DNA from: Candidatus Poribacteria bacterium | Lineage (GTDB): Bacteria; Poribacteria; WGA-4E; WGA-3G | Assembly (NCBI GenBank): GCA_964291315.2 | Contig: OZ219753.1 | Coordinates: forward strand, 1,088,001 to 1,152,000 | Length of the DNA stretch: 64,000 nucleotides | Direction: 5' to 3' | In this document: positions 1 through 64,000 of the stretch, one piece after another | Position numbering within the stretch: position 1 is the stretch's first letter | How the letters are laid out: the number at the start of each line of letters is the position of its first letter | Position numbers and translations under genes: made by a program | Notes under the pieces: model-generated | The model's database searches: none | What the model was told of the DNA's origin: nothing | The model's input: the letters and a program-made list of their open reading frames with translations, nothing else

Positions 1-2
1 GC

Positions 3-1391
3 TATGAGAACCATCCTGTCGTTCGCGTCTCTTGGTATGGCGCCATGGCATACGCCGCATGGGCAGGCAAACGACTCCCCACCGAGGCCGAGTGGGAATA
101 CGCCGCACGCGGCGGCTTAGCCGGCAAGCAATATCCCTGGGGCGATACGATTGACACCCCCCAGGCGAACTACGGATGGAATATCGGGGACACAACCGCA
201 GGCGGGGCATACGCTGCGAACGGCTATGGTCTCTACGATATGGCAGGAAACGTATTTGAGTGGTGTCTCGATACGTATCTCGACAACTTCTATGACACCT
301 CTCCCGCGCAGAACCCGTTGTCAGGCGACAGCACCGTAATAGACACCTATATAACCATTGACTCGCAGCGTGTGTTGCGTGGCGGCTCTTGGTTCTATTC
401 CGCCTCGGTTGTTCGCGTGTCGAATCGTGACTATAGTTTCCCGATGAGCACGGGCGGTGATCTCGGGTTTCGGTGTGTGAAGTCGGTGTCCACTGCCTCA
501 TTTACGACAACCCGCGGTTCAGAGACCCCGGATGGCACGAGTGGAAACCCGGATACCACTCCGGTGCCTGATCAAAGCGATGCTCCTGCGGGCATGGTGT
601 TGATCCCCGCGGGCACCTTCCAAATGGGCAGGACCACCGGTGATGCGGATGAACGCCTTGTTCACACTGTCACTTTAGACGCATTTTACATGGATACACA
701 TGAAGTGACAAACGCAGAATACGCGGCATTTCTCAACGCAACGGGCAAACATGAAAGAGGCTGGTGGCGGTGGATTTATATCAATCGTTTTCCTTCTACA
801 ACCATTAACTTAGTAGACGGTGTGTATCGCCCACAAGCAGGCTATGAGAATCATCCTGTCACTTATGTAACCTGGTGGGGTGCAATGGAATATGCTGGGT
901 GGGCAGGAAAGCGACTGCCAACCGAAGCAGAGTGGGAGTATGCCGCACGCGGCGGGTTAGCCGGCAAGCAATATCCCTGGGGAGACACCATAGATAAAAC
1001 CAAGGCGAACTATGATAACCCCGGCCGCGGCCGTTCGACGCCAGTCGGTAGTTATCCGCCGAACGGGTACGGTCTCTATGATATGATCGGGAATGCAACG
1101 GAGTGGTGTCTCGATGCGTATGATGCTGACTACTACGCAAAATCTCCGACCCACAATCCGGTGTCGTTGTCGATTGCAACCAGTATCCAAGACCTATTAG
1201 ATAACTATAACGCGAACCTGGATATTTTCTCGCCCTCGAATAGGTTTGGAAATCGCCACTACCGCGTCGTTCGCGGCGGTAACTGGTACAGGCAAGGCTT
1301 GTACTTGTCGGTCACCAGTCGCCAGGGATATTCGACTCGCGGTAGTTCCAATACCTTCGGTTTTCGGTGCGTGAAGCCTGTAACCCCGTGA
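3..1391 (+). CDS. Multi-domain FGE-sulfatase (SUMF1/CLec-fold) protein, 5'-truncated by the window edge
   Basis: The frame is open from position 3 (YENHPVVRVSWYGAM...). It has two 'RLPTEAEWEYAARGG...NGYGLYDM.GN..EW...RGG.W...GFRC' domains; DNA 1-150 nearly duplicates 841-990. The catalytic Cys pair of true FGE is absent. Confidence 0.9.
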   Translation, partial: YENHPVVRVSWYGAMAYAAWAGKRLPTEAEWEYAARGGLAGKQYPWGDTIDTPQANYGWNIGDTTAGGAYAANGYGLYDMAGNVFEWCLDTYLDNFYDTSPAQNPLSGDSTVIDTYITIDSQRVLRGGSWFYSASVVRVSNRDYSFPMSTGGDLGFRCVKSVSTASFTTTRGSETPDGTSGNPDTTPVPDQSDAPAGMVLIPAGTFQMGRTTGDADERLVHTVTLDAFYMDTHEVTNAEYAAFLNATGKHERGWWRWIYINRFPSTTINLVDGVYRPQAGYENHPVTYVTWWGAMEYAGWAGKRLPTEAEWEYAARGGLAGKQYPWGDTIDKTKANYDNPGRGRSTPVGSYPPNGYGLYDMIGNATEWCLDAYDADYYAKSPTHNPVSLSIATSIQDLLDNYNANLDIFSPSNRFGNRHYRVVRGGNWYRQGLYLSVTSRQGYSTRGSSNTFGFRCVKPVTP

Positions 1392-1395
1392 CCTT

Positions 1396-1433
1396 TACGG
1401 CTTAAGGTACCTTATACGGCTTAAGGTACCTTA
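1396..1433. repeat. Exact 19-bp tandem duplication (TACGGCTTAAGGTACCTTA x2), each copy containing the 12-bp palindrome TAAGGTACCTTA
   Basis: Read directly at 1396-1414 and 1415-1433, between convergent genes. Confidence 0.9.
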
Positions 1434-1512
1434 TTTTTATCTGAATCGCGAATTGAGGATAGGATAGCATTAACATAAAAAATAGCAGCATCTGCCCCCA
1501 ATCATTGTAATG

Positions 1513-2118
1513 CTATGCTTGCAACCCCTTGATCGTCGTCTCAATTATTGTCTCAATTAAGGTCTCTTTTTCTCTCCAAGGGAAGTCAGGAAAATCAATT
1601 AAGAGTAGAGTGACCCCATGAACCGCTGCCCACATTACCTGCCCTGTCATCTCGATATCCATTCGGCGGAACTTCTTCTGACGGATGCATTCGGAGACCA
1701 CTGTTCGTAAGTAATTAAACACCCGTTCACCAATTGATCCCTCTTCAAGCCCCAAACCCTTCTGGAACTGGGGCCGGATCACAAAGGTTAATTTGTAATC
1801 TTGCGGATATTTTAAACCGAACTCGACGTAGACTTTCCCGCTTTTTCTCAAAGTCTCGACGGGATCGACGGTATCCCGTCTTAGCTTCTCCAATGTGTTC
1901 AACAGGTGCAAGAGCGTTTCCTGGCAAACGGAATCTAAGAGATCCGCTTTATCTTTAAAATAAAGATAGATCGTTGTCGGGGAATATTCGATCTTGTCGG
2001 CAATCCTTCGCATGGAAACATTCTCATAGCCCTCATTGACGAAGAGTTCCCGCGCAGCAAGTAAGATTTGTTGCCGCAGCTGTTCTTTTTCCCTTTGTCT
2101 CCGTTCTTTTATGCCCAT
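1513..2118 (-). CDS. TetR/AcrR family transcriptional regulator
   Basis: N-terminal HTH 'ILLAARELFVNEGYENVSMRRIADKIEYSPTTIYLYFKDK'; WHG-like C-terminus 'WAAVHG'. Confidence 0.95.
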   Translation of the reverse strand: MGIKERRQREKEQLRQQILLAARELFVNEGYENVSMRRIADKIEYSPTTIYLYFKDKADLLDSVCQETLLHLLNTLEKLRRDTVDPVETLRKSGKVYVEFGLKYPQDYKLTFVIRPQFQKGLGLEEGSIGERVFNYLRTVVSECIRQKKFRRMDIEMTGQVMWAAVHGVTLLLIDFPDFPWREKETLIETIIETTIKGLQA

Positions 2119-2150
2119 TGCTCCAACCTCTGTCTACAGGTCAATCTAAC

Positions 2151-2193
2151 TTAACGACGTTAATATTATATCACACTTTTCCCTTATTGTCAG
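2151..2193 (-). promoter_or_regulatory. Sigma70-type promoter of the TetR gene with a candidate autoregulatory operator
   Basis: Minus strand CTGACA-N17-TATAAT with extended TG; inverted repeat TTAAC-GAC-GTTAA at 2151-2163 just downstream of the -10 box. Confidence 0.6.
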
Positions 2194-2320
2194 ATTTATT
2201 TCGGGCATAAAAGACATGAATTCTACTGATTCGTTGAGGGCTACCTCCTGCCCTCACGCTCTAAATTCCTTAGGTCGAATCTGAAATTTGCGATAGAGCA
2301 CAAGGCAACAGGCGCACAGG

Positions 2321-4774
2321 TTATTTTTTTATCAACATCTTCCGGGTGGCGGTGAATTCACCTGCGGTGAGCGTATAGAAATAGAGACCGCTTGCCACGC
2401 GTTCCCCCAACTCATTCTTACCGTCCCAATGCGCCGCACGGCTTTTGGTTTGATAGACACCGGCAGGTTGATGCCCGAGGTCCAATGCCCGAACCAATGC
2501 CCCGTTCGGCGCGTAAATCCGCAAGGTTACCTCTGCAGGCTGGGCGAGCAGATAGGGGATCCACGTCTCCGGATTGAACGGGTTGGGGTAGTTGGAGAGG
2601 AGCACTGTCTCTGTCGGACGTGACTGTATTAGCAGCTGTCTTAACACCGCGATGCCTCTTTGGAAAATGGCATCGCCAGAGTTGTGCTGCGCTGCTTCAA
2701 GAATCCACCGTTGTAAATTCGCTGTAGCTAGCAGGTTTGGGGCAGCCGGGGCGCCTTCCTGAGACTCCAACGCCTCCACAATCAATAGCAGATCCTCGCG
2801 ATTCACAAAACCGTCGTTGTTCACATCAGCGTTGGCGTTGATTCTACGGACAACGGTTGTGCCGAAGTGAGCGGCAACTATCATCAAGTCCTCCAGATCG
2901 ATTACCCCGTCACTATTGGTATCAACCTGTGCGACACCCTCCAAGCCGATAGGAAACGACTTCAGCATGTAGTTGCCCGACACATCAATCACTCGAAGGG
3001 TTATCTCCGTCGCGGGTCCAGGGTTTACTTGGGCGGTCTTAAATTGAATGAGGTTGCTTTCACCCTTTAATTCTTGGCAGCTGTGCAGCTTCAGACCGCC
3101 CGCCGGATCAAGAACGCCGGTCGGAATCGTCAGCTGCGCTTGATGGAGCCCATCCGCATCGGTGACTTCAAAACGGAAATGGATCGTATTCTGCGGCAAT
3201 TCAAGAGGCGTGAGCATTGTAATCGTCGCGGGTTCGTCATAGGAGCTCTGATGCGTGTTGAAGTAGGGGTGGGCATCCAACCACTCGGCTGCACAGCGGG
3301 ACAATTGATTCGGGTTTGACCCGTAAGACATCAGATAGGCTTCATCCCGAAAATCGTGCTCTAATCCGAAGGCGTGTCCGAGCTCATGCCCAACGGTATC
3401 ACTGGCAAAACAGGCTCCAGAAGCAGGGACGATTGCCCTCCCGCCGAACCAATGGCTTCCGCCTTTCCCGCACCATTGGAGATCAATGCTTTCGCTGCCG
3501 GTCTCTATCGCAATTAGGTAGATATTTGTGGACAGACTGAACCGTTCCTCAATTTCCTCCGTGACTTTATCGAGCGTCTGAGAGTCGTAATACGCATCGG
3601 TAAATCCTCCATTTACATGATGGACGACTGCATTTCCGGTTGCGTCGGTTTCAAACGTAAACGTTTTTCTGCCGAATCCGTGGGCGTGCATCTGTTCTGC
3701 GTAAAATTGTTGTGTATCCTTTATGAGGGTATCTAATTTCGTGTTGATATCGGGCTGTGCTCTCCTATTCAACGGAAGGAAGTAGATGAGGCGGACCGTT
3801 TTCCGCTGTTGCATTGAGCGTAGATGCGGCTCTATATTATGAATCAGCACGGTACCGTCGTCGCCGCTACTGGCGAGCGTTTTTCCATCAGGGGCGAAGG
3901 TCGCGCCGTAGCTCCAGGCAGCGTGCCCCGTCAAAGAGGTGATTTGCATCCCGTTGTCGACCGACCAAAGGGTTACTACCCCGTGTCCGGTACTGACCAA
4001 TATTTTTCCATCTGGAGAGAAGTCGAGGGCATACGTTGTGCCTCGATTTTGGAGGGTGCCGAGGAGTGCCCAATTGGAGACAGCCCACAATTTAATTTGC
4101 CCGTTGTATCCGGCGCTTGCCAAGATTCTACCATCGGGCGAAAAAGCGAGGGTATAAACCCTGTCTGCGTCCAACTCAAGCCGAGAAACAACCTGTCGTT
4201 TTCGAATGTCCCAGATCTTGACGAGTCCTGCTCCGTCTCCTGAAGCGTGGAGCTGTCCATCCGGTGAAAACGCTGATGCCCAGACATACTCATCGTGCTC
4301 CACAGTTGCCATTTCAGTTTGGCTGTTGACGTTCCAGAGCTTTAGATGGCTGCCGGCAGTGGCAAGGAGCTGTCCATCCGGAGAGAACGCGACCGCCTTG
4401 ATTTGCGAACGCGTTCGGTCTGTAATGTGTTCCAGGGTGGCGATGTTCTGTTGCGTGCGGACATCCCACAACTTGAAGCGCCAATCATCTCCACCGCTGG
4501 CGAGCAATTGCCCGTCTGGGGAGAATGCCACCGAGTTAACTTGATCCGTGTGACCTCTGAGGGTGGCTACAGTGCTGTCCCGCAAATTCCACAATTTAAT
4601 AGTGTTGCTGTCCCCGGCACTAGCAATCAGTGCGTTATTGACAGGCGAGAATTTGACCGTCCGAACAGAACCGCCGTGCTTAAGAATCGTGGGGCCCTGT
4701 GCAAAATTTAGGAGCAAGAAATTGAAAAACAGAATTATTGTAGAAGATAAAAGTTTGAATTTGTTAAACGACAT
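2321..4774 (-). CDS. Secreted WD40-repeat protein with metzincin-like Zn-peptidase, dockerin/EF-hand-like repeats and a FlgD/T9SS-like C-terminal domain
   Basis: Signal peptide from MSFNKF (4774); about 7 'V.FSPDG..LAS...D..IKLW' repeats; HELGHAFGLEH plus Met-turn LMSY; DTNSDG/DVNNDG loops; C-terminal 'LLSNYPNPFNPETWIPY...WDGKNELGERVASGLYFY...TRKMLIKK'. Confidence 0.88.
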   Translation of the reverse strand: MSFNKFKLLSSTIILFFNFLLLNFAQGPTILKHGGSVRTVKFSPVNNALIASAGDSNTIKLWNLRDSTVATLRGHTDQVNSVAFSPDGQLLASGGDDWRFKLWDVRTQQNIATLEHITDRTRSQIKAVAFSPDGQLLATAGSHLKLWNVNSQTEMATVEHDEYVWASAFSPDGQLHASGDGAGLVKIWDIRKRQVVSRLELDADRVYTLAFSPDGRILASAGYNGQIKLWAVSNWALLGTLQNRGTTYALDFSPDGKILVSTGHGVVTLWSVDNGMQITSLTGHAAWSYGATFAPDGKTLASSGDDGTVLIHNIEPHLRSMQQRKTVRLIYFLPLNRRAQPDINTKLDTLIKDTQQFYAEQMHAHGFGRKTFTFETDATGNAVVHHVNGGFTDAYYDSQTLDKVTEEIEERFSLSTNIYLIAIETGSESIDLQWCGKGGSHWFGGRAIVPASGACFASDTVGHELGHAFGLEHDFRDEAYLMSYGSNPNQLSRCAAEWLDAHPYFNTHQSSYDEPATITMLTPLELPQNTIHFRFEVTDADGLHQAQLTIPTGVLDPAGGLKLHSCQELKGESNLIQFKTAQVNPGPATEITLRVIDVSGNYMLKSFPIGLEGVAQVDTNSDGVIDLEDLMIVAAHFGTTVVRRINANADVNNDGFVNREDLLLIVEALESQEGAPAAPNLLATANLQRWILEAAQHNSGDAIFQRGIAVLRQLLIQSRPTETVLLSNYPNPFNPETWIPYLLAQPAEVTLRIYAPNGALVRALDLGHQPAGVYQTKSRAAHWDGKNELGERVASGLYFYTLTAGEFTATRKMLIKK

Positions 4775-5150
4775 AAAGTTTCCTGTTGATAAATTGATAA
4801 AATGAGGTTGACTTAAAGATTCACGCAGTCTATGGCATACCGCCAGATATCTTACCTCAAACACGCGTCATAGTAGTGCTTGAGAGTAAAATCAATTGGG
4901 GTTTGTACATCGAGGCGCGGTATTTATCAGGATCGTCTACTCTGGAATAGAGAATCTCCCTGTATTTGAATAATAGGTGTAAATTGACCTTCTTTTCAAG
5001 ACACCAAACAGCTGTTTCTCATAAAATGACATCTCATCTAACGGGAAACGGACTTCGTGCATCTCCTTGTAAAAGTCTAGATCGATGTATGCCCACACGC
5101 CATCCCATATGGATTTCTAACGCCTTTCTAAAGACAGGGTTAAGTCCTGC

Positions 5151-5350
5151 TTATTTCCGCATCAACATCTTCCGCGTGGCCGTGAACTCACCTGCGGTGA
5201 GCGTATAAAAATAGAGACCGCTGGCCACGCGTTCCCCCAACTCATTCCTGCCATCCCAATGCGCCGCACGTCCTTTACTCTGATAGTTTCCTGCGGGTTG
5301 ATGCCCGAGGTCCAACGCCCCGTTCAATGCGTAAATCCGCGAAGTTACCG
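5151..5350 (-). pseudogene. Orphan, degenerate copy of the FlgD/T9SS-like C-terminal domain
   Basis: Near copy of 2321-2530 with an internal 9-nt deletion (ALVRALDLGH becomes ALDLGH). The NYPNPFNP segment and any upstream domain are missing. Confidence 0.7.
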
Positions 5351-5595
5351 CCGGCGGACCCTTTGAGGGGTTAGCGAAATTCCCCTGGTGCAGCGAATAG
5401 GTTGTTGATGGTTTTGCCACAAATAGAACGGACAGAGATAACTCATTGCGATGACAAAGACTGCAAACAGGTATCTTAAAGCAAAGTAACATCGGGTAAA
5501 TATGCAAGAGACGTTTTGTCAAATATTTTTTTATCGATACGTACCTCTCTTTAAGGCGCTCGGACACCTAACGGTATTTACGCAGATATCAGGGA

Positions 5596-6654
5596 TTAGA
5601 ATTCCCCGGAGACAGAGATGCGTTGTGAACCACCAAGGGTGTGGGTGTTGAAAGCGTAGTTAATAAAGAAGGACATGGTCTCTATCCGTAAATGAAGCCC
5701 GACACCTGCTGCGAGTCCGTGCCCGTTCCACCCGCCGCGGAGAGCGACAGTATTGAGGAGCCAGTATTCTGCGCCGATGCGAGGGACGATTGCACTGCCG
5801 CTGTCTTCGCTCTCAAGATCGGCTTGGTCGGTCTCAAGGTCTGCGCCGATTGTGCCTTTCCCCAAACGTGGCACAGTAAAGTGGTATGCTGCGCCGACTC
5901 GGAATCTGCGCGTGCGCGTGAACGTGGGTTTATCGGCAGTGTCCCATCGAATTTGTGTGCCTGTCGCATCCAATACCATTGCCCCAGCGCGCAAGCCTTT
6001 GTAAGGTTCTGCAATCAAGCCGATGTCAATACCGAAGCCGTTTCCACTGTTTTCAAAGATGGACTGGTTGAGAAGTTTGAGGTTGCCGCCGACAGCAACC
6101 CTTGAGTGGACTTGCCGCGCATAAGAGATAAGTAAGGCGTTATCGGTATTACTGAAATATTCAGCAACTGTCGGTTTGTCGATATACGGTTCACCGTCTT
6201 CCTTGATGCCGTTGCCGTTTTTATCTTGGAAGTCACCGAGGAAACCGTTGTTGTTAACGTCGATGAAGGTCGTGCGCGGTATATCGTCGATACCCAGGCG
6301 GATCCAGCTCAGACCGACGCTGCCGATGTCCTCGATTTGATAGACGTAGTTAAGAAAGTTGTAAGTAACCAGGCCCCTGCTGAGCCACGCACCATCTCCG
6401 CTGCTGAAAGTGTCCGAATACATAGCGGAAAAGCTATGTTTTTTGACCTTAGTAAGACCAGCCGGATTCCAATAGGTAGCGGTTGCATCGTCAGCGATAG
6501 CAACGAACGCGTTTCCCATTCCCAAGGCGCGTGCACCTACACCGTGACTGAGGAATTCAGCGGCATGCGCCCCTTCGTCCGCCGCCAAAGCGGTGGCAGT
6601 TGGCATGAGACACACAATGAAAATAAGAAAGTAAAAGCCTCGAATTCTGTTCAT
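5596..6654 (-). CDS. PorV/PorQ-family outer-membrane beta-barrel protein
   Basis: Signal peptide; 'FLSHGVGARALGMGNAFVAIADDATATYWNPAGL' signature; C-terminal Phe; DxNxNG loop insertion. Confidence 0.85.
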   Translation of the reverse strand: MNRIRGFYFLIFIVCLMPTATALAADEGAHAAEFLSHGVGARALGMGNAFVAIADDATATYWNPAGLTKVKKHSFSAMYSDTFSSGDGAWLSRGLVTYNFLNYVYQIEDIGSVGLSWIRLGIDDIPRTTFIDVNNNGFLGDFQDKNGNGIKEDGEPYIDKPTVAEYFSNTDNALLISYARQVHSRVAVGGNLKLLNQSIFENSGNGFGIDIGLIAEPYKGLRAGAMVLDATGTQIRWDTADKPTFTRTRRFRVGAAYHFTVPRLGKGTIGADLETDQADLESEDSGSAIVPRIGAEYWLLNTVALRGGWNGHGLAAGVGLHLRIETMSFFINYAFNTHTLGGSQRISVSGEF

Positions 6655-6700
6655 AAATTATCAGCTGAAGCCCTATATACCGGCTGCGGACTGCGTTCTA

Positions 6701-8740
6701 CTAACCCGGGGCGAAGTCGTAGATCGGTTCCCGAATAATCACGCTTAGGACGCTCCAGAATGCCCCGACGCAATATTCGCCGAGGATAACCCCGAAAAAG
6801 AAGAGTACCATCGTTCGATACGTTCCCGGCCCCCCGAATCGGAGTGCCATCCACTTGAGGAAACTACTAATAATTAGACAGCTCCAAAAGTAGCCGACAC
6901 CGAAGGTCATAGAGATAGGATAGCCTGCGGGATGTAGGGGCCACCAGATGAAACGCATCCGCATGAACATTAAGAGGAACGTGAAACCCATACCGCCCGC
7001 CATAAATGCCATTGCCGGAACGTTTGGATCGCGTGGGAAGGCGAACAGACCGGCCAGCCAACCGAACTGCCCGATATGTCCAACCGAGGGGCCAATGCCG
7101 CCGCCTGCACCGGTAACTGCCCCGCCGAGACGGTAGAGTTCGCTCAGTGTTGCCCAAAATGAAGCCAGAGACCCCAGGATCAGAGAAATGACCATGGCAA
7201 GTACCAGGCGTTTCGTATTCATATTGGCGCGTTCCGCCATTTTGAAGGCTTCAAGTTGATGCGGCATAATGTGTTCACGATAACCACGACCGCTGAAGAA
7301 CCAAAAATACGGAAAGACCGTGAGATTGTTGGGGCCAATACGGCGCGTCCCCAAAATGTTGATTAAGAATTGTTGGGCGTTGCACATCCCTGCCATCTCA
7401 TGCGCTGGAGGCCCAAGCTCCGCGCGCACGCGCGTGATAGCCACCGAGATCGCAAAAAAGAAGGCGAAGAAAGGCAATATAATCGGGAGCGTCATTCCTG
7501 CCCTCAGACAGAACCAAATAATATAGAGACTCGCGACGAGAATGAGCAGCAGTGCGGTTCGGTAGCGAATAGGCTCTCGTGAATCATCAATCGCCCCGGG
7601 CATCCCTAAGATTGTGCGGAAAACGTTCGCAATATGCTTGCGGGTTACAATCAGCGCGATCACAAAAATCGCCATCCAGCCGCCGATAGACTGTTCACTC
7701 CCGTAGGGAAAGGGCGCTGGAATTGCAAGCAGGCTCCCTGCAACGCGCTGGAGTTTCTCAAATATGTAGAAAAACCACAAAGAAAACGAAAGGTCAAGCG
7801 GTAAAAGGAAACCTAAGCCGATGACAAAGGGGTAGAGCGGCACCGGGATATTGCCGACAGCGTTCCATGGTTTTTCGGTGAAAAATGCACCCCAGTTCCG
7901 AGCGTTATGCCGGACGCTGAAATCAGGGAGTATTGGAAAGAAGTGTGCCAAGCCGTGCCAGATGTTCACGGCTGCAGCAATGATGAACCCGTACCACAGC
8001 ACACGATTTCGGAAAAGCTGAGCCGCACCGCCTTTCTCTGTAATCGCCATTGGAAGTTGAATAATCGGATACGCTAATTTTTCATGCTCCGTCCACTGTT
8101 TCCGAATCAGCACATTCAGGCAGATCATAATAGTACCGAGAGCAAGAACCAGAGAGGTCCACCACAACGTCGGCATGATCCACGCACCACCAATCTTGGC
8201 GTTATAAAAAGGCGTATTGCCCTCGTAGAAACCGCGGATAATTTCCTTGTCCGCAACAACAAGATGCGGGGGAATGTAAGTGTGGAACATGTCCGCCCAG
8301 TCGTTCTCAATCGTCGCGAACCAGAAAGCATGCGGAAGTGCCGGAATCGTTAAAGCCAAGGTATCGTGACCTGCCAAACCAGACGCTATGGAGAGCATGG
8401 CGTAGATCGTAATCATCTCCCCTTGTGTTAACGCTGACCTCGGAGCAACACGCTTTAGGAATAGGTTGATTAAGATCAGAAAAAAAATATTGAGGACAAC
8501 ATTCCAGAATAGAGAAATAGTCGTCGGATGTCCCGAGTGCCAAACACATTCAACTTCGATGACCCAAAAGACGTTGGGCGGAATTAAAAAGATGGCAATA
8601 AGTATGGCGCGCCAGGTGACACCAGACCCACGCCGCTCGTTTCGTTGATCTAAATTTTCCACAGTTAATTCTTCACTTTCTTTGTCGCAGTCAGCCGTTG
8701 GTGATTGACTATCAGCACTTTGAGAAGCAAACCTACACAT
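6701..8740 (-). CDS. Polytopic membrane protein, DUF6785/DUF6784 (OPT-like transporter) family; start may be the GTG at 8662
   Basis: Many TM segments; 'RKQWTEHEKLAYPIIQLP', 'TRVRAELG' and 'WWPLHPAGY' motifs. Confidence 0.7.
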   Translation of the reverse strand: MCRFASQSADSQSPTADCDKESEELTVENLDQRNERRGSGVTWRAILIAIFLIPPNVFWVIEVECVWHSGHPTTISLFWNVVLNIFFLILINLFLKRVAPRSALTQGEMITIYAMLSIASGLAGHDTLALTIPALPHAFWFATIENDWADMFHTYIPPHLVVADKEIIRGFYEGNTPFYNAKIGGAWIMPTLWWTSLVLALGTIMICLNVLIRKQWTEHEKLAYPIIQLPMAITEKGGAAQLFRNRVLWYGFIIAAAVNIWHGLAHFFPILPDFSVRHNARNWGAFFTEKPWNAVGNIPVPLYPFVIGLGFLLPLDLSFSLWFFYIFEKLQRVAGSLLAIPAPFPYGSEQSIGGWMAIFVIALIVTRKHIANVFRTILGMPGAIDDSREPIRYRTALLLILVASLYIIWFCLRAGMTLPIILPFFAFFFAISVAITRVRAELGPPAHEMAGMCNAQQFLINILGTRRIGPNNLTVFPYFWFFSGRGYREHIMPHQLEAFKMAERANMNTKRLVLAMVISLILGSLASFWATLSELYRLGGAVTGAGGGIGPSVGHIGQFGWLAGLFAFPRDPNVPAMAFMAGGMGFTFLLMFMRMRFIWWPLHPAGYPISMTFGVGYFWSCLIISSFLKWMALRFGGPGTYRTMVLFFFGVILGEYCVGAFWSVLSVIIREPIYDFAPG

Positions 8741-8788
8741 GAGTTCGCTTGACTGAATTACTAGCGGCTGACTGCTGATAGCCGTTCG

Positions 8789-10333
8789 TTAGAAGTGTGT
8801 AGGAGGTTCGAGTTCCTTCAATTCCCACAAAATGTGTCCAAATTCAGACGCCCCCGCAGCGTTACCGCTAACCAGCTCCGCGTCAATCCCCCATGCCAAT
8901 TTGTAAGCCGCGAGGATCTGTGTCAGTGAACTTTCTACGCTGCCATGACAGAGCAGGGCAGCAGTGCCACCGCCGCCGCCACCCGTAATTTTAGCACCGT
9001 AGATACCGCCGCGTTTCCCGATCTTCCAAGCGATATCTACGAGACCATCAACTTCAGGAGAACCAAGTCCAGCCAAGTCACGATAACTCACGTTGGATTC
9101 GTACATCAGGCTCCCCGCCTCTTCAAGATAGCCAGAAGTGTTCACTGGATCTTTATCTACGTTTTTTAGAGCTGTTATGAACTGCTGAACGCGTGCATTC
9201 TCATAAACAGCATGTTCTACTCGGTTTTTCACGACATAGGTCTTCTCGGGCTCTACCTGTGTAGCTGTATCAACGGTTTCACCGTACCTTTCAAGAAACA
9301 CCTTACCCTTTATCTTTGCAGGCAGAAGGTGCTCACACTGGTTGTGAAAATCTTGTACAGAAAGATTGCACAAGTAGTTATCCGCTAATGCCTCCGATAT
9401 TTTGCGAGCTTGATTGTCTAATTTATGCCCCGAGCTCTCTTCTACAAGAACCGTATCTGACGCAAAAGCTGCTTTGAGGATAGTCAACCCGATAAAAGTC
9501 CCGATGCGTGTGTCAATATAGGCATCACTCGCGGTGCTCCTATGCACCTTCGTGTAGATGCCGACAAAGCTCACATTTGACGGAAGTGACATGAATTCCA
9601 GAATCTCAGCAGGTTGACAGAGCAGTGAGAGAATCTTTGTCGACCGGCCTGCGACAGAGGTTACCTGATCCATAATGCCACAAGGAGCACCGACAATCCG
9701 GTTCTCAACGGTTTGTGCCAGTCCTGCGATCTCCATCATGTCTAGCTCTAAATTATAAAGTTCATTGAGCACCATCAACGTTGCAACCTCAATGGCTGCA
9801 GAGGATGCTATGCCGCCCCCCATCGGAATATTGCTATTGATAACAATAGTCCCACCGTGTGGAAATCGGTCAATTTTTCCCTCCTGAAGAAGTACATAAA
9901 ATGCCCCGAGTATGTACCCTGCCCAGGCTGTCTTAGGGTCTTTTTTAAAGCATTCTCGGACCTCCGGATACGTTTTAAGGGTGCTACCAGCATAGAAATT
10001 ATCAAGTGAGAGATAAAAATGAGGTCTCAATTTGCTCCCGGCGTTGAGCGTAACCGCACACAGCTTTCTATCATCTCTGGCCTGCCCCGCGGCGATCGCA
10101 TTTCGATTCAGCGTCATCTCAAGTACGTTCGCACCACAGTAATCGGCGATGCCGCCCATGATATCGAGCCTCGCGGGCGCACAAGCTACAATTATCCTTC
10201 CCCTTTTCTGTAGACCATGCGAAAAGAAAAGCTCTGGCGAGTCGTCCTGTAACAGGTATTCCAACTCAGAGACCTGAAAAGGTTGCACCCTGGGGCCGTG
10301 GAGTTTTTCAACTTTCATCTGTCTTAATTCCAA
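8789..10333 (-). CDS. GHMP sugar kinase (galactokinase/L-arabinokinase-like)
   Basis: 'APARLDIMGGIADY', 'IPMGGGIASSAAIE', 'GAPCGIMDQ' and 'GAKITGGGGGG'. Confidence 0.9.
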   Translation of the reverse strand: MELRQMKVEKLHGPRVQPFQVSELEYLLQDDSPELFFSHGLQKRGRIIVACAPARLDIMGGIADYCGANVLEMTLNRNAIAAGQARDDRKLCAVTLNAGSKLRPHFYLSLDNFYAGSTLKTYPEVRECFKKDPKTAWAGYILGAFYVLLQEGKIDRFPHGGTIVINSNIPMGGGIASSAAIEVATLMVLNELYNLELDMMEIAGLAQTVENRIVGAPCGIMDQVTSVAGRSTKILSLLCQPAEILEFMSLPSNVSFVGIYTKVHRSTASDAYIDTRIGTFIGLTILKAAFASDTVLVEESSGHKLDNQARKISEALADNYLCNLSVQDFHNQCEHLLPAKIKGKVFLERYGETVDTATQVEPEKTYVVKNRVEHAVYENARVQQFITALKNVDKDPVNTSGYLEEAGSLMYESNVSYRDLAGLGSPEVDGLVDIAWKIGKRGGIYGAKITGGGGGGTAALLCHGSVESSLTQILAAYKLAWGIDAELVSGNAAGASEFGHILWELKELEPPTHF

Positions 10334-10425
10334 GCTATTCCGTTTATCAATCTCTTGTCACAGAGGTTCACTGGTTCCTTCTGGGATCAGGAAAAAGTTT
10401 CGATAGGATCCGGCAGCCAAAAGAA

Positions 10426-11760
10426 TCACGGAACCTGAACAACTCGTTCCTCGAATTCAGAGCGCTCAATCTGCTTAAGAGTGTTTTGCCCTCGCTTTTC
10501 ATAAAAAGTCCAGCGGTCAGGCTTCTTCTCATTAGCGAATATGCCGAAGAGGGCATCAGTAACTGCTAGATACGATTGTAACTGTTCTACGCCGGGCCCT
10601 ATATATCCAATTTTCTTGCATTCCGCAATAGCTAGCAGTTTTTTTTTCCCATCAGTAAGCACAACGTCAGCTCTCCCGGTATAGGATCCCATCTGAATTT
10701 CATATTGTAGTTCTATAGAATATTTGGGAAATTGCCTCCTAAAATAGCCCACAACAGCCCGTTCGACCACAACTTCACTTGGTACTTCATTTAGACTGCC
10801 TATAGGTAAGTAATTAAAAAGCAGATTTTGCTCTACAGGTATTACTTTGGTCTTATAGGTTTTATAGGGAATTTTACCGTAAGTACCATTGGGCCGAACA
10901 GCCTCTAATACATCGTCTACTTCGTCAATAAGGATCGCGCCATTTTTGATTAATTCATGACACCCTCTTGAACGTTCCGAGAGAATCTGGCCAGGGACTG
11001 CAAACACCTTTCGTCCTTGCTTGTGTGCGTGTTTGGCTGTTATAAGCGATCCACTGTCTATGGGTGCTTCCACTACGATTGTGCCGAGCGTTAAGCCGCT
11101 AATGATACGGTTACGTATTGGAAAATTTTTCCTTTTTGGAGGCGTGTCCATCGGGAATTCAGAGATAAACGCCCCAGATCGTGCGATTTGTTCAGCGAGA
11201 TCAGAATGCTCAGCGGGGTAGATAGTGCTTAACCCGTTCCCCAAAACCGCGATCGTTCTACCGCCGCCATCAAGCGCACCGCGGTGTGCGCAAGCATCAA
11301 TGCCTTTTGCCAATCCGCTGACCACCGTCGTTCCTCTTTTGGCGAGTTGAGAACTGAGCCGATAGCTTACTCGCCGCCCGTAATCCTGTGCCTCCCGAGG
11401 GCCAACTATGGAGATACTGCGCATATCCTCGGGCTTCAATTCGCCTTTAACATAGAGCACCGGCGGTGGAGAATTAATGTTTTTTAGAAGCAGTGGATAC
11501 GCGTCATCGTAAAACGTTAGGATACTGCACCGATGTTGGCGAATAAGCTCTAACTCACGTTCTAGTGGATAGTGAACCAACCTAAAACCCGCAGGTATAG
11601 TGCCACCAATCTTCTGAAGTTCCTCCTGTATCTCCGCATCTGATGCTTTCAGCACTGCTACAGCACTGCCAAAAGCTTCAACCAATTGCCGAACTGTTTT
11701 CGAACCCACTCCCTGCATCAAGTTGAGATGAATTAGACCTATTGTTTCATCCGATAACAC
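10426..11760 (-). CDS. dprA: DNA-processing protein DprA with a C-terminal PD-(D/E)xK (HsdR-N-like) domain
   Basis: 'PPVLYVKG', 'VVSGLAKGIDACAHRGAL', 'FPIRNRIISGL' and 'SGSLITA'; C-terminal 'GRADVVL...IAECKK...QLQSYL'. Confidence 0.9.
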   Translation of the reverse strand: MLSDETIGLIHLNLMQGVGSKTVRQLVEAFGSAVAVLKASDAEIQEELQKIGGTIPAGFRLVHYPLERELELIRQHRCSILTFYDDAYPLLLKNINSPPPVLYVKGELKPEDMRSISIVGPREAQDYGRRVSYRLSSQLAKRGTTVVSGLAKGIDACAHRGALDGGGRTIAVLGNGLSTIYPAEHSDLAEQIARSGAFISEFPMDTPPKRKNFPIRNRIISGLTLGTIVVEAPIDSGSLITAKHAHKQGRKVFAVPGQILSERSRGCHELIKNGAILIDEVDDVLEAVRPNGTYGKIPYKTYKTKVIPVEQNLLFNYLPIGSLNEVPSEVVVERAVVGYFRRQFPKYSIELQYEIQMGSYTGRADVVLTDGKKKLLAIAECKKIGYIGPGVEQLQSYLAVTDALFGIFANEKKPDRWTFYEKRGQNTLKQIERSEFEERVVQVP

Positions 11761-11905
11761 GATGTTGATCCTAGTAACACGCTCCGAGTTTCACTCGAAG
11801 AGTCAAGGTTTGCTATCATGTTATGTCAACTGGGTTAATTTATCAACTCTTTTTATTTTTGGACTTATACGGATTAATCCGGGTCGCCGCATGAGAAACA
11901 AGCCT

Positions 11906-13510
11906 CTAAGGATTGACGACCCTAACATCTTCTCCATCTTTCAGCGAGTGTTGTCCTGCCGTAACGACAGCCTCTCCTTCCATAAGCCCACTCAATACTT
12001 CAGCATCACTGCCCCGCAGCAGACCAATTTCCACTGTGCGCCGCCGGCTAACACTGTCTTCAACGATAAAGATATTTTGTGTTTTGGTAGCGGTATCATC
12101 AATCAGTGAAGCACGCGGAATCAGAAGAGCATCCGTATTCACTTTAACAGGCACGGTGACTTTCGCAAACATTCCCGGCTTGAGAATCCCCTGCGGATTC
12201 TCAATAAGAACCTCAGCGGTGGCGGTTCGTCGAGCCGCTTGTAGCGTAGGACTAATAAAAGTAATAATACCTGACAGCGGCGTATCTATACCCTCGATCT
12301 CTATTGTTGCCTCCCGATCCAGCCCTAATTGGCTCAACTGCGTCTCTATAACATCAACAGTGGCAGTGACAGTATCAGTATTAACAATCTCAAAAATTGG
12401 CGCTGCCGGAAGCGCCATCCCACCTAAATCTAAGTAGCATTTGGAGATGATCCCAGAAATCGGCGCGTAAATTGTGGCATCCTTTAAACGCTTTTGAGCA
12501 AGTTTGACGGCGATGTGTGCTTGGGTCCGCGCAGTTTTCGCCGCCGTAATCTCTCCCTCCCAACTTCTTGCAGTCTCTAAGGCCTTGGCGGTCTGCAGTC
12601 CAGCACGGGCGGTTTCTACCTGTGAATGTGCGAGTTCAATGTCTTTTTCCCAGGTTCTTGTAGCAAATTGGGTTTCTGCCAATCTGAGAGAAGCCTCTGC
12701 TTGCTCAACCTGCGCCTCCATGGCCTGCACATCCTCAACACGCGCACCGTTATCTATCAGTTGGAGCTGCTCCGTAGCAATCCTATGCTGTGCTACAGCG
12801 ATGTCCAACTGCGTCTTCGCGCTCTCAAGAGATTGCTGGCTAATCGCCCCGTTCTCGTAGAGGCGCGCCATCCGATCATAATTGCTCCTAACGTTACTGA
12901 GATTCGCGTCGGCTTGGCTTAGACCCGCTTCTGCTTGCCTCCGGTCTTCATCGCGGGCCCCGCTTTTAATCTTCTGAAGATTAGCGACAAGTGATTCTAA
13001 TGCTGCCTGAGCCTGTTCTATCTGTGTGACTATTCGGACTTCAGAGAGGTCAACTACCTGTTGGCGTGCAATTTCTGCGGCGCGAAGTTGTGCTTCTGCT
13101 TGGATAACTTGTGAATGCACCCTGACTTCCGCAAGCTGTTGTGCTTGCGAATAGGCGATGTCCGCCGATTCTAGCACAGCTTCTGATTGTTCCACTGCAA
13201 GTTGTAACTCTTCGTACTCCACAGTGGCGAGCGGCGCATCCCTTTGCACACGGTCCCCTTCATCCACATTTAAGGTAACAAGCCGTCCAGCAATCTTCGG
13301 GTAAACGCTGACTTGGGATTCTGCTTGAATCGTTCCAGACAGCTGATGCTCTAAACGAATCTCACCTCGTTTGACTTTTGTGATTTCTACCGGCTTAAGC
13401 GTGACAACCGAGGCTTGTTGAGACACCGGTTTTTGACCTTGCATGAACCTGGGTACAGCCAAAACTGCGACCGCTAATAATATGCCGATACCTATCAGTA
13501 CTTTCTTCAT
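11906..13510 (-). CDS. Efflux RND/ABC periplasmic adaptor (membrane fusion protein) with a long coiled coil
   Basis: N-terminal TM; 'VDEGDRV', 'IYAPISGII' and 'LKPGMFAKV'. Confidence 0.92.
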   Translation of the reverse strand: MKKVLIGIGILLAVAVLAVPRFMQGQKPVSQQASVVTLKPVEITKVKRGEIRLEHQLSGTIQAESQVSVYPKIAGRLVTLNVDEGDRVQRDAPLATVEYEELQLAVEQSEAVLESADIAYSQAQQLAEVRVHSQVIQAEAQLRAAEIARQQVVDLSEVRIVTQIEQAQAALESLVANLQKIKSGARDEDRRQAEAGLSQADANLSNVRSNYDRMARLYENGAISQQSLESAKTQLDIAVAQHRIATEQLQLIDNGARVEDVQAMEAQVEQAEASLRLAETQFATRTWEKDIELAHSQVETARAGLQTAKALETARSWEGEITAAKTARTQAHIAVKLAQKRLKDATIYAPISGIISKCYLDLGGMALPAAPIFEIVNTDTVTATVDVIETQLSQLGLDREATIEIEGIDTPLSGIITFISPTLQAARRTATAEVLIENPQGILKPGMFAKVTVPVKVNTDALLIPRASLIDDTATKTQNIFIVEDSVSRRRTVEIGLLRGSDAEVLSGLMEGEAVVTAGQHSLKDGEDVRVVNP

Positions 13511-13544
13511 TTTTTCTCCTTATAACCGGCCTCGTTAGGCAATT

Positions 13545-13642
13545 GTATCTGTTTTATAGCCGTTCGTTCTCGGATGTTTTTTATCACTGCACATGCTTCG
13601 TAGACCATGACGTATCTGTTTTATAGCTGTTAGTTCTCGGAT
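13545..13642. repeat. Two 31-bp direct repeats (2 mismatches) separated by 36 bp
   Basis: GTATCTGTTTTATAGCCGTTCGTTCTCGGAT (13545-13575) and GTATCTGTTTTATAGCTGTTAGTTCTCGGAT (13612-13642). Confidence 0.85.
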
Positions 13643-13681
13643 CCGTAGCTATCAGTAAGTAGTTGTAGGCTTGCGGTTATT

Positions 13682-15085
13682 CTATTGCAGCGCTTGTCCT
13701 ACCGCTTTTTCCAACCTCGTCAAGCCGACCACGTAATCGTGATGTGCTTGGAGACGGTTAACTTCTGCTTGAGCAAGGGCAAGTTGCGTGTCAGTCAACG
13801 CAACCGTGGTAATAATACCATTTTCGAACTGTAGGTTCGCAATTCGGACGCTCTCCCGGGCTTGAGCAACGGCCTCACGTTGAACATCGATAAGCGTTTG
13901 CGCACTCAAGAGGTTAAGATAGGCAGCCCGGACCTCCAATTCGACACCCGATTTAACTTGGTTTCCACCTAACTGAACCTGTTTTAGAGCGTATTCCGTT
14001 TGTTGCACAGCCGCACTCGTTGCGAAGCCATCGAAAATCGGAATATTAATTTGGAAACCGACGCTCCATATCCTATTCATTTCGGTTAGTCTTTCATTCC
14101 GTGAAATTTGGTAGTTTGAGAACAGACCGAGATCAGGAAGGTGCCGAGTTTTGGCAATATCGATCTGTTTGCGAGCCGCTCGCTCGCTCAGCTGCGTGCG
14201 ATGCACCTCAGGCCGGTTTTCAAGCGCCCGTTGTACCAATTCGTCGAGATTTAACGCCAGTCTTTGGCGGTCTCCCGGTATTTCGAGGGTACCGTCGACA
14301 GTTACATCTCCAGCAATCGGTATGTTAAGCACTGTTTTATAAGTGTTTTTAGAAATGCGGACCCCATTCTCGGCCCGAATGAGACCCGACTTGGCGTTCG
14401 CAAGTTGCACCTTCGCGCGAAGCACATCAAAATCAGTCGCCGCACCAACCTCAACGGATGCTTCTGCGATTCCAAGCTGCTTTTCGACGAGTGAGACACT
14501 CTGTTGGGCAACCCTGACGAACTCCTGCGCAACCAAAGCGCTATAAAAAGCCTCGGATACGTCTAAACGAAGTTGGTTATAAGCCGCATCAACCTCGCGC
14601 TGAGTTGCTTCGTAATTGAGTTTAGCGGTCTGATAGCCGTAATAATAACGGCCCCAGGCAAAAACTGGCTGTGTTAGGTTGACAGTGCCTTGGAGGTTGT
14701 GATGTGCCCCAAATTCCAATTCGATCAACTCTGCCTCATTCTCCACACTAGGGGGCGGCATTTCATTCATCTCTCCGCCCGGCATGGGAAACCCAAAACC
14801 ACCCTCAGCTCGGATTACTGATTTTTGAACATCTTTGAAATAGGTGTAGTTACCATTAGCTGTAACACGAGGTAAAAGCCCTCCAAGAGCAGCGCGAACT
14901 TGTGACTCGGCAGCTTTCAGGTTTTGCTCAGCAATCTGAATGGCCAAATTGCTTTCCTTGGCAATTTCGATGCTTTCTTCTAATGTTAAAACTTTAGGTT
15001 CCCGCGCCGTAGCAGAAAAGTTTAGTAAGAGTAATAGCAAGGCTCCGCCAACACCGACGAAATGGCAGAACCGCGGTAGATGCAT
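13682..15085 (-). CDS. TolC-family outer-membrane efflux protein
   Basis: Signal peptide; 'LTLEESIEIAKESN', 'ALENRPEV' and 'IPIFDGF'; two OEP repeats. Confidence 0.93.
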   Translation of the reverse strand: MHLPRFCHFVGVGGALLLLLLNFSATAREPKVLTLEESIEIAKESNLAIQIAEQNLKAAESQVRAALGGLLPRVTANGNYTYFKDVQKSVIRAEGGFGFPMPGGEMNEMPPPSVENEAELIELEFGAHHNLQGTVNLTQPVFAWGRYYYGYQTAKLNYEATQREVDAAYNQLRLDVSEAFYSALVAQEFVRVAQQSVSLVEKQLGIAEASVEVGAATDFDVLRAKVQLANAKSGLIRAENGVRISKNTYKTVLNIPIAGDVTVDGTLEIPGDRQRLALNLDELVQRALENRPEVHRTQLSERAARKQIDIAKTRHLPDLGLFSNYQISRNERLTEMNRIWSVGFQINIPIFDGFATSAAVQQTEYALKQVQLGGNQVKSGVELEVRAAYLNLLSAQTLIDVQREAVAQARESVRIANLQFENGIITTVALTDTQLALAQAEVNRLQAHHDYVVGLTRLEKAVGQALQ

Positions 15086-15206
15086 CGTGGTCGTATCCTC
15101 CGGGATTTAGGTAAAGGCGTTTTCCACAAAAGTTCGCCTCTGTGAGTAACATTTATGAAATAGGTAGACAATCGATCTTACCCACCTATAATTAGGGAAA
15201 CAAAAT

Positions 15207-17096
15207 TTAATAACGGATGATGGTGGTACCATCGCCAACTGCCCAAATTTGCCCGCTTGGAGTTTTAACGAGATCCCATAGATCGCTTTCCGTAGGTGAT
15301 TTTTGCGTCAGCCAAGTGACTCCTCCATCGGTTGTGTGGAGAATTGAACCTCTTTCCCCAGCTGCCCAACCTTCATTAGCATCGCGGAAGAGAACAGCAT
15401 TGAGGTTTGCATCCGTAGGTACCGTCTGATCAATCCATGTAGCTCCACCGTCGGTTGTCGCCATAATGGTACCTTGATCACCAGCAATCCAAGCTGTCTG
15501 ATCGCTAACGGCGTAGACATCGTTCAACTTCGGCCCTTGCAAGATAGAGATCCAGTTTTGTCCACCATCCATAGTTTTCGCAATAGTTCCCGCGTCTCCA
15601 ACTATCCATCCAATATTGTCGTCTATGAAGTGGACACCGTAGAGATTATTAAAACCTGCACCTGTCATCATTGGATCCATCTCTTGTCCATGCCATGTCT
15701 GCCCCGCGTCTTTTGTATGCATAACGCGTCCGGTTTCACCGACCGCCCAAGCGTGTGTTGACGTTCCGAAGCTCATCCCGTAGGATCCCATCGCGCTCCG
15801 CCAACTCATTACACCTTCAAAAATGATGCGCTCAGCCGTGCCGTGCCCCTCATCACCCGGATCACTAACCCCGTGCCACGTTTTCCCGCCATCGAGCGTT
15901 TCCGCCAATGCTGCATTACTTCCAACAATATACCCCTTGTTTTCATCAACGAATCCAACACCGAAGAGCTCAAAGACATTTCCACTCGATTGCGGGTTCC
16001 AGGTTTCGCCGCCATCGTTAGTGTGGAGAACACTTCCTGATAAACCGACTGCCCAACCAACGTTGTCATCGTGGAAATGCACACTCCGTAGATGACTCGA
16101 ACTAGAGATGACATCCCAAGTATCGCCCCCATCGGTTGTGTGTAGGATGGTTGCGTCGTTTCCAACCATCCATGCTTCAGTTGGACTGAGCATGTGGATA
16201 CCTTGTAGGCGCGATGCCACCGGTCGATATTCAAGCGGTGTCCAAGTGGTACCACCGTCTGTTGTACGCAAAATTACACCAAATTCAGCGGCAGCAATAC
16301 CGACGTTTTCATCGACGAAATGGACATCCCAAATAGGCTCGGGCATCCCGTTAGAATGTGGGACCCTGCTCTTTTGATCTTCCCACTTTGTGCCATAAAC
16401 TGTTGCGACGATAGCTCCACCGGCCCCGACTGCCCAACCAACTTTGTCATTTAACATAAAGATAGCATCAAGTGTGTTGACTGTTGCGCTGGTTTGGAAT
16501 TTCCATGTTTCTCCTCCGTTTTTGGTATGTAGAAGCGTGCCGCCGCCACCTGCTGCCCAACCAACTGTAGGACTCACAAAATGGATCCCTTCGATTGTAT
16601 TGTTTGTATCGAGCTGCTGTTTTGTCCACGTTGTTCCGCCATTTTTGGTATGGATGATGAGCCCGCCGTCCCCGCTTGCCCAACCGTGTTGCGCATCGGC
16701 GAAAGAGACAGCTAACAAGGCAGTGAGAGTACCCGTGCTTTTTTTCATCCATGTCTGCCCGCCATCGGTCGTTTTCAGGACCGTACCGTCGTCTCCAACA
16801 ACCCAGCCGGTTTGCCGGTCGATAAAGCGGACCTTCTTTAGCACAATGTCAAATGGCAGCGGTTGACTCGGCTGTCTGTTCCAAGTCTTCCCACCGTCAA
16901 TCGTATGTAAAATTATTGAATTGCTACCTACAATCCAGCCGTGTTGCGCGTCTACAAAAAAGACATCCGAAAAGTGCGCATGCCACTCAGATTCACTCAC
17001 TTTCATCCACGCTTTTTCCGCGATCGCAAACTGCACGGTGCAGAGCAGGAACAAGGTTACTAGAATAGATAATATTTGTTCTCTTAGTTTCATCAA
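15207..17096 (-). CDS. YCF48-like BNR/Asp-box repeat beta-propeller protein
   Basis: Signal peptide; about 12 'GW.VG..G.IL.T.DGG.TW' repeats. Confidence 0.9.
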   Translation of the reverse strand: MMKLREQILSILVTLFLLCTVQFAIAEKAWMKVSESEWHAHFSDVFFVDAQHGWIVGSNSIILHTIDGGKTWNRQPSQPLPFDIVLKKVRFIDRQTGWVVGDDGTVLKTTDGGQTWMKKSTGTLTALLAVSFADAQHGWASGDGGLIIHTKNGGTTWTKQQLDTNNTIEGIHFVSPTVGWAAGGGGTLLHTKNGGETWKFQTSATVNTLDAIFMLNDKVGWAVGAGGAIVATVYGTKWEDQKSRVPHSNGMPEPIWDVHFVDENVGIAAAEFGVILRTTDGGTTWTPLEYRPVASRLQGIHMLSPTEAWMVGNDATILHTTDGGDTWDVISSSSHLRSVHFHDDNVGWAVGLSGSVLHTNDGGETWNPQSSGNVFELFGVGFVDENKGYIVGSNAALAETLDGGKTWHGVSDPGDEGHGTAERIIFEGVMSWRSAMGSYGMSFGTSTHAWAVGETGRVMHTKDAGQTWHGQEMDPMMTGAGFNNLYGVHFIDDNIGWIVGDAGTIAKTMDGGQNWISILQGPKLNDVYAVSDQTAWIAGDQGTIMATTDGGATWIDQTVPTDANLNAVLFRDANEGWAAGERGSILHTTDGGVTWLTQKSPTESDLWDLVKTPSGQIWAVGDGTTIIRY

Positions 17097-17558
17097 GCTT
17101 CACAGCGTTAAAACACACCCATCAGATGTAGAGTCAACGCTGACCTCCTTACTTCTTAGAGAGCGGCCCGCAAGCAACGCCCTTCGTGTTAAATAGTGGT
17201 TCGTACCGTTGAATAACCGGGATCTCAAGTTTATATGATTCGTCCTACATTTCATTATATACTACCACTACTTCGCAATTCATGTCAACGGAAAACTAGC
17301 ATCACTTCAGAGCACTCAGTTTCCTCATCGGGCGGATTTCCAAATTTCGACCAAGACACCTCTGAGAAAAATACTCGTTTGTTAATTCCCGTAAACCTCA
17401 CCACGCAGAGTGCTTCTACACCAGCTATCACACTTTTCTTGACATCAATTCATCCGTATGCCATACTAACTAAAAGCCTTTTTCGGGCTTGTTATGCAAC
17501 TGTTAACATCGATCAAGAGATGCTAAGACTTCATTTTCAGAAAGGAACATCTATTATT

Positions 17559-18614
17559 ATGGACCCAGTAAAAGTGGGCGTGATTGGTTGTGGTGTCATC
17601 GGAAGCAGACATCTCAGTATCGCCTCAGAGGCCCCGCACATTGAGCTGATCGCCGCAGCGGACCTAATCGAAGCGAACAGAAAAACTGCCACCGAACGCT
17701 TCAATCCACCCCAAATGTACGCTAACGGTTTTGACCTGCTTGAGGATGAGACGATTGAAGCGGTTGTTCTCGCCTTTCCGACGCAGTACCGAACTGAGAT
17801 AGCCCTACGGGCATTTGAGAAAGGTAAGCACGTTCTAATTGAAAAACCAATCGCGATGAACGCTGCTGAGGTTGGAGAACTCATCGCTGCCCGAGGAAAC
17901 TTGGTCTCAGGATGCTGCTCCTCACGCAAACGTTTCACGTCAGCTGCACAACTTGCAACGCAGCTCATCACAACAGGCGGGTTGGGAGACCTCCGGACCG
18001 TTCACTGCCGCGCTATCATCGGGGCGCGAGAGAAACCAGACAACCCTCGACCAGCTTGGCGACTCACTAAGGCACTCAACGGCGGCGGTATACTTGTCAA
18101 CTGGGGCTGCTATGACCTTGATTATCTGCTCGGCATCACCGGTTGGCAGCTGAGACCACAAACCGTATTTGCCCAAACGTGGACTATACCTCAAGTGTTT
18201 GAATCACACATCGCCCCCGGTTCCGACGCTGAAACGCACTATACTGCACTCATCCGATGCCAAGGTAATATTGTTCTAAGCGTGGAGCGCGGAGAGTTCA
18301 TGACAATGCACTCGCATGCAGCATGGGAAATTATCGGTACAGAAGGTTCTCTTAAACTGAATATGCAAGATGAAAAACTGAAGAGCAGCATTTACAACCG
18401 CACAACTACAGAAGGCGGCGTAGAGACTGTATCGCTTTATGAAGCAGGCGAAGCACCCGAAATTCCACATAGCACCCCTTTGGCTGATTTCGCTGCTGCT
18501 ATCAGGGAAAACCGGCAACCCTCGACAAATTTGGAAAAAGCACTTGTTGTTCAAAAAATAACCGATGCCATTTACACTTCCGCAGAGACAGGGAATGCTG
18601 TGGAAATAGACTAA
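17559..18614 (+). CDS. Gfo/Idh/MocA oxidoreductase
   Basis: 'VGVIGCGVIG', 'HVLIEKPIA' and 'GGGILVNWGCYDLD'; start set at MDPVKV after an AAAGGA RBS. Confidence 0.92.
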   Translation: MDPVKVGVIGCGVIGSRHLSIASEAPHIELIAAADLIEANRKTATERFNPPQMYANGFDLLEDETIEAVVLAFPTQYRTEIALRAFEKGKHVLIEKPIAMNAAEVGELIAARGNLVSGCCSSRKRFTSAAQLATQLITTGGLGDLRTVHCRAIIGAREKPDNPRPAWRLTKALNGGGILVNWGCYDLDYLLGITGWQLRPQTVFAQTWTIPQVFESHIAPGSDAETHYTALIRCQGNIVLSVERGEFMTMHSHAAWEIIGTEGSLKLNMQDEKLKSSIYNRTTTEGGVETVSLYEAGEAPEIPHSTPLADFAAAIRENRQPSTNLEKALVVQKITDAIYTSAETGNAVEID

Positions 18615-18641
18615 AAACCCAACAACTAGTTTTACATATCA

Positions 18642-18665
18642 AGGCGCGCTGTGCAAAGCGCGCCT
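18642..18665. terminator. GC-rich hairpin between convergent genes
   Basis: AGGCGCGCT-GTGCAA-AGCGCGCCT. Confidence 0.55.
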
Positions 18666-18681
18666 ACATAGACAAGTGAAT

Positions 18682-19668
18682 CTACACGAAAAATTTCTTG
18701 GCAACCTGGGTTATGAAATTCTTGCCCATAACATTGTAGCCTTCCGCATCCGGATGCAGAGCATCTGGCAGTAGATGAACGTGCTCATGTCCAAACACAC
18801 TTAACCCGTCGACGTAATGAACGTGCATGTCACCTTGTGATTGCAGCGCTTCGACAGCAGCTCGTATCTCTTCCCGCATCCCTTTCAAGTGGAATCCCAC
18901 TGCATTCGGAGTCTCCTCCCGTGGTGGAGAACAGATAGGCGACATTAACACAAGTGGGGTATCTGGGTGTTTCTCACGGATAATCTGAGTAACCCCGATA
19001 ACTGCAGGCCGGAACGCACGCGGCCCCAAACTAGATGCTCCCTGGATATTGATACCCAGGCACATTGAGATATAATCAGCAGGTAAATCGCGAATCATCC
19101 GCGCTACCATTCCATCGAGATGACACTGTCCCCCATAACCAAGACATGTTAAATTCAACCCGCTTTCACGCGCGACAATCGCCGGCCATGTCTGTGTCGG
19201 TGAGGCCGCTGTCCGACACTGAGTGATGGAACTACCGTAAGTCACCCACCGAGGGCGCGTGTCAATAAACCGACCCAGAGTTGCACTGTCATCTATCTCC
19301 AAGTTACGGAGTCGAAAATTTCCGAACTGCGGCAACCATAGCTCAATCAATTTTTCGGTATTGCGTAAGCCGTTGAAGGTAAAATTATCTTTCTGTGTCA
19401 AGTCAAGCGATGCCACAACTTCACCGTCACAACAAAGTTCAAGTATACCCGTTTCGCTCTGCGCTACGATATTACCTGCAACCCGTGTGGTATTGCTCCG
19501 AAAACTGATACGAACCCCTGCAGGCATCGCCGAACGTTCAAGTAAAGGCCCTGGAAATAGGACATGCGTTTGGTGCGGCGTCCGCCAGGGCATCACCCAG
19601 TCTTCGGTTTTCTGTAGAGAAATGACCCCCTGCCAAGTCAATTGCGGGGCGTCTGGTTTTAATTGCAT
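18682..19668 (-). CDS. SGNH/GDSL hydrolase
   Basis: 'YGSSITQ', 'LGYGG', 'GINI' and 'DALHP' blocks. Confidence 0.9.
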   Translation of the reverse strand: MQLKPDAPQLTWQGVISLQKTEDWVMPWRTPHQTHVLFPGPLLERSAMPAGVRISFRSNTTRVAGNIVAQSETGILELCCDGEVVASLDLTQKDNFTFNGLRNTEKLIELWLPQFGNFRLRNLEIDDSATLGRFIDTRPRWVTYGSSITQCRTAASPTQTWPAIVARESGLNLTCLGYGGQCHLDGMVARMIRDLPADYISMCLGINIQGASSLGPRAFRPAVIGVTQIIREKHPDTPLVLMSPICSPPREETPNAVGFHLKGMREEIRAAVEALQSQGDMHVHYVDGLSVFGHEHVHLLPDALHPDAEGYNVMGKNFITQVAKKFFV

Positions 19669-19694
19669 CGTGCTCCTCCTATACCTGCAAATCC

Positions 19695-20507
19695 CTACAT
19701 TGCCTCAATGACACCGCGTAGTTGACGTATGCCGCTCAGCATGTCTTCGGGCTGTCCCCAATGCTCAATGCTCGCTGAGCCCGTGAAGCCATCAGCAACC
19801 AACGTCTCCAGGATCTGCTCATAATTCAAACCTGTATCGCTGATCGGATTAAGATTTTTCTTGCTATTGGGCTTTACATGTACATGCCGTACCAAGCCCT
19901 TAATATGAGCATATCCATCCGGCAAAGGGTTTTCTCCGCAGTGTAAACCGTTATTGACATCCCAACAAGAGGTAAGGGCGGCGCTGTTTCCAAGCGCATC
20001 GATGACAGCCCGGGTCTCTTCACAGGTCCCCGCAAGACACGCGCTCTCGTTTTCAAAACACATTGTAACCTGCGCACTTTCTGCGATCGGAACAACAACT
20101 GCAAGCTTTTCGACAATCCGCTCCATGTAGTCGTTAATATCCGGACGCGGCGCGCCTTTAATCCGACGATTCGGGTTCCAAAAAGTGAAACAGCGAATGA
20201 CTTCAGTATCAAAAGCATGCGCTAGTGTCACCATCCGATCGAAGTGTCTTCGGTGTTCCTCATACGCTTGCGGATCGTCGATCGAGCATTTCCCAAACGG
20301 CGACCCGATGCTTGCAACGCGGACATTATAGGTACCCAAAACGTCTTGGACACGTTTAACATCCTCACCGTCAATTTCGGTTACGTGTTTACCCCAAACA
20401 CCACCGCGGATTTCAACAGTGTTGGCCCCCGCTTCAACACCGAGTTTGATAGCTTCCTCAAAATCGGTTTTAGAAACCTCGTCAGCAAAAAAGCAGACAT
20501 CAATCAT
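19695..20507 (-). CDS. Sugar phosphate isomerase/epimerase (TIM barrel)
   Basis: 'FADEV', 'IGSPFGK', 'FENE', 'WDVNN', 'HVHVK' and 'SIEH'. Confidence 0.88.
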   Translation of the reverse strand: MIDVCFFADEVSKTDFEEAIKLGVEAGANTVEIRGGVWGKHVTEIDGEDVKRVQDVLGTYNVRVASIGSPFGKCSIDDPQAYEEHRRHFDRMVTLAHAFDTEVIRCFTFWNPNRRIKGAPRPDINDYMERIVEKLAVVVPIAESAQVTMCFENESACLAGTCEETRAVIDALGNSAALTSCWDVNNGLHCGENPLPDGYAHIKGLVRHVHVKPNSKKNLNPISDTGLNYEQILETLVADGFTGSASIEHWGQPEDMLSGIRQLRGVIEAM

Positions 20508-20529
20508 ATTAGATAAATCCTTTCACAAT

Positions 20530-21177
20530 TTACATTTTTTTTAATGCTGTGATAATCTGGTCAGGCCCGAGACGCCCTCCAGTTTTAACATCAAGAAATT
20601 TCCATGCAACGCGGCCGCCCCCATCAATAATATAGGTTGCCGGCCGCGCGATATCGGCATCGCCCGGATCACGGACATTATACGCAATAATCACCTCGCT
20701 GTTTTTATCCGAAAGCAACGGATAAGTGACCTCAAGTGCTTGCTGTGTTGAATCTACAACAGCCAGTGGATCCGAGCTGATAGCGATAAGTTCTGCACCT
20801 TCAGCTCGGATGTCTTCATAGCCTGTTTGCAACTCACCGAGTTGCGTACGACAAATCCCTCATGTGCCCATTCGATAGAACACAATAACGAGTTTTTGTC
20901 CTCGATACTGCGAAAGGTTATGAGCATCTCCGCTACTATCCGGTATCGAAAAATCTGGAGCCAGCGCTCCGATATCCAGACCTTCGCCCTGAGGTAGACG
21001 TTCAACCGCCTCTTCCGCGGAAGTAACGATCTGTGTTGCCTGTTCTGTATTATCGCAGGCAAAGCACAGAAAAACGACAGCTACTGCAACAAAAAATCCA
21101 GCCAAACTGCCGTTACCCGAGAACGGTGTATAACGTTTCAGAGTGATGAAATGATTCCTCATCGCTTCAGATTTCAT
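20530..21177 (-). CDS. Peroxiredoxin-like (AhpC/TSA) lipoprotein, predicted selenoprotein (UxxC)
   Basis: ORFs 20860..21177 and 20530..20832 share a frame and are separated only by TGA (20862-20860): FYRMGT-U-GICRTQLGELQTGYEDIRAEGAELIAISSD. Lipobox-like CFAC; 'APDFSIPD' and 'ARPATYIID'. Confidence 0.88.
20821..20859 (-). promoter_or_regulatory. Candidate bacterial SECIS element
   Basis: Perfect 7-bp stem GCAACTC-GGT-GAGTTGC 14 nt after the UGA, with a lower TTTGT/ACAGG helix. Confidence 0.75.
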
Positions 21178-22493
21178 GTTTCACGTTTCCCCTCATCGTT
21201 TTGTGAATGCATCCACTTTCGAACGTCTGACCGCATCTTCTCAAGGGTTGGACGCATATCGAGGTTAAAGGCCAGGTTGTTGAACTCGTACGGATCACGA
21301 GTCACATCGTACAGTTCCTCTACGGGATGGTGTTGCATGAGATAAACGAGTTGCGCAACTTGTGGGTCTGACTCGGCTTTTCTTATCCAACTCTTCCATA
21401 CTTCAGCGTGGCTATCTGGAATACCTATAACTTCGGTAAAATGGGTGCTCCACCTGTTTTCAGGCATCAAATTCAAAATATATTTATACCTCCTATCACG
21501 CACACAACGCTGCGGAAAAACGTTCATATTTCCGTCACGAGTGTGTGTGCCGTAAATTTTATCGCGAAAAGTTAGCTCTTTCCCGAGCAAAACGTTCTTA
21601 AAACTTCTACCATCCAAACCCTCCGGCGGCGCGCCGCCCGCGATATCTACAAGCGTCGGTAAGACATCGACGTGTGAGACCAGCGCATCCGAGACCGTAT
21701 TCGCTGGAATCTCGCTGTACCATTTCGCGAGGAACGGCAGGCGAATACCGGTGTCATACAACGTCCATTTACAGTGGGGCCACTCGGAACCATGGTCGGT
21801 TGTGTAAATAAAAAGCGTGTTGTCGAAATATCCATATGCTTTTAGCATTTTATCGACCTCACCGAGGCGGGTATCCATCGTGGTAATGTCCTGATAATAG
21901 TTAGCAAGTGCTCTGCGAGCAACCGGCGTATCAGCAATATAGGGCGGGAGCGGCAAAGCATCCGGATTATAAATCTTGTTGGGTTCCCATGTCACATGTG
22001 GACTGCTGTCCCCAAGGATAAGGCAAATAGGTTGGTGCCGCTTTTCTCTTCGATGGCTTGAAAGGAAACGTTCAACAGGTTCAGTATCAAGTCCTTCTTG
22101 TCGGTATTTCCGGTTATGCTCGACACGTTTCGGGCGGAATCCACCAATATATTCAAAATTGAAGAGGGCTTCAGGCTTTACGTGCGTTTTTCCGGCGATA
22201 GCAACTCGATAACCGAGATCCCGAAGCATGCTGGGCAAAGTCTTAAGAGACGCTCGGCACTCTGTGTGGTTTCCCATCGCCCCGTGCCGTGCCGGGTAAA
22301 GCCCCGTATAAAGTGTGGAACGCGACGGCGCACACGTCGGTGTGACGGTGAAGGCGTACGTAAAACGAATACCTTCTTCTGCCAGACTGTCTAAGTGGGG
22401 TGTCTGGATATGCTTGTTCCCGTAGCAACCGAGATGCTCCCATCCGTGGTCATCAGAGAGATAGACAACGATATTCGGTTTCTCCCTTGACAT
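21174..22493 (-). CDS. Sulfatase (Cys-type, N-sulfoglucosamine sulfohydrolase-like)
   Basis: 'PNIVVYLSDDHG', 'TCAPSRSTLYTG' (CxPxR), 'GKTH' and 'TTDHG'. Confidence 0.95.
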   Translation of the reverse strand: MSREKPNIVVYLSDDHGWEHLGCYGNKHIQTPHLDSLAEEGIRFTYAFTVTPTCAPSRSTLYTGLYPARHGAMGNHTECRASLKTLPSMLRDLGYRVAIAGKTHVKPEALFNFEYIGGFRPKRVEHNRKYRQEGLDTEPVERFLSSHRREKRHQPICLILGDSSPHVTWEPNKIYNPDALPLPPYIADTPVARRALANYYQDITTMDTRLGEVDKMLKAYGYFDNTLFIYTTDHGSEWPHCKWTLYDTGIRLPFLAKWYSEIPANTVSDALVSHVDVLPTLVDIAGGAPPEGLDGRSFKNVLLGKELTFRDKIYGTHTRDGNMNVFPQRCVRDRRYKYILNLMPENRWSTHFTEVIGIPDSHAEVWKSWIRKAESDPQVAQLVYLMQHHPVEELYDVTRDPYEFNNLAFNLDMRPTLEKMRSDVRKWMHSQNDEGKRET

Positions 22494-22497
22494 TATG

Positions 22498-23352
22498 CTA
22501 ACCCTTAGCAGGTGGAAACGGCCTTAGTGGTTGATTCGTTCGATTCCCACGTGAAACGGCTTCCGGCGGAAATTGTGTACACACTTTACCGTTCTTCATT
22601 CCCCATTTGCTGTTGGGGAAAAAACGTTCACTCTTTTTGTTAATCTCTGGATTTGTTAAAACACCAGCAACGGCAATACGACTTTTCTCACTCGGATTCG
22701 GTGGACTGTAATGCCACATATTACTATGCCAAAAAACTGCATCTCCCGTGTCTAACTCAATATGGTGTACGCCGCACTTTTCGATCATCCCCCGAACGAC
22801 TTTACGTGGGATTTCCCCATGGATGCTATCGGCATATAAGACGTGTTCAATAACCTCAGTTTTATGGCTCTTAGGTATGAACTGCATGCATCCATTTTCT
22901 TGAACTGCGGGCTCAAGCGCTATCCAGAAATTGAAAGATTCAGTATCCCCATCGCGCCAGAGGCCATTGTCTTGGTGCCATGGGGTCGCAGCACCGGTGC
23001 GCGCCGGTTTAAGAAAACAACTGTTGAACTTTACAATGATGTCATCGCCGAGGAAGTAGCGCGCAATGTTGAGCAGGGCAGGCCCGGCATGAACGTTGTG
23101 CCATATCAGCGGAGATTCAACGCAGAAGTTGGCGAGTTTTCGAAAGCGGGCAATGCGGCCTTGTGGCGAGCCGTCCATCGGATCCATGGGGTCATAGTCA
23201 GCAAACTCACCGGCGTTCGGGAGCATCAGAACATTACGAATGACCCCACGGAGCTGTGCTGCCAAGTCTTCTGAGATAACATTGCGAAGAATAAAATAGC
23301 CCTCAATTTCGTATTGTGATTTTTGGACAGCGGTTGGCTGCCATTGTGTCAT
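22498..23352 (-). CDS. Phytanoyl-CoA dioxygenase (PhyH) family protein
   Basis: 'TPWHQDNG', 'WIALE...ENGCMQFIPKSH' and 'HYSPPN.S..SR'. Confidence 0.92.
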   Translation of the reverse strand: MTQWQPTAVQKSQYEIEGYFILRNVISEDLAAQLRGVIRNVLMLPNAGEFADYDPMDPMDGSPQGRIARFRKLANFCVESPLIWHNVHAGPALLNIARYFLGDDIIVKFNSCFLKPARTGAATPWHQDNGLWRDGDTESFNFWIALEPAVQENGCMQFIPKSHKTEVIEHVLYADSIHGEIPRKVVRGMIEKCGVHHIELDTGDAVFWHSNMWHYSPPNPSEKSRIAVAGVLTNPEINKKSERFFPNSKWGMKNGKVCTQFPPEAVSRGNRTNQPLRPFPPAKG

Positions 23353-23678
23353 CGTTGTAATCCTCCTTTTTTGTAGATCGGAAGGACACTCCGCGGGCCA
23401 GAGCACGACAAAAGTCTACAACGTATACAACGCTCCTTAAACGAAGATGTCTTGAACGTGACACAGGACTCCTTCAATAACATCCCCTGCACCAAAAGGT
23501 ATCGCTCTGCCGTTAGATGAAACCCACACTTGAGCAATAGGCCTCTACATTACATATCCTAATTTTTGTACAAGTTTAGCATAAAAAAGAAAATATCTCA
23601 AGGGTTTGGACAGCTTGAGGAAATCTTTTCCGTTGAATTATTTAGCGCGATATGATAGATTAAAGAAAATATTGCTAT

Positions 23679-24431
23679 GTGAATCAAACAATGTTGACGC
23701 AAAAAATGGTAGCTGATGTTCCATCAGATCCAGGGGTCTATTTTTTTCGCAGCGCTACAGGAAGGCTTCTCTATATCGGTAAGGCAAAATGCCTACGCAA
23801 ACGGGTCCGTTCTTATCTCCATAAGGTAAAAAAACGCCCCCGCAAAATCAAACAACTTATCCGATGGACGACAGATGTTCGATATCAGGTTTGTCGTTCG
23901 GAGCAAGAAGCACTCTTCTTAGAATCGCGGTTAATCCAAGAGTACCAGCCCTCCTATAATACCGCTATGAAGTACGGACGGCGCCCTTGGTATATACGCA
24001 TAGATGTTGCAGAACCATTCCCACGACTTGAACGAGTGTCTGAAACACAACCCGATGGCGCAAGGTATTTCGGACCGCTGTCGAGCCGACGATGGACAGA
24101 TGAAGCGATTGATGTGTTACAACGAATTTTCCCCGTACGCACATGTGAAAGCGAAATCACTCCAAAACCAGGGTTCCGCGCCTGTTTTGAGTACGATTTG
24201 AAACGTTGTAACGCACCATGCGCAGCACTGATTACAAGTCAACTCTATAAAGAGACAATAACCGATATTGTTAATCTATTGGATGGCGAGTATCAAAAGG
24301 TACAGGAAAGTCTCGTCACAAAACGGGATAGCGCATCCGAAGCACTGGAGTTTGAGCGGGCTGTGAGATTTCACAAACAGCTACAACGAATCCAGAAGGT
24401 ATTTACCTTCCTAGATGTACACCGGAGGTAA
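23679..24431 (+). CDS. UvrC N-terminal-like (Cho-type) GIY-YIG nuclease with UVR domain
   Basis: 'PGVYFF...LLYIGKAKCLRKRVRSY'; Cys cluster C..C....C...C; 'ASEALEFERA'; no RNase H or HhH C-terminus. Confidence 0.88.
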   Translation: MNQTMLTQKMVADVPSDPGVYFFRSATGRLLYIGKAKCLRKRVRSYLHKVKKRPRKIKQLIRWTTDVRYQVCRSEQEALFLESRLIQEYQPSYNTAMKYGRRPWYIRIDVAEPFPRLERVSETQPDGARYFGPLSSRRWTDEAIDVLQRIFPVRTCESEITPKPGFRACFEYDLKRCNAPCAALITSQLYKETITDIVNLLDGEYQKVQESLVTKRDSASEALEFERAVRFHKQLQRIQKVFTFLDVHRR

Positions 24432-24435
24432 CTTC

Positions 24436-24765
24436 ATGACATCCCGAAAGATAGAAAAAGAGGTTCTTGGCGGTACCAATGGAACAGCACGTTGTAGCTG
24501 TGGCCGGCTCCGCTACCCGCGTTACAGGTTATGTCCGAAGTGTTACTATGCAACGCCTCCAAACACCCCAGATCCCAAGAAGCTGTCTCGTGCTGAACTC
24601 CTGAAGATGCAGGCTTCAAAAACGATGCCTCTTTCGGACCGGCAGGAACGGATCCTATTCCTAGAAAAACGGTACGGTGCACAGTTCCGAGGACAAGACA
24701 TTCGCTTTATGAAGAACTCGCAACTCTATGCATTATCCGAACAAGCAGGTTATCGTCGACGCTAA
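24436..24765 (+). CDS. Small basic hypothetical protein with a C4 zinc-finger-like motif
   Basis: RBS GGAGG; CSCG...CPKC; starts 4 nt after the stop of the GIY-YIG gene. Confidence 0.65.
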   Translation: MTSRKIEKEVLGGTNGTARCSCGRLRYPRYRLCPKCYYATPPNTPDPKKLSRAELLKMQASKTMPLSDRQERILFLEKRYGAQFRGQDIRFMKNSQLYALSEQAGYRRR

Positions 24766-24810
24766 ATTTTTGTCTATACCGTAGACATTCTTTCAATCTG
24801 TAAAAATATC

Positions 24811-24839
24811 TTGCTAAAAAAACAAATATCTGTTAAAAT
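24811..24839 (+). promoter_or_regulatory. Sigma70-like promoter for the HMA gene pair
   Basis: TTGCTA-N17-TAAAAT with extended TG. Confidence 0.55.
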
Positions 24840-24875
24840 AATAGAGACATATAATTATTCTAAGGAGGTTAACCC

Positions 24876-25271
24876 ATGCGTATCGCGAAATTATCGCTGA
24901 TTGCCCTAGTCGCCTTTGCTTTTATAGTAGGGTGCGGCATGATCGGGAAGAAAGCAGAAATGCCAGAGACTACCCCTACTTCCATCGAAACTGCCACAAC
25001 GCAATCTGAAGCCAAGGCTGACGACATGTCAGCATCCATGGAGGGAGCCGCCGTTGAAGAGGTAACACTGAACGTCACAGGTATGACATGAGGATCCTGT
25101 ACCGGTAAAGTGCAGGATGCACTTAGCAAGGTCACAGGCGTTTCGGAAGTGGTAAGTGTTTCTTCGGATACGAATACGGCTGTCGTAAGAATCAAAAAGG
25201 GTAAAGTGACGACTGCAGCGCTTACCGAGGCAGTTAAAGGTGCTGGTTTTAGTGCCAAGGTTGCCCAATAG
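24876..25271 (+). CDS. Heavy-metal-associated (HMA; CopZ/MerP-like) lipoprotein 1, predicted selenoprotein
   Basis: RBS AAGGAGG; lipobox IVGC; VTLNVTGMT-TGA(25089-91)-GSCTGKVQDALSKVTGVSEVVSVS...LTEAVKGAGFSAKVAQ-TAG; hairpin ATCCTGTAC-CGGTAAA-GTGCAGGAT (25094-25118). Confidence 0.9.
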
Positions 25272-25280
25272 GACATAATT

Positions 25281-25311
25281 TTGAAGGGGTGAGGTTTGCT
25301 CGCCCCTTCAA
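25281..25311 (+). other. Intergenic hairpin between the two HMA genes
   Basis: TTGAAGGGGTGAG-GTTTG-CTCGCCCCTTCAA. Confidence 0.6.
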
Positions 25312-25385
25312 TTGAGCAGATTGTAATGCAGAACATTAAAAGCTGCGTCTCGAAAACCGCTGCTATAAATGAGAGGTACAAACCT

Positions 25386-25730
25386 ATGTATCAATTAAAT
25401 GTAAGAATACTATTTGTCTGTCTCGCGGCACTTTTGCTCGTCGTTGCATGTGCGGACACAGAAAAGAAAACAACAGAAGCTCCAAGTCAGACAACGGAAG
25501 CAAACATTGAAGAGGTGACACTCGCTGTAACCGGCATGACTTGAGGTAGTTGTACTAGTAAGGTGCAGGATGCACTTACAAAGGTCGCCGGTGTTTCTGA
25601 AGTTGTCAGCGTTTCTATGCAAGAAAACAAGGCTGTCGTGAAAATTGAAAAGGGTAAAGTTGATAACAACGCACTTGTGAAGGCTATTGAAGGAGCAGGG
25701 GCAGGCTTTAGAGCCCAAGTTACCCACTAA
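25386..25730 (+). CDS. HMA lipoprotein 2 (tandem paralog), predicted selenoprotein
   Basis: RBS GAGAGG; lipobox VVAC; VTLAVTGMT-TGA(25542-44)-GSCTSKVQDALTKVAGVSEVV...AGFRAQVTH-TAA; weaker hairpin TTGTAC-TAGTAAG-GTGCAG. Confidence 0.88.
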
Positions 25731-25775
25731 GCACGAATCAGTAGAGCGATATCGGTTTGCGCTTCGTTCTATGAG

Positions 25776-25808
25776 AAAAAAGCGAGGTCCCAGGATCTCG
25801 CTTTTTTT
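25776..25808. terminator. Bidirectional intrinsic terminator
   Basis: AAAAAAGCGAGGTCC-CA-GGATCTCGCTTTTTTT between convergent genes. Confidence 0.85.
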
Positions 25809-25837
25809 ATGGAAGGTAAGGCCGCTTGGTGTTTAAC

Positions 25838-26698
25838 TTACTGCTGCTTCGTGTAGAGCGGCGTTTCAAGCAAAGATTGCACTTCATAAATGGAACCCTT
25901 CCGCTCAGCGTGGGGTTCCGGCATACGGACAGGTGCAGCTACGATGCGAGGCTCATTCGTCGGCTCACCACGGATAATAAAGCTATTAAAAGTGTGCCAA
26001 TCCGGGATACCCTTCAGGGGCCACGCGTCTACGGCACAATATTGGAACAGGAGCAAGCGGCGCGGCTTCTCAGATGTATTCGGGGCAGAACCGTGTAACG
26101 TTCGCACATGATGAATAGTGATACCCCCTGCTTTTAACTCGATAGGTACAGCACCCGCTGGCGTGAAATTGGGATCCGTTACCGCCCCAACAAACACCCC
26201 ATTTTGATGGTGATCCAAAGTCGGGCCCTTGTGTGAACCCGGAAGTATCATCAAGGCACCGTTCTCCACGCTCATATCATCAATAACAACCCCTACTGCC
26301 AGCAAACTATCGTTGGTATGTGGATAGAACGCCCAATCCTGATGCCATTCAACCGGGCTCCCGAACTCCGGATATTTCATATTCAGTTTATGCCCATTAT
26401 ATCGAACCCCCGGGCCAATGAGTTGTTCCACGATATCTAGAATCCTCGGATGCCGTAAAGCCCGATCATAAACAGTGTGGTGGATCCCCGGATTTTTGAT
26501 GCGCCGTACACGCGGGGTAGCAGAAGTATGCCCTGGTTCTAGGTCAAAAATATCAGTGTGTTTGGTAACTTCCCTCGATTTTTCAACGAATTCATCGGTG
26601 ATGCGCTGAAGATCAACGACCTCCTCTGACGTTAATACGGCTTCAACGCCGATATAGCCACTCCTGTTATAAAAATCAAGTTGTTCTCGTGTCAGCAC
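25838..26698 (-). CDS. Phytanoyl-CoA dioxygenase (PhyH) family protein
   Basis: 'VEWHQDWAF', 'ENGALMILPGSH' and 'HGSAPNTS..PRR'. Confidence 0.92.
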   Translation of the reverse strand: MLTREQLDFYNRSGYIGVEAVLTSEEVVDLQRITDEFVEKSREVTKHTDIFDLEPGHTSATPRVRRIKNPGIHHTVYDRALRHPRILDIVEQLIGPGVRYNGHKLNMKYPEFGSPVEWHQDWAFYPHTNDSLLAVGVVIDDMSVENGALMILPGSHKGPTLDHHQNGVFVGAVTDPNFTPAGAVPIELKAGGITIHHVRTLHGSAPNTSEKPRRLLLFQYCAVDAWPLKGIPDWHTFNSFIIRGEPTNEPRIVAAPVRMPEPHAERKGSIYEVQSLLETPLYTKQQ

Positions 26699-26753
26699 TG
26701 TACTGCCTCCTATCTGCAGCGTTTACCGTTTTACGCAAATTCAAACCGTTTTT

Positions 26754-27698
26754 TTATCTACCCGGCCGCTGGCGTAAGGTTTCCCTAAATACCTCAAGGC
26801 TTGGGGTTTTGGGAATTGCGCGTAACAACGCTTTTAGATGATCTAAGTCCTCAATTTTTTCAAGGTCATCCTTTAACGTTTGCACAGACTCGGGCTGGAA
26901 CTGGTCACTCAGTAATTCAAGGATCAACTCAATAGCGCACTTCCTCTGCCCGCGTTCTAACCCGCGTTCTAACCCGCGTTCTAACCCGCGTTCTAACCCA
27001 CGTGCCATAGCGCGTTCTTCTGCTTCTCGAACGTATTCGCGGAAAAAAGGAGATTCTTGCATAATACCCTCCGGCAAAAATTGTTTTATCACTTGAGGAT
27101 CATGGACTAAACCACCAAAGACCCCCAAAGCAGCAAGCAGGAGATCTCGGTCGTTCTGATCCACGTTTGAGGTGAAGGTAGCATCAATACATGTTTCTAA
27201 CCAGCGCGTCGGCTCCATGTGTTCAGGCGGTCTCATTAACGGAGAGAGCGGCAGTAACCCGGGAACCGCAGCCTCCAAGATTGATTGCCCCTCTATGTCG
27301 ATGAGCCGAATTACCCTATACTTAAGCTTGTATTCACATCCATAGCCGACATACTCATAGTATCCAGGGTCATTTCTGCCCGCATGCGGGTGAAGGTAGA
27401 GAACACTCGAATAAGTTTTCAATCTATGTTCTCTGATAAGGAATCCGTTATAACCTGCAATCCGAAGCGGCATTGGTTCACGACTATCATATGCCTGAAA
27501 CTCGTTATGAAGGATAGCAACTTCATCACCGAAACGGACCTTCAGAGTGCTATCTGTTTCACGCGTCTTAAGCACGATTTGTTCAGTCGCTAAATTCTCC
27601 AATACTGTGACTTTTGGATATTTGAGGATGAGTTCTACAAAAGGTTCGGTATATTCGTTCGTTACAAATTTCGCTACATTATCATAACGATGTTTCAT
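26754..27698 (-). CDS. Rpn/YhgA-like PD-(D/E)xK nuclease (putative transposase family)
   Basis: 'ETDSTL...LHNEFQ', 'MPLRIAGY', 'VLYL' and 'MQESPFF...'; C-terminal (RGLE)n repeats. Confidence 0.85.
   Translation of the reverse strand: MKHRYDNVAKFVTNEYTEPFVELILKYPKVTVLENLATEQIVLKTRETDSTLKVRFGDEVAILHNEFQAYDSREPMPLRIAGYNGFLIREHRLKTYSSVLYLHPHAGRNDPGYYEYVGYGCEYKLKYRVIRLIDIEGQSILEAAVPGLLPLSPLMRPPEHMEPTRWLETCIDATFTSNVDQNDRDLLLAALGVFGGLVHDPQVIKQFLPEGIMQESPFFREYVREAEERAMARGLERGLERGLERGLERGQRKCAIELILELLSDQFQPESVQTLKDDLEKIEDLDHLKALLRAIPKTPSLEVFRETLRQRPGR
26950..26999. repeat. 12-bp coding tandem repeat (CCGCGTTCTAAC) x4 encoding RGLE
   Basis: Read directly inside the Rpn gene. Confidence 0.9.
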
Positions 27699-27793
27699 AT
27701 AGATAGTATACCCTAATATGTTAATCTCTGTCAACATCTTTTATTATAAAAATTTGGTTTCTCAGAAAGTTCTACTCCGCACAATCGCGCACA

Positions 27794-28906
27794 TTATACC
27801 AATACACCACTGCCACGGGCACCAAGCACGTATTCATAAACTTCTTGTACTTTTTGGACGTGTGTTTCAACGCTGAAAGCCCCCTCCGCATATTTTCTTG
27901 CACGTTGCCCCATAGCGGCGCTTTGCCTCCGGTCTGTAGCAAGTTCCATAATCTTGTCTGCAATTTCCTGCGTCGATTCTGGCGGCATGATGTATCCCGT
28001 TACGCCGTGGACAATCATCTCAGATGCGCTCCCTACTGCCGTTCCGAGGACCGGCGTGCCCGCTGCCATCGCTTCCGCAATAACGCTCCCCGCTGAAAGC
28101 GTCACAAGCAGATCAAGCCCTTGCATCACCTCAGGCATATCAGTACGGTGGCCCATGAAGTGGACCGTCCCGTGCAACTGGTACTTCGCTACCAGTTCAT
28201 GGACTTCTCGATTATAGGCACGGTGATCCGGGGTGTCTAGTGCTGCACCTACGATGTAAAACCGAACGCTGCCTGTCTGCGCAGCGACCCTAGCCGCTAT
28301 TTCAATGAACAATTTTTGACGTTTGAAAGGTTCAATCCTGCCTACAATACCAACAACATATTCCGCGGAAGTTGTTTTTAGGGGAGCGGGACGGAAATCC
28401 GATAAATTGACGCAATTCAGTATAACCGCAACCTTGTGAGCGTCAATTCCTGATCGAATAAGCCAGTTTTTGCTCCGCTCCGAGATAGCAACAATGCTGT
28501 CCATCCGATTAAACCTGTATTTCTTCACTTGCGACGAGGTTAGCAGCGTCCGAACATGTGAAATAGCAGGTATTTTCAACCGCTTTCTAAGATGCCATAG
28601 GTACGGGTTGAACCATGAATCGGAGGTGTGGATGAGTTTTGCCTCATGAGCCTCGGCAAGTGCGGCTAATTTTTTCGCCGCACTATACCGCACTAGCAAC
28701 GATTTTGCTTTCCGCCACGACGGGAGACCGAGAACCACCGTTGGAATACCAACACTCCTTAGGTATTCCGCGAAAACACCATCATCAGGACAAACAACAA
28801 GGGGTTGATAGTGTGACCGGTCAATATTCTCCACAAGATGCGCCAGCTGCTTTTCACCGCCGCCGATGCTTGAACCACAATGGCTGAGATACAGGATCGG
28901 AATCAT
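27794..28906 (-). CDS. Glycosyltransferase family 4
   Basis: 'GGGEKQL', 'VGRIEPFKRQ' and 'EAMAAGTPV'. Confidence 0.92.
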   Translation of the reverse strand: MIPILYLSHCGSSIGGGEKQLAHLVENIDRSHYQPLVVCPDDGVFAEYLRSVGIPTVVLGLPSWRKAKSLLVRYSAAKKLAALAEAHEAKLIHTSDSWFNPYLWHLRKRLKIPAISHVRTLLTSSQVKKYRFNRMDSIVAISERSKNWLIRSGIDAHKVAVILNCVNLSDFRPAPLKTTSAEYVVGIVGRIEPFKRQKLFIEIAARVAAQTGSVRFYIVGAALDTPDHRAYNREVHELVAKYQLHGTVHFMGHRTDMPEVMQGLDLLVTLSAGSVIAEAMAAGTPVLGTAVGSASEMIVHGVTGYIMPPESTQEIADKIMELATDRRQSAAMGQRARKYAEGAFSVETHVQKVQEVYEYVLGARGSGVLV

Positions 28907-28943
28907 CTGTGCTTATCGCTACTATAAACAGACTTTTCATGAG

Positions 28944-29939
28944 TTACACGGGGAAGTTGAGATGCTGATCCCGGAAAACCTGGCTGACTGAACGATGCTG
29001 ATGGACCCGCAATATGGCCTCAGAGAGAAGGGGCGCAATAGATAGCACCTTAATTTTCCCACCTAACTGCTTTTCAGCAGGCACAGGGATTGTATTAGTA
29101 GTAACAACCTCACGAATAGACGGATGAGTGATCCGTTCCAACGAAATTCCAACAAGCACAGCATGGGCAACACTTACATAAGCAGGCTCCGCGCCAGCTG
29201 CTGCTAACGCGAGAGCTTGCTGGTAAATGCTACCACCCGTCTGTATTTCATCGTCAATAATGATCGGCGTCTTCCCTTTAACCTCTCCAACAAGCTCTAC
29301 GAATTTAACCGTCTGCCCATCAACACCTGTCCGCCGCTTGTGCATCACAGCCAACGGAAGATGCAGAATATCCGCATATTTTTCCGCTAATTTGACGCGA
29401 CCCGCATCCGGGGCAACGACTACACCGTTTTCAACCCGCCTTTCGCGAAAATAGTTTGTCAAAGTTGTTAAAGCTGTCAAGTGGTCCATGGGGATATCGA
29501 AAAAACCTTGTATCTGGGGAACGTGTAGATCAATAGCCATCACACGACTCGCACCGGCTGTAGTCAAAAGGTTCGCCACAAGCTTCGCGCTGATAGGCTC
29601 ACGACCCGTCGTTTTGTGATCTTGCCGGGAGTACCCAAAATACGGAATAATAGCCGTGATCTGCCGAGCCGAAGCACGTTTCATCGCGTCAATCGCGATG
29701 AGCAGCTCCATAAGATTCTCATTCGCCGGTTGACTCGTTGGCTGCACCACGTAAATATCCGTGCCGCGGATACTTTCCTCAATTTGGACACGAGTCTCAT
29801 CGTTCGGAAATGGACTAATTGAAATCTTACTGAGTTCAACGCCTAAAATCGCAGCGATCTCCTTCGCTAACGCCGGATTCGCGCGCCCAGCAAATAGCCT
29901 GAAATCCGGCCTAATTGATTGGCCAATCGGGGTAGACAT
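28944..29939 (-). CDS. prs: Ribose-phosphate pyrophosphokinase
   Basis: 'PYFGYSRQD', 'DLHVPQIQGFF', 'VVAPDAG' and 'IIDDEIQTGGS'. Confidence 0.96.
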   Translation of the reverse strand: MSTPIGQSIRPDFRLFAGRANPALAKEIAAILGVELSKISISPFPNDETRVQIEESIRGTDIYVVQPTSQPANENLMELLIAIDAMKRASARQITAIIPYFGYSRQDHKTTGREPISAKLVANLLTTAGASRVMAIDLHVPQIQGFFDIPMDHLTALTTLTNYFRERRVENGVVVAPDAGRVKLAEKYADILHLPLAVMHKRRTGVDGQTVKFVELVGEVKGKTPIIIDDEIQTGGSIYQQALALAAAGAEPAYVSVAHAVLVGISLERITHPSIREVVTTNTIPVPAEKQLGGKIKVLSIAPLLSEAILRVHQHRSVSQVFRDQHLNFPV

Positions 29940-30000
29940 GCCAAAACCTCCTTTATTGGACAAAGTTTCTCTTTATTTTGAACCATCTATCTATGCGGTT

Positions 30001-33000
30001 TTATTTTTTAACAAGCTGCGACCCTTCTAAAGGTCCGGGTGTCCCCGAGTCTAAAGACAATGCCGGCAAACGCTTAACAATCGCTACCGTCCGAAGACTG
30101 ACAGTGATAACGCGCGCCACTAAATCCACAATATACCGCGGCGCATCCGCACAATTCGGATCGGTAACCAGCCCGCTCCGACTGTGCGTCTTCACACGAT
30201 ACTGATCTATCACCCACTCCAACGCTGAACGAGTGCCTGACCGATACGCAAACGCCTCGGCTGGAATGCCCTCCAACGTCAAGAACTCGTTATATTTCAA
30301 CTGTGTCTTGTCTTTGGACAACCGCATCTTTTCGACGCGCCAGTTGAGCGGCACCTTGGGGTTCTGCATCAACCTGAGTTTTTCGTATTTCGGTTGAGAT
30401 TCGTAGTTAACGTGGAGGTCTGCGAGTTGTGCGCCTGCGGTAGCGAACGCCCAGAAGTCTGTGGTGAAGAGGATATGCGGCAGATCGCGTTTGAGGTTCG
30501 CCTCGTATCTCTGGCGGTAATCCGGATGATGTAGGAGCCCATAGGTGTAGTGGAAGATGTCCCACTTGCTGATGGTATCGTCCCTGTAGTGAGAGCGGAA
30601 CGTGGATAACGTCCAGTCGGTGATATTTTCGCGGCGGTTGCTCCCGTCTTCGTCATAGGTGTAGAAAGGAAAGCATTGGGTTGGTGATCCAAACCCGCCC
30701 GTTACTACAAGGTTAGGAGTACAAGCAGCCATCAAACAAGTAAAGGGTTTTTCTAGCGTCACGTTGACACAGATTACCCGATTTTCTGATTCAGTTTCTG
30801 GTGTAGGAAAGATAGATGGAAACATAGCAAGCCTGTCGTCCATTGTTTGATCAAAGTAGAGATTTAAAGTCGTAAACGGACGATAAAGTGATGTTCGTAT
30901 TTTCGCCTCTGTAAATACTGTGGTCTGACCCCTCTGTAGTTTCCGCTTTAACGTCGAACTCCACTTGATCTTCGTGGCATCGGAAATCAGAAAATTATCA
31001 ACGTTCGCCTCCCTATTTGTTCCTTGTGTCCAACGCGCCCCCTCTGCGTTGTAATTTTCTATCATCCTGCTTATATTTTCAGTGAGTGCGTCTCGGTTGA
31101 AATTGTAGACCCACGCATCACGATTTGTACTGATACCGAGACTGTAAGTTTTGAAAAGAACACCCTCTGTCTCTCCCGCAGAGGCTTTTGCTGCCTTAGT
31201 CCCCATCGGCGTGAAGGTGTCAAACTCAGGGTCCAGACTTTCTGTCAGCCATGCGTGCCGCGCATCGGGTTCAATGGACCGCCACGCAACACCGCCCACA
31301 TGCTGACATTTATTCAAGAACTCGAACTTCTGCTCTCTATTCCACAACTCATCCGTGCGATAGTAAAAGATACGCGGCTTCTCTGATGACTTGTCTCTAT
31401 TTTTCACGAATAGATTGATACTCACCCCTATCCGAATGTTGAATACATTCGCATGAGAGACCTTTAACCCGCGCTGCACATTCCCGCCTAAGTCGAGAAC
31501 GTAGAGGGCATCGAAGTCTGCCGCAAGGTGTTTTCGCACCCCATCAAACGCGATGCCGTCCAGAAAACTGTTATTCGTTACCAGAGCCACAACGCCCTCC
31601 TCTCCAATACGATCGGATGCCCATCGGATCGCCTTCACATACGGATCGTAGAGGTTATTTGGGGTCTGTGCTGCAGAGTCTTTGACATACGTCTCCGCAA
31701 CTCGTGCGTCCATGAGCGGGTGTTTCCTATTCTTGTTGTTGTCGTTCTCACTCCGCTGCCCGGCGTTATAAGGCGGGTTGCCGATCACTACGAACATGTC
31801 CGCCGACTTCTGCTCCTGCACCCGCTCTGTGTTTTCGCGCGTGAAGAGCTGTCCCTGCTCCTGCTCAAGCAGCTCGAACGTATCCGCCAGCACGATACCC
31901 TCAAACGGCAGATACGCACCCGTCCGACGGAAATACTCCTGCTCAATGTTCAAACTCGCAATGTAATACGGCAAAAGCATCACCTCGTTGCAGTGGAGTT
32001 CCGGTGGATTAGCGGTGTATTTTCGCTCCAGGGAGATCGGATCCAGGGACTGCATCAGCCGCACGATGAAGTTGCCCGTGCCGACAAACGGGTCTATGAT
32101 ATGCACACCGCTATCCGACAACGAACGATCAAACTCGGTTTTCAAAATGTGTTGTACGCTGTTGACCATGAAATCCACGATCGGCTGCGGCGTGTAGACA
32201 ATGCCGTGTGTGTCGGCTGTATCTTCGGAGAACCCTTGAAAGAACTTCTCATAGAACGTATTGAGGAAGCTCTGTTTCTGTGAGAAGTCTTTGCAGAGCA
32301 GTGCCGCTTGCTCAATAGCGGTGTAGAAACGATCTAAAGGTGCCAGAAACACATCCCGACTCACCGCATGCCGCATGAGTGCAGCACTGACATTCTCTAT
32401 CTCAACAGCGATAATGTTCCGATTCGCGAAGTCCGACCGGTTGAAAATCGTGCGGAAGATGCGTTCGGTGAGGATGTGTTGGATCAGCATCTCCTCAACC
32501 GCGTCTTGTGGAAGCTCTGGGTTGATCGCCGTGCGACAGGTCTCATAAAAGTTGGAAAATGCCGATTGGAATGCCGTATCCACCGCGTGCCGCTGGTTAA
32601 TGAGCTCTTTCAACTTGCCTGCGAGAGCGGGCACATGTTCTTTGAAGTCTTTTACAGCTGATTGCCAATTTTCTAGTGCCGGCGGCAGATAAGCGAACAG
32701 ACATTCAAGAGTGGCGATCAGTCCTGGAGCGTTGCGGATGTCGCTGTCTAAGGCGACCCGTCCGTTCTGATACACAATCGCACGCTCCGGGTTCTGAAAC
32801 AGGATGTTGTCGAGTGGATACCCCGCCGCACGTTTCTCCTCAACGGCTTTAGGGAAATCGTCATCTATGTCTTTTGCTTCCCAATAAGCGAGTGGCAGGC
32901 TATATTCATCTAAGATTGCGCCGTCAATCACGATGCGGTTTCCGTTGGGTGCGTGCATCTGATACTGCGGAATGAGCGTCGCTTTCAACTGCCTCGCGCA

Positions 33001-33132
33001 GACGTGCAGGAGTGCCTCGAAGGGAGAGCTCACCGCGCCTTCATGTCTGATGTCGTGGTGGTCGTATGCCTGCAGCGTGGCGTAATAGTCGCGGATCGGC
33101 TTGTGGGTAGGTTTGAGTCTGAGTTTCGGCAT
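30001..33132 (-). CDS. Single-chain restriction-modification enzyme: N6-MTase with a type ISP-like C-terminal specificity domain, no helicase
   Basis: N-terminal 'IDG...WEAKD' nuclease motif; 'GIVYTPQPIVDFM', 'DPFVGTGNF' and 'VIGNPPY'; C-terminal 'IFHYTYGLLHHPDYRQRYEANLKRDLP'. Confidence 0.88.
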   Translation of the reverse strand: MPKLRLKPTHKPIRDYYATLQAYDHHDIRHEGAVSSPFEALLHVCARQLKATLIPQYQMHAPNGNRIVIDGAILDEYSLPLAYWEAKDIDDDFPKAVEEKRAAGYPLDNILFQNPERAIVYQNGRVALDSDIRNAPGLIATLECLFAYLPPALENWQSAVKDFKEHVPALAGKLKELINQRHAVDTAFQSAFSNFYETCRTAINPELPQDAVEEMLIQHILTERIFRTIFNRSDFANRNIIAVEIENVSAALMRHAVSRDVFLAPLDRFYTAIEQAALLCKDFSQKQSFLNTFYEKFFQGFSEDTADTHGIVYTPQPIVDFMVNSVQHILKTEFDRSLSDSGVHIIDPFVGTGNFIVRLMQSLDPISLERKYTANPPELHCNEVMLLPYYIASLNIEQEYFRRTGAYLPFEGIVLADTFELLEQEQGQLFTRENTERVQEQKSADMFVVIGNPPYNAGQRSENDNNKNRKHPLMDARVAETYVKDSAAQTPNNLYDPYVKAIRWASDRIGEEGVVALVTNNSFLDGIAFDGVRKHLAADFDALYVLDLGGNVQRGLKVSHANVFNIRIGVSINLFVKNRDKSSEKPRIFYYRTDELWNREQKFEFLNKCQHVGGVAWRSIEPDARHAWLTESLDPEFDTFTPMGTKAAKASAGETEGVLFKTYSLGISTNRDAWVYNFNRDALTENISRMIENYNAEGARWTQGTNREANVDNFLISDATKIKWSSTLKRKLQRGQTTVFTEAKIRTSLYRPFTTLNLYFDQTMDDRLAMFPSIFPTPETESENRVICVNVTLEKPFTCLMAACTPNLVVTGGFGSPTQCFPFYTYDEDGSNRRENITDWTLSTFRSHYRDDTISKWDIFHYTYGLLHHPDYRQRYEANLKRDLPHILFTTDFWAFATAGAQLADLHVNYESQPKYEKLRLMQNPKVPLNWRVEKMRLSKDKTQLKYNEFLTLEGIPAEAFAYRSGTRSALEWVIDQYRVKTHSRSGLVTDPNCADAPRYIVDLVARVITVSLRTVAIVKRLPALSLDSGTPGPLEGSQLVKK

Positions 33133-33305
33133 ACGAATATCGTAGCAGATCTCGGAATAGAAATCAGCAGAAAAAGCCGTTCTGTTAGGGGCATTCAGTT
33201 GCTGGTAGGATCACCTTAAAACTAAGCAGGCAATCTTTTCAATTCAGCAGACCAAAAGTTTCTCTTTATTCAAAAATGAGCGAAGTATCTATCAAGTTCA
33301 CGGTA

Positions 33306-34928
33306 TTAAGAAATTAACGCTTCGCCAGTCATCTCAGAAGGTTGTGATAAACCAAGCAGACGGAGCGCCGTCGGAGCAATGTCTGCAAGTCTTCCACCTC
33401 TGCGGAGCTGCTCGCCCTTGCGTTGGTTATCAACAACGATGAGATCCACGTCGTAGGTCGTATGAGCCGTATGAATACCGCCAGTTTCAGGATCAATCAT
33501 CTGCTCACAGTTGCCGTGGTCGGCGGTGACAATGAGCGCACCATCCTTTTTAAGTACAGCGTCAACTATTTTTCCTACGCATACATCAACTGTCTCAACC
33601 GCTTTAATCGCAGCTGACAGCGACCCGGTGTGCCCTACCATATCGCCGTTGGCGTAGTTGAGTACCATCAAGTCATATGCGTCGGCGTTGATTCGACGCA
33701 ACATCTCCGATGTCACCCCCGGGGCCGACATCTCTGGCTTCTGATCGTAGGTTGTCACGTCGCGCGGAGAAGCAATGATTTGCCGATCCTCGCCTTCATA
33801 CGGTTCATCCCGGTAGTCGTTAAAAAAGAAGGTCACATGCGGAAACTTCTCAGTCTCTGCACATCGAAATTGCGTTAACCCCGCTTGACTGACGTAAGCG
33901 CCGAGCGTGTTGCGCATTTTGGGCGGCTTTTTGACAGCTGCTTCCACAGGCATCTCTTGCTCATACTCGGTCATTGTAACAAACTTAACGTCAAGTTTGG
34001 AATTCCGTTTAAAACCCATTTCTCGCACAACCCCGTCTTTGCCTTCTGACTGAAATGGGAATTCATCGAGACAAAAAGCTTTGGTGAGCTCCCGCGGGCG
34101 ATCGCCCCGGAAGTTATAAAAAATAACCGCATCGCCATCGGTAATACGCGGTAGCGGTTCACCGTCATTTCCAACAACAACAGACGGGCGCACAAACTCA
34201 TCGCCTTTGCGGTTAGCATCGTCGGGGCTTTGATAATAATAGCGATAGGCATCCGTAGCCGTTTTGACATGCGTGTCACTTCCTTCCGTCAAAAGGCGAT
34301 ACGCCACCTCAACACGCTCCCACCGGTCATCTCTATCCATCGCATAATAGCGTCCGATAACGGAGGCTATCCGCCCAATACCGATCTCTTTCAACTTCCC
34401 TTCGATCCGCTTACAAAACTCGATACCAAGGTCGGGCTGGCAGTCGCGTCCATCACTAAAATTATGAACCAAGACTTGGTTAGTTTTGAGTCCATTCGCT
34501 TTAGCCAGCCTGAGAAGTCCGTAGAGATGCTGCAGTGAACTATGAACTCCTGCATCGCTCGCCAACCCCATGAGATGAAGATGTGTTTTATGTTTTTTGA
34601 CATGAGCAATCGCGTTTAAAAGAACCCTGTTCTGGGCAAACTCGCCCGAACGGATCATAGTGCTGATGCGAAGAAGCTCTTGACTTACGACGCGTCCCGC
34701 ACCGATGTTCTGATGCCCAACCTCACTGTTGCCGATAACACCTGCAGGCAAACCCACATCTTCCCCGGATGTACGAATTTGGACATACGGATAGTGCTGC
34801 CGAAGCCAAGTGTCTATAGGAGTCTTCGCAAGATGAACAGCGTTTGCTCGATTCCACTCCGGATACGGATTATTGCCCCAACCGTCTCGGATGATGATAA
34901 CGACAGGACGTTTCTGTTGGATCGTCAT
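33306..34928 (-). CDS. gpmI: 2,3-bisphosphoglycerate-independent phosphoglycerate mutase
   Basis: 'DGWG', 'GNSEVGHQNIGAGR', 'GRYYAMDRD', 'AETEKFPHVTFFFN' and 'TADHGN'. Confidence 0.97.
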   Translation of the reverse strand: MTIQQKRPVVIIIRDGWGNNPYPEWNRANAVHLAKTPIDTWLRQHYPYVQIRTSGEDVGLPAGVIGNSEVGHQNIGAGRVVSQELLRISTMIRSGEFAQNRVLLNAIAHVKKHKTHLHLMGLASDAGVHSSLQHLYGLLRLAKANGLKTNQVLVHNFSDGRDCQPDLGIEFCKRIEGKLKEIGIGRIASVIGRYYAMDRDDRWERVEVAYRLLTEGSDTHVKTATDAYRYYYQSPDDANRKGDEFVRPSVVVGNDGEPLPRITDGDAVIFYNFRGDRPRELTKAFCLDEFPFQSEGKDGVVREMGFKRNSKLDVKFVTMTEYEQEMPVEAAVKKPPKMRNTLGAYVSQAGLTQFRCAETEKFPHVTFFFNDYRDEPYEGEDRQIIASPRDVTTYDQKPEMSAPGVTSEMLRRINADAYDLMVLNYANGDMVGHTGSLSAAIKAVETVDVCVGKIVDAVLKKDGALIVTADHGNCEQMIDPETGGIHTAHTTYDVDLIVVDNQRKGEQLRRGGRLADIAPTALRLLGLSQPSEMTGEALIS

Positions 34929-34939
34929 GCAAATCCCTT

Positions 34940-35686
34940 CTAAATCTCCTTTATTCTCGCCCACGCTGTGGTGAGTTTTCCACGGGCTTCTACCGCCTGT
35001 GGTGTCTCCATAACCTTTTGGATCTCCGCCTCACTTAGAGTCTTCTCATAGAGCCTAACTTCGTCAATTTTACCGGGAAAGTGATCCGTGGCGTTGCCGA
35101 AATCATCACCGCCAATCCAGAGATCCAAGGCAGACGGAGCGATTAACACACCGTTGGCAGCATCTCCTTCAAGCTTCCCGTTTATGTAAACCTTCAGTGT
35201 CTTTCCATCGAACGTTCCTGCAAAATGATACCACTCACCAACTTTCCAATCAGTTGTCGTCGATTCCGCAAAGGTATTATTCGGTTTAACCAGAAAGTCT
35301 ATACTGTCTTTGTTACCAAAATCAAAGATGACAAAAATAGAATCATTTTTACTCATCAAGCGGCGTCCGGTAACTGAATCGTTTGGGCTGAACCACGCCA
35401 TGAGCGTAATAGACTCCTCAATCGCGAAGGCTGCACTGTCTGCAACAATAACATGATCGTCCGCACCGTCAAATTCGAGCGCGGTTCCAAACTTTCCATC
35501 AACCCACTTCGGATCACCATTAAACTCCCCGTCGTGACCGTTGCCGGAGACATCTGTAGCTTCTTTACCCTTGCCTTCATCAAAGGGCCAATAAGCAACA
35601 AGTCCATCTTTTGCGATGTCGGCAACACTAAGATTAGCAACAATCAGAAATGCAGAAAACAAAAATACAGTGATAACTTTGGGCAT
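34940..35686 (-). CDS. Secreted LamG-like jelly-roll domain protein
   Basis: Signal peptide; 'LVAYWPFDEG', 'WYHFAGTFDG' and 'GKIDEVRLY'; tail 'AVEARGKLTTAWARIK'. Confidence 0.9.
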   Translation of the reverse strand: MPKVITVFLFSAFLIVANLSVADIAKDGLVAYWPFDEGKGKEATDVSGNGHDGEFNGDPKWVDGKFGTALEFDGADDHVIVADSAAFAIEESITLMAWFSPNDSVTGRRLMSKNDSIFVIFDFGNKDSIDFLVKPNNTFAESTTTDWKVGEWYHFAGTFDGKTLKVYINGKLEGDAANGVLIAPSALDLWIGGDDFGNATDHFPGKIDEVRLYEKTLSEAEIQKVMETPQAVEARGKLTTAWARIKEI

Positions 35687-35868
35687 TGCAATTTCTCCTA
35701 TGGAAGATCAAATTCTTAATCTAGAACTTGAGGATTTGTAAATATTATAACATATTTGTGAAAATCAAACGTAGAAAAAACGCGCAAAAAATGAGGATGT
35801 TCAATACTTACTCGCTAGTAAGATGAAATGCCTTTGTGTCCTAGCGGTTTTGGAATGCAACAGTAGTA

Positions 35869-36522
35869 TTAAACAGCGCGCTCAATCGACCAATGCCGAT
35901 CCGTGCTTTGCACAACAACTACCCCCGGCATGTCTACCTGTGTAAGCAACTCACTGATTTCAGCAATTGTAAACGCAGCCAGAAATGAGTCGTAGTATAA
36001 CTTTCGTTGACGAGGAGTGTCATCCGCAGCGTAGAGATCTACAAATGCTTGAGCATCTGCCGGTGTCTCAGGGCGAATGAGATCGCGGATAAGAACAGCA
36101 CCCTTCGGGCGCACAACCCGCCCCATCTCTCTAAGCGCTCTCTCCACATCATGAATGTGATGCACGATACTGTTGGAGATAAGTCCGTCAAAAGTGTTAT
36201 CCGGATACGGCAGATTTTTAGCATCGACAAGTTCGAGGGTTATCCGATCCGTGAGACCAGCATCTTTAATGCGCCGTTTCGCTATTTTTAGCATCTCCTT
36301 GGACAGGTCGATAGCAGTGATGTGGAGCTTCGGACAGCGCTGCGCGAGTAAAATTGGAATTTGCGCCGGCCCCGTGCCGACATCAAGAAAATGTCCACCG
36401 TTCGCACCGAGCGCAACAACTCTCTCTACAAACGCACGATCAACCTCACCGTGCCCCATCGCATCGTAGGCTTCAGCCGTTTCCGCTGTATCCATAACTT
36501 CTAGCTCTGGAATCCTGTCCAT
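35869..36522 (-). CDS. Class I SAM-dependent methyltransferase
   Basis: 'LDVGTGP', 'AIDLS' and 'ISNSIVHH'. Confidence 0.92.
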   Translation of the reverse strand: MDRIPELEVMDTAETAEAYDAMGHGEVDRAFVERVVALGANGGHFLDVGTGPAQIPILLAQRCPKLHITAIDLSKEMLKIAKRRIKDAGLTDRITLELVDAKNLPYPDNTFDGLISNSIVHHIHDVERALREMGRVVRPKGAVLIRDLIRPETPADAQAFVDLYAADDTPRQRKLYYDSFLAAFTIAEISELLTQVDMPGVVVVQSTDRHWSIERAV

Positions 36523-36543
36523 TCTCTTCTACCTCCCTCCTGA

Positions 36544-37350
36544 TCATTTTGATCCAGACAATAATTTTGAAACAGTCAATGCATTCTGACGGATCTGATC
36601 AGGTTGAAATTGAGTGTACATCCCCACAGCCATAGCGTCTGTCGGCTTAATGTTTTCAAGTGCAAGTTGCAGGGCTTCGCGCGGCTCGTTTCTGCCGGCC
36701 GCTAATACCTTAATGGCAATAATCGGTACTGGGATCGCTTGTATCGCCGCAAACGCCGCATAACGATCACTCGCTAGATAGCGCTCTCTATGTCTTGTAT
36801 GATTATACAACGCACACACATAAAAGTCAACCTCATACCCTTCAGTATAGCAATGCTTGAGAACCTGAGGATCATGCGTACCCAGTCCGACTGCACAACC
36901 AAGATCCCGAATCCGTTTGAGACTCTCGCGCAATGAATCGAGGTGCCCTTCCGCATACAACTTATCAGTCGTCCCGCCGTGATGGTAGATCGCAATCGGT
37001 TTATAGCCCGCGACAAACTTTACATATTCGCTAAGGTTCGCATATTCTGTATCTTTGGGTGTCTGAGCAATCCACCGGATTGTGCCGCCCGCGTTCCAAT
37101 ATTCATTGAGGACGCGCATGATGTGCCTATCAGCGCGAGCAAGAACGGTATTAATACCGGTCCCCTCCGCCTCTTGGAGGTCCTCCCTAATTTGGTGCGT
37201 TGTATAGTAATCTATCATGCCCTTTGATACCGCCACAGAGCGATGTGAGATACCACTATACGGATTACCCCCGATAATGAGGCGCGTGACGCGATGTGAC
37301 GAAATAGAAATTGTCGGGAGCTTCATCGGTTTATTCTCTAGCATTAACAT
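36544..37350 (-). CDS. Hypothetical TIM-barrel protein (aldo/keto-reductase-like)
   Basis: 'VTRLIIGGNP', 'GLGTH' and 'IAIKVLAAGR'. Confidence 0.7.
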   Translation of the reverse strand: MLMLENKPMKLPTISISSHRVTRLIIGGNPYSGISHRSVAVSKGMIDYYTTHQIREDLQEAEGTGINTVLARADRHIMRVLNEYWNAGGTIRWIAQTPKDTEYANLSEYVKFVAGYKPIAIYHHGGTTDKLYAEGHLDSLRESLKRIRDLGCAVGLGTHDPQVLKHCYTEGYEVDFYVCALYNHTRHRERYLASDRYAAFAAIQAIPVPIIAIKVLAAGRNEPREALQLALENIKPTDAMAVGMYTQFQPDQIRQNALTVSKLLSGSK

Positions 37351-37372
37351 TCTCAGAGCAGACCGTAGAGAT

Positions 37373-38068
37373 CTAGCCCTTTTTTATTAGCATTTTGTAA
37401 ATTACACCGTTCCGGTGTGTGTAAAACATGATTTCGCAAGTTTCGCTTGTTGCAGCGGATGTTCCCGCTATGTTGTGCAAAACGGTGGCTTGTTGTCCAG
37501 AGGCGATTGCACCGGATTCCGCCGGTAGAAATTCCACTGTGGGTGTCCGCCAAATGTAAATTTTTGAACCAGCCTCGTCTTCTGTTCTTCCATGCGGATT
37601 TCCCCACTCCTGAATCGCCCTTGAGATATGCTTCCTCTTCCAATAGGACTCATCTATAGGCATCTGATACCTTCTCGCGTCGCTTTTGTGGATTATACCA
37701 TTTGGACGGGTATAGAAGACCAGCTCATACAAAACGTTACTCGATGAGAAAGCGTCCGGAAGGCTCGACCGACCCTTGACATGTTCGGACGAAAGATCTT
37801 GGTACGCTTGCCTCAATAGCGGAGTCTGGACAATCATCTGCCAGACGTAAATTTTTGGACCAACCTCTCCGCCCATCATTTCGTGCGGTGACCCCCATTT
37901 CTGAATGGCTTGTGAAATATGCATCTCGTTCCACGATTCCAGAGCTTGATCTATCTCTTTCTCCGGCGACTGTTTCGGGGCGTTCATCAAATATGTCGGT
38001 GCCATACAGCCAACTAACAAAAAACTTGCAATGAACGCAAAATATAGAATGAATCTGAATCTGTTCAT
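37373..38068 (-). CDS. Hypothetical lipoprotein with two copies of a ~75-aa domain
   Basis: Start MNRFRF with lipobox LVGC, overlapping the upstream stop (ATGA); repeats 'W...HIS.AIQ.WG.P...IY.W...FYT..NG.I'. Confidence 0.75.
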   Translation of the reverse strand: MNRFRFILYFAFIASFLLVGCMAPTYLMNAPKQSPEKEIDQALESWNEMHISQAIQKWGSPHEMMGGEVGPKIYVWQMIVQTPLLRQAYQDLSSEHVKGRSSLPDAFSSSNVLYELVFYTRPNGIIHKSDARRYQMPIDESYWKRKHISRAIQEWGNPHGRTEDEAGSKIYIWRTPTVEFLPAESGAIASGQQATVLHNIAGTSAATSETCEIMFYTHRNGVIYKMLIKKG

Positions 38069-38535
38069 TTCAAACTGCTCCTTTTCCGTTCCCGCAAAGC
38101 CGGATCGTAAATTCTTTTTAGCCCAGTTTTGGAGATTATACCGTTTGGCCGTGTATAGAACGTGAGCTGATAGGTGTGTCCTGTTGAAAAGTGAGATCCA
38201 CCTACACTCTTCAGGCCGCTCGGACGATGTAGAAGAGAGAGCCGGCGTTTTTGTCGGAATTGAAATCCGGGTATATCCGCTTCTTGTCCAGCGAAGAATC
38301 CGCGTATAGGTATTTCCCAGATATAAGTTTGCCAACCTGCTCCATCATCGCTAACTTCGATGGGTGATCCCCATTTCTGGATCGCTTTTGAAATGTGTGT
38401 GCCCCGCCATACCGCTACAGTCCGTTGTAGATTCTCATGTTGCGTCGGTTCCGATATCGGTACTAAATGTGTCGGCCCCACACAGCTTGTGAGCAGAACG
38501 CCTACTGCAAACATAAAACAGGTGAGTCTGAGCAT
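38065..38535 (-). CDS. Hypothetical lipoprotein with a single copy of the same domain
   Basis: MLRLTCF... with lipobox LTSC; 'WRGTHISKAIQKWGSP...YIW...FYTRPNGII'. Confidence 0.75.
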   Translation of the reverse strand: MLRLTCFMFAVGVLLTSCVGPTHLVPISEPTQHENLQRTVAVWRGTHISKAIQKWGSPIEVSDDGAGWQTYIWEIPIRGFFAGQEADIPGFQFRQKRRLSLLHRPSGLKSVGGSHFSTGHTYQLTFYTRPNGIISKTGLKRIYDPALRERKRSSLK

Positions 38536-39003
38536 TTTAAAACTCCTAGTATAGATGAGAGACAAATTGTATTGTTACGCACAAAAAATAAAACATGCTA
38601 CACTAAATAAAATAAGCAATTTACGTGCCAAAGTAAAATATAACGGAGAAGGTGGAGCTATTGCGGCTTTGGCGGGTTTAAAAACAGTATCCGTTGCACG
38701 AAATAGGGCAAACGAAGTTATAAACGCACGGATTTGTGCAAATGCCGCTCGGAAAAGGTCCATGGAACCGCTTAATTGCTTTTCCATGAGATTGCGCCAT
38801 TAAAGTAATGTGAGCTTGAAAAAAGAGTGAGTAGACTCCTTTGTAGCATAACCTGTCATGTGGGGCAGTAGCGCTAGTAGCAGAGTCTGTTAGACTGTGC
38901 ATCCGGCGCATCACCCGTTCGGTCATACAACTCACGTGAGATTTCAGGTTATCTCTGATAGAAGAGACCTCATTGTATAAAATCCTGTATTTTGAGGTGT
39001 ATC

Positions 39004-39108
39004 ATGACGAAAGCGAACGCTCGCCATCTGCTGAATATATTAGCAGATATCCGAGATTTTCGCAACCCGTGCGGCAGACGGCATTTGCTCTCTGCTATCC
39101 TCGCTTGA
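39004..39108 (+). mobile_element. Remnant of an ISAs1-family-like transposase N-terminus (34 aa)
   Basis: RBS GAGGTG; MTKANARHLLNILADIRDFRNPCGRRHLLSAILA* resembles the 'L..l..v.D.R...g.RH.L..IL' pattern of ISAs1/H-repeat transposases. Confidence 0.6.
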
Positions 39109-39133
39109 CAAAACAAGCGGTGCGTGCTATATT
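39105..39133 (+). promoter_or_regulatory. Near-consensus sigma70 promoter upstream of the R-M gene
   Basis: TTGACA-N17-TATATT with extended TG. Confidence 0.7.
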
Positions 39134-39224
39134 AGGAGAGTGAAGCACCCGTCTCGTTGGTCGGGTCTATTTTCCAAGATGTCCGTTATCCGTTTACTTA
39201 TCGCCTAACCCTTGAGGAATACCA

Positions 39225-42200
39225 ATGTCATATATACCCGTTGAAACTGTTGATACTATAACTGACTTTGAGACGCTCTTAGCGTTTTTTCGTGACACTC
39301 TCGACTGGCCGATCCCCGAAGACGTGACGCTCGGCGAGATAGCTTTCCCGTGGTCGTCATCAGAGCTGGAGCTTGATGAAACGTCTGAGGCACGAGTCGC
39401 TGACTGTCTGCAGCTGCCGCCGTTCGCGCGCGAGGCGTTGGGATTTTCTCCCGAGGTCGGCTCGCAGCCGTGGGGCATCTTCTTTGTTGAATTCAGCAGT
39501 GAGCGGGTGTATCGCACGGAGTTGCGGCGGGTTCTGCGAGGTCTGGTGGAGAGGCGCACCCGAGATGCACGGTTGCCTGCGTGGGAGCTGGATCATCTGC
39601 TGTTCATCTGCACGACTGCTGATTTTCATCGGTTTGCGTTTGCCCACTTCGCAGGTGCGGGTGCGTCTTGGCAGGATGCGGTGCTGTCTATATTCTCGTG
39701 GGATCGTGGGGATACGCACCTTCGGACGCTGTGTGAATACAACCTGCCGGCTCTGGCGTTTCCGCGTGGCGGTTTTTCGTCGTCGCAAGCGTGGGTTGCT
39801 AAATGGCAGCGTGCGTTTGATGTGGCGGCTGTGACGGATCAGTTTTTCCGTGAGTATAAGAGCGTCTTTGCGTTGGTGGAGGCCTCGCTGTCAGGGATCC
39901 CGGAGAGCGCTGTGGAGGCTCGTCGGTTGTATACGCAGCGTCTGTTGAATCGTTTGATGTTTCTGCGTTTTCTTGAGAGAAAGGGTTGGTTGCGGTATGC
40001 GGGTCGCCGGGACTACTTGCGTGCGTTGTATGAGGCTGCAATGGGCATCGAGACTCTCTCTGGCAGTGCGGAATCTATAAGAAGCGGGGGGGGTAATCTC
40101 TGATAAGCACAAGGCACCTCACACAGAGAGCTTGCTCAACGACCGGCTCTATTACGTCTTCTTCCACGGTCTCAGCAATCCCGCCGGTGAGTCCGGATCC
40201 GAAGATGCCGCCGCTCGCACCCGGCGCGGCGATGTGCCGTTCCTCAACGGTGGCCTCTTCGAGATGCAGCCGTATGATGAACAACACGCAGTGCATCTCC
40301 CGAACGACACCTTTGCCGACATCCTCAACCTCTTCGAACGTTATAACTTCACGATCACCGAGTCCACGCCGCTAGACATAGAGGTTGCAGTAGACCCGGA
40401 GATGCTGGGTAAGGTGTTTGAGGAACTGGTCACGGGGCGGCACGCCAGTGGGAGCTACTACACGCCGCGTGCGGTTGTCTCTTTCATGTGTCGGGAGAGC
40501 CTGAAGCTCTGCTTGCAGACGCAGACAACGGAGAGCGCGGCATGCCTGACACAGTTCGTAGACGGTGGCGATGCCACCGGTATTCGCGATTCAGAGGGCG
40601 TATTAGAGGTGCTGCGGAGCTTACGGGTGTGTGATCCTGCGTGTGGGAGCGGTGCGTACCTGCTCGGGATGATGGGCGAACTGCTTCGCCTGCGCGATGC
40701 TCTGTTCCAAAGCGATCAGACCGATCCCGGCACGGTGTATGAACGCAAGCTGGAGATTATTCAGCGGAACCTTTACGGTGTGGACAGAGACGACTTCGCG
40801 GTCAACATTGCGATGCTGCGCCTCTGGCTGAGCCTCACAGTAGACTACGAAGGCGCCGTGCCGCAGCCACTGCCGAACTTGGATTACAAGGTGGCGGTGG
40901 GAGACAGCCTGACCGGTGCAGCCCCCGAACAGCTGACGCTTGAAAGGCCGTTGATCCAAGCGATACAGGAGAAACAAGCGGACTATTTCATCACACACGG
41001 GGACGCAAAGAAAGAGGCACTCCGAGCGGAGATCGCCGCACTCCGAGCGGATCTTCAAGGCTGGCAAGATGCCCCGGAGGAGGCGTTTGTCTGGCAGGTT
41101 GAGTTTCCGGAGGTCTTCCAAGCGGGCGGTTTTGATGTTGTGATTGGCAACCCGCCTTATGTGCGACAAGAACTTATCAAAGCGATGAAGCCGACTTACA
41201 AACGGCTATTCCCAGAGGTGTATGTCGGCACCGCAGACCTCTACGTCTATTTTTACAAGCGCGGCACGGAGCTGCTGCGGAGGCACGGCATCTTGGCGTA
41301 TATCTCCTCGAACAAGTTTTTGCGGGCAGCGTATGGCAGAAAACTGCGTGCCTTTTTCTGCGATGCCCAACGCATTCAGCAGCTGCTTGACTTCGGGAGT
41401 GTCGCTGTCTTCAAAGCGAGTGTGGATACCTGTATCCTGATCCTTGAAAATGCTATATCAGAGGGAGCGCCTTTTTCGGTGGCGACGTTTCGGGAGGCGT
41501 CCGATGTGCTGCGGTTGTCTGCGGCGTTTCGGGATCGGGCGTTTCGGCTGCAGCCGCGTGATTTATCAGCGGAGGGCTGGACCTTGGCATCGCCCGAGAC
41601 ACTGCAGCTCCTGCGGAAACTCGAAACCACCGGCACACCCCTCGGCGAATATGTCAAGGAAGGTTTTTATATGGGAGTGAAGACAGGATATAACAAGGCA
41701 TTTATCATCGATGCGGCTGTGCGGCAGCGGCTGATCTCCGAGGATCCGAAGAGCGATGAGCTCATAAAGCCTTTGCTCAGAGGGCGTAATCTTCGTAAAT
41801 GGAAGGCAATACCCGCAAATGAATACCTAATAGTGATAGAGAGCAGTGCGAATAGAGACTGGCCCTGGTCAGATGCAAGCAACACCACAGAGGCAGAACG
41901 GATTTTTGCAAGAGCCTACCCCGCAATCCATCAACATTTGCTCGGCTATCGCAAGCGCTTGATCAAAAGGGACGATCAGGGCACATTTTATTGGGAACTT
42001 CGATCGTGTGCATACTATGCAGAGTTTGAAAAACCGAAGATTTTGTACTCAAAGATTTCAAAGGCTCTTTACGCAGTTTATGATACAACTGGGGCATACG
42101 GGTTAGACTCAACACACTTCATACCCATTAACGATCTTTCTGTCTTTGCTATTTTGAATAGTAGACTGTTTGACTGGTATGCACGCCATAAATTTCAGAG

Positions 42201-42459
42201 TCTCAACGACCCGTGGGCAGGCGGAGGTTTGTCTTTCTTTTCGCAACATATGGAGAAGGTTCCTATGGCAGATTGCACTGATACACAGAAAGCAGAAGTA
42301 TCATGTCTCGTTGAACAGATACTAGCAGCCCCAGAGAGCGATAACGTGCGCGACATCGAGCGGGAGATAGACCGGTGGGTGTATCGGGTGTATGGGCTGA
42401 CAGATGCGGAGGTGGCATTGATTCAACGAACGTATCGTGAGGCGGGGATGGCGCGGTGA
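39225..42459 (+). pseudogene. Type IIG/Eco57I-like restriction-modification gene, frameshifted at a G8 tract (40086-40093)
   Basis: ORF 39225..40103 ('VTDQFFREYK...QRLLNRLMFLRFLERKGWL') plus ORF 40132..42459 ('PFLNGGLF', 'GSYYTPR', 'DPACGSGAY', 'VIGNPPY', TaqI-like C-terminus). Deleting one G joins them with no stop. Confidence 0.85.
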
Positions 42460-42619
42460 AAAGGAAGTCGACAGCGCCCCCTACAGCGCGGAGCGATTCA
42501 ATTGTGGTTCATATATTTTTTATGAGGTTGACAGCTTTGCATGGGTTGCGAAACTCTGGGCTATCTGCTAATATGTAGGGCAATCTGATAGTCTATTGTT
42601 ATTATTAAGGAGGTTTTCT

Positions 42620-43810
42620 ATGTCCAAACTCAATATTGCCTTAGTCGGTGCAGGACGGCGGGGTGCAGGTGCCCATTTGCCGGTTATTTCGAAACTCAAA
42701 GATGTCTACAACCTTGTTGCAATCTGCGATATAGACGCGGAGGCTGCAACGCGCTATGCGAAAGAATACGGTGCGACTCCGTACACCAACGTTCGGGATC
42801 TCGTTGCGCAGGAAGATCTAGATGTTGTGGATATCACTGTTCCCGGTGTTGCGCACCACTCAATCTGCTGTTTCATGGCAGATGCGGGTGTCCACATTCT
42901 CTGTGAGACCCCGATAGGTGTTACGCTCCGCACAGCTGATCTCATAATTGAACGAGCTAGGACGAACAATGTGAAACTTGAGATAGCTGAAAACTATTAC
43001 CGCGCCCCGCTAGAACGGTTCTTATCGAAAGTTATTGAGGCAGATATTATCGGAGAAGTATCTCGGATTTATCGTATTTTCTATGAGGGTGGTTATCACG
43101 GAATGAGCATGCTCCGTCTCCGCGCTGGTGGTGAACCGAAGTCTGTGCTCGGTATCACACAAACGAGTCCTGTGATTCCTATTATTGACCGCATGAGGCG
43201 GCATCATACGAGCGAGAATTGGAGTCTCGGCTTTATCGAATTTCACAACAAAGCAACCGCTCTCATGGTGTACTCAAATGTCATTCACGCCAGGTCTTTG
43301 GGGCGCGGACAGATCGGTGTTTCACAGATTGATGGCAGCAAAGGTACGATCGTTGGCGAAGACATCTATGTCGCCCCGGCAGATGAACTCCAATCCGGAG
43401 CGAAGGGTGTTGCTTATCGCCCGAGGCGCATTACTATTGATGTAGATGGGGTCAACGTAACTGAGGCGATCGAGCTGCGGCTTCCACATCTAACCGTCAC
43501 GTGGGAAAACCCACTTAAGAACTATGCGCTTTCCGAAGGGCAAATCGCTGTTGCGGACGAGCTTATCAGCATTGCTACAGCTATCCGTAACGATACTGAA
43601 CCGGAATACGGGGCAGCGCGTGCGAGACAGGACCAAGAGATGAACATTGCGATGAGTGAATCTGGCAAGCAGAGCCGAGAAACGCTCACATTTCCACTAA
43701 CGTCAGTAACTGCAACGGAACAAAGGATCCACGCCAACTATCAACAAAAGTATGGTCATCCTATCGAAGACATTGAAGGAGGGATTGATACCTTTTTCCC
43801 GCGAGGTTGA
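42620..43810 (+). CDS. Gfo/Idh/MocA oxidoreductase
   Basis: RBS AAGGAGG; 'IALVGAGRRG' and 'HILCETP'. Confidence 0.88.
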   Translation: MSKLNIALVGAGRRGAGAHLPVISKLKDVYNLVAICDIDAEAATRYAKEYGATPYTNVRDLVAQEDLDVVDITVPGVAHHSICCFMADAGVHILCETPIGVTLRTADLIIERARTNNVKLEIAENYYRAPLERFLSKVIEADIIGEVSRIYRIFYEGGYHGMSMLRLRAGGEPKSVLGITQTSPVIPIIDRMRRHHTSENWSLGFIEFHNKATALMVYSNVIHARSLGRGQIGVSQIDGSKGTIVGEDIYVAPADELQSGAKGVAYRPRRITIDVDGVNVTEAIELRLPHLTVTWENPLKNYALSEGQIAVADELISIATAIRNDTEPEYGAARARQDQEMNIAMSESGKQSRETLTFPLTSVTATEQRIHANYQQKYGHPIEDIEGGIDTFFPRG

Positions 43811-43943
43811 GATCATAGGATATTCGGTGAAACAGTTGAAACGTTTTTGCCGGCGAAAAAGTGTTTGCGGATAGCTCGGCTTCATGGTATACTTATTAGA
43901 GAGTAACGGACTGCCATATCTCATCAAAGGAGGGAGCAATAAA

Positions 43944-44156
43944 ATGGGAATAGGCGGGATGGAAATTTTTGTCATACTTGTGGCGGCGCTAGTCATTTTT
44001 GGGCCGAAGAAGTTGCCGGAAATGGGGCGTTCACTCGGTAAAGCGATCCGGGAATTCAAGAGTGCTGGAACCGAAATTCAAGATGAGCTGACAAAAGCAG
44101 CAAATGACATCGATAAGGACACGGATCGAAATATCAAACGTCCGAAGTCGTCTTAA
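43944..44156 (+). CDS. tatA: Twin-arginine translocase TatA/E subunit
   Basis: 'EIFVILVAALVIFGPKKLPEMGRSLGKAIREFK'. Confidence 0.95.
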   Translation: MGIGGMEIFVILVAALVIFGPKKLPEMGRSLGKAIREFKSAGTEIQDELTKAANDIDKDTDRNIKRPKSS

Positions 44157-44167
44157 TCGTTAATTTC

Positions 44168-45004
44168 GTGAGCGATACCACTATGGGATCTAACGATGTT
44201 GCAATGACCTTCTGGGAACATCTTGAGGAGCTCCGAAGGCGCATTATCATTTCTGCAATCGCAATAGCTATTTTTACGTTGTTGAGTTTATCTTTTAGTA
44301 AACCTATCGAGCGCGTCATTAAGTTTCCTTTAGAAACTTCTATGAACACTCTGATTGCGAATGCTATTGATACCGCACCTGGTTCTGAAGGTTCAATACT
44401 TGGTTTTCTCGCTCTCGCTTTGCGTGCTGGAAATTCCAACATCAACGCTACCCTCATGAAAGTTGGCCCCTTAGAGGGTATTATGGCGTACCTGAAATTA
44501 GGAATAACCACGGGTATTCTATTGGCGTTACCGATAATCATTTATCACGTTTGGGCATTCGTTTTTCCGGCGTTAAATCGGGAGGAACAACGGTTTGCTA
44601 TTCCGCTCTTTTTAATCATTGTCACATTTTTTATTCTTGGTGCCACTTTTGCCTACTTTATTGTTACGCCTGTTGTCTTACAATTTTCTGCGCAACTGCT
44701 TCCAGAGCTACCTAACATCTGGGATCTGGAAAAATATATTAATTTTGTAACCCGGTTAATTTTGGGATTTGGTATCGCTTTTGAGCTGCCGATAGTGATG
44801 GCGTTTCTGTCATATATCGGCATAATTGATGCCCGCGGGTTTCGTGAAAAGCAGAATTATGCCCTGCTAGGTATCTGTATTATGTCAGCTTTATTGACCC
44901 CTGCTGATCCTGGTTCAATGCTATTGATGGCGATACCGCTGTTCATTTTATATCAACTCGGCATCTTCTTCGCCTATCTTGTCGAAAAGGAGTCAGAAAT
45001 CTAA
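44168..45004 (+). CDS. tatC: Twin-arginine translocase TatC
   Basis: 'MTFWEHLEELRRR', 'WAFVFPAL', 'FGIAFELP' and 'LTPADP'. Confidence 0.96.
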   Translation: MSDTTMGSNDVAMTFWEHLEELRRRIIISAIAIAIFTLLSLSFSKPIERVIKFPLETSMNTLIANAIDTAPGSEGSILGFLALALRAGNSNINATLMKVGPLEGIMAYLKLGITTGILLALPIIIYHVWAFVFPALNREEQRFAIPLFLIIVTFFILGATFAYFIVTPVVLQFSAQLLPELPNIWDLEKYINFVTRLILGFGIAFELPIVMAFLSYIGIIDARGFREKQNYALLGICIMSALLTPADPGSMLLMAIPLFILYQLGIFFAYLVEKESEI

Positions 45005-45777
45005 TGGCTAACGAGTCTTTGCGGCAGCAACTCGCTCTACTCTACCAATTGCAAGAACACGATTTGGAACTGTTATCTATCCGCGAAAAAATTCGGGCTA
45101 TCCCGGTGCAGATTGCACAATTAGCGGAGGGAGTCAAACGATATGAGGAAGAGATTGCGGTCAAATCGGCTGAACTTGAGGAAAAAGAGAAGGGGCAGCG
45201 TGCGAAAAACGCTGAGCTTGAAATGAACGCTGTGCAACGCGAAAAATACCGGACTGAACAACGGACGGTGACATCTAACGAAGCTTATACTGCCCTGGAA
45301 CGCCAGATCGAATTTCTGGATAGCAAAGATGAAGAGACTGAAGATGCCATCTTAGCTCTTATGGAAGAGAGTGACCAAGTAAAGGAAGCGCTGGCAAAAC
45401 TAGAAGCCGCGGTGAGTCGAGAAATAAAAAAAACAGATGTTCGAACGCAAGAACTCGAAGAAAAACTACATGCCTTAAAAACAGAGAGAGATGAAAAGTT
45501 AAAGCATCGGAAGACGTTCCTTCCAAAGGTCGATGAGAAGCTCAAAAGCGAATACCACAGATGGATGAAAGCTCGACTTTCAAACCGTTCTAAAACAGCA
45601 CAGACGAAAATAGGTTTTGTGGCATTAGTTAAAAGAGGTACTTGTGGTAGTTGCCGTATCGCCCTTCAACCGCAGACTCTTAAAGAGGCAGAAAAGTATC
45701 AGGAGCCGGTTTATTGTTCAAATTGTAAAAGGTTGCTCTATGTTGAGCCTGTTACACCGGGCATTCCTTTCCCCTGA
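45004..45777 (+). CDS. Coiled-coil protein with a C4 zinc ribbon (CT398/HP0958-like)
   Basis: 'LYQLQEHD', long coiled coil and 'CGSC...CSNCKRLLY'. Confidence 0.88.
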   Translation: MANESLRQQLALLYQLQEHDLELLSIREKIRAIPVQIAQLAEGVKRYEEEIAVKSAELEEKEKGQRAKNAELEMNAVQREKYRTEQRTVTSNEAYTALERQIEFLDSKDEETEDAILALMEESDQVKEALAKLEAAVSREIKKTDVRTQELEEKLHALKTERDEKLKHRKTFLPKVDEKLKSEYHRWMKARLSNRSKTAQTKIGFVALVKRGTCGSCRIALQPQTLKEAEKYQEPVYCSNCKRLLYVEPVTPGIPFP

Positions 45778-45850
45778 AAAAGATAGGTTTCTATAGTAGA
45801 TTTTTCCGTTTTGAAGAGATGTTTGATCAGAAAAGGATAAGAGGTTTACA

Positions 45851-46177
45851 ATGCCATTCTTTATCATCAATGAACAACCAGAAACGCAGATTTTTGACGG
45901 GGCCAGCATTCGGACCCTTCATGGTGAAAAAATAATGATGTCCTTTGTCGATTTGAAACCGCATAGCGTTGTTGCGGAACATAGCCATCCTCATGAGCAG
46001 ATGGGAATGGTACTTGAGGGGACGTTTGAATTAACTATTGATGGTGACTCCCGCCTCCTGAAAAAAGGAGATGCCTACCTCATTCCATCTCATGTGAAAC
46101 ACAGTGCAAAAGCGCTAGATGAACCTGCAGTTGCCCTCGACATTTTCAGTCCGCCGCGAGAAGATTACAAGCAGTGA
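45851..46177 (+). CDS. Cupin domain protein
   Basis: 'HSHPHEQ', 'GDAYLIPSHVKH' and 'DIFSPPREDY'. Confidence 0.92.
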   Translation: MPFFIINEQPETQIFDGASIRTLHGEKIMMSFVDLKPHSVVAEHSHPHEQMGMVLEGTFELTIDGDSRLLKKGDAYLIPSHVKHSAKALDEPAVALDIFSPPREDYKQ

Positions 46178-46929
46178 AGATGTATCAAGCCATTCAGGAA
46201 CTTGAAACCGTCGGCATCGTCACTGCCGGTACCACCTTCCGCCATGGAGGAGTTAGTCGTGGCCCATACGCCTCCATGAATCTTGCTGAACATGTTGGGG
46301 ACGATCTAAGTGCGGTTACAACCAACAGAGAGATTTTCTTTCGGCAAAGTGGGTTCACAGATATCCACTATTGCGAGCAGGTGCACAGTGCTTGTGTTAT
46401 TGACGTTGATCACACCCCGGGTGTAGTCTTCAAACAACATCCGGAAGCGGATGCCCTTATCTCGGCTCAAAGCGGGGTGCCCTTAGGTATATTCACAGCG
46501 GATTGTGTTCCTATATTCATCTTAGATGTTGCCACCCCTGCTGTTGGGATCGCTCACGCGGGCTGGCGGGGTACGCTTGCAGGAATCGCAATGAATACGC
46601 TTGAGCGCATGCAGACCTGTTTTGGAACTCACCCTATAAAGTGTCATGTCCATTTAGGCCCATCCATCCAAAAATGCTGCTATACCGTCAGTCCAGGATT
46701 GCTTGATCGATTTACGGTCCGCTTCGGGAACATCGTGCGCAGTGCTACAAACTTGAGCTTGCAAACCGCAAATGCTGTCCAATTAACCGAAATAGGTGTA
46801 CCCGCCTCCGCAATCTCAGTCTCCGCGTTCTGTACCGCCTGCCGTACCGACCTTTTTTTTTCTCACCGCGTAGAAGCGGGGAAAACAGGTAGGATGCTTT
46901 CATTTATTCAACTTGACGTGAAGAGCTAA
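46174..46929 (+). CDS. pgeF: PgeF/YfiH (laccase-domain) protein
   Basis: 'EQVHS', 'TADCVPI', 'HAGWRG', 'GPSI..CCY' and 'FFSHR'. Confidence 0.93.
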   Translation: MKMYQAIQELETVGIVTAGTTFRHGGVSRGPYASMNLAEHVGDDLSAVTTNREIFFRQSGFTDIHYCEQVHSACVIDVDHTPGVVFKQHPEADALISAQSGVPLGIFTADCVPIFILDVATPAVGIAHAGWRGTLAGIAMNTLERMQTCFGTHPIKCHVHLGPSIQKCCYTVSPGLLDRFTVRFGNIVRSATNLSLQTANAVQLTEIGVPASAISVSAFCTACRTDLFFSHRVEAGKTGRMLSFIQLDVKS

Positions 46930-47163
46930 CAACTATTCAAGAGGTCGGATTCTCGGATCTAACAAAAATTTGCATTTTGTGTAAAGATATAGTATTATTA
47001 ATATACATAATAGAAATGCCATCACTGGAAGGAGCGTGTCCGAGTCCTGCAGTCGTAACCTCACGCCGCTTCAGAACGTCTTTTTCCAAAGACCTGATTT
47101 TATTAAATACAATAGCCTTTAAAGACCGCTGTTCAGTAACAATTTAGTATATCTTGGAGGAAG

Positions 47164-47472
47164 GTGGAAATGCGAGTCTTTTTCATGGCGTTATCAATTA
47201 TCATAGGTATCATCGGGTTGGTTTTTATTTTACAAGGCGTTTATCACCCCTTCAAGTACCAAGAGGTGTTGTCTGAGAATGTGAGTGCAGTGCAAGTCAC
47301 GCAAGTCTATACAGAGGCAACGCACAGTATAGCAATAGGTATCGGTATCGTTAGTGTAGCGGTCTTAGTTGCGGTTATAGGTATACTCTTTTATATAAAC
47401 AAACCTATACAAGAACAAAAACGGCCGAGGAACGGTTCGAATACGCAAGCGCTGGGCGATTTTGCATCCTGA
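47164..47472 (+). CDS. Small two-TM hypothetical membrane protein
   Basis: RBS GGAGG; two hydrophobic segments. Confidence 0.6.
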   Translation: MEMRVFFMALSIIIGIIGLVFILQGVYHPFKYQEVLSENVSAVQVTQVYTEATHSIAIGIGIVSVAVLVAVIGILFYINKPIQEQKRPRNGSNTQALGDFAS

Positions 47473-47545
47473 CTCGTTCTTCTTAATTGTGCCAACTTTG
47501 GAATCGAAGGGCGTGATTTAGGACATCATACGAGGGCCATGTCAA

Positions 47546-48271
47546 TTGAAATCGATTGCCGATAACCTTTCTTGTATCAACCAGCGTATCGCCAACGCTG
47601 CTGCCCGCAGTAACCGCGCGGGAGGTTCAATAAGGCTTGTTGTTGTTACAAAAGGGCGTTCCGTTGCAGAGATGCAGGCGGTTCTTGCTACTGGGGTTGT
47701 GGACATCGGGGAAAATAGGGTTCAAGAAGCCCAACAGAAGTACACAATAGTGAATTCTTTGGTTGACACCGAGGTTGCTCCATCTGCTGATAGAGCATGC
47801 CGATGGCATCTCATCGGGCATTTGCAAAGAAATAAAGTCAAAACGGCATTAAACATCTTCTCGCTGATTCATTCGGTTGACAGTTTGCGACTTTTAGCGG
47901 AGATAGCACGCCGTTCTGAAGAATGCTCACAACAGACAGATGTTTTAATTCAGGTAAACACAACCGGTGAGGCTAGTAAATACGGTTTAGATGCGGATGG
48001 TTTGCTCGGATTTATGGAAGATGCGCAGGCGTACCCGCTAGTACATATTGCTGGATTGATGACGATAGGACAGTTAAGCCACTCACCTGATGTAAACCGG
48101 CCGGCATTTGCTTTGCTCAGATCACTTGCTGAAAAAATAGAATCCCAGAAATTCCCTGGAGTTACTATGCGGTATCTCTCGATGGGAATGACAAATGACT
48201 TTGAGGTTGCTATTGAAGAGGGGGCAAATCTTGTTAGAATTGGAACTGCAATCTTTTGCCCTTCAACGTAA
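47546..48271 (+). CDS. yggS: PLP homeostasis protein YggS
   Basis: 'VVTK', 'GENRVQE', 'WHLIGHLQRNK' and 'LSMGMTNDFEVAIEEGANLVRIG'. Confidence 0.96.
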   Translation: MKSIADNLSCINQRIANAAARSNRAGGSIRLVVVTKGRSVAEMQAVLATGVVDIGENRVQEAQQKYTIVNSLVDTEVAPSADRACRWHLIGHLQRNKVKTALNIFSLIHSVDSLRLLAEIARRSEECSQQTDVLIQVNTTGEASKYGLDADGLLGFMEDAQAYPLVHIAGLMTIGQLSHSPDVNRPAFALLRSLAEKIESQKFPGVTMRYLSMGMTNDFEVAIEEGANLVRIGTAIFCPST

Positions 48272-48320
48272 GTTTCAAACATATAGTAGCAAGCGGTGGA
48301 AATTCTAAGAGGAAAAGACA

Positions 48321-49133
48321 GTGGTAGAAGACCTTCGATTAGGTGTGATAGGCGTTGGAAAGATGGGTGGCATCGTTGTGCGCGGTATTGCTGGAAAGGC
48401 GTTCCCCTCACGGCAGATTTGGGTTACAGATCTGGATACGCGGCTCGTCAGGCAGCTCTGTGATGAAAAGGGCACAAATGACGCTGGGGACATTGATACC
48501 TTGGTAGAAAAGACCGACGTGATTCTCTGTGCAGTGCCTCCCGCGGCTGTTCCGCACATTCTGCCACAAGTTGCATGCAATTTATCAAGGGCGCAATCGC
48601 TGATTAGCATCGCTGCCGGTGTGTCGACAACAACGCTCGAGTCCTATTTTGATACACCACCTGCTGTTGTTCGGGTGATGCCGAATATCGCGGCTTCGGT
48701 AGGTGCAGCGATCTCGGTACTAACAGTGGGTAGCACAGCGAATAAAGAACATCTTGCAATAGCAGAGAGAATTTTCAACGCCTGTGGCAGCACTTTAGTC
48801 ATGGAAGAACGTCATCTTGATGCGGTCACCGGTGTGAGTGGGAGTGGCCCCGCCTATGTTGCTCTTTTTATTGAAGCTTTGGCTGATGCTGGTGTGCACG
48901 CGGGCTTACCTCGGTCAGATGCGCAAAAACTTGCAACACACACCGTATTAGGTTCAGCAGCGATGTTAGCCAGAACACAAGAACATCCTGCGATTCTAAA
49001 GAATCGAGTTACAACACCGGGTGGGACAACTGCCGCTGGACTCCATGCTTTGGAAAAAGGGGGCTTGAGGGCAACGCTTACTGAAGCCATTCTCGCCGCA
49101 ACTCAACGTTCAAAAGAACTCGACAACACATAA
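48321..49133 (+). CDS. proC: Pyrroline-5-carboxylate reductase
   Basis: 'IGVGKMG', 'ISIAAG', 'VMPN', 'SGSGPAY' and 'TTPGGTT'. Confidence 0.96.
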   Translation: MVEDLRLGVIGVGKMGGIVVRGIAGKAFPSRQIWVTDLDTRLVRQLCDEKGTNDAGDIDTLVEKTDVILCAVPPAAVPHILPQVACNLSRAQSLISIAAGVSTTTLESYFDTPPAVVRVMPNIAASVGAAISVLTVGSTANKEHLAIAERIFNACGSTLVMEERHLDAVTGVSGSGPAYVALFIEALADAGVHAGLPRSDAQKLATHTVLGSAAMLARTQEHPAILKNRVTTPGGTTAAGLHALEKGGLRATLTEAILAATQRSKELDNT

Positions 49134-49157
49134 GATCGGAAAATAACAGAAAAAATT

Positions 49158-49424
49158 ATGGATCTACTGGCTTGGGTTCTCAGTCAGCTTATTGACCTTT
49201 ATGTATTCGTCGTCATAGGAAACGCTATTCTTTCATGGTTTGTTTATGGCACACAAAATTCGACAATCAGGCAGATCTATTGGTGGACAAGTCGCATCGT
49301 GGATCCGGCGCTGGGTCCGATTCGCAGGGCCCTCGGACCAATGTCTCGAAATCTTGGTATTGACCTCTCTCCATTTATCCTGATTTTTTTGTTAATGATC
49401 TTGCAGCGGGCCCTCTTGCCATAA
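49158..49424 (+). CDS. yggT: YggT family membrane protein
   Basis: 'ILSWF...DPALGPIRR...IDLSPFI'. Confidence 0.92.
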   Translation: MDLLAWVLSQLIDLYVFVVIGNAILSWFVYGTQNSTIRQIYWWTSRIVDPALGPIRRALGPMSRNLGIDLSPFILIFLLMILQRALLP

Positions 49425-49519
49425 ACAGGGGTGAGGCGATTAGTATAAACGAAGGACAACCGTACCAGAGATCTGTTCGATAAAACAGTAAATGCTTTAG
49501 AAGCGAGCGTACGAAAAAT

Positions 49520-52288
49520 ATGGATAAAGGAACTCTGTCCGCGAAAGGCGCGACACGTAAATCTGGGAAAATAGGCGAGGCATCAGGTTCTCACCAGCTA
49601 ACCGACCGGGTAGAAGAAAAAGCGATGCTCGACATCTGGGCAGATCTCAATATTTACGCTATATTGAGTAAAGAAAGTAACACAACGGATGCTAACCCGG
49701 AACAGACCTCTCCCTCCTTTGAAACTCAAGCTTATGTGCTTCGCGAGATGCCTACTCTTGTTCATCAATTGACCCTTGACACGTTTTGTAGAAAGATTAT
49801 TCAGGATATTTTCCTGAAAGCTGAGTCAATGTGCGGCCATCGCGTCACATACGTCCCGGTGTGGGAAACTTACTCGCTCTGGATAGAAGAACAGGTTATC
49901 GCAGCAGCGAAATCCAAATCTCCAATCAAACTCTCTGCTCTTCGGAAGCGGTGCCGGGCTCGCCACAAACAGGCTTTAGAAACCCAGAAGAAGAGGTTGC
50001 ATGAGCTCGGTATTTTTGCTGATTGGGATACCTCGCAGAAGAGGCTTGAATCGCGGCAAGAAGCGAGACTCATCGCTCTTATTAGTCGATTACGGGATTC
50101 TGGCTACCTCTATGACATCCCTCAACTCAGTCCCTGGTGTCCCAAATGCACAATTCCGCTTAATGAAACCAGTGGTATACAGAGGCCAACGCAGGCATTG
50201 AAAAGCTTTGTAAAGTTTCCGTTCAATGTTGGCTTAGAGGAATTTGGCACTAATGTTTTCTTCTGTGTGCAGCTGCCTTACCTTCGAGAAATAGCAGGGA
50301 CGGTGGAATTAGGGATTACTGAGAATACCACCTATTGGCTCACTCAATTCGCGTCTGAATTTCTGCTTTTCACCGAACCACAGTTGAAAAATTTCTGTCA
50401 ACATCTTGCTAAGAGCCAACGTTATCCTAGACGGATTAAAGAGATCAAGGCAACTGAACTTACAGGATGCACTGTAGCCCATCCGCTTTTTCCATCAAAA
50501 AAGTTAGATATTAGGTTGATTCCTGAACGTTTCATCAAAGATGTTCCACATTTGCAATCGACGGATCTCTTAAAATCCGGTGTTCTGCCTCTAAGTCCGG
50601 CTCATGATCAACTCAGCTACGACATTGCACAAGAATTAAAAATGGTTTCCACGCCTATTTTTGACGAAACGGGAAGGTTGACAGAAGAAGCTGGTCACTT
50701 GTGCGGTTTATATCTATCTGATGTTGAAAAGCCTATTATCCTGCAATTAGAAAAGTTTGGATACCTTCTGAAAAGATATAACGAAGAACAGCACGAACCG
50801 CACTGTCCTCGCTGCGGGGAATTAGCAGTTTTGCGCCCGTGTTCACAATGGGAATTCTCTATTACTGAAAATCCTGCCACTGTCCAATCCCTCAACGCCC
50901 AAGATCATTGGGATAATTATGGGAACACGGAACACAAAAATATTGTTGATGTCCGAGCGGCAGTGCTGAATTTCAACAGTTTGCAAGTTTCATCACAACG
51001 CCAATGGGGGATGCCTTTACCAATATTGCTCTGTGACCAGTGTGATAAACCTCTGGCGGATAAAAATACGCTCAGCGCCATCAGGAACTCTGTCCAGCGT
51101 GGGTTTGAATCTTGGTTTCGATTAAGTGTAGAGGAGCTCTTACCGGCCAATACTCACTGTCCGAGCTGTACTTCAAGTGAATTCCGTAAAGAAGCTACGA
51201 TCATTGACTGCCATTTTGCAAACTTACTTCAAATTGTTGACAGTTCCGATTTCAAGAAAGCGCTTGGTGGTTCGACAAGCATCATGTTCGTTCCACAACC
51301 GAGTCAGAGTGATTCTAAGTGGATAAGATGGTTGGCTGAAATCAGTGTTATCTCCGCTGCGCTTACCAGAAGCCGTCCGATTAAAGAAAGTCAGCCTTTT
51401 AAACAACTAAAACTTGATGCGCTGCCAAAAATTAGCAGCAACATCGAAATTGAGGAGGCTTTCCTGAACAAATATCCAGCGGATGTGTTACGTCTTGTTG
51501 CCATGACAGCTGATCTGAGTGAGCAACGGGTTACGCAGCAACGTCTTGAGGAGATTGCAGAGGATCGCCTAATCGAGTATCAACAGCTACAAACCTTCTT
51601 AGCACACGTTAGTTTTCTCGTCCGTAGATTGCGGGAGGAAGGAAAAGATAATAGAGAGGGACATACCGAAAACGGAGACGCGAATAAAACGGATCGGTTC
51701 TCCTCTCCGGGAGAAACACGTGAGGTCAATCGGCACCCCCAGACCTCTGATGAACAGCAGGTGGAACAAGAGGATATTCACCTTGCGGGGGCACCGGCAG
51801 AACCTAATCTCGAAACATTAGATATGAATGGGCTCAGAACTACCGTCGCTGATCAAAGTTTCACTACTGATTTAGTTGTAACAACCGTTACGGCTCAGTT
51901 TCTGAAAGAAGTAGAGACGGCTTATCAACATCGACGTTTCCATGAGATGTGGAAAATGTTAACGACTTTCTGTAAGCAAGATCTTGGATTCTACGTGCAC
52001 TTGTTTGAATCGGGTGATGCTGCAATTGTTGACACAGCGCGGGACAGACTTCCACAAATCAGCATCGCGCTTCTTCAACGTTTCGCGCCGCTGACTCCTT
52101 TTTTGGCGGAACATTTCTATCGTCTGATCTCTTCAGCGGACGGAAGCGATAAGCAGAGCATTTTTCAGAAAAGCTGGCGTTCAGTGTCGCCTGCAATTAG
52201 GCAAGATATGGGGGTTTCCCCTACCAAGAAAGATGATGCAAAAGCGGAATGGGAGGCCCTCAAAAATGTCCATAATACAGAAGTCTAA
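49520..52288 (+). CDS. Isoleucyl-tRNA synthetase-like protein with degenerate catalytic motifs
   Basis: Collinear with IleRS (YVPVWETYSLWIE, HPLF, SQRQWGMPLP, ADVLRL, APLTPFLAE) and located upstream of lspA, but lacks HIGH and KMSKS. Confidence 0.8.
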   Translation: MDKGTLSAKGATRKSGKIGEASGSHQLTDRVEEKAMLDIWADLNIYAILSKESNTTDANPEQTSPSFETQAYVLREMPTLVHQLTLDTFCRKIIQDIFLKAESMCGHRVTYVPVWETYSLWIEEQVIAAAKSKSPIKLSALRKRCRARHKQALETQKKRLHELGIFADWDTSQKRLESRQEARLIALISRLRDSGYLYDIPQLSPWCPKCTIPLNETSGIQRPTQALKSFVKFPFNVGLEEFGTNVFFCVQLPYLREIAGTVELGITENTTYWLTQFASEFLLFTEPQLKNFCQHLAKSQRYPRRIKEIKATELTGCTVAHPLFPSKKLDIRLIPERFIKDVPHLQSTDLLKSGVLPLSPAHDQLSYDIAQELKMVSTPIFDETGRLTEEAGHLCGLYLSDVEKPIILQLEKFGYLLKRYNEEQHEPHCPRCGELAVLRPCSQWEFSITENPATVQSLNAQDHWDNYGNTEHKNIVDVRAAVLNFNSLQVSSQRQWGMPLPILLCDQCDKPLADKNTLSAIRNSVQRGFESWFRLSVEELLPANTHCPSCTSSEFRKEATIIDCHFANLLQIVDSSDFKKALGGSTSIMFVPQPSQSDSKWIRWLAEISVISAALTRSRPIKESQPFKQLKLDALPKISSNIEIEEAFLNKYPADVLRLVAMTADLSEQRVTQQRLEEIAEDRLIEYQQLQTFLAHVSFLVRRLREEGKDNREGHTENGDANKTDRFSSPGETREVNRHPQTSDEQQVEQEDIHLAGAPAEPNLETLDMNGLRTTVADQSFTTDLVVTTVTAQFLKEVETAYQHRRFHEMWKMLTTFCKQDLGFYVHLFESGDAAIVDTARDRLPQISIALLQRFAPLTPFLAEHFYRLISSADGSDKQSIFQKSWRSVSPAIRQDMGVSPTKKDDAKAEWEALKNVHNTEV

Positions 52289-52775
52289 AATATCTTGGCA
52301 AACTGCTGCGCCACTAATCAACGTAGCGGTCCCGATGCTAATATTGGATTGGGTGAGTAAGTGGTTTGTGCAAATGCATATCACTCAGATCACAGAAGTG
52401 ATTCCGATCATTCCAGGGTTCTTTAATCTCCGGCATGATAGAAATACGGGGGCAGCTTTCGGTGTGCTTGCGGGACACAGAGTTTTACTTATTTTGATTA
52501 CTATCGCTGCCTTAGTTTTCATCATCACATACTATTTACGTTTCAAGGAGAGTCGCTGGATGCAAACCTCACTCGGCTTTCTGCTTGGTGGTGCTATTGG
52601 CAACTTTATTGACAGGATTCGCCTGGGTGAAGTCGTCGATTTCCTTCAATTCGGTATAGCAAGTAAAGGATTGTATTGGCCAACGTTCAACATTGCTGAT
52701 GTTTCCGTCTGTATTGGGGCAGGCATGCTAATTGTTTATCTATTTCGCCATCGTAATGAAAATTATCAAGACTGA
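52266..52775 (+). CDS. lspA: Lipoprotein signal peptidase II
   Basis: 'DWVSK', 'NTGAAFG', 'GAIGNFIDR', 'VVDF' and 'FNIAD'. Confidence 0.96.
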   Translation: MSIIQKSKISWQTAAPLINVAVPMLILDWVSKWFVQMHITQITEVIPIIPGFFNLRHDRNTGAAFGVLAGHRVLLILITIAALVFIITYYLRFKESRWMQTSLGFLLGGAIGNFIDRIRLGEVVDFLQFGIASKGLYWPTFNIADVSVCIGAGMLIVYLFRHRNENYQD

Positions 52776-52851
52776 CTATTGAGAGATCCACAAACAGGCC
52801 TGTGAGTCTATTCGGAAATCCAAAACTGCTTTTCATTTAGGAACGTGATCT

Positions 52852-53415
52852 ATGTATAAATTTGTCACTCAGTTTCTCACGCTTAGCTGCCTTGCGCTTA
52901 CAATAGTCTCAAATGCAGAAGCGCAATTTCGGGTAGCGCCGCCAGAAAATCAGACGCAACAAGGGGCATCGGAAAAGTATAGTGAAAGTGCGTTGCGTCG
53001 TTTTGAGATTATTACGTTGAGTTCACTGCCGTTCACTGCTGTTCACAGCTACGCGATTGTGCGCGGCATTAAAATGTACACCGAAAATCAATTTGCCCCT
53101 GAGTTATCCGTTGCGGACTATCGGGTAATCGGTATCGGTGCGGTCTCTTTGTCTCTATTTATCGGATTGTGGGATTGGTTCCATACCCGCAAAGTGGACC
53201 GGGCTGCACCACGTATTCCTGAAAGAACCAAACCTCCGTTGCCTGAAGAGGAAGAGCCTATAGAAGGGCCAATCGCTCGTCTGTCGAACACCGCGCCATA
53301 CGCAGCAAAATATAGAGGCGGATCTCTAGAAGGATCGATAGATAAAGCTCTGAATAGATGGACAAATGAGCCCGCTGCTGGTTTTGCTATATCGTTTATT
53401 CAAATTCGTTTCTAA
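52852..53415 (+). CDS. Hypothetical membrane protein
   Basis: Signal-like N-terminus and TM segments; fits the operon spacing. Confidence 0.7.
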   Translation: MYKFVTQFLTLSCLALTIVSNAEAQFRVAPPENQTQQGASEKYSESALRRFEIITLSSLPFTAVHSYAIVRGIKMYTENQFAPELSVADYRVIGIGAVSLSLFIGLWDWFHTRKVDRAAPRIPERTKPPLPEEEEPIEGPIARLSNTAPYAAKYRGGSLEGSIDKALNRWTNEPAAGFAISFIQIRF

Positions 53416-53453
53416 CTTTGGTTAATCTACTGGAATGGCTGTACAACTACAAA

Positions 53454-54407
53454 ATGCGCACTCTCTTTATGGGTACCAGCGAGTTTGCTGTTCCTGCCCT
53501 CAAATCGCTCATTTCACACAATTTTGAACTTGTAGGTGTTGTTACGCAGCCTGATCGTCCAAGTGGGCGCGGGCGGCGATTCAACCCGTCGCCTGTCAAA
53601 GTTGTAGCAACACAACACAACTTACCGATTTATCAGCCTATTCGGGCGCGAAATCAGGATTTCGTTCGGACTCTTAAAAATCTCATTCCTGATGTAATTG
53701 TTGTTGCTGCTTTCGGCCAACTTTTGCCGCAGACGGTTTTAGATATTCCGCCGTGCGGAACTATCAACCTGCATCCATCCATTCTTCCAAAGTATCGTGG
53801 TGCTGCGCCTATTCAATGGGCGTTAATTAATGGGGAGGAGGAAACAGGGGTGACACTAATGTTATTAGATGCTGGTGAGGATACAGGTGACATTATCTGC
53901 TCGGAGCGGATCCGAATTGAAAACGCAGACACGGCTTTTACTTTGACAGATCAGTTAGCAAATCTCGGTGCAAAAGGGCTTATCCGGGTACTATCAGACA
54001 TGCCAGGGAATGCTCCGCCACCTGCGACACCCCAGAATGACGCGGAAGCGACACACGCTCCCCGCTTGACAAAAGAGTCCGGGCATATGAATTGGAATCA
54101 ACCGGCAACTGCAATCCACAATCTTGTGAGGGGGACAGCAATCTGGCCAGGTGCGTACACCTTTTTTCGCGAGAATATTAGGCTCAAAATTATCAGCTGT
54201 CAACCACAGCCACAGCTGCTCGATGTGCCGCCGGGAACGCTCGAAATAGTAGGAAGGCAAAAACTGTTTGTTGCGACAGGTGATGGGGCACTCCAGCTTT
54301 TGCGAATGCAACCGGCAACTAAAAAGGCGATGGAAGCGCGAGATTTTATCAACGGCTATCAACTCCGAACGAGCGACCGATTCCTAACACAAGCGCAAAA
54401 TGAATGA
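53454..54407 (+). CDS. fmt: Methionyl-tRNA formyltransferase
   Basis: 'FMGTSEFA', 'TQPDRPSGRG' and 'NLHPSILPKYRGAAPIQW'. Confidence 0.97.
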   Translation: MRTLFMGTSEFAVPALKSLISHNFELVGVVTQPDRPSGRGRRFNPSPVKVVATQHNLPIYQPIRARNQDFVRTLKNLIPDVIVVAAFGQLLPQTVLDIPPCGTINLHPSILPKYRGAAPIQWALINGEEETGVTLMLLDAGEDTGDIICSERIRIENADTAFTLTDQLANLGAKGLIRVLSDMPGNAPPPATPQNDAEATHAPRLTKESGHMNWNQPATAIHNLVRGTAIWPGAYTFFRENIRLKIISCQPQPQLLDVPPGTLEIVGRQKLFVATGDGALQLLRMQPATKKAMEARDFINGYQLRTSDRFLTQAQNE

Positions 54408-55377
54408 CCTTAATAATACCTTATTTGCGACCTTCAAGGTTTTCCTCTATCTCTTAATACTGCTTGGTATAGCGGGGCTGTTAGTTATTTTTGTGATTAT
54501 TCCAAGGTGGGTTCGGACCGAGGAGGTACTCGTTCCGAATATTGTCGGTAAAACCTACTATGAAGCTGTTCGTATTCTTGGTGATGTTGGTCTCCAACCT
54601 TCAGAAACTCTTCAAGAAGCCAGCAGTAGTGCCCCTAAGGGTGAAGTTGTTATCCAAAACCCGCAGGCTAATTTTAGGATCAAGCACTACCAGCCTGTTC
54701 AAATCACAGTGAGTATTGGTGCGGAACTGACCCCTGTTCCTTCTGTTATTGGCAAATTGCAGGATGTGGCCTTTGATGTCTTAACTGCGGCTGGATTTCG
54801 TCCGAACCGGGTCGCCTACGTTCATTCTGAAAATTATGTCCAAGGCACTGTGATTGCACAAACCCCACCGGAGGGTGGCGGTCAACAACGTGGAGCCCCG
54901 GTCAACCTCCTTGTGAGCCGCGGCCCGACACCACAATCCCTACAGCTTCCGAATTTTCAAAAGCAGCCTGCGAATGATGTTGTATCTACGCTAGAGGGTG
55001 TCGGCCTAAAAATTGAAACACGATATAGCTCCCATCCGACGATTCCTGCTGGCGCGATTATTACCCATAACCCTTCAGCTGGCGCGATGGTCCAAACTGG
55101 AGATTTAGTTCTCCTTGAAATCAGTGGTGTGCAAGGCACCTCCCAAAAGATTGGTAGTCCCTTACCGTTCAAGCATACTGTCAGCGAAGAAGGGAAACTA
55201 TCGCGCCATGTCAGAATTGTTATAATTGACGACTACGGTGAACGCACTGAAATAGATCAGCACTATGCCCCCGGCACAGTGATTGACTTGGAACGAAAAG
55301 GGGTTCGAGTTTTTGGCAAGACACGCGTGATTATCCACGAAAATGGTGAAAAATTGCCCGAAGTCATTTATAATTAA
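54400..55377 (+). CDS. PASTA-domain membrane protein (3 PASTA repeats)
   Basis: N-terminal TM; 'VPNIVGK', 'VPSVIGK' and 'LPNF' repeats with 'G.VI.Q.P'. Confidence 0.9.
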   Translation: MNDLNNTLFATFKVFLYLLILLGIAGLLVIFVIIPRWVRTEEVLVPNIVGKTYYEAVRILGDVGLQPSETLQEASSSAPKGEVVIQNPQANFRIKHYQPVQITVSIGAELTPVPSVIGKLQDVAFDVLTAAGFRPNRVAYVHSENYVQGTVIAQTPPEGGGQQRGAPVNLLVSRGPTPQSLQLPNFQKQPANDVVSTLEGVGLKIETRYSSHPTIPAGAIITHNPSAGAMVQTGDLVLLEISGVQGTSQKIGSPLPFKHTVSEEGKLSRHVRIVIIDDYGERTEIDQHYAPGTVIDLERKGVRVFGKTRVIIHENGEKLPEVIYN

Positions 55378-55398
55378 GATGAGCTAAGGAGGACAGAA

Positions 55399-56058
55399 AT
55401 TTCTACGCTTAAGATTGCTCCCTCACTGCTCGCTGCTGACTTCAGTCGGCTCGGTGAAGAGGTAAGACGCATAGTCGCTGCCGGTGCTGATATGTTGCAT
55501 TTTGACGTGATGGATGGTGAATTCGTCCCGAATTTTGGTATCAGTCCGCCGTTCATCGCTGCTGTGCGCGAAATGACACAAATTGCTTTTGATGTGCATA
55601 TCATGGTGATGCATCCGATTCGCTATATTGACGCGCTCGCTGCAGCAGGGGCCGATATAATCACCTTCCACATTGAGAGTAAAGATAAGCCAGAAACGGT
55701 AATTTCTGCAATAAAAGCACATGGGCTTAAGAGCGGACTCGCGCTTTCACCTAAAACCCCCGTCTCTACAGTTATACCCTATTTCTCGGACATCGACTTG
55801 GTCCTATCAATGAGTGTTGATCCTGGGTTCGGAGGTCAAGTTTTCCAACACAATGCTCTTGAAAAAATAGCGTCCTTGCATCAAATAGCGCAGAAATTGA
55901 AACCGGCTCTTGAGATATCGGTCGATGGTGGCGTAACTACAGAGATTGCCCCGCTTGCAATTCGGCAAGGGGTTACAATTCTTGTGGCAGGTACGGCTAT
56001 TTTCCGGAGCGAAAACCCGGAATCAGTTATTGAAAGACTTCGGACCGCCGCCGCTTAA
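55399..56058 (+). CDS. rpe: Ribulose-phosphate 3-epimerase, apparent ATT start
   Basis: In-frame KIAPSLLAADF lies upstream of the ORF-track Met; 'HFDVMDGEFVPN' and 'MSVDPGFGGQ'; RBS AAGGAGG 6 nt before ATT. Confidence 0.93.
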   Translation: MSTLKIAPSLLAADFSRLGEEVRRIVAAGADMLHFDVMDGEFVPNFGISPPFIAAVREMTQIAFDVHIMVMHPIRYIDALAAAGADIITFHIESKDKPETVISAIKAHGLKSGLALSPKTPVSTVIPYFSDIDLVLSMSVDPGFGGQVFQHNALEKIASLHQIAQKLKPALEISVDGGVTTEIAPLAIRQGVTILVAGTAIFRSENPESVIERLRTAAA

Positions 56059-56102
56059 GGCACCGGAGCCGCCGCTCTTTAGCGCAAGAGGTGCCATATT
56101 AG

Positions 56103-56828
56103 ATGCACACCTTCTATGTTCCACCTTCTCATATCGACACTAACACCGTCACAATTACTGGCTCGGAACAGCACCATCTCCGCAATGTCTTACGTATAGT
56201 GCCTGGAAAGAGTATTCGAATTATTGATGGAAAAGGCAACGTCTATATTGCAGAGACTCTTGCTTCACTTGCACATCGATCCTCAAGCGAAGCGCGAATT
56301 CATACCCACAAATTTCATCCGAAACCTTCACCTACTCTTGTGCTGTTCCAAGGGATCCCTAAAAACGACAAGATGGAACTGATTTTGCAGAAAACGACAG
56401 AACTCGGGGTTACGCAAATTGTACCGCTCCATTCGGAGCGCGCCTTTCAAAAACCGAGTCAAAGGCGGTATGCGCGTTGGCACCGCATTGTTATTTCTGC
56501 TACGAAGCAGTGCAAACGCGCGTGGTTACCGAAGTTAAGCGAGGCGCAGCAGTTTGAGGCATATCTGACACAACTCAAAAATTTTTCGCTCCGGCTGCTT
56601 CTTAGTCCTCGCGCAGAGACACAACACATTAAGACAGTCCTACAAGAGACTTGTAAAACGGATGCCGTTGCAGTTTTCGTCGGCCCTGAAGGTGGATTTT
56701 CGGATCAGGAGATCACGGCAGCGATTGGAAGCGGTTGTATCCCTGTCACGCTTGGTGCAAATGTTTTGCGAACAGAAACTGCCGCCATTGCTGCTGTTGC
56801 TGTTACTGCCTACGAATATCAATTATAG
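56103..56828 (+). CDS. rsmE: 16S rRNA m3U1498 methyltransferase
   Basis: 'HHLRNVLR', 'QKTTELGV', 'GPEGGFS' and 'LRTETA'. Confidence 0.96.
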   Translation: MHTFYVPPSHIDTNTVTITGSEQHHLRNVLRIVPGKSIRIIDGKGNVYIAETLASLAHRSSSEARIHTHKFHPKPSPTLVLFQGIPKNDKMELILQKTTELGVTQIVPLHSERAFQKPSQRRYARWHRIVISATKQCKRAWLPKLSEAQQFEAYLTQLKNFSLRLLLSPRAETQHIKTVLQETCKTDAVAVFVGPEGGFSDQEITAAIGSGCIPVTLGANVLRTETAAIAAVAVTAYEYQL

Positions 56829-56966
56829 GGGTGCCTTTTGTTTCTCCTTTTTAATCTTCCGTTCTGGGATCAGTCCCTTAAAGGTGTTCGAACATCACCT
56901 CAACTGACGACTGATAACGGAGGAAATCCTTGACAAAGTTCTCCATTTTTTGTAAAATTTTTAACC

Positions 56967-58088
56967 ATGGATGCAAAAGAATTAACCAAAACCCTCATTG
57001 GATACAATACAGTAAGTTCTCGCAGCAACGTTGAGGTCATGGACTTCCTGACTGAGACATTAGAGTCCATTGATTGCAGAGTGGAACGGGTTGAGTACAG
57101 AGATCCAGCGGGCGTGCTGAAGGCAAATCTGATTGGGCACAAAGGCCCTGAGCAGGGCGAACCGGGACTTGCACTGCTGGGGCATATAGACACTGTACCT
57201 GCTATCGGTTGGTCAATGAATCCGTTTGAAGCGCGAATTACTGATGGGAAAATGTACGGCAGAGGCAGCTGTGATATGAAAGGCAGCGTCTCTTGTATGA
57301 TTGAAACTGCATCGCGCTACGCCGCGTCTGAGTTGAAGGCACCGCTCTACGTTGTAATCACGGCTGATGAGGAGGTGGGTTACTTGGGAGCAAGGGCAGT
57401 TATAGAAAAATCGGAGATGTTCAAAAGGTGGGGATTTCCACAGTACGGTGTTGTTGGCGAACCGACAGAGCTATATGCGGTATATGCGCATAAAGGGGCT
57501 GTTCGCTTTACGGTTACAGCGCACGGGCGGGCAGCGCACAGCAGCACGGGTGAAGGTGATAACGCAAACCTGAAGTTAATTCCCTTCCTTGCGGAAATGC
57601 GGGATATTTATGAGGAGCTGACATCTAATACCGAGTATTTCAACAATGAATTCATCCCGCCCTACACCGATTGGAACATCACTATCAGTGATGGTGAGTG
57701 CGCAGCGAATGTTACCTCTCCGCTGAGTGTCTGTAGCATAAACTATCGTCCAATGCCCGGAGATGATTCACAGGTATGGATAGATCGGGCGCGTGAATCT
57801 GCTGAGAGGCACGGTTTAGTATTCGATATGTACATCAATGCCCCCCCGGTTCGTACGGCTCCAGACGCAGAGATTATCCGCGCTGCGCTCGAAATTACGG
57901 GTGGAACTGCTGCTCAAACTGTTGCCTACAGCACCGATGCCACCGTCTTTGCTCAGTACATGGAGACTGTCATTATCGGTCCCGGTAGCATTCGACAGGC
58001 ACACACCGTGGATGAATGGATGGCACTGGATCAATTCCCACGAGGTGTCTCAATTTTTAATCAGTTCGTAGAACGGTTCTGTACCTGA
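56967..58088 (+). CDS. M20 metallopeptidase (ArgE/acetylornithine deacetylase-like)
   Basis: 'GHIDTVP', 'GRGSCDMKG', 'DEEVG', 'GEPT' and 'AHTVDE'. Confidence 0.9.
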   Translation: MDAKELTKTLIGYNTVSSRSNVEVMDFLTETLESIDCRVERVEYRDPAGVLKANLIGHKGPEQGEPGLALLGHIDTVPAIGWSMNPFEARITDGKMYGRGSCDMKGSVSCMIETASRYAASELKAPLYVVITADEEVGYLGARAVIEKSEMFKRWGFPQYGVVGEPTELYAVYAHKGAVRFTVTAHGRAAHSSTGEGDNANLKLIPFLAEMRDIYEELTSNTEYFNNEFIPPYTDWNITISDGECAANVTSPLSVCSINYRPMPGDDSQVWIDRARESAERHGLVFDMYINAPPVRTAPDAEIIRAALEITGGTAAQTVAYSTDATVFAQYMETVIIGPGSIRQAHTVDEWMALDQFPRGVSIFNQFVERFCT

Positions 58089-58176
58089 TAAACAGGCTGG
58101 CAGAGAGATAAAGAAGGGTTCTCTAGATTTTCCACATATAGGTCTGATATAGAGTGCCATTTATGGGCTGCTTATA

Positions 58177-58632
58177 TTATTGTTGATCGGTTTTGTGCGT
58201 ATTAGGTGGATCGAAAAAGACAGCGTCTGGCTTTACCCATTCCGCTTCACCGTCTGCCCATACTTCTCGTTTCCAGATAGGCACTATCTGTTTGAGGCGA
58301 TCCATTGCATACTTGCAGGCTTCAAAAGCGTCTTTGCGATGCGGTGCTGCGACTGCGACTGCTACACTGACCTCGCCGATCTCCAGCTTTCCAACGCGGT
58401 GAACTATAGCGACGCGATCCAGTCCCCATTTCTTGGTTATTTCTTGCGCGATCTCAGCCATCTTCTTCTCGGCCATCGGCGGATATGCCTCATATTCAAG
58501 ATGTTTCACCGCCCTGCCATTTGTGTTGTTGCGAACTGTACCAAGGAATAGCACGACCGCGCCAGCATCGGGGGCCTCCACTGCTTCAGACACTTCTGGG
58601 CCTATGATGATTTCAGTTGTTATCTTAAACAT
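58177..58632 (-). CDS. moaE: Molybdopterin synthase catalytic subunit
   Basis: 'GAVVLFLGTVR', 'LEYEAY', 'HRVG' and 'LKQIVPIWKRE'. Confidence 0.96.
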   Translation of the reverse strand: MFKITTEIIIGPEVSEAVEAPDAGAVVLFLGTVRNNTNGRAVKHLEYEAYPPMAEKKMAEIAQEITKKWGLDRVAIVHRVGKLEIGEVSVAVAVAAPHRKDAFEACKYAMDRLKQIVPIWKREVWADGEAEWVKPDAVFFDPPNTHKTDQQ

Positions 58633-58879
58633 CGCTGCCCCCTGTAACAGGTGGAATCAAAGCAATTTCATCTCCGTCTGCTAGCTTAGTGTTCTCTGTA
58701 GCGTATTCCCAATTGACAGACATCTGCATCACTTCATAAAACTCAGCAATTTCTGGCCACTCTTCCTCAAGACGCTGCAGAATAGTTTTGACGGTGGCTC
58801 CCTCCGGAAGCTCCATCTCTTCTTCAGATCTATCTAATATTTCATGACATACGGCAAAGTATTTAACAGTAACGTTCAT
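58625..58879 (-). CDS. moaD: Molybdopterin synthase sulfur carrier
   Basis: MNVTVKYFA...'DGDEIALIPPVTGG' followed by an SDV extension. Confidence 0.92.
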   Translation of the reverse strand: MNVTVKYFAVCHEILDRSEEEMELPEGATVKTILQRLEEEWPEIAEFYEVMQMSVNWEYATENTKLADGDEIALIPPVTGGSDV

Positions 58880-59177
58880 AGGGATTCCTTTTTGATAGAA
58901 GTTTAAGAGATAATAATTTGTGAATTTTACTAGTAAAGTATAGCACAAAATAGGTTCTAAAACAACATGTTTATTACGGATCGGTAGGGATATTCAGGTC
59001 TAGATTTCTGGGTTTTGATCTAGACGAGAAGGTAGTGAGCCTGAGGTCACTCGTATAAAAAGCTGAATAATTCTGGTAAAATTCACAATGGTGTTGATTT
59101 TTATTGAAGATTCTGATAGAATAAAGAGAGCTTGTAGATATGATTCACTACTTTTGACTTAACACGGGAGGCAACCT

Positions 59178-59789
59178 ATGAAACTAAAAGCGATCTGTTA
59201 CTTTGTCGCCATGCTGCTTGTCGCTAGCCTGGTTGGCTGTGGTGGAGACGATCCGGAACCGGAAATAGCTGAGACGGAACCCTTAGTCACGCCAACTTCT
59301 CAACCGGTGGAGACAACGCCAACTGTAGAACGAAATATTGACTTTGCAGTTGAAGAGCAGGCGATCCGTGAACTCTATGCGGCGTATGCTGCTGCCCACG
59401 GAGACAAAGACGTTGATACACTCGGAAAAGTGTGGCTCAAAAGTGAGGAAAAAACAGTTTTCACTGCGTGGACGTTCTGGGCTGGCACTTTTGAGAGAAA
59501 CGATGGATGGAAGGCTGTAACGGCGGCATGGGATGGAATTTTCCGGCTGCGCGGTGGGGAAATGGCAATAGAGATCACCCACATTGCTATTAACAGCCGA
59601 GGTAAAGAAGCTGTTTTACGAGGTTCTTACAAATGGGGTGATCAGCAGGGCGATCTAATTTCTGCCCTGAAGAAGGATGGCGCGGACTGGAAAATTCGTG
59701 CAATTGATTACACGAATGGTAGGTTCGGAAAACAGGTTAAAGATATGATTGACCCCGCTCATACGTTCGAAAAAATTCCTGAAGAATAG
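59178..59789 (+). CDS. Lipoprotein with an NTF2/SnoaL-like domain
   Basis: Lipobox LVGC; 'EQAIRELYAAY...KDVDTL...WKIRAID'. Confidence 0.72.
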   Translation: MKLKAICYFVAMLLVASLVGCGGDDPEPEIAETEPLVTPTSQPVETTPTVERNIDFAVEEQAIRELYAAYAAAHGDKDVDTLGKVWLKSEEKTVFTAWTFWAGTFERNDGWKAVTAAWDGIFRLRGGEMAIEITHIAINSRGKEAVLRGSYKWGDQQGDLISALKKDGADWKIRAIDYTNGRFGKQVKDMIDPAHTFEKIPEE

Positions 59790-59791
59790 GT

Positions 59792-60151
59792 ATGGATAAA
59801 ATTATTCTCAAAGGAATACGGTTTCATGGCCACCACGGCGTTCCTGAATCGGAACGTCAGGTTGGTGGCCATTATGAAATTGACGCGGTCTTGGGTTACA
59901 ACCTCGCATGCCCCGGCACTACGGACTCACTCACAGACACGATCGACTATGCCGAAGTTGTTACATGTATCATTGAAATTGGCACACAGCAGTCTTTCCA
60001 ACTCATTGAGGCGCTGGCTGAAAAAATCGCAGCGGTCATTTTATCCGAGTTCGCGGTTGAAGATGTCCGCCTTATCGTTAAGAAACTGCACCCACCGATC
60101 GAACAACCCATTAATTATTTTGCTGTTGAAATTTTTCGTAGTGAAGTATAA
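59792..60151 (+). CDS. folB: Dihydroneopterin aldolase
   Basis: 'FHGHHGVPESE', 'DTIDYAE' and 'LIEALAE'. Confidence 0.95.
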   Translation: MDKIILKGIRFHGHHGVPESERQVGGHYEIDAVLGYNLACPGTTDSLTDTIDYAEVVTCIIEIGTQQSFQLIEALAEKIAAVILSEFAVEDVRLIVKKLHPPIEQPINYFAVEIFRSEV

Positions 60152-61337
60152 ATTTGCTATTCTCATCTGCATCTTCTTGACGACAACCCCGTTCACACAA
60201 GCCGGTGGCAGAAAAGAATTATTATTCCAAGATATAGCCCCCGGTGTCCAAGTCTATCGTTACCATTGGGATGTCGAAACATGTGTCCTCTACGTTGCTG
60301 AGATGTCCCGGCAGGAACCGACACTGCACTTTGAGGTAGGGCTTGCCAACGCTCAAGTCTTAGGTAAAGAGACTGTGCGCTCCATGGCGATGCGGCGAAA
60401 CGAACGTGGTGATCGACGCGTCCTCGTTGCAGTCAATGGCGGTTTTGGAGTTCTCGGGGATATGCGTGGTTACGGCGGCGTGTTAGAAAACCTCCATATC
60501 CAAGAGGGTGAGCTAGTGACACAACCCACCGACACGGACGCTTGTTTTGGCGTAACCGAAGCAGGGGAGTTTCTAAGCTCTTCCGTGGAAATGCAGGCCA
60601 GTCTCCAAATAGACATGCATACGCTGCAGATTGGGTGTATCAATCAGAGGCGGCTTGACGGGTGTCAGGTCATCCTCTATACTCCTAGTCTTGGTAAAAC
60701 GACACACACACATCGTCGCCGGGGTAGAGAGGTGATACTCAGGGGGCTTCCTCTCCCGTTAACACTGAATTATGAACACGGCTACACTGTAGAGGACATT
60801 TCACGTGGCGGCAACAGTCTAATTCCCAAAGACGGGGTAGTTCTCTGGATTAATGCTAGATTTAAAGATCAAAGTGTTTCGGCTTTCAATACTGGGGCGA
60901 ATGGCATCCTCACGGTTTCCCTCTTGCCCCCCGAATGGAATCAAGTCCGCCACGCCATAGGGGGACGACTCCGTCTTCTCAAAAATGGTAAGATAAACGA
61001 AACGCTCGTCGAGATGCACAACACTGAAAAACGGCATACGCCAGGCAAACGTGTCCCCGTGTTAAACCTCAGCCATGAACCCCGAACAGCCCTCGGATAC
61101 AACGCAGACAAGCTCTTTTTGGTCGTTGCAGATGGACGACAACCGCAATATAGCACAGGTCTAACCCTTTATGAACTTGCCAGCATACTCATCGAACTCG
61201 GAGCAACGGAAGCGATTAACCTTGACGGTGGCTCTTCCAGTACTTTTGTCGTCAAGGATGCGGTTATTAACAAGCCGTCTGGACGGCAGGAACGTGACGT
61301 TTTGAATGCTGCTTTTATCACGGTAGATACTCAGTGA
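60141..61337 (+). CDS. Phosphodiester glycosidase (NAGPA-like) family protein
   Basis: GTG start with signal peptide; 'VNGGF', 'PRTALG', 'DGRQ' and 'NLDGGSS'. Confidence 0.88.
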   Translation: MKYKFAILICIFLTTTPFTQAGGRKELLFQDIAPGVQVYRYHWDVETCVLYVAEMSRQEPTLHFEVGLANAQVLGKETVRSMAMRRNERGDRRVLVAVNGGFGVLGDMRGYGGVLENLHIQEGELVTQPTDTDACFGVTEAGEFLSSSVEMQASLQIDMHTLQIGCINQRRLDGCQVILYTPSLGKTTHTHRRRGREVILRGLPLPLTLNYEHGYTVEDISRGGNSLIPKDGVVLWINARFKDQSVSAFNTGANGILTVSLLPPEWNQVRHAIGGRLRLLKNGKINETLVEMHNTEKRHTPGKRVPVLNLSHEPRTALGYNADKLFLVVADGRQPQYSTGLTLYELASILIELGATEAINLDGGSSSTFVVKDAVINKPSGRQERDVLNAAFITVDTQ

Positions 61338-61365
61338 AACGCTGTAAATAACTTGGAGAGCTATT

Positions 61366-62415
61366 GTGAAAACCTATTTTCGTGTAACAGCTAAGCTGCT
61401 CATATTTCTATCACTGCTGTTCTGTCACATCCTAGTCGCTAATTCAGCAGATACCCCAAAATTGTTGGCGGCAGCCCCCCTTTCGCAAACAGCGATTCAG
61501 TTGCAGTTCAACGGAAAATTGTTACTAGAAGAGGTAGAAAACCGGGAAAATTATCGCATCACATCAGACATCCGACTTGAATACGTAATATTGGATCAGC
61601 GAATGAACCGCGTCTTGCTGACGCTTGCGACGCCGTTGCGAATGGGAATAACCTATCGACTTACGCATCAAAAATTACAAATTGAGACACTACTAACACT
61701 TCCGTCCGTAAATGAAATAACCTTCGGCACAAGCGACACCGTTACATTTTCTGGTGGTGGGCAAGATACCACGTTGTTTGCCAACAAAGATCGGAAGGCC
61801 TGGAACAACAATGCTGGAGCGGAACAGACTCTGCTATGTGATCCAACGGGGAGCGTTTTTTTTGCAGTCTTTGATCTCTTCGATGCGTTTGAAGATATAG
61901 GTATCCGTGAGCCGACACAGGTTTTAGAGGCAGCGATAAGTCTACACGTTCAGACGTGCGAGATAGAAACTGCACAGACGGTACTTTTCCGCCGCGTTTT
62001 ACTTCCGTGGCGAGAGGGCAGAGGCACCTCTGACCGTGCGAAAGAGAACGAGCTTACTTATAACAGTGCGTTGCATCGCAACCTCCCGTGGAACAGGCCC
62101 CCGGCGCAAGCGATGTTAGCAGGAATAGACGGGGATAATGAAAGTGATTACAATGGTTCGGAGGATGTTGCACACCGCATTGACGGTACGTGTGACATTC
62201 AAGGCGCAGACAGACGGTATACATTCAAAAGCGAACTGCTCACCGAGGCTGTCCGTTTTTGGGTGGCGAACCCCGATTACAACTACGGATATCTCTTTGC
62301 CATACAAGAAGGTAGTGTGCCAATTGTTTTTTCTTCAAAAGAGGCGGCTGATGAAAAATTGCGTCCGGTTTTGACAATTCGGTATCAGCTCCAACCGGAG
62401 GAGAACCGGAATTAA
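61366..62415 (+). CDS. Secreted DNRLRE/CBM96-like domain protein
   Basis: Signal peptide; 'DTTL...NNAG', 'WREG', 'NYGYL' and 'FSSKE...RPVL.I.Y'. Confidence 0.65.
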   Translation: MKTYFRVTAKLLIFLSLLFCHILVANSADTPKLLAAAPLSQTAIQLQFNGKLLLEEVENRENYRITSDIRLEYVILDQRMNRVLLTLATPLRMGITYRLTHQKLQIETLLTLPSVNEITFGTSDTVTFSGGGQDTTLFANKDRKAWNNNAGAEQTLLCDPTGSVFFAVFDLFDAFEDIGIREPTQVLEAAISLHVQTCEIETAQTVLFRRVLLPWREGRGTSDRAKENELTYNSALHRNLPWNRPPAQAMLAGIDGDNESDYNGSEDVAHRIDGTCDIQGADRRYTFKSELLTEAVRFWVANPDYNYGYLFAIQEGSVPIVFSSKEAADEKLRPVLTIRYQLQPEENRN

Positions 62416-62653
62416 TTCCAAGTGTGATTCAGGCGAAAACCATACATCAGTCGAATATTGTTGAATACTGGAGGGATCAGACCATCATAGTTATGTCGTT
62501 ATGATGCAAACTAATAGGAAGCCATGCCGAATGTGTGCGGGGTACTTGTTGTATGCTACAAAAGAGGTGCTTTTTCGGTGAGAAGTGGCTTTGTTGTCCG
62601 TTTTTCTCTGACTTGTTCTTACTGTTAGATCGAGTTCACATTTATTTATTACC

Positions 62654-63940
62654 TTACAAAAACGCTTGCAAGCGTATCAAAGTCCGTTCCACTGCCCCTA
62701 GATTCTCCTCAATTACTTTTTTGCCGATGCGTCCGGCTGTCGTTCGCGCTGTCTCGTTCTCTAGCCACGCTTTGATCACATCTGCTAACTGTTGCCTGTC
62801 ATGAACCAGTTTTGCGCCCCCTCGATCCAAGAGTAAGGATGCTTCGTGCGCGTTCTGGATAGTTGGTCCAAAGATAACAGGTTTCTCCATTGCAGCAGGT
62901 TCCATCACGTTATGAACGCTCCCGCGGAAGCTCCCGCCAACAAACGATATGTCTGCTAACCGATATAACTTCGCAAGAAGCCCCACTTTGTCAACGATAA
63001 GGACATCTATTGCCGCCAGATCCATTTCAGGGGTGAGTTCTGAAAAACAGCGGTAGGCTGATTTTGCTCGTTCTAGATGTCGGCGAATTTCCTTTATGCG
63101 TCCAGGTGTGGGTTCGTGTGGCACCAAAATCAGGTGTGGAAAATCGCCCTGCATATTTTGACGCAGGAATTGGTAAGCTGGTAGCAACACTCGCTCATCT
63201 TCTGTGTAAGTGCTCCCTGCGACGAGAATAAGTCGTTTTAAGGTTCTTTGGCCGTGGAAAAATTCGGCATCAGGTTCGACAGCGATTGCCTGTCGATAAA
63301 CTTGTTCGTAGCGGGTATCACCGGTGACAATAATTTCGTGTGTTGGTGAGCAAAGTTCTTGAAAACGCGTCGCGTCCGCTTCTGAGATGGTACAATGTAC
63401 TCGGATACACTGATGCACACTTCGGAAAAACGGTTTTGCGAGATAGGATAGTCTTTTCGACTCGGCGTGTAGTGTTCCTGCTACCACGATAATTGGGATA
63501 TCTTGATTTGATGCTTTCCAAACAAGATTCGGCCAAATATCGAATTTTGAAAAAACTATTATTGAAGGTTCAATGAGTTGCAGCAAACGTTCTGCGTTCC
63601 GCGGTGTATCGAGCGGAAAATAAACGGCTGCGTCTGCGTAGGGATAGCTCTGTGCATTCGGTGCAACGGAGGGCGAAAAGAAGGTTAAAACAATCCGGGT
63701 CTCTGCATACATTGCTTCAATGAGCGGTTTCGCCTGTTCAAATTCCCCCACAGATGTGAAGTGAAACCAGGTTGTTTTCTCTAAATTTCGTGATATCCGG
63801 AGCTGGCTTGTCAGTTCTCCAAACACTCTTTTTCGTCCTTTGATCCCTTCCTGAATCTTGGGGTTGCAATACCTTGTGCTGTGAAAAGCGATGAACATGG
63901 TAGGGATAAAGAGCGTGTTGTAGATGAATTGCCAGAACAT
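62654..63940 (-). CDS. waaA: 3-deoxy-D-manno-octulosonic acid (Kdo) transferase
   Basis: 'WFHFTSVGEF', 'YFPLD', 'TGDTRY', 'AGST', 'LVPHEP', 'FVGGS' and 'HNVMEPA'. Confidence 0.93.
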   Translation of the reverse strand: MFWQFIYNTLFIPTMFIAFHSTRYCNPKIQEGIKGRKRVFGELTSQLRISRNLEKTTWFHFTSVGEFEQAKPLIEAMYAETRIVLTFFSPSVAPNAQSYPYADAAVYFPLDTPRNAERLLQLIEPSIIVFSKFDIWPNLVWKASNQDIPIIVVAGTLHAESKRLSYLAKPFFRSVHQCIRVHCTISEADATRFQELCSPTHEIIVTGDTRYEQVYRQAIAVEPDAEFFHGQRTLKRLILVAGSTYTEDERVLLPAYQFLRQNMQGDFPHLILVPHEPTPGRIKEIRRHLERAKSAYRCFSELTPEMDLAAIDVLIVDKVGLLAKLYRLADISFVGGSFRGSVHNVMEPAAMEKPVIFGPTIQNAHEASLLLDRGGAKLVHDRQQLADVIKAWLENETARTTAGRIGKKVIEENLGAVERTLIRLQAFL

Positions 63941-64000
63941 ACGGAGTCTTAAAGATAAAAAGGTGGGAAGAATGGAAGAAACATTTTGTTCTCCCAATCT

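Follow-up and report, generated by a model that had tools for sequence, protein, structure and literature searches.

The gene pair

The stretch of DNA analysed here, which we call the window, is 64,000 nucleotides long and belongs to a Poribacteria genome of 4.40 Mb in four contigs that is 95.2% complete. Two short genes, A and B, lie in tandem on its forward strand, and the reading frame of each contains a TGA codon (Table 1). The first-pass annotation had described in both genes a lipobox, a flexible linker and the motif GMT-TGA-GSC, followed by a frame that runs past the TGA through a complete HMA domain to a TAG or TAA stop. The coordinates and translations agree with this description, and the Pfam HMA match spans the TGA in both products. 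In each protein a hydrophobic signal sequence runs up to the lipobox; the linker after it is about 40 residues long in A and about 20 in B and is rich in Thr, Ala and Glu, and the HMA parts of the two proteins are 58% identical.

The pair had also been credited with a promoter and a terminator of its own. The terminator stood up, since a strong terminator hairpin was found downstream of gene B, whereas the promoter-like site ahead of gene A is weak evidence, the consensus scan giving 5 such sites in the region where 2.0 are expected. The terminator hairpin came from folding and is absent from the list produced by a simple scan of the promoter/terminator type.

Table 1. Features of the gene pair, with positions counted from the first nucleotide of the window
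Feature	Position	Strand	Details and basis
Gene A, predicted Sec-containing HMA lipoprotein, 131 codons	24876-25271	+	ATG at 24876, TAG at 25269-25271
Gene B, predicted Sec-containing HMA lipoprotein, paralogue of A, 114 codons	25386-25730	+	ATG at 25386, TAA at 25728-25730
In-frame TGA of gene A, codon 72, first ligand of GMT-U-GSC	25089-25091	+	Sequence and conservation in homologues
In-frame TGA of gene B, codon 53, GMT-U-GSC	25542-25544	+	Sequence and conservation in homologues
Signal peptide of A (predicted), lipobox IVGC, Cys20 at 24933-24935	24876-24935	+	Sequence
Signal peptide of B (predicted), lipobox VVAC, Cys22 at 25449-25451	25386-25451	+	Sequence
HMA domain of A, residues 64-125	25065-25250	+	Pfam PF00403, AlphaFold model, structural match to MerP 1osd
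HMA domain of B, residues 45-105	25518-25700	+	Pfam PF00403, 42.7 bits
Conserved SECIS-like hairpin of A, AGUGCA-GGA-UGCACU	25109-25123	+	7 bp over 25108-25124; 100% pairing, fixed synonymous sites
Conserved SECIS-like hairpin of B, GGUGCA-GGA-UGCACU	25562-25576	+	7 bp over 25561-25577; pairing among homologues, RNAalifold
Promoter-like site 5' of gene A, TTGCTA-17-TAAAAT with TG	24811-24839	+	Consensus scan, 9/12 matches
Shine-Dalgarno sequence AAGGAGG, 7 nt ahead of the ATG of gene A	24862-24868	+	Read from the sequence
Strong hairpin between A and B, 13 bp, no U tract 3'	25281-25311	+	-23.5 kcal/mol, z -5.45
Terminator hairpin between gene B and the convergent PhyH gene, 15 bp, A run 5' and U run 3'	25775-25808	.	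-20.6 kcal/mol, z -6.3

Conservation of the TGA codon and public annotation

A match was found in 149 of the 151 Poribacteria genomes sampled, and exactly one TGA occurs in all but six of the matches listed; another 413 weaker Poribacteria matches lie outside these listed best ones. Both genes are present at all 30 loci of the same genus (the window locus and 29 from other genomes), and each of the 60 genes at these loci has the motif GMT-U-xx-C. A TGA at this column in 60 of 60 motifs is far above chance. Outside the genus, too, U is retained: it occurs in other genera and in three more families of the order, in sequences of 44-68% identity. While TGA is thus conserved across the order, a few orthologues with Cys at the same column exist as well: one is a lipoprotein with GMTCGAC (genome G053, locus L077), and at another locus gene B has Cys (GMTCGVC) and gene A has Sec (G031, L067).

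Downstream of the TGA, the differences from the window gene at the first, second and third codon positions number 206, 158 and 724 for A and 276, 179 and 690 for B. Because they fall mainly at third positions, the downstream half is under purifying selection as a protein, and in the relatives this segment evolves as coding sequence instead of decaying.

It had been predicted that standard annotation would truncate both genes, and the public records do hold predicted stubs, downstream fragments and translations that read through the TGA as W. From 49 database matches 27 proteins were retrieved; 9 of them end in ...TGMT, several begin at MQDALSKV or MCTSKVQ, and three (P0006, P0021 and P0022) were translated with W at the TGA. 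The names given to relatives by NCBI are 'cation transporter' (two) and 'hypothetical protein' (one). Among the public sequencing runs listed as containing the sequence, six of DNA or unknown type came from three studies and none was of RNA.

Selenocysteine machinery and genetic code

The genome encodes selA (588.9 bits), selB (328.8 bits, cut-off 242), selD (357 bits) and a tRNA-Sec (78.1 bits, cut-off 47), all of which score above their curated cut-offs. The selB gene adjoins the one for tRNA-Sec, and selD itself has one in-frame TGA. TGA ends 376 of the 1781 ATG-started ORFs of at least 300 amino acids in the genome, and a genome-wide change of the code is therefore excluded. Judged from this sequence evidence, A and B are very probably real selenoprotein genes.

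A conserved hairpin downstream of the UGA

The 54 nt that start at the UGA were aligned for 99 distinct Sec-type HMA domains. Given no hint, RNAalifold folded this alignment into a single helix in which columns 21-26 pair with columns 30-35 around a three-base loop. The resulting hairpin, GUGCA-GNN-UGCAC, occupies positions +21 to +35 after the UGA, so that a stem-loop is found shortly 3' of the recoded codon, where a SECIS is looked for; it has 6 bp, extended to 7 bp in A and B. All of its helix cells form standard pairs (558/558, 100%), with one compensatory change of the closing pair from A-U to G-C and one sequence with G-U there. GUGC at +22 to +25, G27, GCA at +31 to +33 and U35 are invariant in the alignment, and A26, U30 and C34 are each kept in at least 90% of the domains. 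The energy of the conserved hairpin is -7.4 kcal/mol in A (z -4.3) and -7.1 kcal/mol in B (z -4.8).

Because most of the stem never varies, codon usage is a stronger argument than pairing. The Val codon in the stem is GTG in 86 of 86 Sec forms as against 6 of 8 Cys forms, and the Ala codon is GCA in 86 of 86 as against 3 of 8. At the Gln position the 86 Sec forms have CAG (84) or CGG (2), and the eight Cys forms have Gln in three cases (always CAG), Glu in four and Lys in one. Another Val, seven codons further downstream, is encoded in the Sec forms by GTC (33), GTT (35), GTA (3) and GTG (2). The same can be followed within one protein of five domains, in which three Sec domains keep the stem, while in the one Cys domain that the motif search captured it is disrupted by a synonymous GTT. 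The synonymous sites of the stem are thus fixed where the domain has Sec and relaxed where it has Cys, which ties the constraint on the stem to the UGA.

The first-pass annotation had placed other hairpins after the two TGA codons (3' arm GUGCAGGAU). The complementarities it pointed out do exist in the sequence, but the conserved element is another, smaller hairpin. In A, the 9-bp hairpin proposed there is the minimum-energy fold of the 42 nt after the UGA (-14.6 kcal/mol, z -2.85). As a conserved element it was rejected: in 93 distinct homologues 69.3% of its cells pair, a value reached by 470 of 500 shuffles, and its outer pairs are broken in most relatives. With the UGA in the A site, its 5' arm at +6 to +14 would lie within the ribosome. 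Two observations speak against the conserved hairpin as the recoding signal. Downstream of the UGA in gene B, the first 52 nt do not fold more stably than shuffled sequences (z 0.26), and the 9-bp alternative in A, the more stable of the two at -14.6 versus -7.4 kcal/mol, uses the same 5' arm.

Bacterial SECIS models are few in Rfam, and a scan of positions 24700-25900 with E values up to 10 gave no SECIS family, just chance matches to miRNA, lncRNA and CsrC-terminator models. The proven SECIS of E. coli fdhF (NC_000913.3) resembles the hairpin of A and B in its UGCA...UGCA stem, its closing A-U pair and the G that begins the loop, and both lie within the coding sequence at a fixed short distance 3' of the UGA. 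They differ in the loop, which has 3 nt here (GGA, GUC, GGC or GGG) and 4 in fdhF and starts at +27 instead of +22; moreover, the hairpin of A and B has neither the bulged U of fdhF nor a conserved lower stem.

Fold of the HMA domain and lipoprotein features

When the TGA is read through, A matches Pfam HMA (PF00403, cut-off 24.8) with 43.8 bits over profile positions 1-61 of 62, and B with 42.7 bits over positions 1-60. Because nearly the whole profile is aligned in both products, the match spans the TGA, whose column is that of the first Cys in the HMA metal loop GMT-C-xx-C. An AlphaFold model of the HMA part of A (66 residues, 24 relatives) reached a pLDDT of 93.5, with the secondary structure E-H-E-E-H and the last strand outside the 66 residues folded. 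A score above the gathering threshold and the loop are thus found for both A and B, and the fold in the model of A. The solved structure closest to the A model is the periplasmic MerP of Cupriavidus/Ralstonia metallidurans (1osd; TM 0.90, rmsd 0.9 Å, 45% identity), followed by CopZ and the HMA domains of ATPases at about 30% identity. In sequence, too, the 34 matches among solved structures in the PDB are metal-binding HMA domains or chaperones without exception.

A lipobox together with a start Met was found by regular expression in 30 of 30 orthologues of A, and a strict expression found the lipobox in 23 of 30 orthologues of B. The genome has Lgt (174 bits) and LspA (138.5 bits), the gene for the latter inside the same 64-kb window. 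At the level of sequence, what is expected of a bacterial lipoprotein is therefore present, namely a signal peptide, a lipobox Cys and the two enzymes Lgt and LspA. That A and B are exported lipoproteins which bind a soft metal seems to us likely.

Relation to known families

No curated NCBIfam model reaches its cut-off for A or B. MerP (TIGR02052; PDB 1osd and 1afi) has in common with them a single exported HMA domain with a loop of the GMT-C-x-x-C type, and the 'CP' that follows the second Cys in MerP is kept in many orthologues of A and B. The differences are that A and B have Sec in place of the first Cys and, whereas MerP is soluble, a predicted lipid anchor and a long linker. Equivalence to MerP was rejected, as the scores (A 49.4 and B 44.8 bits) are under the cut-off of 92.55, MerT was not found, MerA is below its cut-off and the neighbouring genes are unrelated.

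Among the best-scoring NCBIfam models is NF041115, 'UxxU_metal_bind', which likewise describes a small HMA-like selenoprotein with Sec in the metal loop. It has two Sec residues (UxxU), whereas A and B have UxxC together with a signal peptide, a lipobox and a linker, and membership was rejected on the motif and on scores of 49.2 bits for A and 56.8 bits for B against a cut-off of 95. Three other assignments failed. The MerT/CopZ fusion selenoprotein NF045683 gave about 44 bits against 375, with the HMA part alone covered; the UGSC-containing protein NF041046 gave no match at E values up to 0.01, and the UGSC tetrapeptide that it has in common with A and B is a coincidence of motif; and the cytoplasmic chaperones of the CopZ type (NF033795, NF033794 and NF047957; cut-offs 85-95) gave at best 58.9 bits against 85, while A and B have a signal peptide and a lipobox.

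The UxxC cation-transporting ATPase selenoprotein likewise has UxxC in the loop of its HMA domain. There, however, the domain is a cytoplasmic part of the pump, whereas A and B are free-standing predicted exported lipoproteins. In the accessible text of two reviews of prokaryotic selenoproteomes, the metal-related families include this UxxC 'cation-transporting ATPase' and a transporter of the MerT type (PMC9312934, PMC13188914). The words lipoprotein, HMA, periplasm and sponge are absent from the 2026 review of the two, and the openly available full-text literature, as far as its accessible parts go and including PMC9312934, PMC13188914, PMC1088965 and bioRxiv 10.1101/2022.07.06.499078, gave neither an exported or lipoprotein UxxC HMA selenoprotein nor such selenoproteins from Poribacteria. 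The first-pass annotation had remarked that Sec-type HMA-like proteins have appeared in surveys, which is correct, as the UxxC ATPase and the UxxU proteins of NF041115 are already catalogued; its description of the pair as little-described holds for the exported lipoprotein form with UxxC, but not for HMA-type selenoproteins in general. Sec in the HMA loop was thus known before, and within the literature accessible to us it is the exported, lipid-anchored UxxC form with this SECIS that appears to be uncatalogued.

Genomic neighbourhood and metal genes

Next to the pair lie a GIY-YIG/UvrC-like gene, a small ORF that belongs to no known family, and the convergent PhyH dioxygenase gene. The GIY-YIG gene is adjacent at 43 of 51 loci, and gene order is conserved within the family, an arrangement that gives no hint of a metal. 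There are no metal genes near the pair in the window, at five loci of more distant Poribacteria families, or at five loci titled Rohdeia mirabilis, Acidobacteriota, Terriglobia, Akkermansiaceae and Gemmataceae, the neighbours at both sets of five being housekeeping genes. All these neighbourhoods fit the earlier view of a stand-alone pair without mer or cop genes nearby. Elsewhere in the genome we found one Cu(I) P-type ATPase (590 bits), which has no in-frame stop. MerT had no match in this 95.2% complete assembly, and the best match to MerA scored 396.3 bits, under the cut-off of 454.45.

The wider family

The same genome encodes a third Sec-HMA protein of about 530 residues, in which a PSCyt1 cytochrome motif and WD40 repeats are combined with a GMT-U-QAC domain at the C terminus; the same hairpin follows its UGA at the same offset, and the relatives of this fusion carry U or C. 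Other Poribacteria (L073 and L074) have arrays of HMA domains, in which a single protein combines two or three Sec domains with Cys domains.

One genome per species of bacteria and archaea was scanned with the DNA pattern ATGACN-TGA-N6-TGY-N9-GUGCRGNNYGCAC, which gave at least 121 stretches. Among the 80 loci listed, 60 are titled Poribacteria, 3 'uncultured bacterium' (Poribacteria-like by sequence) and 17 bear other names. These 17 comprise 9 Planctomycetota, including Gemmataceae, Ca. Kuenenia and the cultured Rohdeia mirabilis Pla163, 4 Acidobacteriota or subgroups of them, and one each of Akkermansiaceae, Fimbriimonas, Latescibacterota and Acidimicrobiia. In all 17 the frame is open and reads GMT-U-xx-C or NMT-U-xx-C, and a signal-like or lipobox sequence is seen at the N terminus of about 14. 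HMA-type NCBIfam models were matched by 9 of the 11 proteins scanned from other-titled records, NF041115 often being the best model for relatives in other phyla, and none of the ten single-domain proteins tested from such records reached a curated cut-off. In the pattern the closing pair was free to be any of four combinations; in 94 distinct sequences it was AU 76 times, GU 6, GC 10 and AC 2. These counts are suggestive support for pairing; as the sequences are related, they do not amount to a formal test.

Discussion

In this work we have analysed two tandem genes whose in-frame TGA codons take the place of the first metal ligand of an HMA domain. The core of the first-pass annotation, that they encode two Sec-containing, lipid-anchored, extracytoplasmic HMA proteins, is supported by the set of sel genes, by the conservation of the column, by the Cys orthologues and by the coding signal downstream of the TGA. 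The metal scavenging that it also proposed would follow from the nature of the domain. The explanation that we favour, and hold with good though not complete confidence, is that A and B are intact selenoprotein genes for exported MerP-like lipoproteins with a selenolate-thiolate metal site.

Could the TGA simply be a true stop, so that A and B are pseudogenes, or short lipopeptide genes each followed by a separate ORF? Gene callers have produced just such pieces, the stubs that end in TGMT and the fragments that begin at MQDALSKV. Neither half, however, is a foldable HMA domain, and the column of the TGA is retained together with the frame in the 60 genes of the 30 loci, and also between families whose identity falls to about 45%. 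The dominance of third-position changes after the TGA, the uninterrupted Cys orthologues and the presence of the Sec machinery also speak against a stop, and we regard this explanation as highly improbable. A similarly slim chance is left for the recoding of UGA to Trp, Gly or Cys by a change of the code or by near-cognate read-through. Some metagenome pipelines do put W at this position in relatives, but TGA is a regular stop of the long ORFs, hence without reassignment; the column is that of a Cys which serves as a metal ligand, so that the site would be lost with Trp or Gly, and the conserved hairpin and complete sel set fit Sec.

Another question is raised by the U-x-x-C motif itself. If the exported selenoproteins are real, the pair might work as a redox centre through a selenenylsulfide, for example in a periplasmic reductase or a carrier of S or Se species. 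According to the accessible text of PMC1088965 and PMC13188914, no redox motif is more common in bacterial selenoproteins than UxxC, and redox proteins make up most of the catalogued families. In addition, no metal-homeostasis genes were found near the pair, whether in the window, at the distant Poribacteria loci or at the other-titled loci, and 1osd, the top structural match, is MerP crystallised in its oxidised form. Nevertheless, the fold is that of HMA and not thioredoxin-like, the GMT-x-x-x-C loop that metal-binding HMA domains have is fully intact, and the solved structures matched in sequence are all metal-binding domains or chaperones. A redox role is thus in our opinion unlikely, although less so than a stop or a different amino acid.

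We return to selenoproteins with a metal site, for which the following course of events can be proposed. In each mRNA the UGA is followed 18 nt later by the hairpin (A/G)GUGCA-GNN-UGCACU, which would recruit SelB with Sec-tRNA(Sec), so that the UGA is read as Sec. The signal peptide would export the product, and Lgt and LspA would process the lipobox Cys. The protein would then sit on the membrane facing the periplasm, held by a flexible acidic linker rich in Thr and Ala, and its C-terminal HMA domain would present the U-x-x-C pair of selenolate and thiolate in the metal loop, where it could bind a soft metal ion. Such a protein may buffer or sequester the metal or hand it over outside the cytoplasm. 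We infer Sec insertion, export and lipidation from the genes and signals described above, and metal binding and the choice of metal from homology and chemistry, because the neighbourhood has no metal genes, MerT was not found and MerA is below its cut-off.

The best candidates for the metal would be Hg(II) and Cu(I), with Ag(I) and Cd(II) as further possibilities. Hg(II) is suggested by the closest relative, MerP, and Cu(I) by the copper pump encoded in the genome. The affinity of selenium for mercury is extreme, and Cu(I) is the commonest ligand of HMA domains. A selenolate stays deprotonated and is easily re-reduced, a chemistry that would suit an oxidising periplasm.

The nearly invariant hairpin of 15 nt is a compact candidate SECIS that is open to experiment, and since the module of UGA and hairpin also occurs in a cultured planctomycete, Rohdeia mirabilis Pla163 (L114), which has three tandem HMA genes, an experimental handle is at hand. 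If the proteins are real, genes of this kind are mis-split in hundreds of public genomes, which a new curated model would correct. They would also mean that Sec serves as an extracytoplasmic metal ligand in an aerobic marine symbiont, and would widen the view of bacterial selenoproteins as mostly redox proteins of the cytoplasm, linking selenium to the handling of Hg or Cu in sponges.

A broader and much more tentative idea, which we put forward as a possibility with the odds rather against it, is that A and B are members of a family of exported lipoproteins which spans several phyla, binds metal through a selenolate and has escaped the curated catalogues. Its members would share a single SECIS, conserved in sequence, from Poribacteria to the records with the titles Planctomycetota, Acidobacteriota, Akkermansiaceae, Fimbriimonas, Latescibacterota and Acidimicrobiia, and in sponge symbionts the family would have expanded into tandem pairs, the fusion with cytochrome and WD40 parts, and arrays in which one protein has as many as three Sec, with selenium-dependent capture of Hg or Cu in the periplasm as its function. 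If this is true, such capture could add to the metal tolerance of the sponge holobiont.

Results and discussion

In addition to genes A and B, the genome carrying the window encodes a third selenocysteine-containing HMA protein, of about 530 residues, in which a PSCyt1 cytochrome motif and WD40 repeats are followed by a C-terminal HMA domain with the metal loop GMT-U-QAC. Its gene contains the same hairpin (AAGUGCG-GGU-UGCACUU) at an offset identical to that in genes A and B, and the relatives of this fusion carry U in one Poribacteria genome (G053) and C in another (G015). We also found one in-frame TGA within selD of the same genome, so that its selenophosphate synthetase is probably a selenoprotein itself.

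In two further Poribacteria genomes the loci L074 and L073 each encode a single protein of about 400 residues built from five HMA domains. Selenocysteine occupies the first three domains of L074 and the first two of L073, the remaining domains having cysteine, and each selenocysteine domain has its own hairpin; both arrays are predicted multi-selenocysteine bacterial proteins.

Features in the window and at the compared loci
Feature	Position	Strand	Details
Hairpin between genes A and B	window 25281-25311		13 bp, -23.5 kcal/mol
ORF	window 26754-27737	-	327 residues
Type ISP restriction-modification enzyme	window 30001-33132	-	1042 residues; Type_ISP_C 333 bits
LspA, lipoprotein signal peptidase	window 52326-52745	+	Peptidase_A8, 138.5 bits
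selD	G000 contig C4:721940-722863		outside window
Third Sec-HMA gene	G000 contig C3:361658-363280 (L024:139-1734)		outside window
Locus of the five-HMA-domain protein, L074	G061:C1:35324-44421		
Locus of the five-HMA-domain protein, L073	G080:C1:1189094-1197330		
Tandem HMA genes, Rohdeia mirabilis Pla163 (L114/L222)	NZ_CP036290.1, about 4240321-4241422		

The hairpin between genes A and B is very stable and has no U tract 3' of its stem; a role in processing, stabilisation or attenuation is possible. The 64-kb window that holds these lipoprotein genes also contains the LspA gene. Elsewhere in it, the Type ISP enzyme has coupler and N6_Mtase domains besides Type_ISP_C, and the 327-residue ORF, which had no match in Pfam, contains five RGLE repeats in tandem.

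A thiamine-pyrophosphate enzyme gene adjoins the Sec-HMA gene at three loci: L222 of the planctomycete Rohdeia, and L071 and L095, which come from two different genera of Poribacteria family f2. The adjacency may be a coincidence. Rohdeia mirabilis Pla163, a cultured planctomycete, has three HMA genes in tandem, with the TGA present in two and absent from one, and the UGA-plus-hairpin module occurs in at least one of the three. This strain is a possible experimental system.

Follow-up and report, generated by a model that had tools for sequence, protein, structure and literature searches.

The position upstream of lspA is a canonical one for ileS, the gene of isoleucyl-tRNA synthetase (IleRS). 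In the window, i.e. the whole stretch of 64,000 nt of Candidatus Poribacteria DNA analysed here, this position is occupied by a long open reading frame that is collinear with IleRS and has lost most of its signature motifs. The locus raises the question whether a divergent enzyme, a decaying remnant or a protein retained for another reason is encoded, and which enzyme makes isoleucyl-tRNA in this organism.

An IleRS-like reading frame between yggT and lspA

The frame is a single open one of 922 codons at 49520..52288 (+), running from ATG to TAA; the chance of 922 codons staying open is ~(61/64)^922, roughly 1e-19. Its product, referred to as psi-IleRS, passes the Pfam gathering thresholds for PF00133 (tRNA-synt_1, 80.9 bits, threshold 22.7) and PF08264 (Anticodon_1, 35.7 bits, threshold 25.1). 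Motif states were read from an alignment to the solved type-1 enzyme (IleRS1) 8c9e and 16 intact IleRS1 representatives, and conservation was assessed in 17 diverse relatives. The features of the locus are the following:

49158..49424 (+), yggT, conserved upstream neighbour (Pfam PF02325, 56.8 bits)
49520..52288 including stop (+), psi-IleRS, 922-aa putative IleRS1-derived pseudo-synthetase (ORF, Pfam, TIGR00392, AF2 model, fold matches)
49520..49609 (+), N-terminal tail, aa 1-30, predicted to be disordered (pLDDT ~31; dN/dS 0.40)
49718..50164 (+), first half of the Rossmann fold, aa 67-215, predicted catalytically dead, strongly constrained
49772..49783 (+), HxGH remnant T85-L86-D87-T88 (alignments to IleRS1)
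49856..49882 (+), PVWETYSLW, aa 113-121, replacing PGWDxHGLP; W115 invariant, amino-group-binding Asp changed to Glu
50138..50149 (+), CxxC 1 (C207, C210), first half of the CP1 zinc knuckle; among the 17 relatives C207 is invariant and C210 conserved to at least 90%
50165..50854 (+), CP1/editing domain, aa 216-445, fold preserved without the hydrolytic motifs
50216..50248 (+), FPxxxGLEEFG, aa 233-243, family-specific motif at the editing-domain entry (conservation in relatives)
50270..50290 (+), QLPYLRE, aa 251-257, replacing the editing peptide WTTTPWT (IleRS1 alignments)
50576..50617 (+), SGVLPLSPAHDQLS, aa 353-366, replacing GTGxVHxAPxHGxxD (IleRS1 alignments)
50804..50815 (+), CxxC 2 (C429, C432), second half of the CP1 zinc knuckle (conservation in the 17 relatives)
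50855..51439 (+), second half of the Rossmann fold with the CP2/CP3 region, aa 446-640
51032..51043 (+), CxxC 3 (C505, C508), invariant in the 17 relatives
51158..51169 (+), CxxC 4 (C547, C550), invariant in the 17 relatives
51419..51442 (+), KMSKS-loop remnant A634-L635-P636-K637-I638, then S-S-N (IleRS1 alignments)
51656..51859 (+), insert, aa 713-780, acidic and disordered, varying between lineages (charge, pLDDT, gap fraction; dN/dS 0.47)
51860..52189 (+), helical domain of the anticodon-binding type, aa 781-890, retained under relaxed constraint (PF08264 match 789-892)
52233..52775 (+), lspA, signal peptidase II (Pfam PF01252, Peptidase_A8, 138 bits)

At the aligned HxGH and KMSKS positions psi-IleRS reads TLDT and ALPKI, the first lying within REMPTLVHQLTLDT, which stands in place of DGPPYANG.IH.GH; neither class I signature is present, and both CP1 editing signatures are replaced. 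The loss extends to EGxDQxRGWF, now QSDSKWIRWL, and to WFDSG, now HFANL (565-569), neither of which had been listed in an earlier note on this DNA. The second half of the Rossmann fold has kept SSQRQWGMPLP, and P78, W115 and W604 are likewise retained from IleRS1. The KMSKS-loop region is gappy and unconserved among relatives. In the 17 diverse psi proteins, 95 positions that are at least 90% conserved in the 16 intact IleRS1 are not kept; the residues conserved throughout the clade, mostly of structural types inherited from IleRS1, comprise 65 shared with IleRS1 vs 20 family-specific ones, and P234, G238, E240 and G243 of FPxxxGLEEFG are invariant and differ from the IleRS1 consensus residues. 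The replaced pocket residues R75, E76, E116, N568 and Q571 are at least 97% conserved within 81 Poribacteria sequences, and the former pocket positions are not conserved across the deeper psi clade.

Most of what the earlier note had read from this stretch was confirmed, namely the uninterrupted frame collinear with IleRS, the canonical ileS-lspA locus, the four CxxC pairs, the helical anticodon-binding domain, the acidic low-complexity insert and the loss of the C-terminal Zn finger. This finger was looked for in the window protein and is absent; it is present in the deeper relatives P0127 and the G041 protein. The listed motif states were confirmed as well: HxGH, PGWDxHGLP, WTTTPWT, GTGxVHxAPxHGxxD and KMSKS are replaced, and SRQRxWG reads SSQRQWG and is counted as kept. 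A small correction concerns KMSKS, which had been equated with KISSN (637-641); this lies three residues on from the aligned equivalent ALPKI (634-638), and the motif is lost in both cases. The acidic insert has a net charge of -10 and a pLDDT below 50 for residues 715-778, and most orthologues lack it or have a shorter version (gap fraction 0.70 over residues 721-750). Net charges of +3 in the window protein and a median of +7 in orthologues mark the N-terminal tail as basic. RNA binding via overall charge was considered and rejected, as the pI is ~6 and no basic shift exists except in this tail.

Judged from these replacements, psi-IleRS has lost both the residues for isoleucine activation (HxGH, KMSKS, WFDSG, EGxDQ) and those hydrolysing mischarged tRNA (WTTTPWT, His/Asp editing motif), and would be a full-length, catalytically dead IleRS copy. 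The motif loss argues against adenylate formation, and in IleRS1 a swap of HxGH alone to GxHH left no product (PMC10485003, excerpt).

The genes around psi-IleRS are housekeeping ones (pgeF, yggS, proC, yggT, lspA, fmt). yggT lies upstream in 87/88 loci and lspA downstream in 85/88. In the window the 5' end of lspA overlaps the psi-IleRS 3' end by 56 nt, and LspA-homologous coding begins 11-56 nt before the psi stop in 68/78 loci. A promoter and terminator scan of positions 45500-56500 gave no excess over shuffles (11 vs 14.4; 14 vs 10.7) and no operon boundaries, and no tRNA genes were found in the window.

Descent from type-1 IleRS and the charging enzyme of the genome

Sequence, structure and tree all place psi-IleRS nearest to IleRS1 and not to IleRS2, ValRS or LeuRS. 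In a phmmer search against the PDB, IleRS1 8c9e (113 bits) and 1ffy (106 bits) scored above IleRS2 8c9d (70 bits). The AF2 model (pLDDT 81.5, pTM 0.80) has the whole IleRS type-1 fold, and the top Foldseek matches are IleRS1 8c9f/8c9e (E ~1e-36, TM 0.64-0.66), which answers the earlier call for a structural comparison. A PMSF tree of 43 rows separates IleRS1 plus psi from IleRS2 (support 100) and contains a psi clade of 11 rows (support 100); FastTree likewise places psi-IleRS with IleRS1. psi-IleRS thus descends from type-1 IleRS, and comparison dates the origin of the dead copy to the base of the phylum Poribacteria or earlier.

The TIGR00392 equivalog model for ileS has a cut-off of 621.4 bits, to which psi-IleRS reaches 182.7 bits (149.2 in the genome scan). 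A single locus of the genome exceeds the cut-off, an IleRS2 of 1070 aa with 962.7 bits which carries GVHH, WTTTPWT, WFDSG and KMSKS. The functional ileS that the earlier note proposed to seek elsewhere was found in this way, in agreement with the displacement of the ancestral enzyme by another copy such as IleRS2 that the note had proposed, and isoleucyl-tRNA is evidently made by this separate IleRS2. Rfam at gathering thresholds gave 0 matches in the window and the IleRS2 locus, with no T-box or other leader.

Selection on psi-IleRS within and beyond Poribacteria

A psi-IleRS match at E<=1e-20 was obtained in 154/176 genomes of the phylum. Loci were retrieved from Poribacteria genome contigs with a 7-sequence alignment query, and in 80/80 of them psi-IleRS is one open frame (854-964 aa); the same is true for all 20/20 same-genus loci fetched. 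The aggregate dN/dS of psi-IleRS is 0.168 (bootstrap CI 0.150-0.188), that of IleRS2 0.04-0.08. Frameshifts and stops did not occur in the 80/80 loci and dN/dS is far from 1; purifying selection rather than chance keeps the frame open, as had been argued earlier from its length.

Constraint differs between the domains of psi-IleRS. The dead Rossmann body and CP1 are constrained like the working IleRS2 (0.05-0.10), with dN/dS values of 0.052 vs 0.046 for the first Rossmann half, 0.105 in both proteins for CP1 and 0.077 (IleRS2 0.030) for the second Rossmann half. Constraint is relaxed in the KMSKS/stem-contact region and in the anticodon domain (0.26-0.33), with 0.33 (IleRS2 0.052) and 0.26 vs 0.086, respectively. 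In amino acid sequence, psi-IleRS evolves at 2-3.5x the rate of IleRS2 in most genome pairs; in the pair L011/L016 it is slower (ratio 0.4). At least 97% conservation in 81 sequences was found for 178/922 positions, with the best blocks at 481-570 and 601-630, and all four CxxC pairs (Cys invariant or nearly so) and the GLEEFG loop belong to the invariants among the 17 diverse relatives.

psi-IleRS is absent from family f2 (0/11 genomes) and from f3/g3 (0/4). In the psi-less f2 and f3/g3 genomes examined (5/5), yggT is directly followed by lspA, which corresponds to a clean deletion. The role of psi-IleRS is therefore not essential everywhere.

Motif-less IleRS1-like proteins upstream of lspA also occur in other bacteria, two of them with Armatimonadota names taken from their sources. 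In the free PMSF tree this second motif-less clade lies apart from that of Poribacteria (support 99 and 100). One joint motif-less clade was not rejected by the AU test (lnL difference 3.0, p-AU 0.41), in which the tested group excludes P0172, a protein that falls among IleRS1 in the PMSF tree. An independent origin of the second clade, as suggested by the free tree, is therefore not demonstrated and was not adopted. A metagenome scan for this clade yielded mostly ordinary IleRS1, with a KMSKS-type match in 75/80 loci; 3 further loci combine HxGH with KQSKS, and the motif-less state was seen in L154 and L180 only.

Possible roles and relation to known synthetase derivatives

psi-IleRS is very probably a selected, non-aminoacylating derivative of IleRS1. 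As the dead copy is kept intact while a different IleRS works, it probably has a non-enzymatic job. The reading favoured here, which we hold to be rather probable as a whole, is a pseudoenzyme that arose long ago from IleRS1 and has a selected, non-aminoacylating role in its core/CP1/zinc-knuckle body. According to this reading, the type-1 ileS would have stayed full length at the ancestral yggT-ileS-lspA position as a pseudo-synthetase, and charging would be the job of the separate GVHH-signature IleRS2. Comparison shows that purifying selection has preserved the dead copy intact, as a folded protein with two zincs. The retained non-catalytic role may sit in the Rossmann/CP1/CP2 body, the zinc knuckles and the FPxxxGLEEFG loop. 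That this role consists in binding through the core/CP1 body is a tentative proposal; its likeliest form would be a surface for a macromolecular partner or a tRNA acceptor end. Anticodon-specific tRNA binding appears unlikely, because constraint on both the anticodon domain and the KMSKS/stem-contact region is relaxed and the C-terminal zinc domain is missing, which in IleRS1 is the anticodon reader (PMC13752280, excerpt). A tRNA/RNA-binding or regulatory protein, as suggested earlier, would be one possibility, though the state of these parts leans against binding directed at the anticodon. In addition, translation of the psi frame probably brings ribosomes to the overlapping lspA start, which would add pressure for an open frame.

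This coupling could be the entire reason for retention, with the frame kept open and its product foldable only for lspA translation and the protein itself without function: stops would be polar on lspA, and an obligatory product must stay soluble. The overlap of 11-56 nt in 68/78 loci, the predominance of Trp, Cys, Gly and Pro among the clade-wide invariants, typical of fold maintenance, the relaxed tails, insert, KMSKS region and anticodon domain, and the dispensability in f2 and g3 would all be accommodated. We regard this as improbable, however, since the core dN/dS of 0.05-0.10 equals that of the essential IleRS2 and is far below what stop-codon selection alone would give, a useless 2.7-kb frame should have shrunk by in-frame deletions over the age of the phylum while all domains persist in 80/80 loci, lspA can evidently be expressed where psi-IleRS is cleanly deleted, as in f2 and g3, and the family-specific invariant loop GLEEFG was gained. 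Fold-only selection on a compulsorily translated, soluble and harmless product would give the same conservation pattern. A neo-functionalised, ATP-free enzyme acting on aminoacyl-tRNA or the tRNA 3' end in the old synthetic or editing pocket, after the manner of cyclodipeptide synthases and SbzA, is also quite improbable. A body and CP1 as constrained as in an active enzyme, the conserved replacements in the pocket and the precedent of SbzA, an IleRS homologue that moves Ile from Ile-tRNA (PMC9437257, PMC12945691, excerpts), speak for it; but the former pocket positions vary across the deeper clade, so no common catalytic constellation is visible, the neighbours form no biosynthetic cluster, the tRNA-holding parts are relaxed or lost, and psi-IleRS has neither the HYGH nor the AMSKA that SbzA keeps (PMC12945691, excerpt).

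For a divergent yet active isoleucyl-tRNA synthetase, a second housekeeping or stress enzyme, one could cite the full-length architecture with both zinc knuckles and the retention of SSQRQWG, P78, W115 and W604. The replacement of HxGH, KMSKS, WFDSG and EGxDQ by residues variable among relatives, an ileS model score below 1/3 of the cut-off, the intolerance of IleRS1 to the GxHH swap alone (PMC10485003, excerpt) and the intact IleRS2 in the same genome make it very improbable. An ordinary pseudogene in slow decay, open merely by luck, is hardly conceivable: eroded catalytic motifs, evolution faster than IleRS2 in most pairs and loss in some lineages would be expected of it, while open frames in 80/80 and 20/20 loci and the dN/dS of 0.168 (CI 0.150-0.188) contradict it, as do the phylum-wide spread with fixed synteny and the confident predicted fold.

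An extension of the favoured pseudoenzyme reading, which is unlikely, holds that the Rossmann/CP1/zinc-knuckle body of IleRS1 itself has a second, non-catalytic function that suffices for retention once IleRS2 charges. If true, it would explain both the dead IleRS1 at the lspA locus throughout Poribacteria and the motif-less IleRS1-like proteins upstream of lspA elsewhere, candidates being the binding of a tRNA acceptor end, an aminoacyl-tRNA or a protein partner via the GLEEFG loop and the zinc knuckles.

Compared with bacterial IleRS1 (Priestia megaterium 8c9e; S. aureus 1ffy/1qu2), psi-IleRS has the same multi-domain fold, domain order and place upstream of lspA; it differs in the replaced synthetic and editing signatures, the missing C-terminal zinc domain, a score below the ileS cut-off, and the added acidic disordered insert and N-terminal tail. 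Synthetase-derived proteins with new roles are already known. Cyclodipeptide synthases have a class Ic-like fold without ATP motifs and share with psi-IleRS a class I synthetase-like Rossmann body lacking ATP-binding signatures; unlike psi-IleRS, they are small, single-domain proteins with a catalytic serine and a biosynthetic context. HisZ has no charging activity and is the regulatory subunit of ATP-phosphoribosyltransferase. Like psi-IleRS, as predicted, it is a non-charging synthetase derivative kept for a non-translational role, but it is a truncated class II protein with its amino-acid pocket kept and a known partner, whereas psi-IleRS is class I, full length and without a conserved pocket. 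HisZ is tabulated as a HisRS paralogue in a review (PMC9437257, excerpt). LeuRS-I of Sulfolobaceae, a second, non-aminoacylating class Ia LeuRS treated in the same review, resembles psi-IleRS in coexisting with a working paralogue, in its disrupted CP1, in a divergent acidic region and in being retained by the organism; unlike psi-IleRS, which is without adenylate-forming motifs, LeuRS-I is reported to retain tRNA(Leu) binding and leucyl-adenylate synthesis (PMC9437257, excerpt), and lineage (archaea vs Poribacteria) and parent enzyme differ. SbzA, which transfers Ile from Ile-tRNA(Ile) to altemicidin (PMC9437257, PMC12945691, excerpts), is likewise IleRS-derived with the full IleRS architecture and a role beyond housekeeping charging, as presumed for psi-IleRS; SbzA has weak charging activity and a biosynthetic cluster (PMC12945691, excerpt), while psi-IleRS has lost HxGH and xMSKx and has housekeeping neighbours.

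A full-length, phylum-wide dead IleRS1 with an active-site body constrained like the living enzyme did not turn up in the literature consulted; sequences of this kind might be present in the supplementary trees and alignments of PMC10485003 and PMC13752280. A survey reports HxGH in all IleRS1 and none with a non-canonical signature (PMC10485003, excerpt), and a later IleRS database excluded sequences with <30% identity to reference IleRS (PMC13752280, excerpt), a filter that would hide the psi-IleRS family. The family would offer a natural experiment that shows which parts of a class Ia synthetase persist once catalysis is gone, and a dated case in which IleRS1 gave way to an IleRS2 of the GxHH type, reported to be mupirocin hyper-resistant, in a phylum of sponge symbionts. 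It also touches on annotation: deeper psi relatives are named 'isoleucyl-tRNA synthetase', and close orthologues 'class I tRNA ligase family protein'.

Sequence and predicted structure of the apparently inactive IleRS copy

The predicted dead copy of type-1 isoleucyl-tRNA synthetase (IleRS1), here called psi-IleRS, was described in the earlier note as an uninterrupted reading frame at the canonical ileS-lspA locus, and both points were reproduced:

49520..52288, + strand: psi-IleRS, one uninterrupted 922-codon frame from ATG to TAA

The + strand order around it is pgeF (Cu-oxidase_4), yggS, proC, yggT, psi-IleRS, lspA, an unassigned gene for a 187-aa protein, fmt and a gene for a PASTA-domain protein, with lspA directly 3′ and overlapping the final 56 nt of the psi-IleRS ORF. 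The 187-aa protein (window 52852..53415, + strand) begins with a signal-peptide-like segment and is matched by no Pfam model; it is kept directly 3′ of lspA in 84 of 88 Poribacteria loci as well as in all 5 loci lacking psi-IleRS. A 102-aa hydrophobic ORF was observed in the pgeF-yggS gap (window 47164..47472, + strand), and the composition profile showed a local G+C peak of 0.561 at window 40001..42000 (0.43-0.52 elsewhere), where no rRNA, tRNA or Rfam families were found.

Two Pfam models match psi-IleRS: PF00133, for the catalytic domain of class Ia synthetases, at residues 88-667 with 80.9 bits, and PF08264, for the anticodon-binding domain, at residues 789-892 with 35.7 bits. The NCBIfam ileS equivalog model (TIGR00392) gave 182.7 bits, below its curated cut-off of 621.4, and the valS, leuS, MupA and MupB models all scored below this ileS value. 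When the protein was compared with PDB sequences by phmmer, the IleRS1 of Priestia megaterium (8c9e, 113 bits) and the IleRS of S. aureus (1ffy, 106 bits), aligned over residues 36-681, were followed by lower scores for IleRS2, the second bacterial type (8c9d, 70 bits), and the T. thermophilus enzyme (58 bits). Comparison of a structure model with IleRS, as proposed in the earlier note, pointed in the same direction: psi-IleRS is predicted to fold like IleRS1. The AF2 model, computed from a 47-row alignment, has a mean pLDDT of 81.5 and a pTM of 0.80, disorder being limited to residues 1-28, 54-66 and 715-778; the top Foldseek matches in the PDB were IleRS1 structures (8c9f/8c9e, E about 1e-36, TM 0.64-0.66; 1qu2, TM 0.66), and IleRS2, eukaryotic IleRS, ValRS and LeuRS ranked next.

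The motif states were taken from the alignment with 8c9e and from further ones that included representative intact IleRS1 sequences.

Motif states of psi-IleRS (IleRS1 motif; aligned equivalent)
HxGH; T85-L86-D87-T88
PGWDxHGLP; PVWETYSLW
WTTTPWT; QLPYLRE
GTGxVHxAPxHGxxD; SGVLPLSPAHDQLS
WFDSG; HFANL
EGxDQxRGWF; QSDSKWIRWL
KMSKS; ALPKI
SRQRxWG; SSQRQWG (retained)

The erosion that had been noticed in HxGH, PGWDxHGLP and the two editing motifs WTTTPWT and GTGxVHxAPxHGxxD was thus recovered in the alignments. The loss of KMSKS also stood, with a changed placement, as the KISSN previously taken for its remnant lies three residues downstream of the aligned equivalent. Four CxxC pairs, as reported, are present and conserved in relatives, and the C-terminal zinc finger is indeed missing, the protein ending about 40 residues past the anticodon-domain motif SIFQKSW. 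In total, 95 positions conserved at ≥90% in 16 intact IleRS1 are not retained across 17 diverse psi-IleRS relatives. According to the available part of PMC10485003, HxGH occurs in every sampled IleRS1. Judged from these motif states, neither aminoacylation nor editing is assignable to psi-IleRS.

A working IleRS2 and the history of psi-IleRS in Poribacteria

In the genome (4.40 Mb in 4 contigs, completeness 95.2%), PF00133 detects five class Ia loci: a 912-aa protein (ValRS by sequence), a 1070-aa protein, a LeuRS-sized one, psi-IleRS and a MetRS-sized one. Of these, the 1070-aa frame alone, with 962.7 bits, passes the ileS cut-off; its signature position reads GVHH, and WTTTPWT, SRERYWG, WFDSG and KMSKS are present as well:

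C4:3211285-3213792 (locus L002, 229..3441), minus strand: working IleRS2, with PPGVHHV in place of HxGH

In the accessible text of PMC10485003, G/AxHH is the non-canonical IleRS2 signature associated with mupirocin hyper-resistance, and by these terms the 1070-aa frame is an IleRS2 of the non-canonical G/AxHH type. PPGVHHV is also present in 8 of 12 other fetched Poribacteria IleRS2 genes; the sequence shown for the remaining 4 ends before that position. Psi-IleRS is therefore not the sole IleRS-type locus of its genome, and the suggested displacement by another copy such as IleRS2 agrees with the intact gene found elsewhere. Five deep-branching genomes were searched for ileS (G041, G045, G051, G053, G057): in four, a locus of IleRS2 size scores above the cut-off, and in G057, the fifth, a contig end truncates the frame of a 438-bit match.

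Open psi-IleRS orthologues occur in all 24 genomes of the same genus (59-72% identity). A word-indexed protein search returned 213 proteins with E ≤ 0.001 among 7999 scored candidates, identity being 54-71% among the 120 of 213 matches listed. A scan of genome contigs confirmed 124 relatives, of which 80 were kept; each of these is either a Poribacteria MAG or filed as 'uncultured bacterium', identity is 34-70%, and the frame is uninterrupted in all 80 (854-964 codons). Across the phylum, matches with E ≤ 1e-20 were found in 154 of 176 genomes (families f1 110/111, f3 25/29, f4 6/7, f5 3/3, f8 7/8, f9 1/1 and f10 1/2). At this threshold no match was found in f2 (0/11), genus g3 of f3 (0/4) and the single genomes of f6, f7 and f11, some of these genomes being just 61-79% complete. 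Since the deepest members examined, from G041 (f10), G051, G053, G056, G049 (f8) and G057 (f9), all lack HxGH, KMSKS and WFDSG, the catalytic loss is no younger than the sampled phylum.

Synteny was analyzed in 88 loci, comprising the 80 kept and 8 of more distant relatives. The usual order is pgeF-yggS-proC-yggT-psi-lspA-unk187-fmt-PASTA (unk187 being the 187-aa ORF), with yggT 5′ of psi-IleRS in 87 and lspA 3′ in 85 loci. In five genomes without the gene (G025, G026, G028, G029, G037; loci L129-L133) yggT is followed by lspA after a gap of ~120-600 nt and the remaining cluster order is intact; psi-IleRS was cleanly excised there.

In a site-heterogeneous (PMSF) tree of 43 rows, obtained by a quick search and containing long branches, IleRS1 and all motif-less proteins split from IleRS2 with support of 100. 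The Poribacteria psi-IleRS clade has support of 100 and comprises 11 rows, one of them the f10 sequence, and a second motif-less clade of 8 rows (support 99) lies elsewhere within IleRS1; a FastTree analysis of 121 rows agrees with this picture. The alternative of one clade for all motif-less proteins was not rejected by the AU test (lnL difference 3.0, p-AU 0.41), and long branches bear on this test as well as on the free tree. In the second clade, two members carry Armatimonadota names from their sources, and in two of its metagenome loci (L154, L180) an lspA homologue lies ~1 kb 3′. The second-clade IleRS1-like proteins (P0147, P0150, P0161, P0176, P0177, P0245, loci L154 and L180; about 840-950 aa) lack HxGH and KMSKS and retain GW(D/E)xHGL-like motifs and the C-terminal zinc finger. 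Further motif-less groups were observed (P0155, P0175, P0179, P0181, P0183, P0194), as were metagenome loci (L151, L161, L199) with an otherwise intact IleRS1 carrying KQSKS for KMSKS together with HLGH or HIGQ.

Selection on psi-IleRS

The earlier note attributed the open frame to selection rather than decay and proposed dN/dS of orthologues as a check. Pairwise Nei-Gojobori counting over 8 phylogenetically separate pairs gave a pooled dN/dS of 0.168 (bootstrap 95% CI 0.150-0.188), which together with the open frames in 80/80 loci bears out this view: psi-IleRS is under purifying selection. For close pairs, dN/dS was 0.08-0.26 for psi-IleRS and 0.04-0.08 for IleRS2 of the same genome pairs, with a dN ratio (psi-IleRS/IleRS2) of 0.4 to 4.6, mostly 2-3.5.

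dN/dS by region (psi-IleRS; IleRS2, 5 pairs)
N-tail; 0.40; –
Rossmann half 1; 0.052; 0.046
CP1/editing; 0.105; 0.105
Rossmann half 2 (psi-IleRS: + CP2/3); 0.077; 0.030
KMSKS/stem-contact; 0.33; 0.052
Insert; 0.47; –
Anticodon domain; 0.26; 0.086
C-tail (psi-IleRS); 0.49; –
C-terminal domains (IleRS2); –; 0.10

The catalytic body and CP1 of psi-IleRS are constrained as tightly as in the working IleRS2, whereas the tRNA-body and anticodon parts are 3-6 times more relaxed than their equivalents. Among 81 sequences, 178 of 922 positions are conserved at ≥97%, the best blocks being 91-120, 151-210, 481-570 and 601-630. In a set of 17 diverse relatives, with identities as low as 21%, the cysteines of the CxxC pairs, Trp, Gly and Pro residues of the core, R179, R439, D655, R658, E864 and the FPxxxGLEEFG loop do not vary; of the positions conserved at ≥80% in this set, 65 match the consensus of IleRS1 and 20 are specific to the family, these 20 clustering at 234-243.

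Possible role and related proteins

Psi-IleRS is very probably a selected non-aminoacylating derivative of IleRS1. The overlap with lspA, conserved in 68 of 78 loci, suggests translational coupling, which would be an extra reason for an open frame; however, such coupling cannot account for dN/dS values of 0.05-0.10. A retained role of the IleRS1 derivative would be non-catalytic and would use the Rossmann/CP1/CP2 body, the pair of zinc knuckles and the GLEEFG loop, as constraint is concentrated in these elements, with relaxation or loss of the parts for the tRNA body and the anticodon. That the protein acts as a binder via its core/CP1 body is put forward tentatively, the rest of the probability being divided among competing explanations. 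In IleRS1 the anticodon is recognised by the zinc-binding domain, as stated in the available portion of PMC13752280, and the absence of this domain argues against a specific reader of the tRNA(Ile) anticodon.

Psi-IleRS was counted among the synthetase-derived non-catalytic paralogues, an already known class. More loosely comparable are HisZ and the cyclodipeptide synthases. Searches of full-text literature yielded no account of an IleRS-derived pseudoenzyme or of the Poribacteria gene, and the sequence filters of PMC13752280, as far as the accessible sections describe them, would exclude the family. In the excerpts available of PMC9437257 and PMC12945691, the closest described cases are LeuRS2 of Halobacteria; LeuRS-I of Sulfolobaceae, which is non-charging, yet forms the adenylate and binds tRNA; and the IleRS homologue SbzA, which retains HYGH and AMSKA and is located in a biosynthetic cluster.
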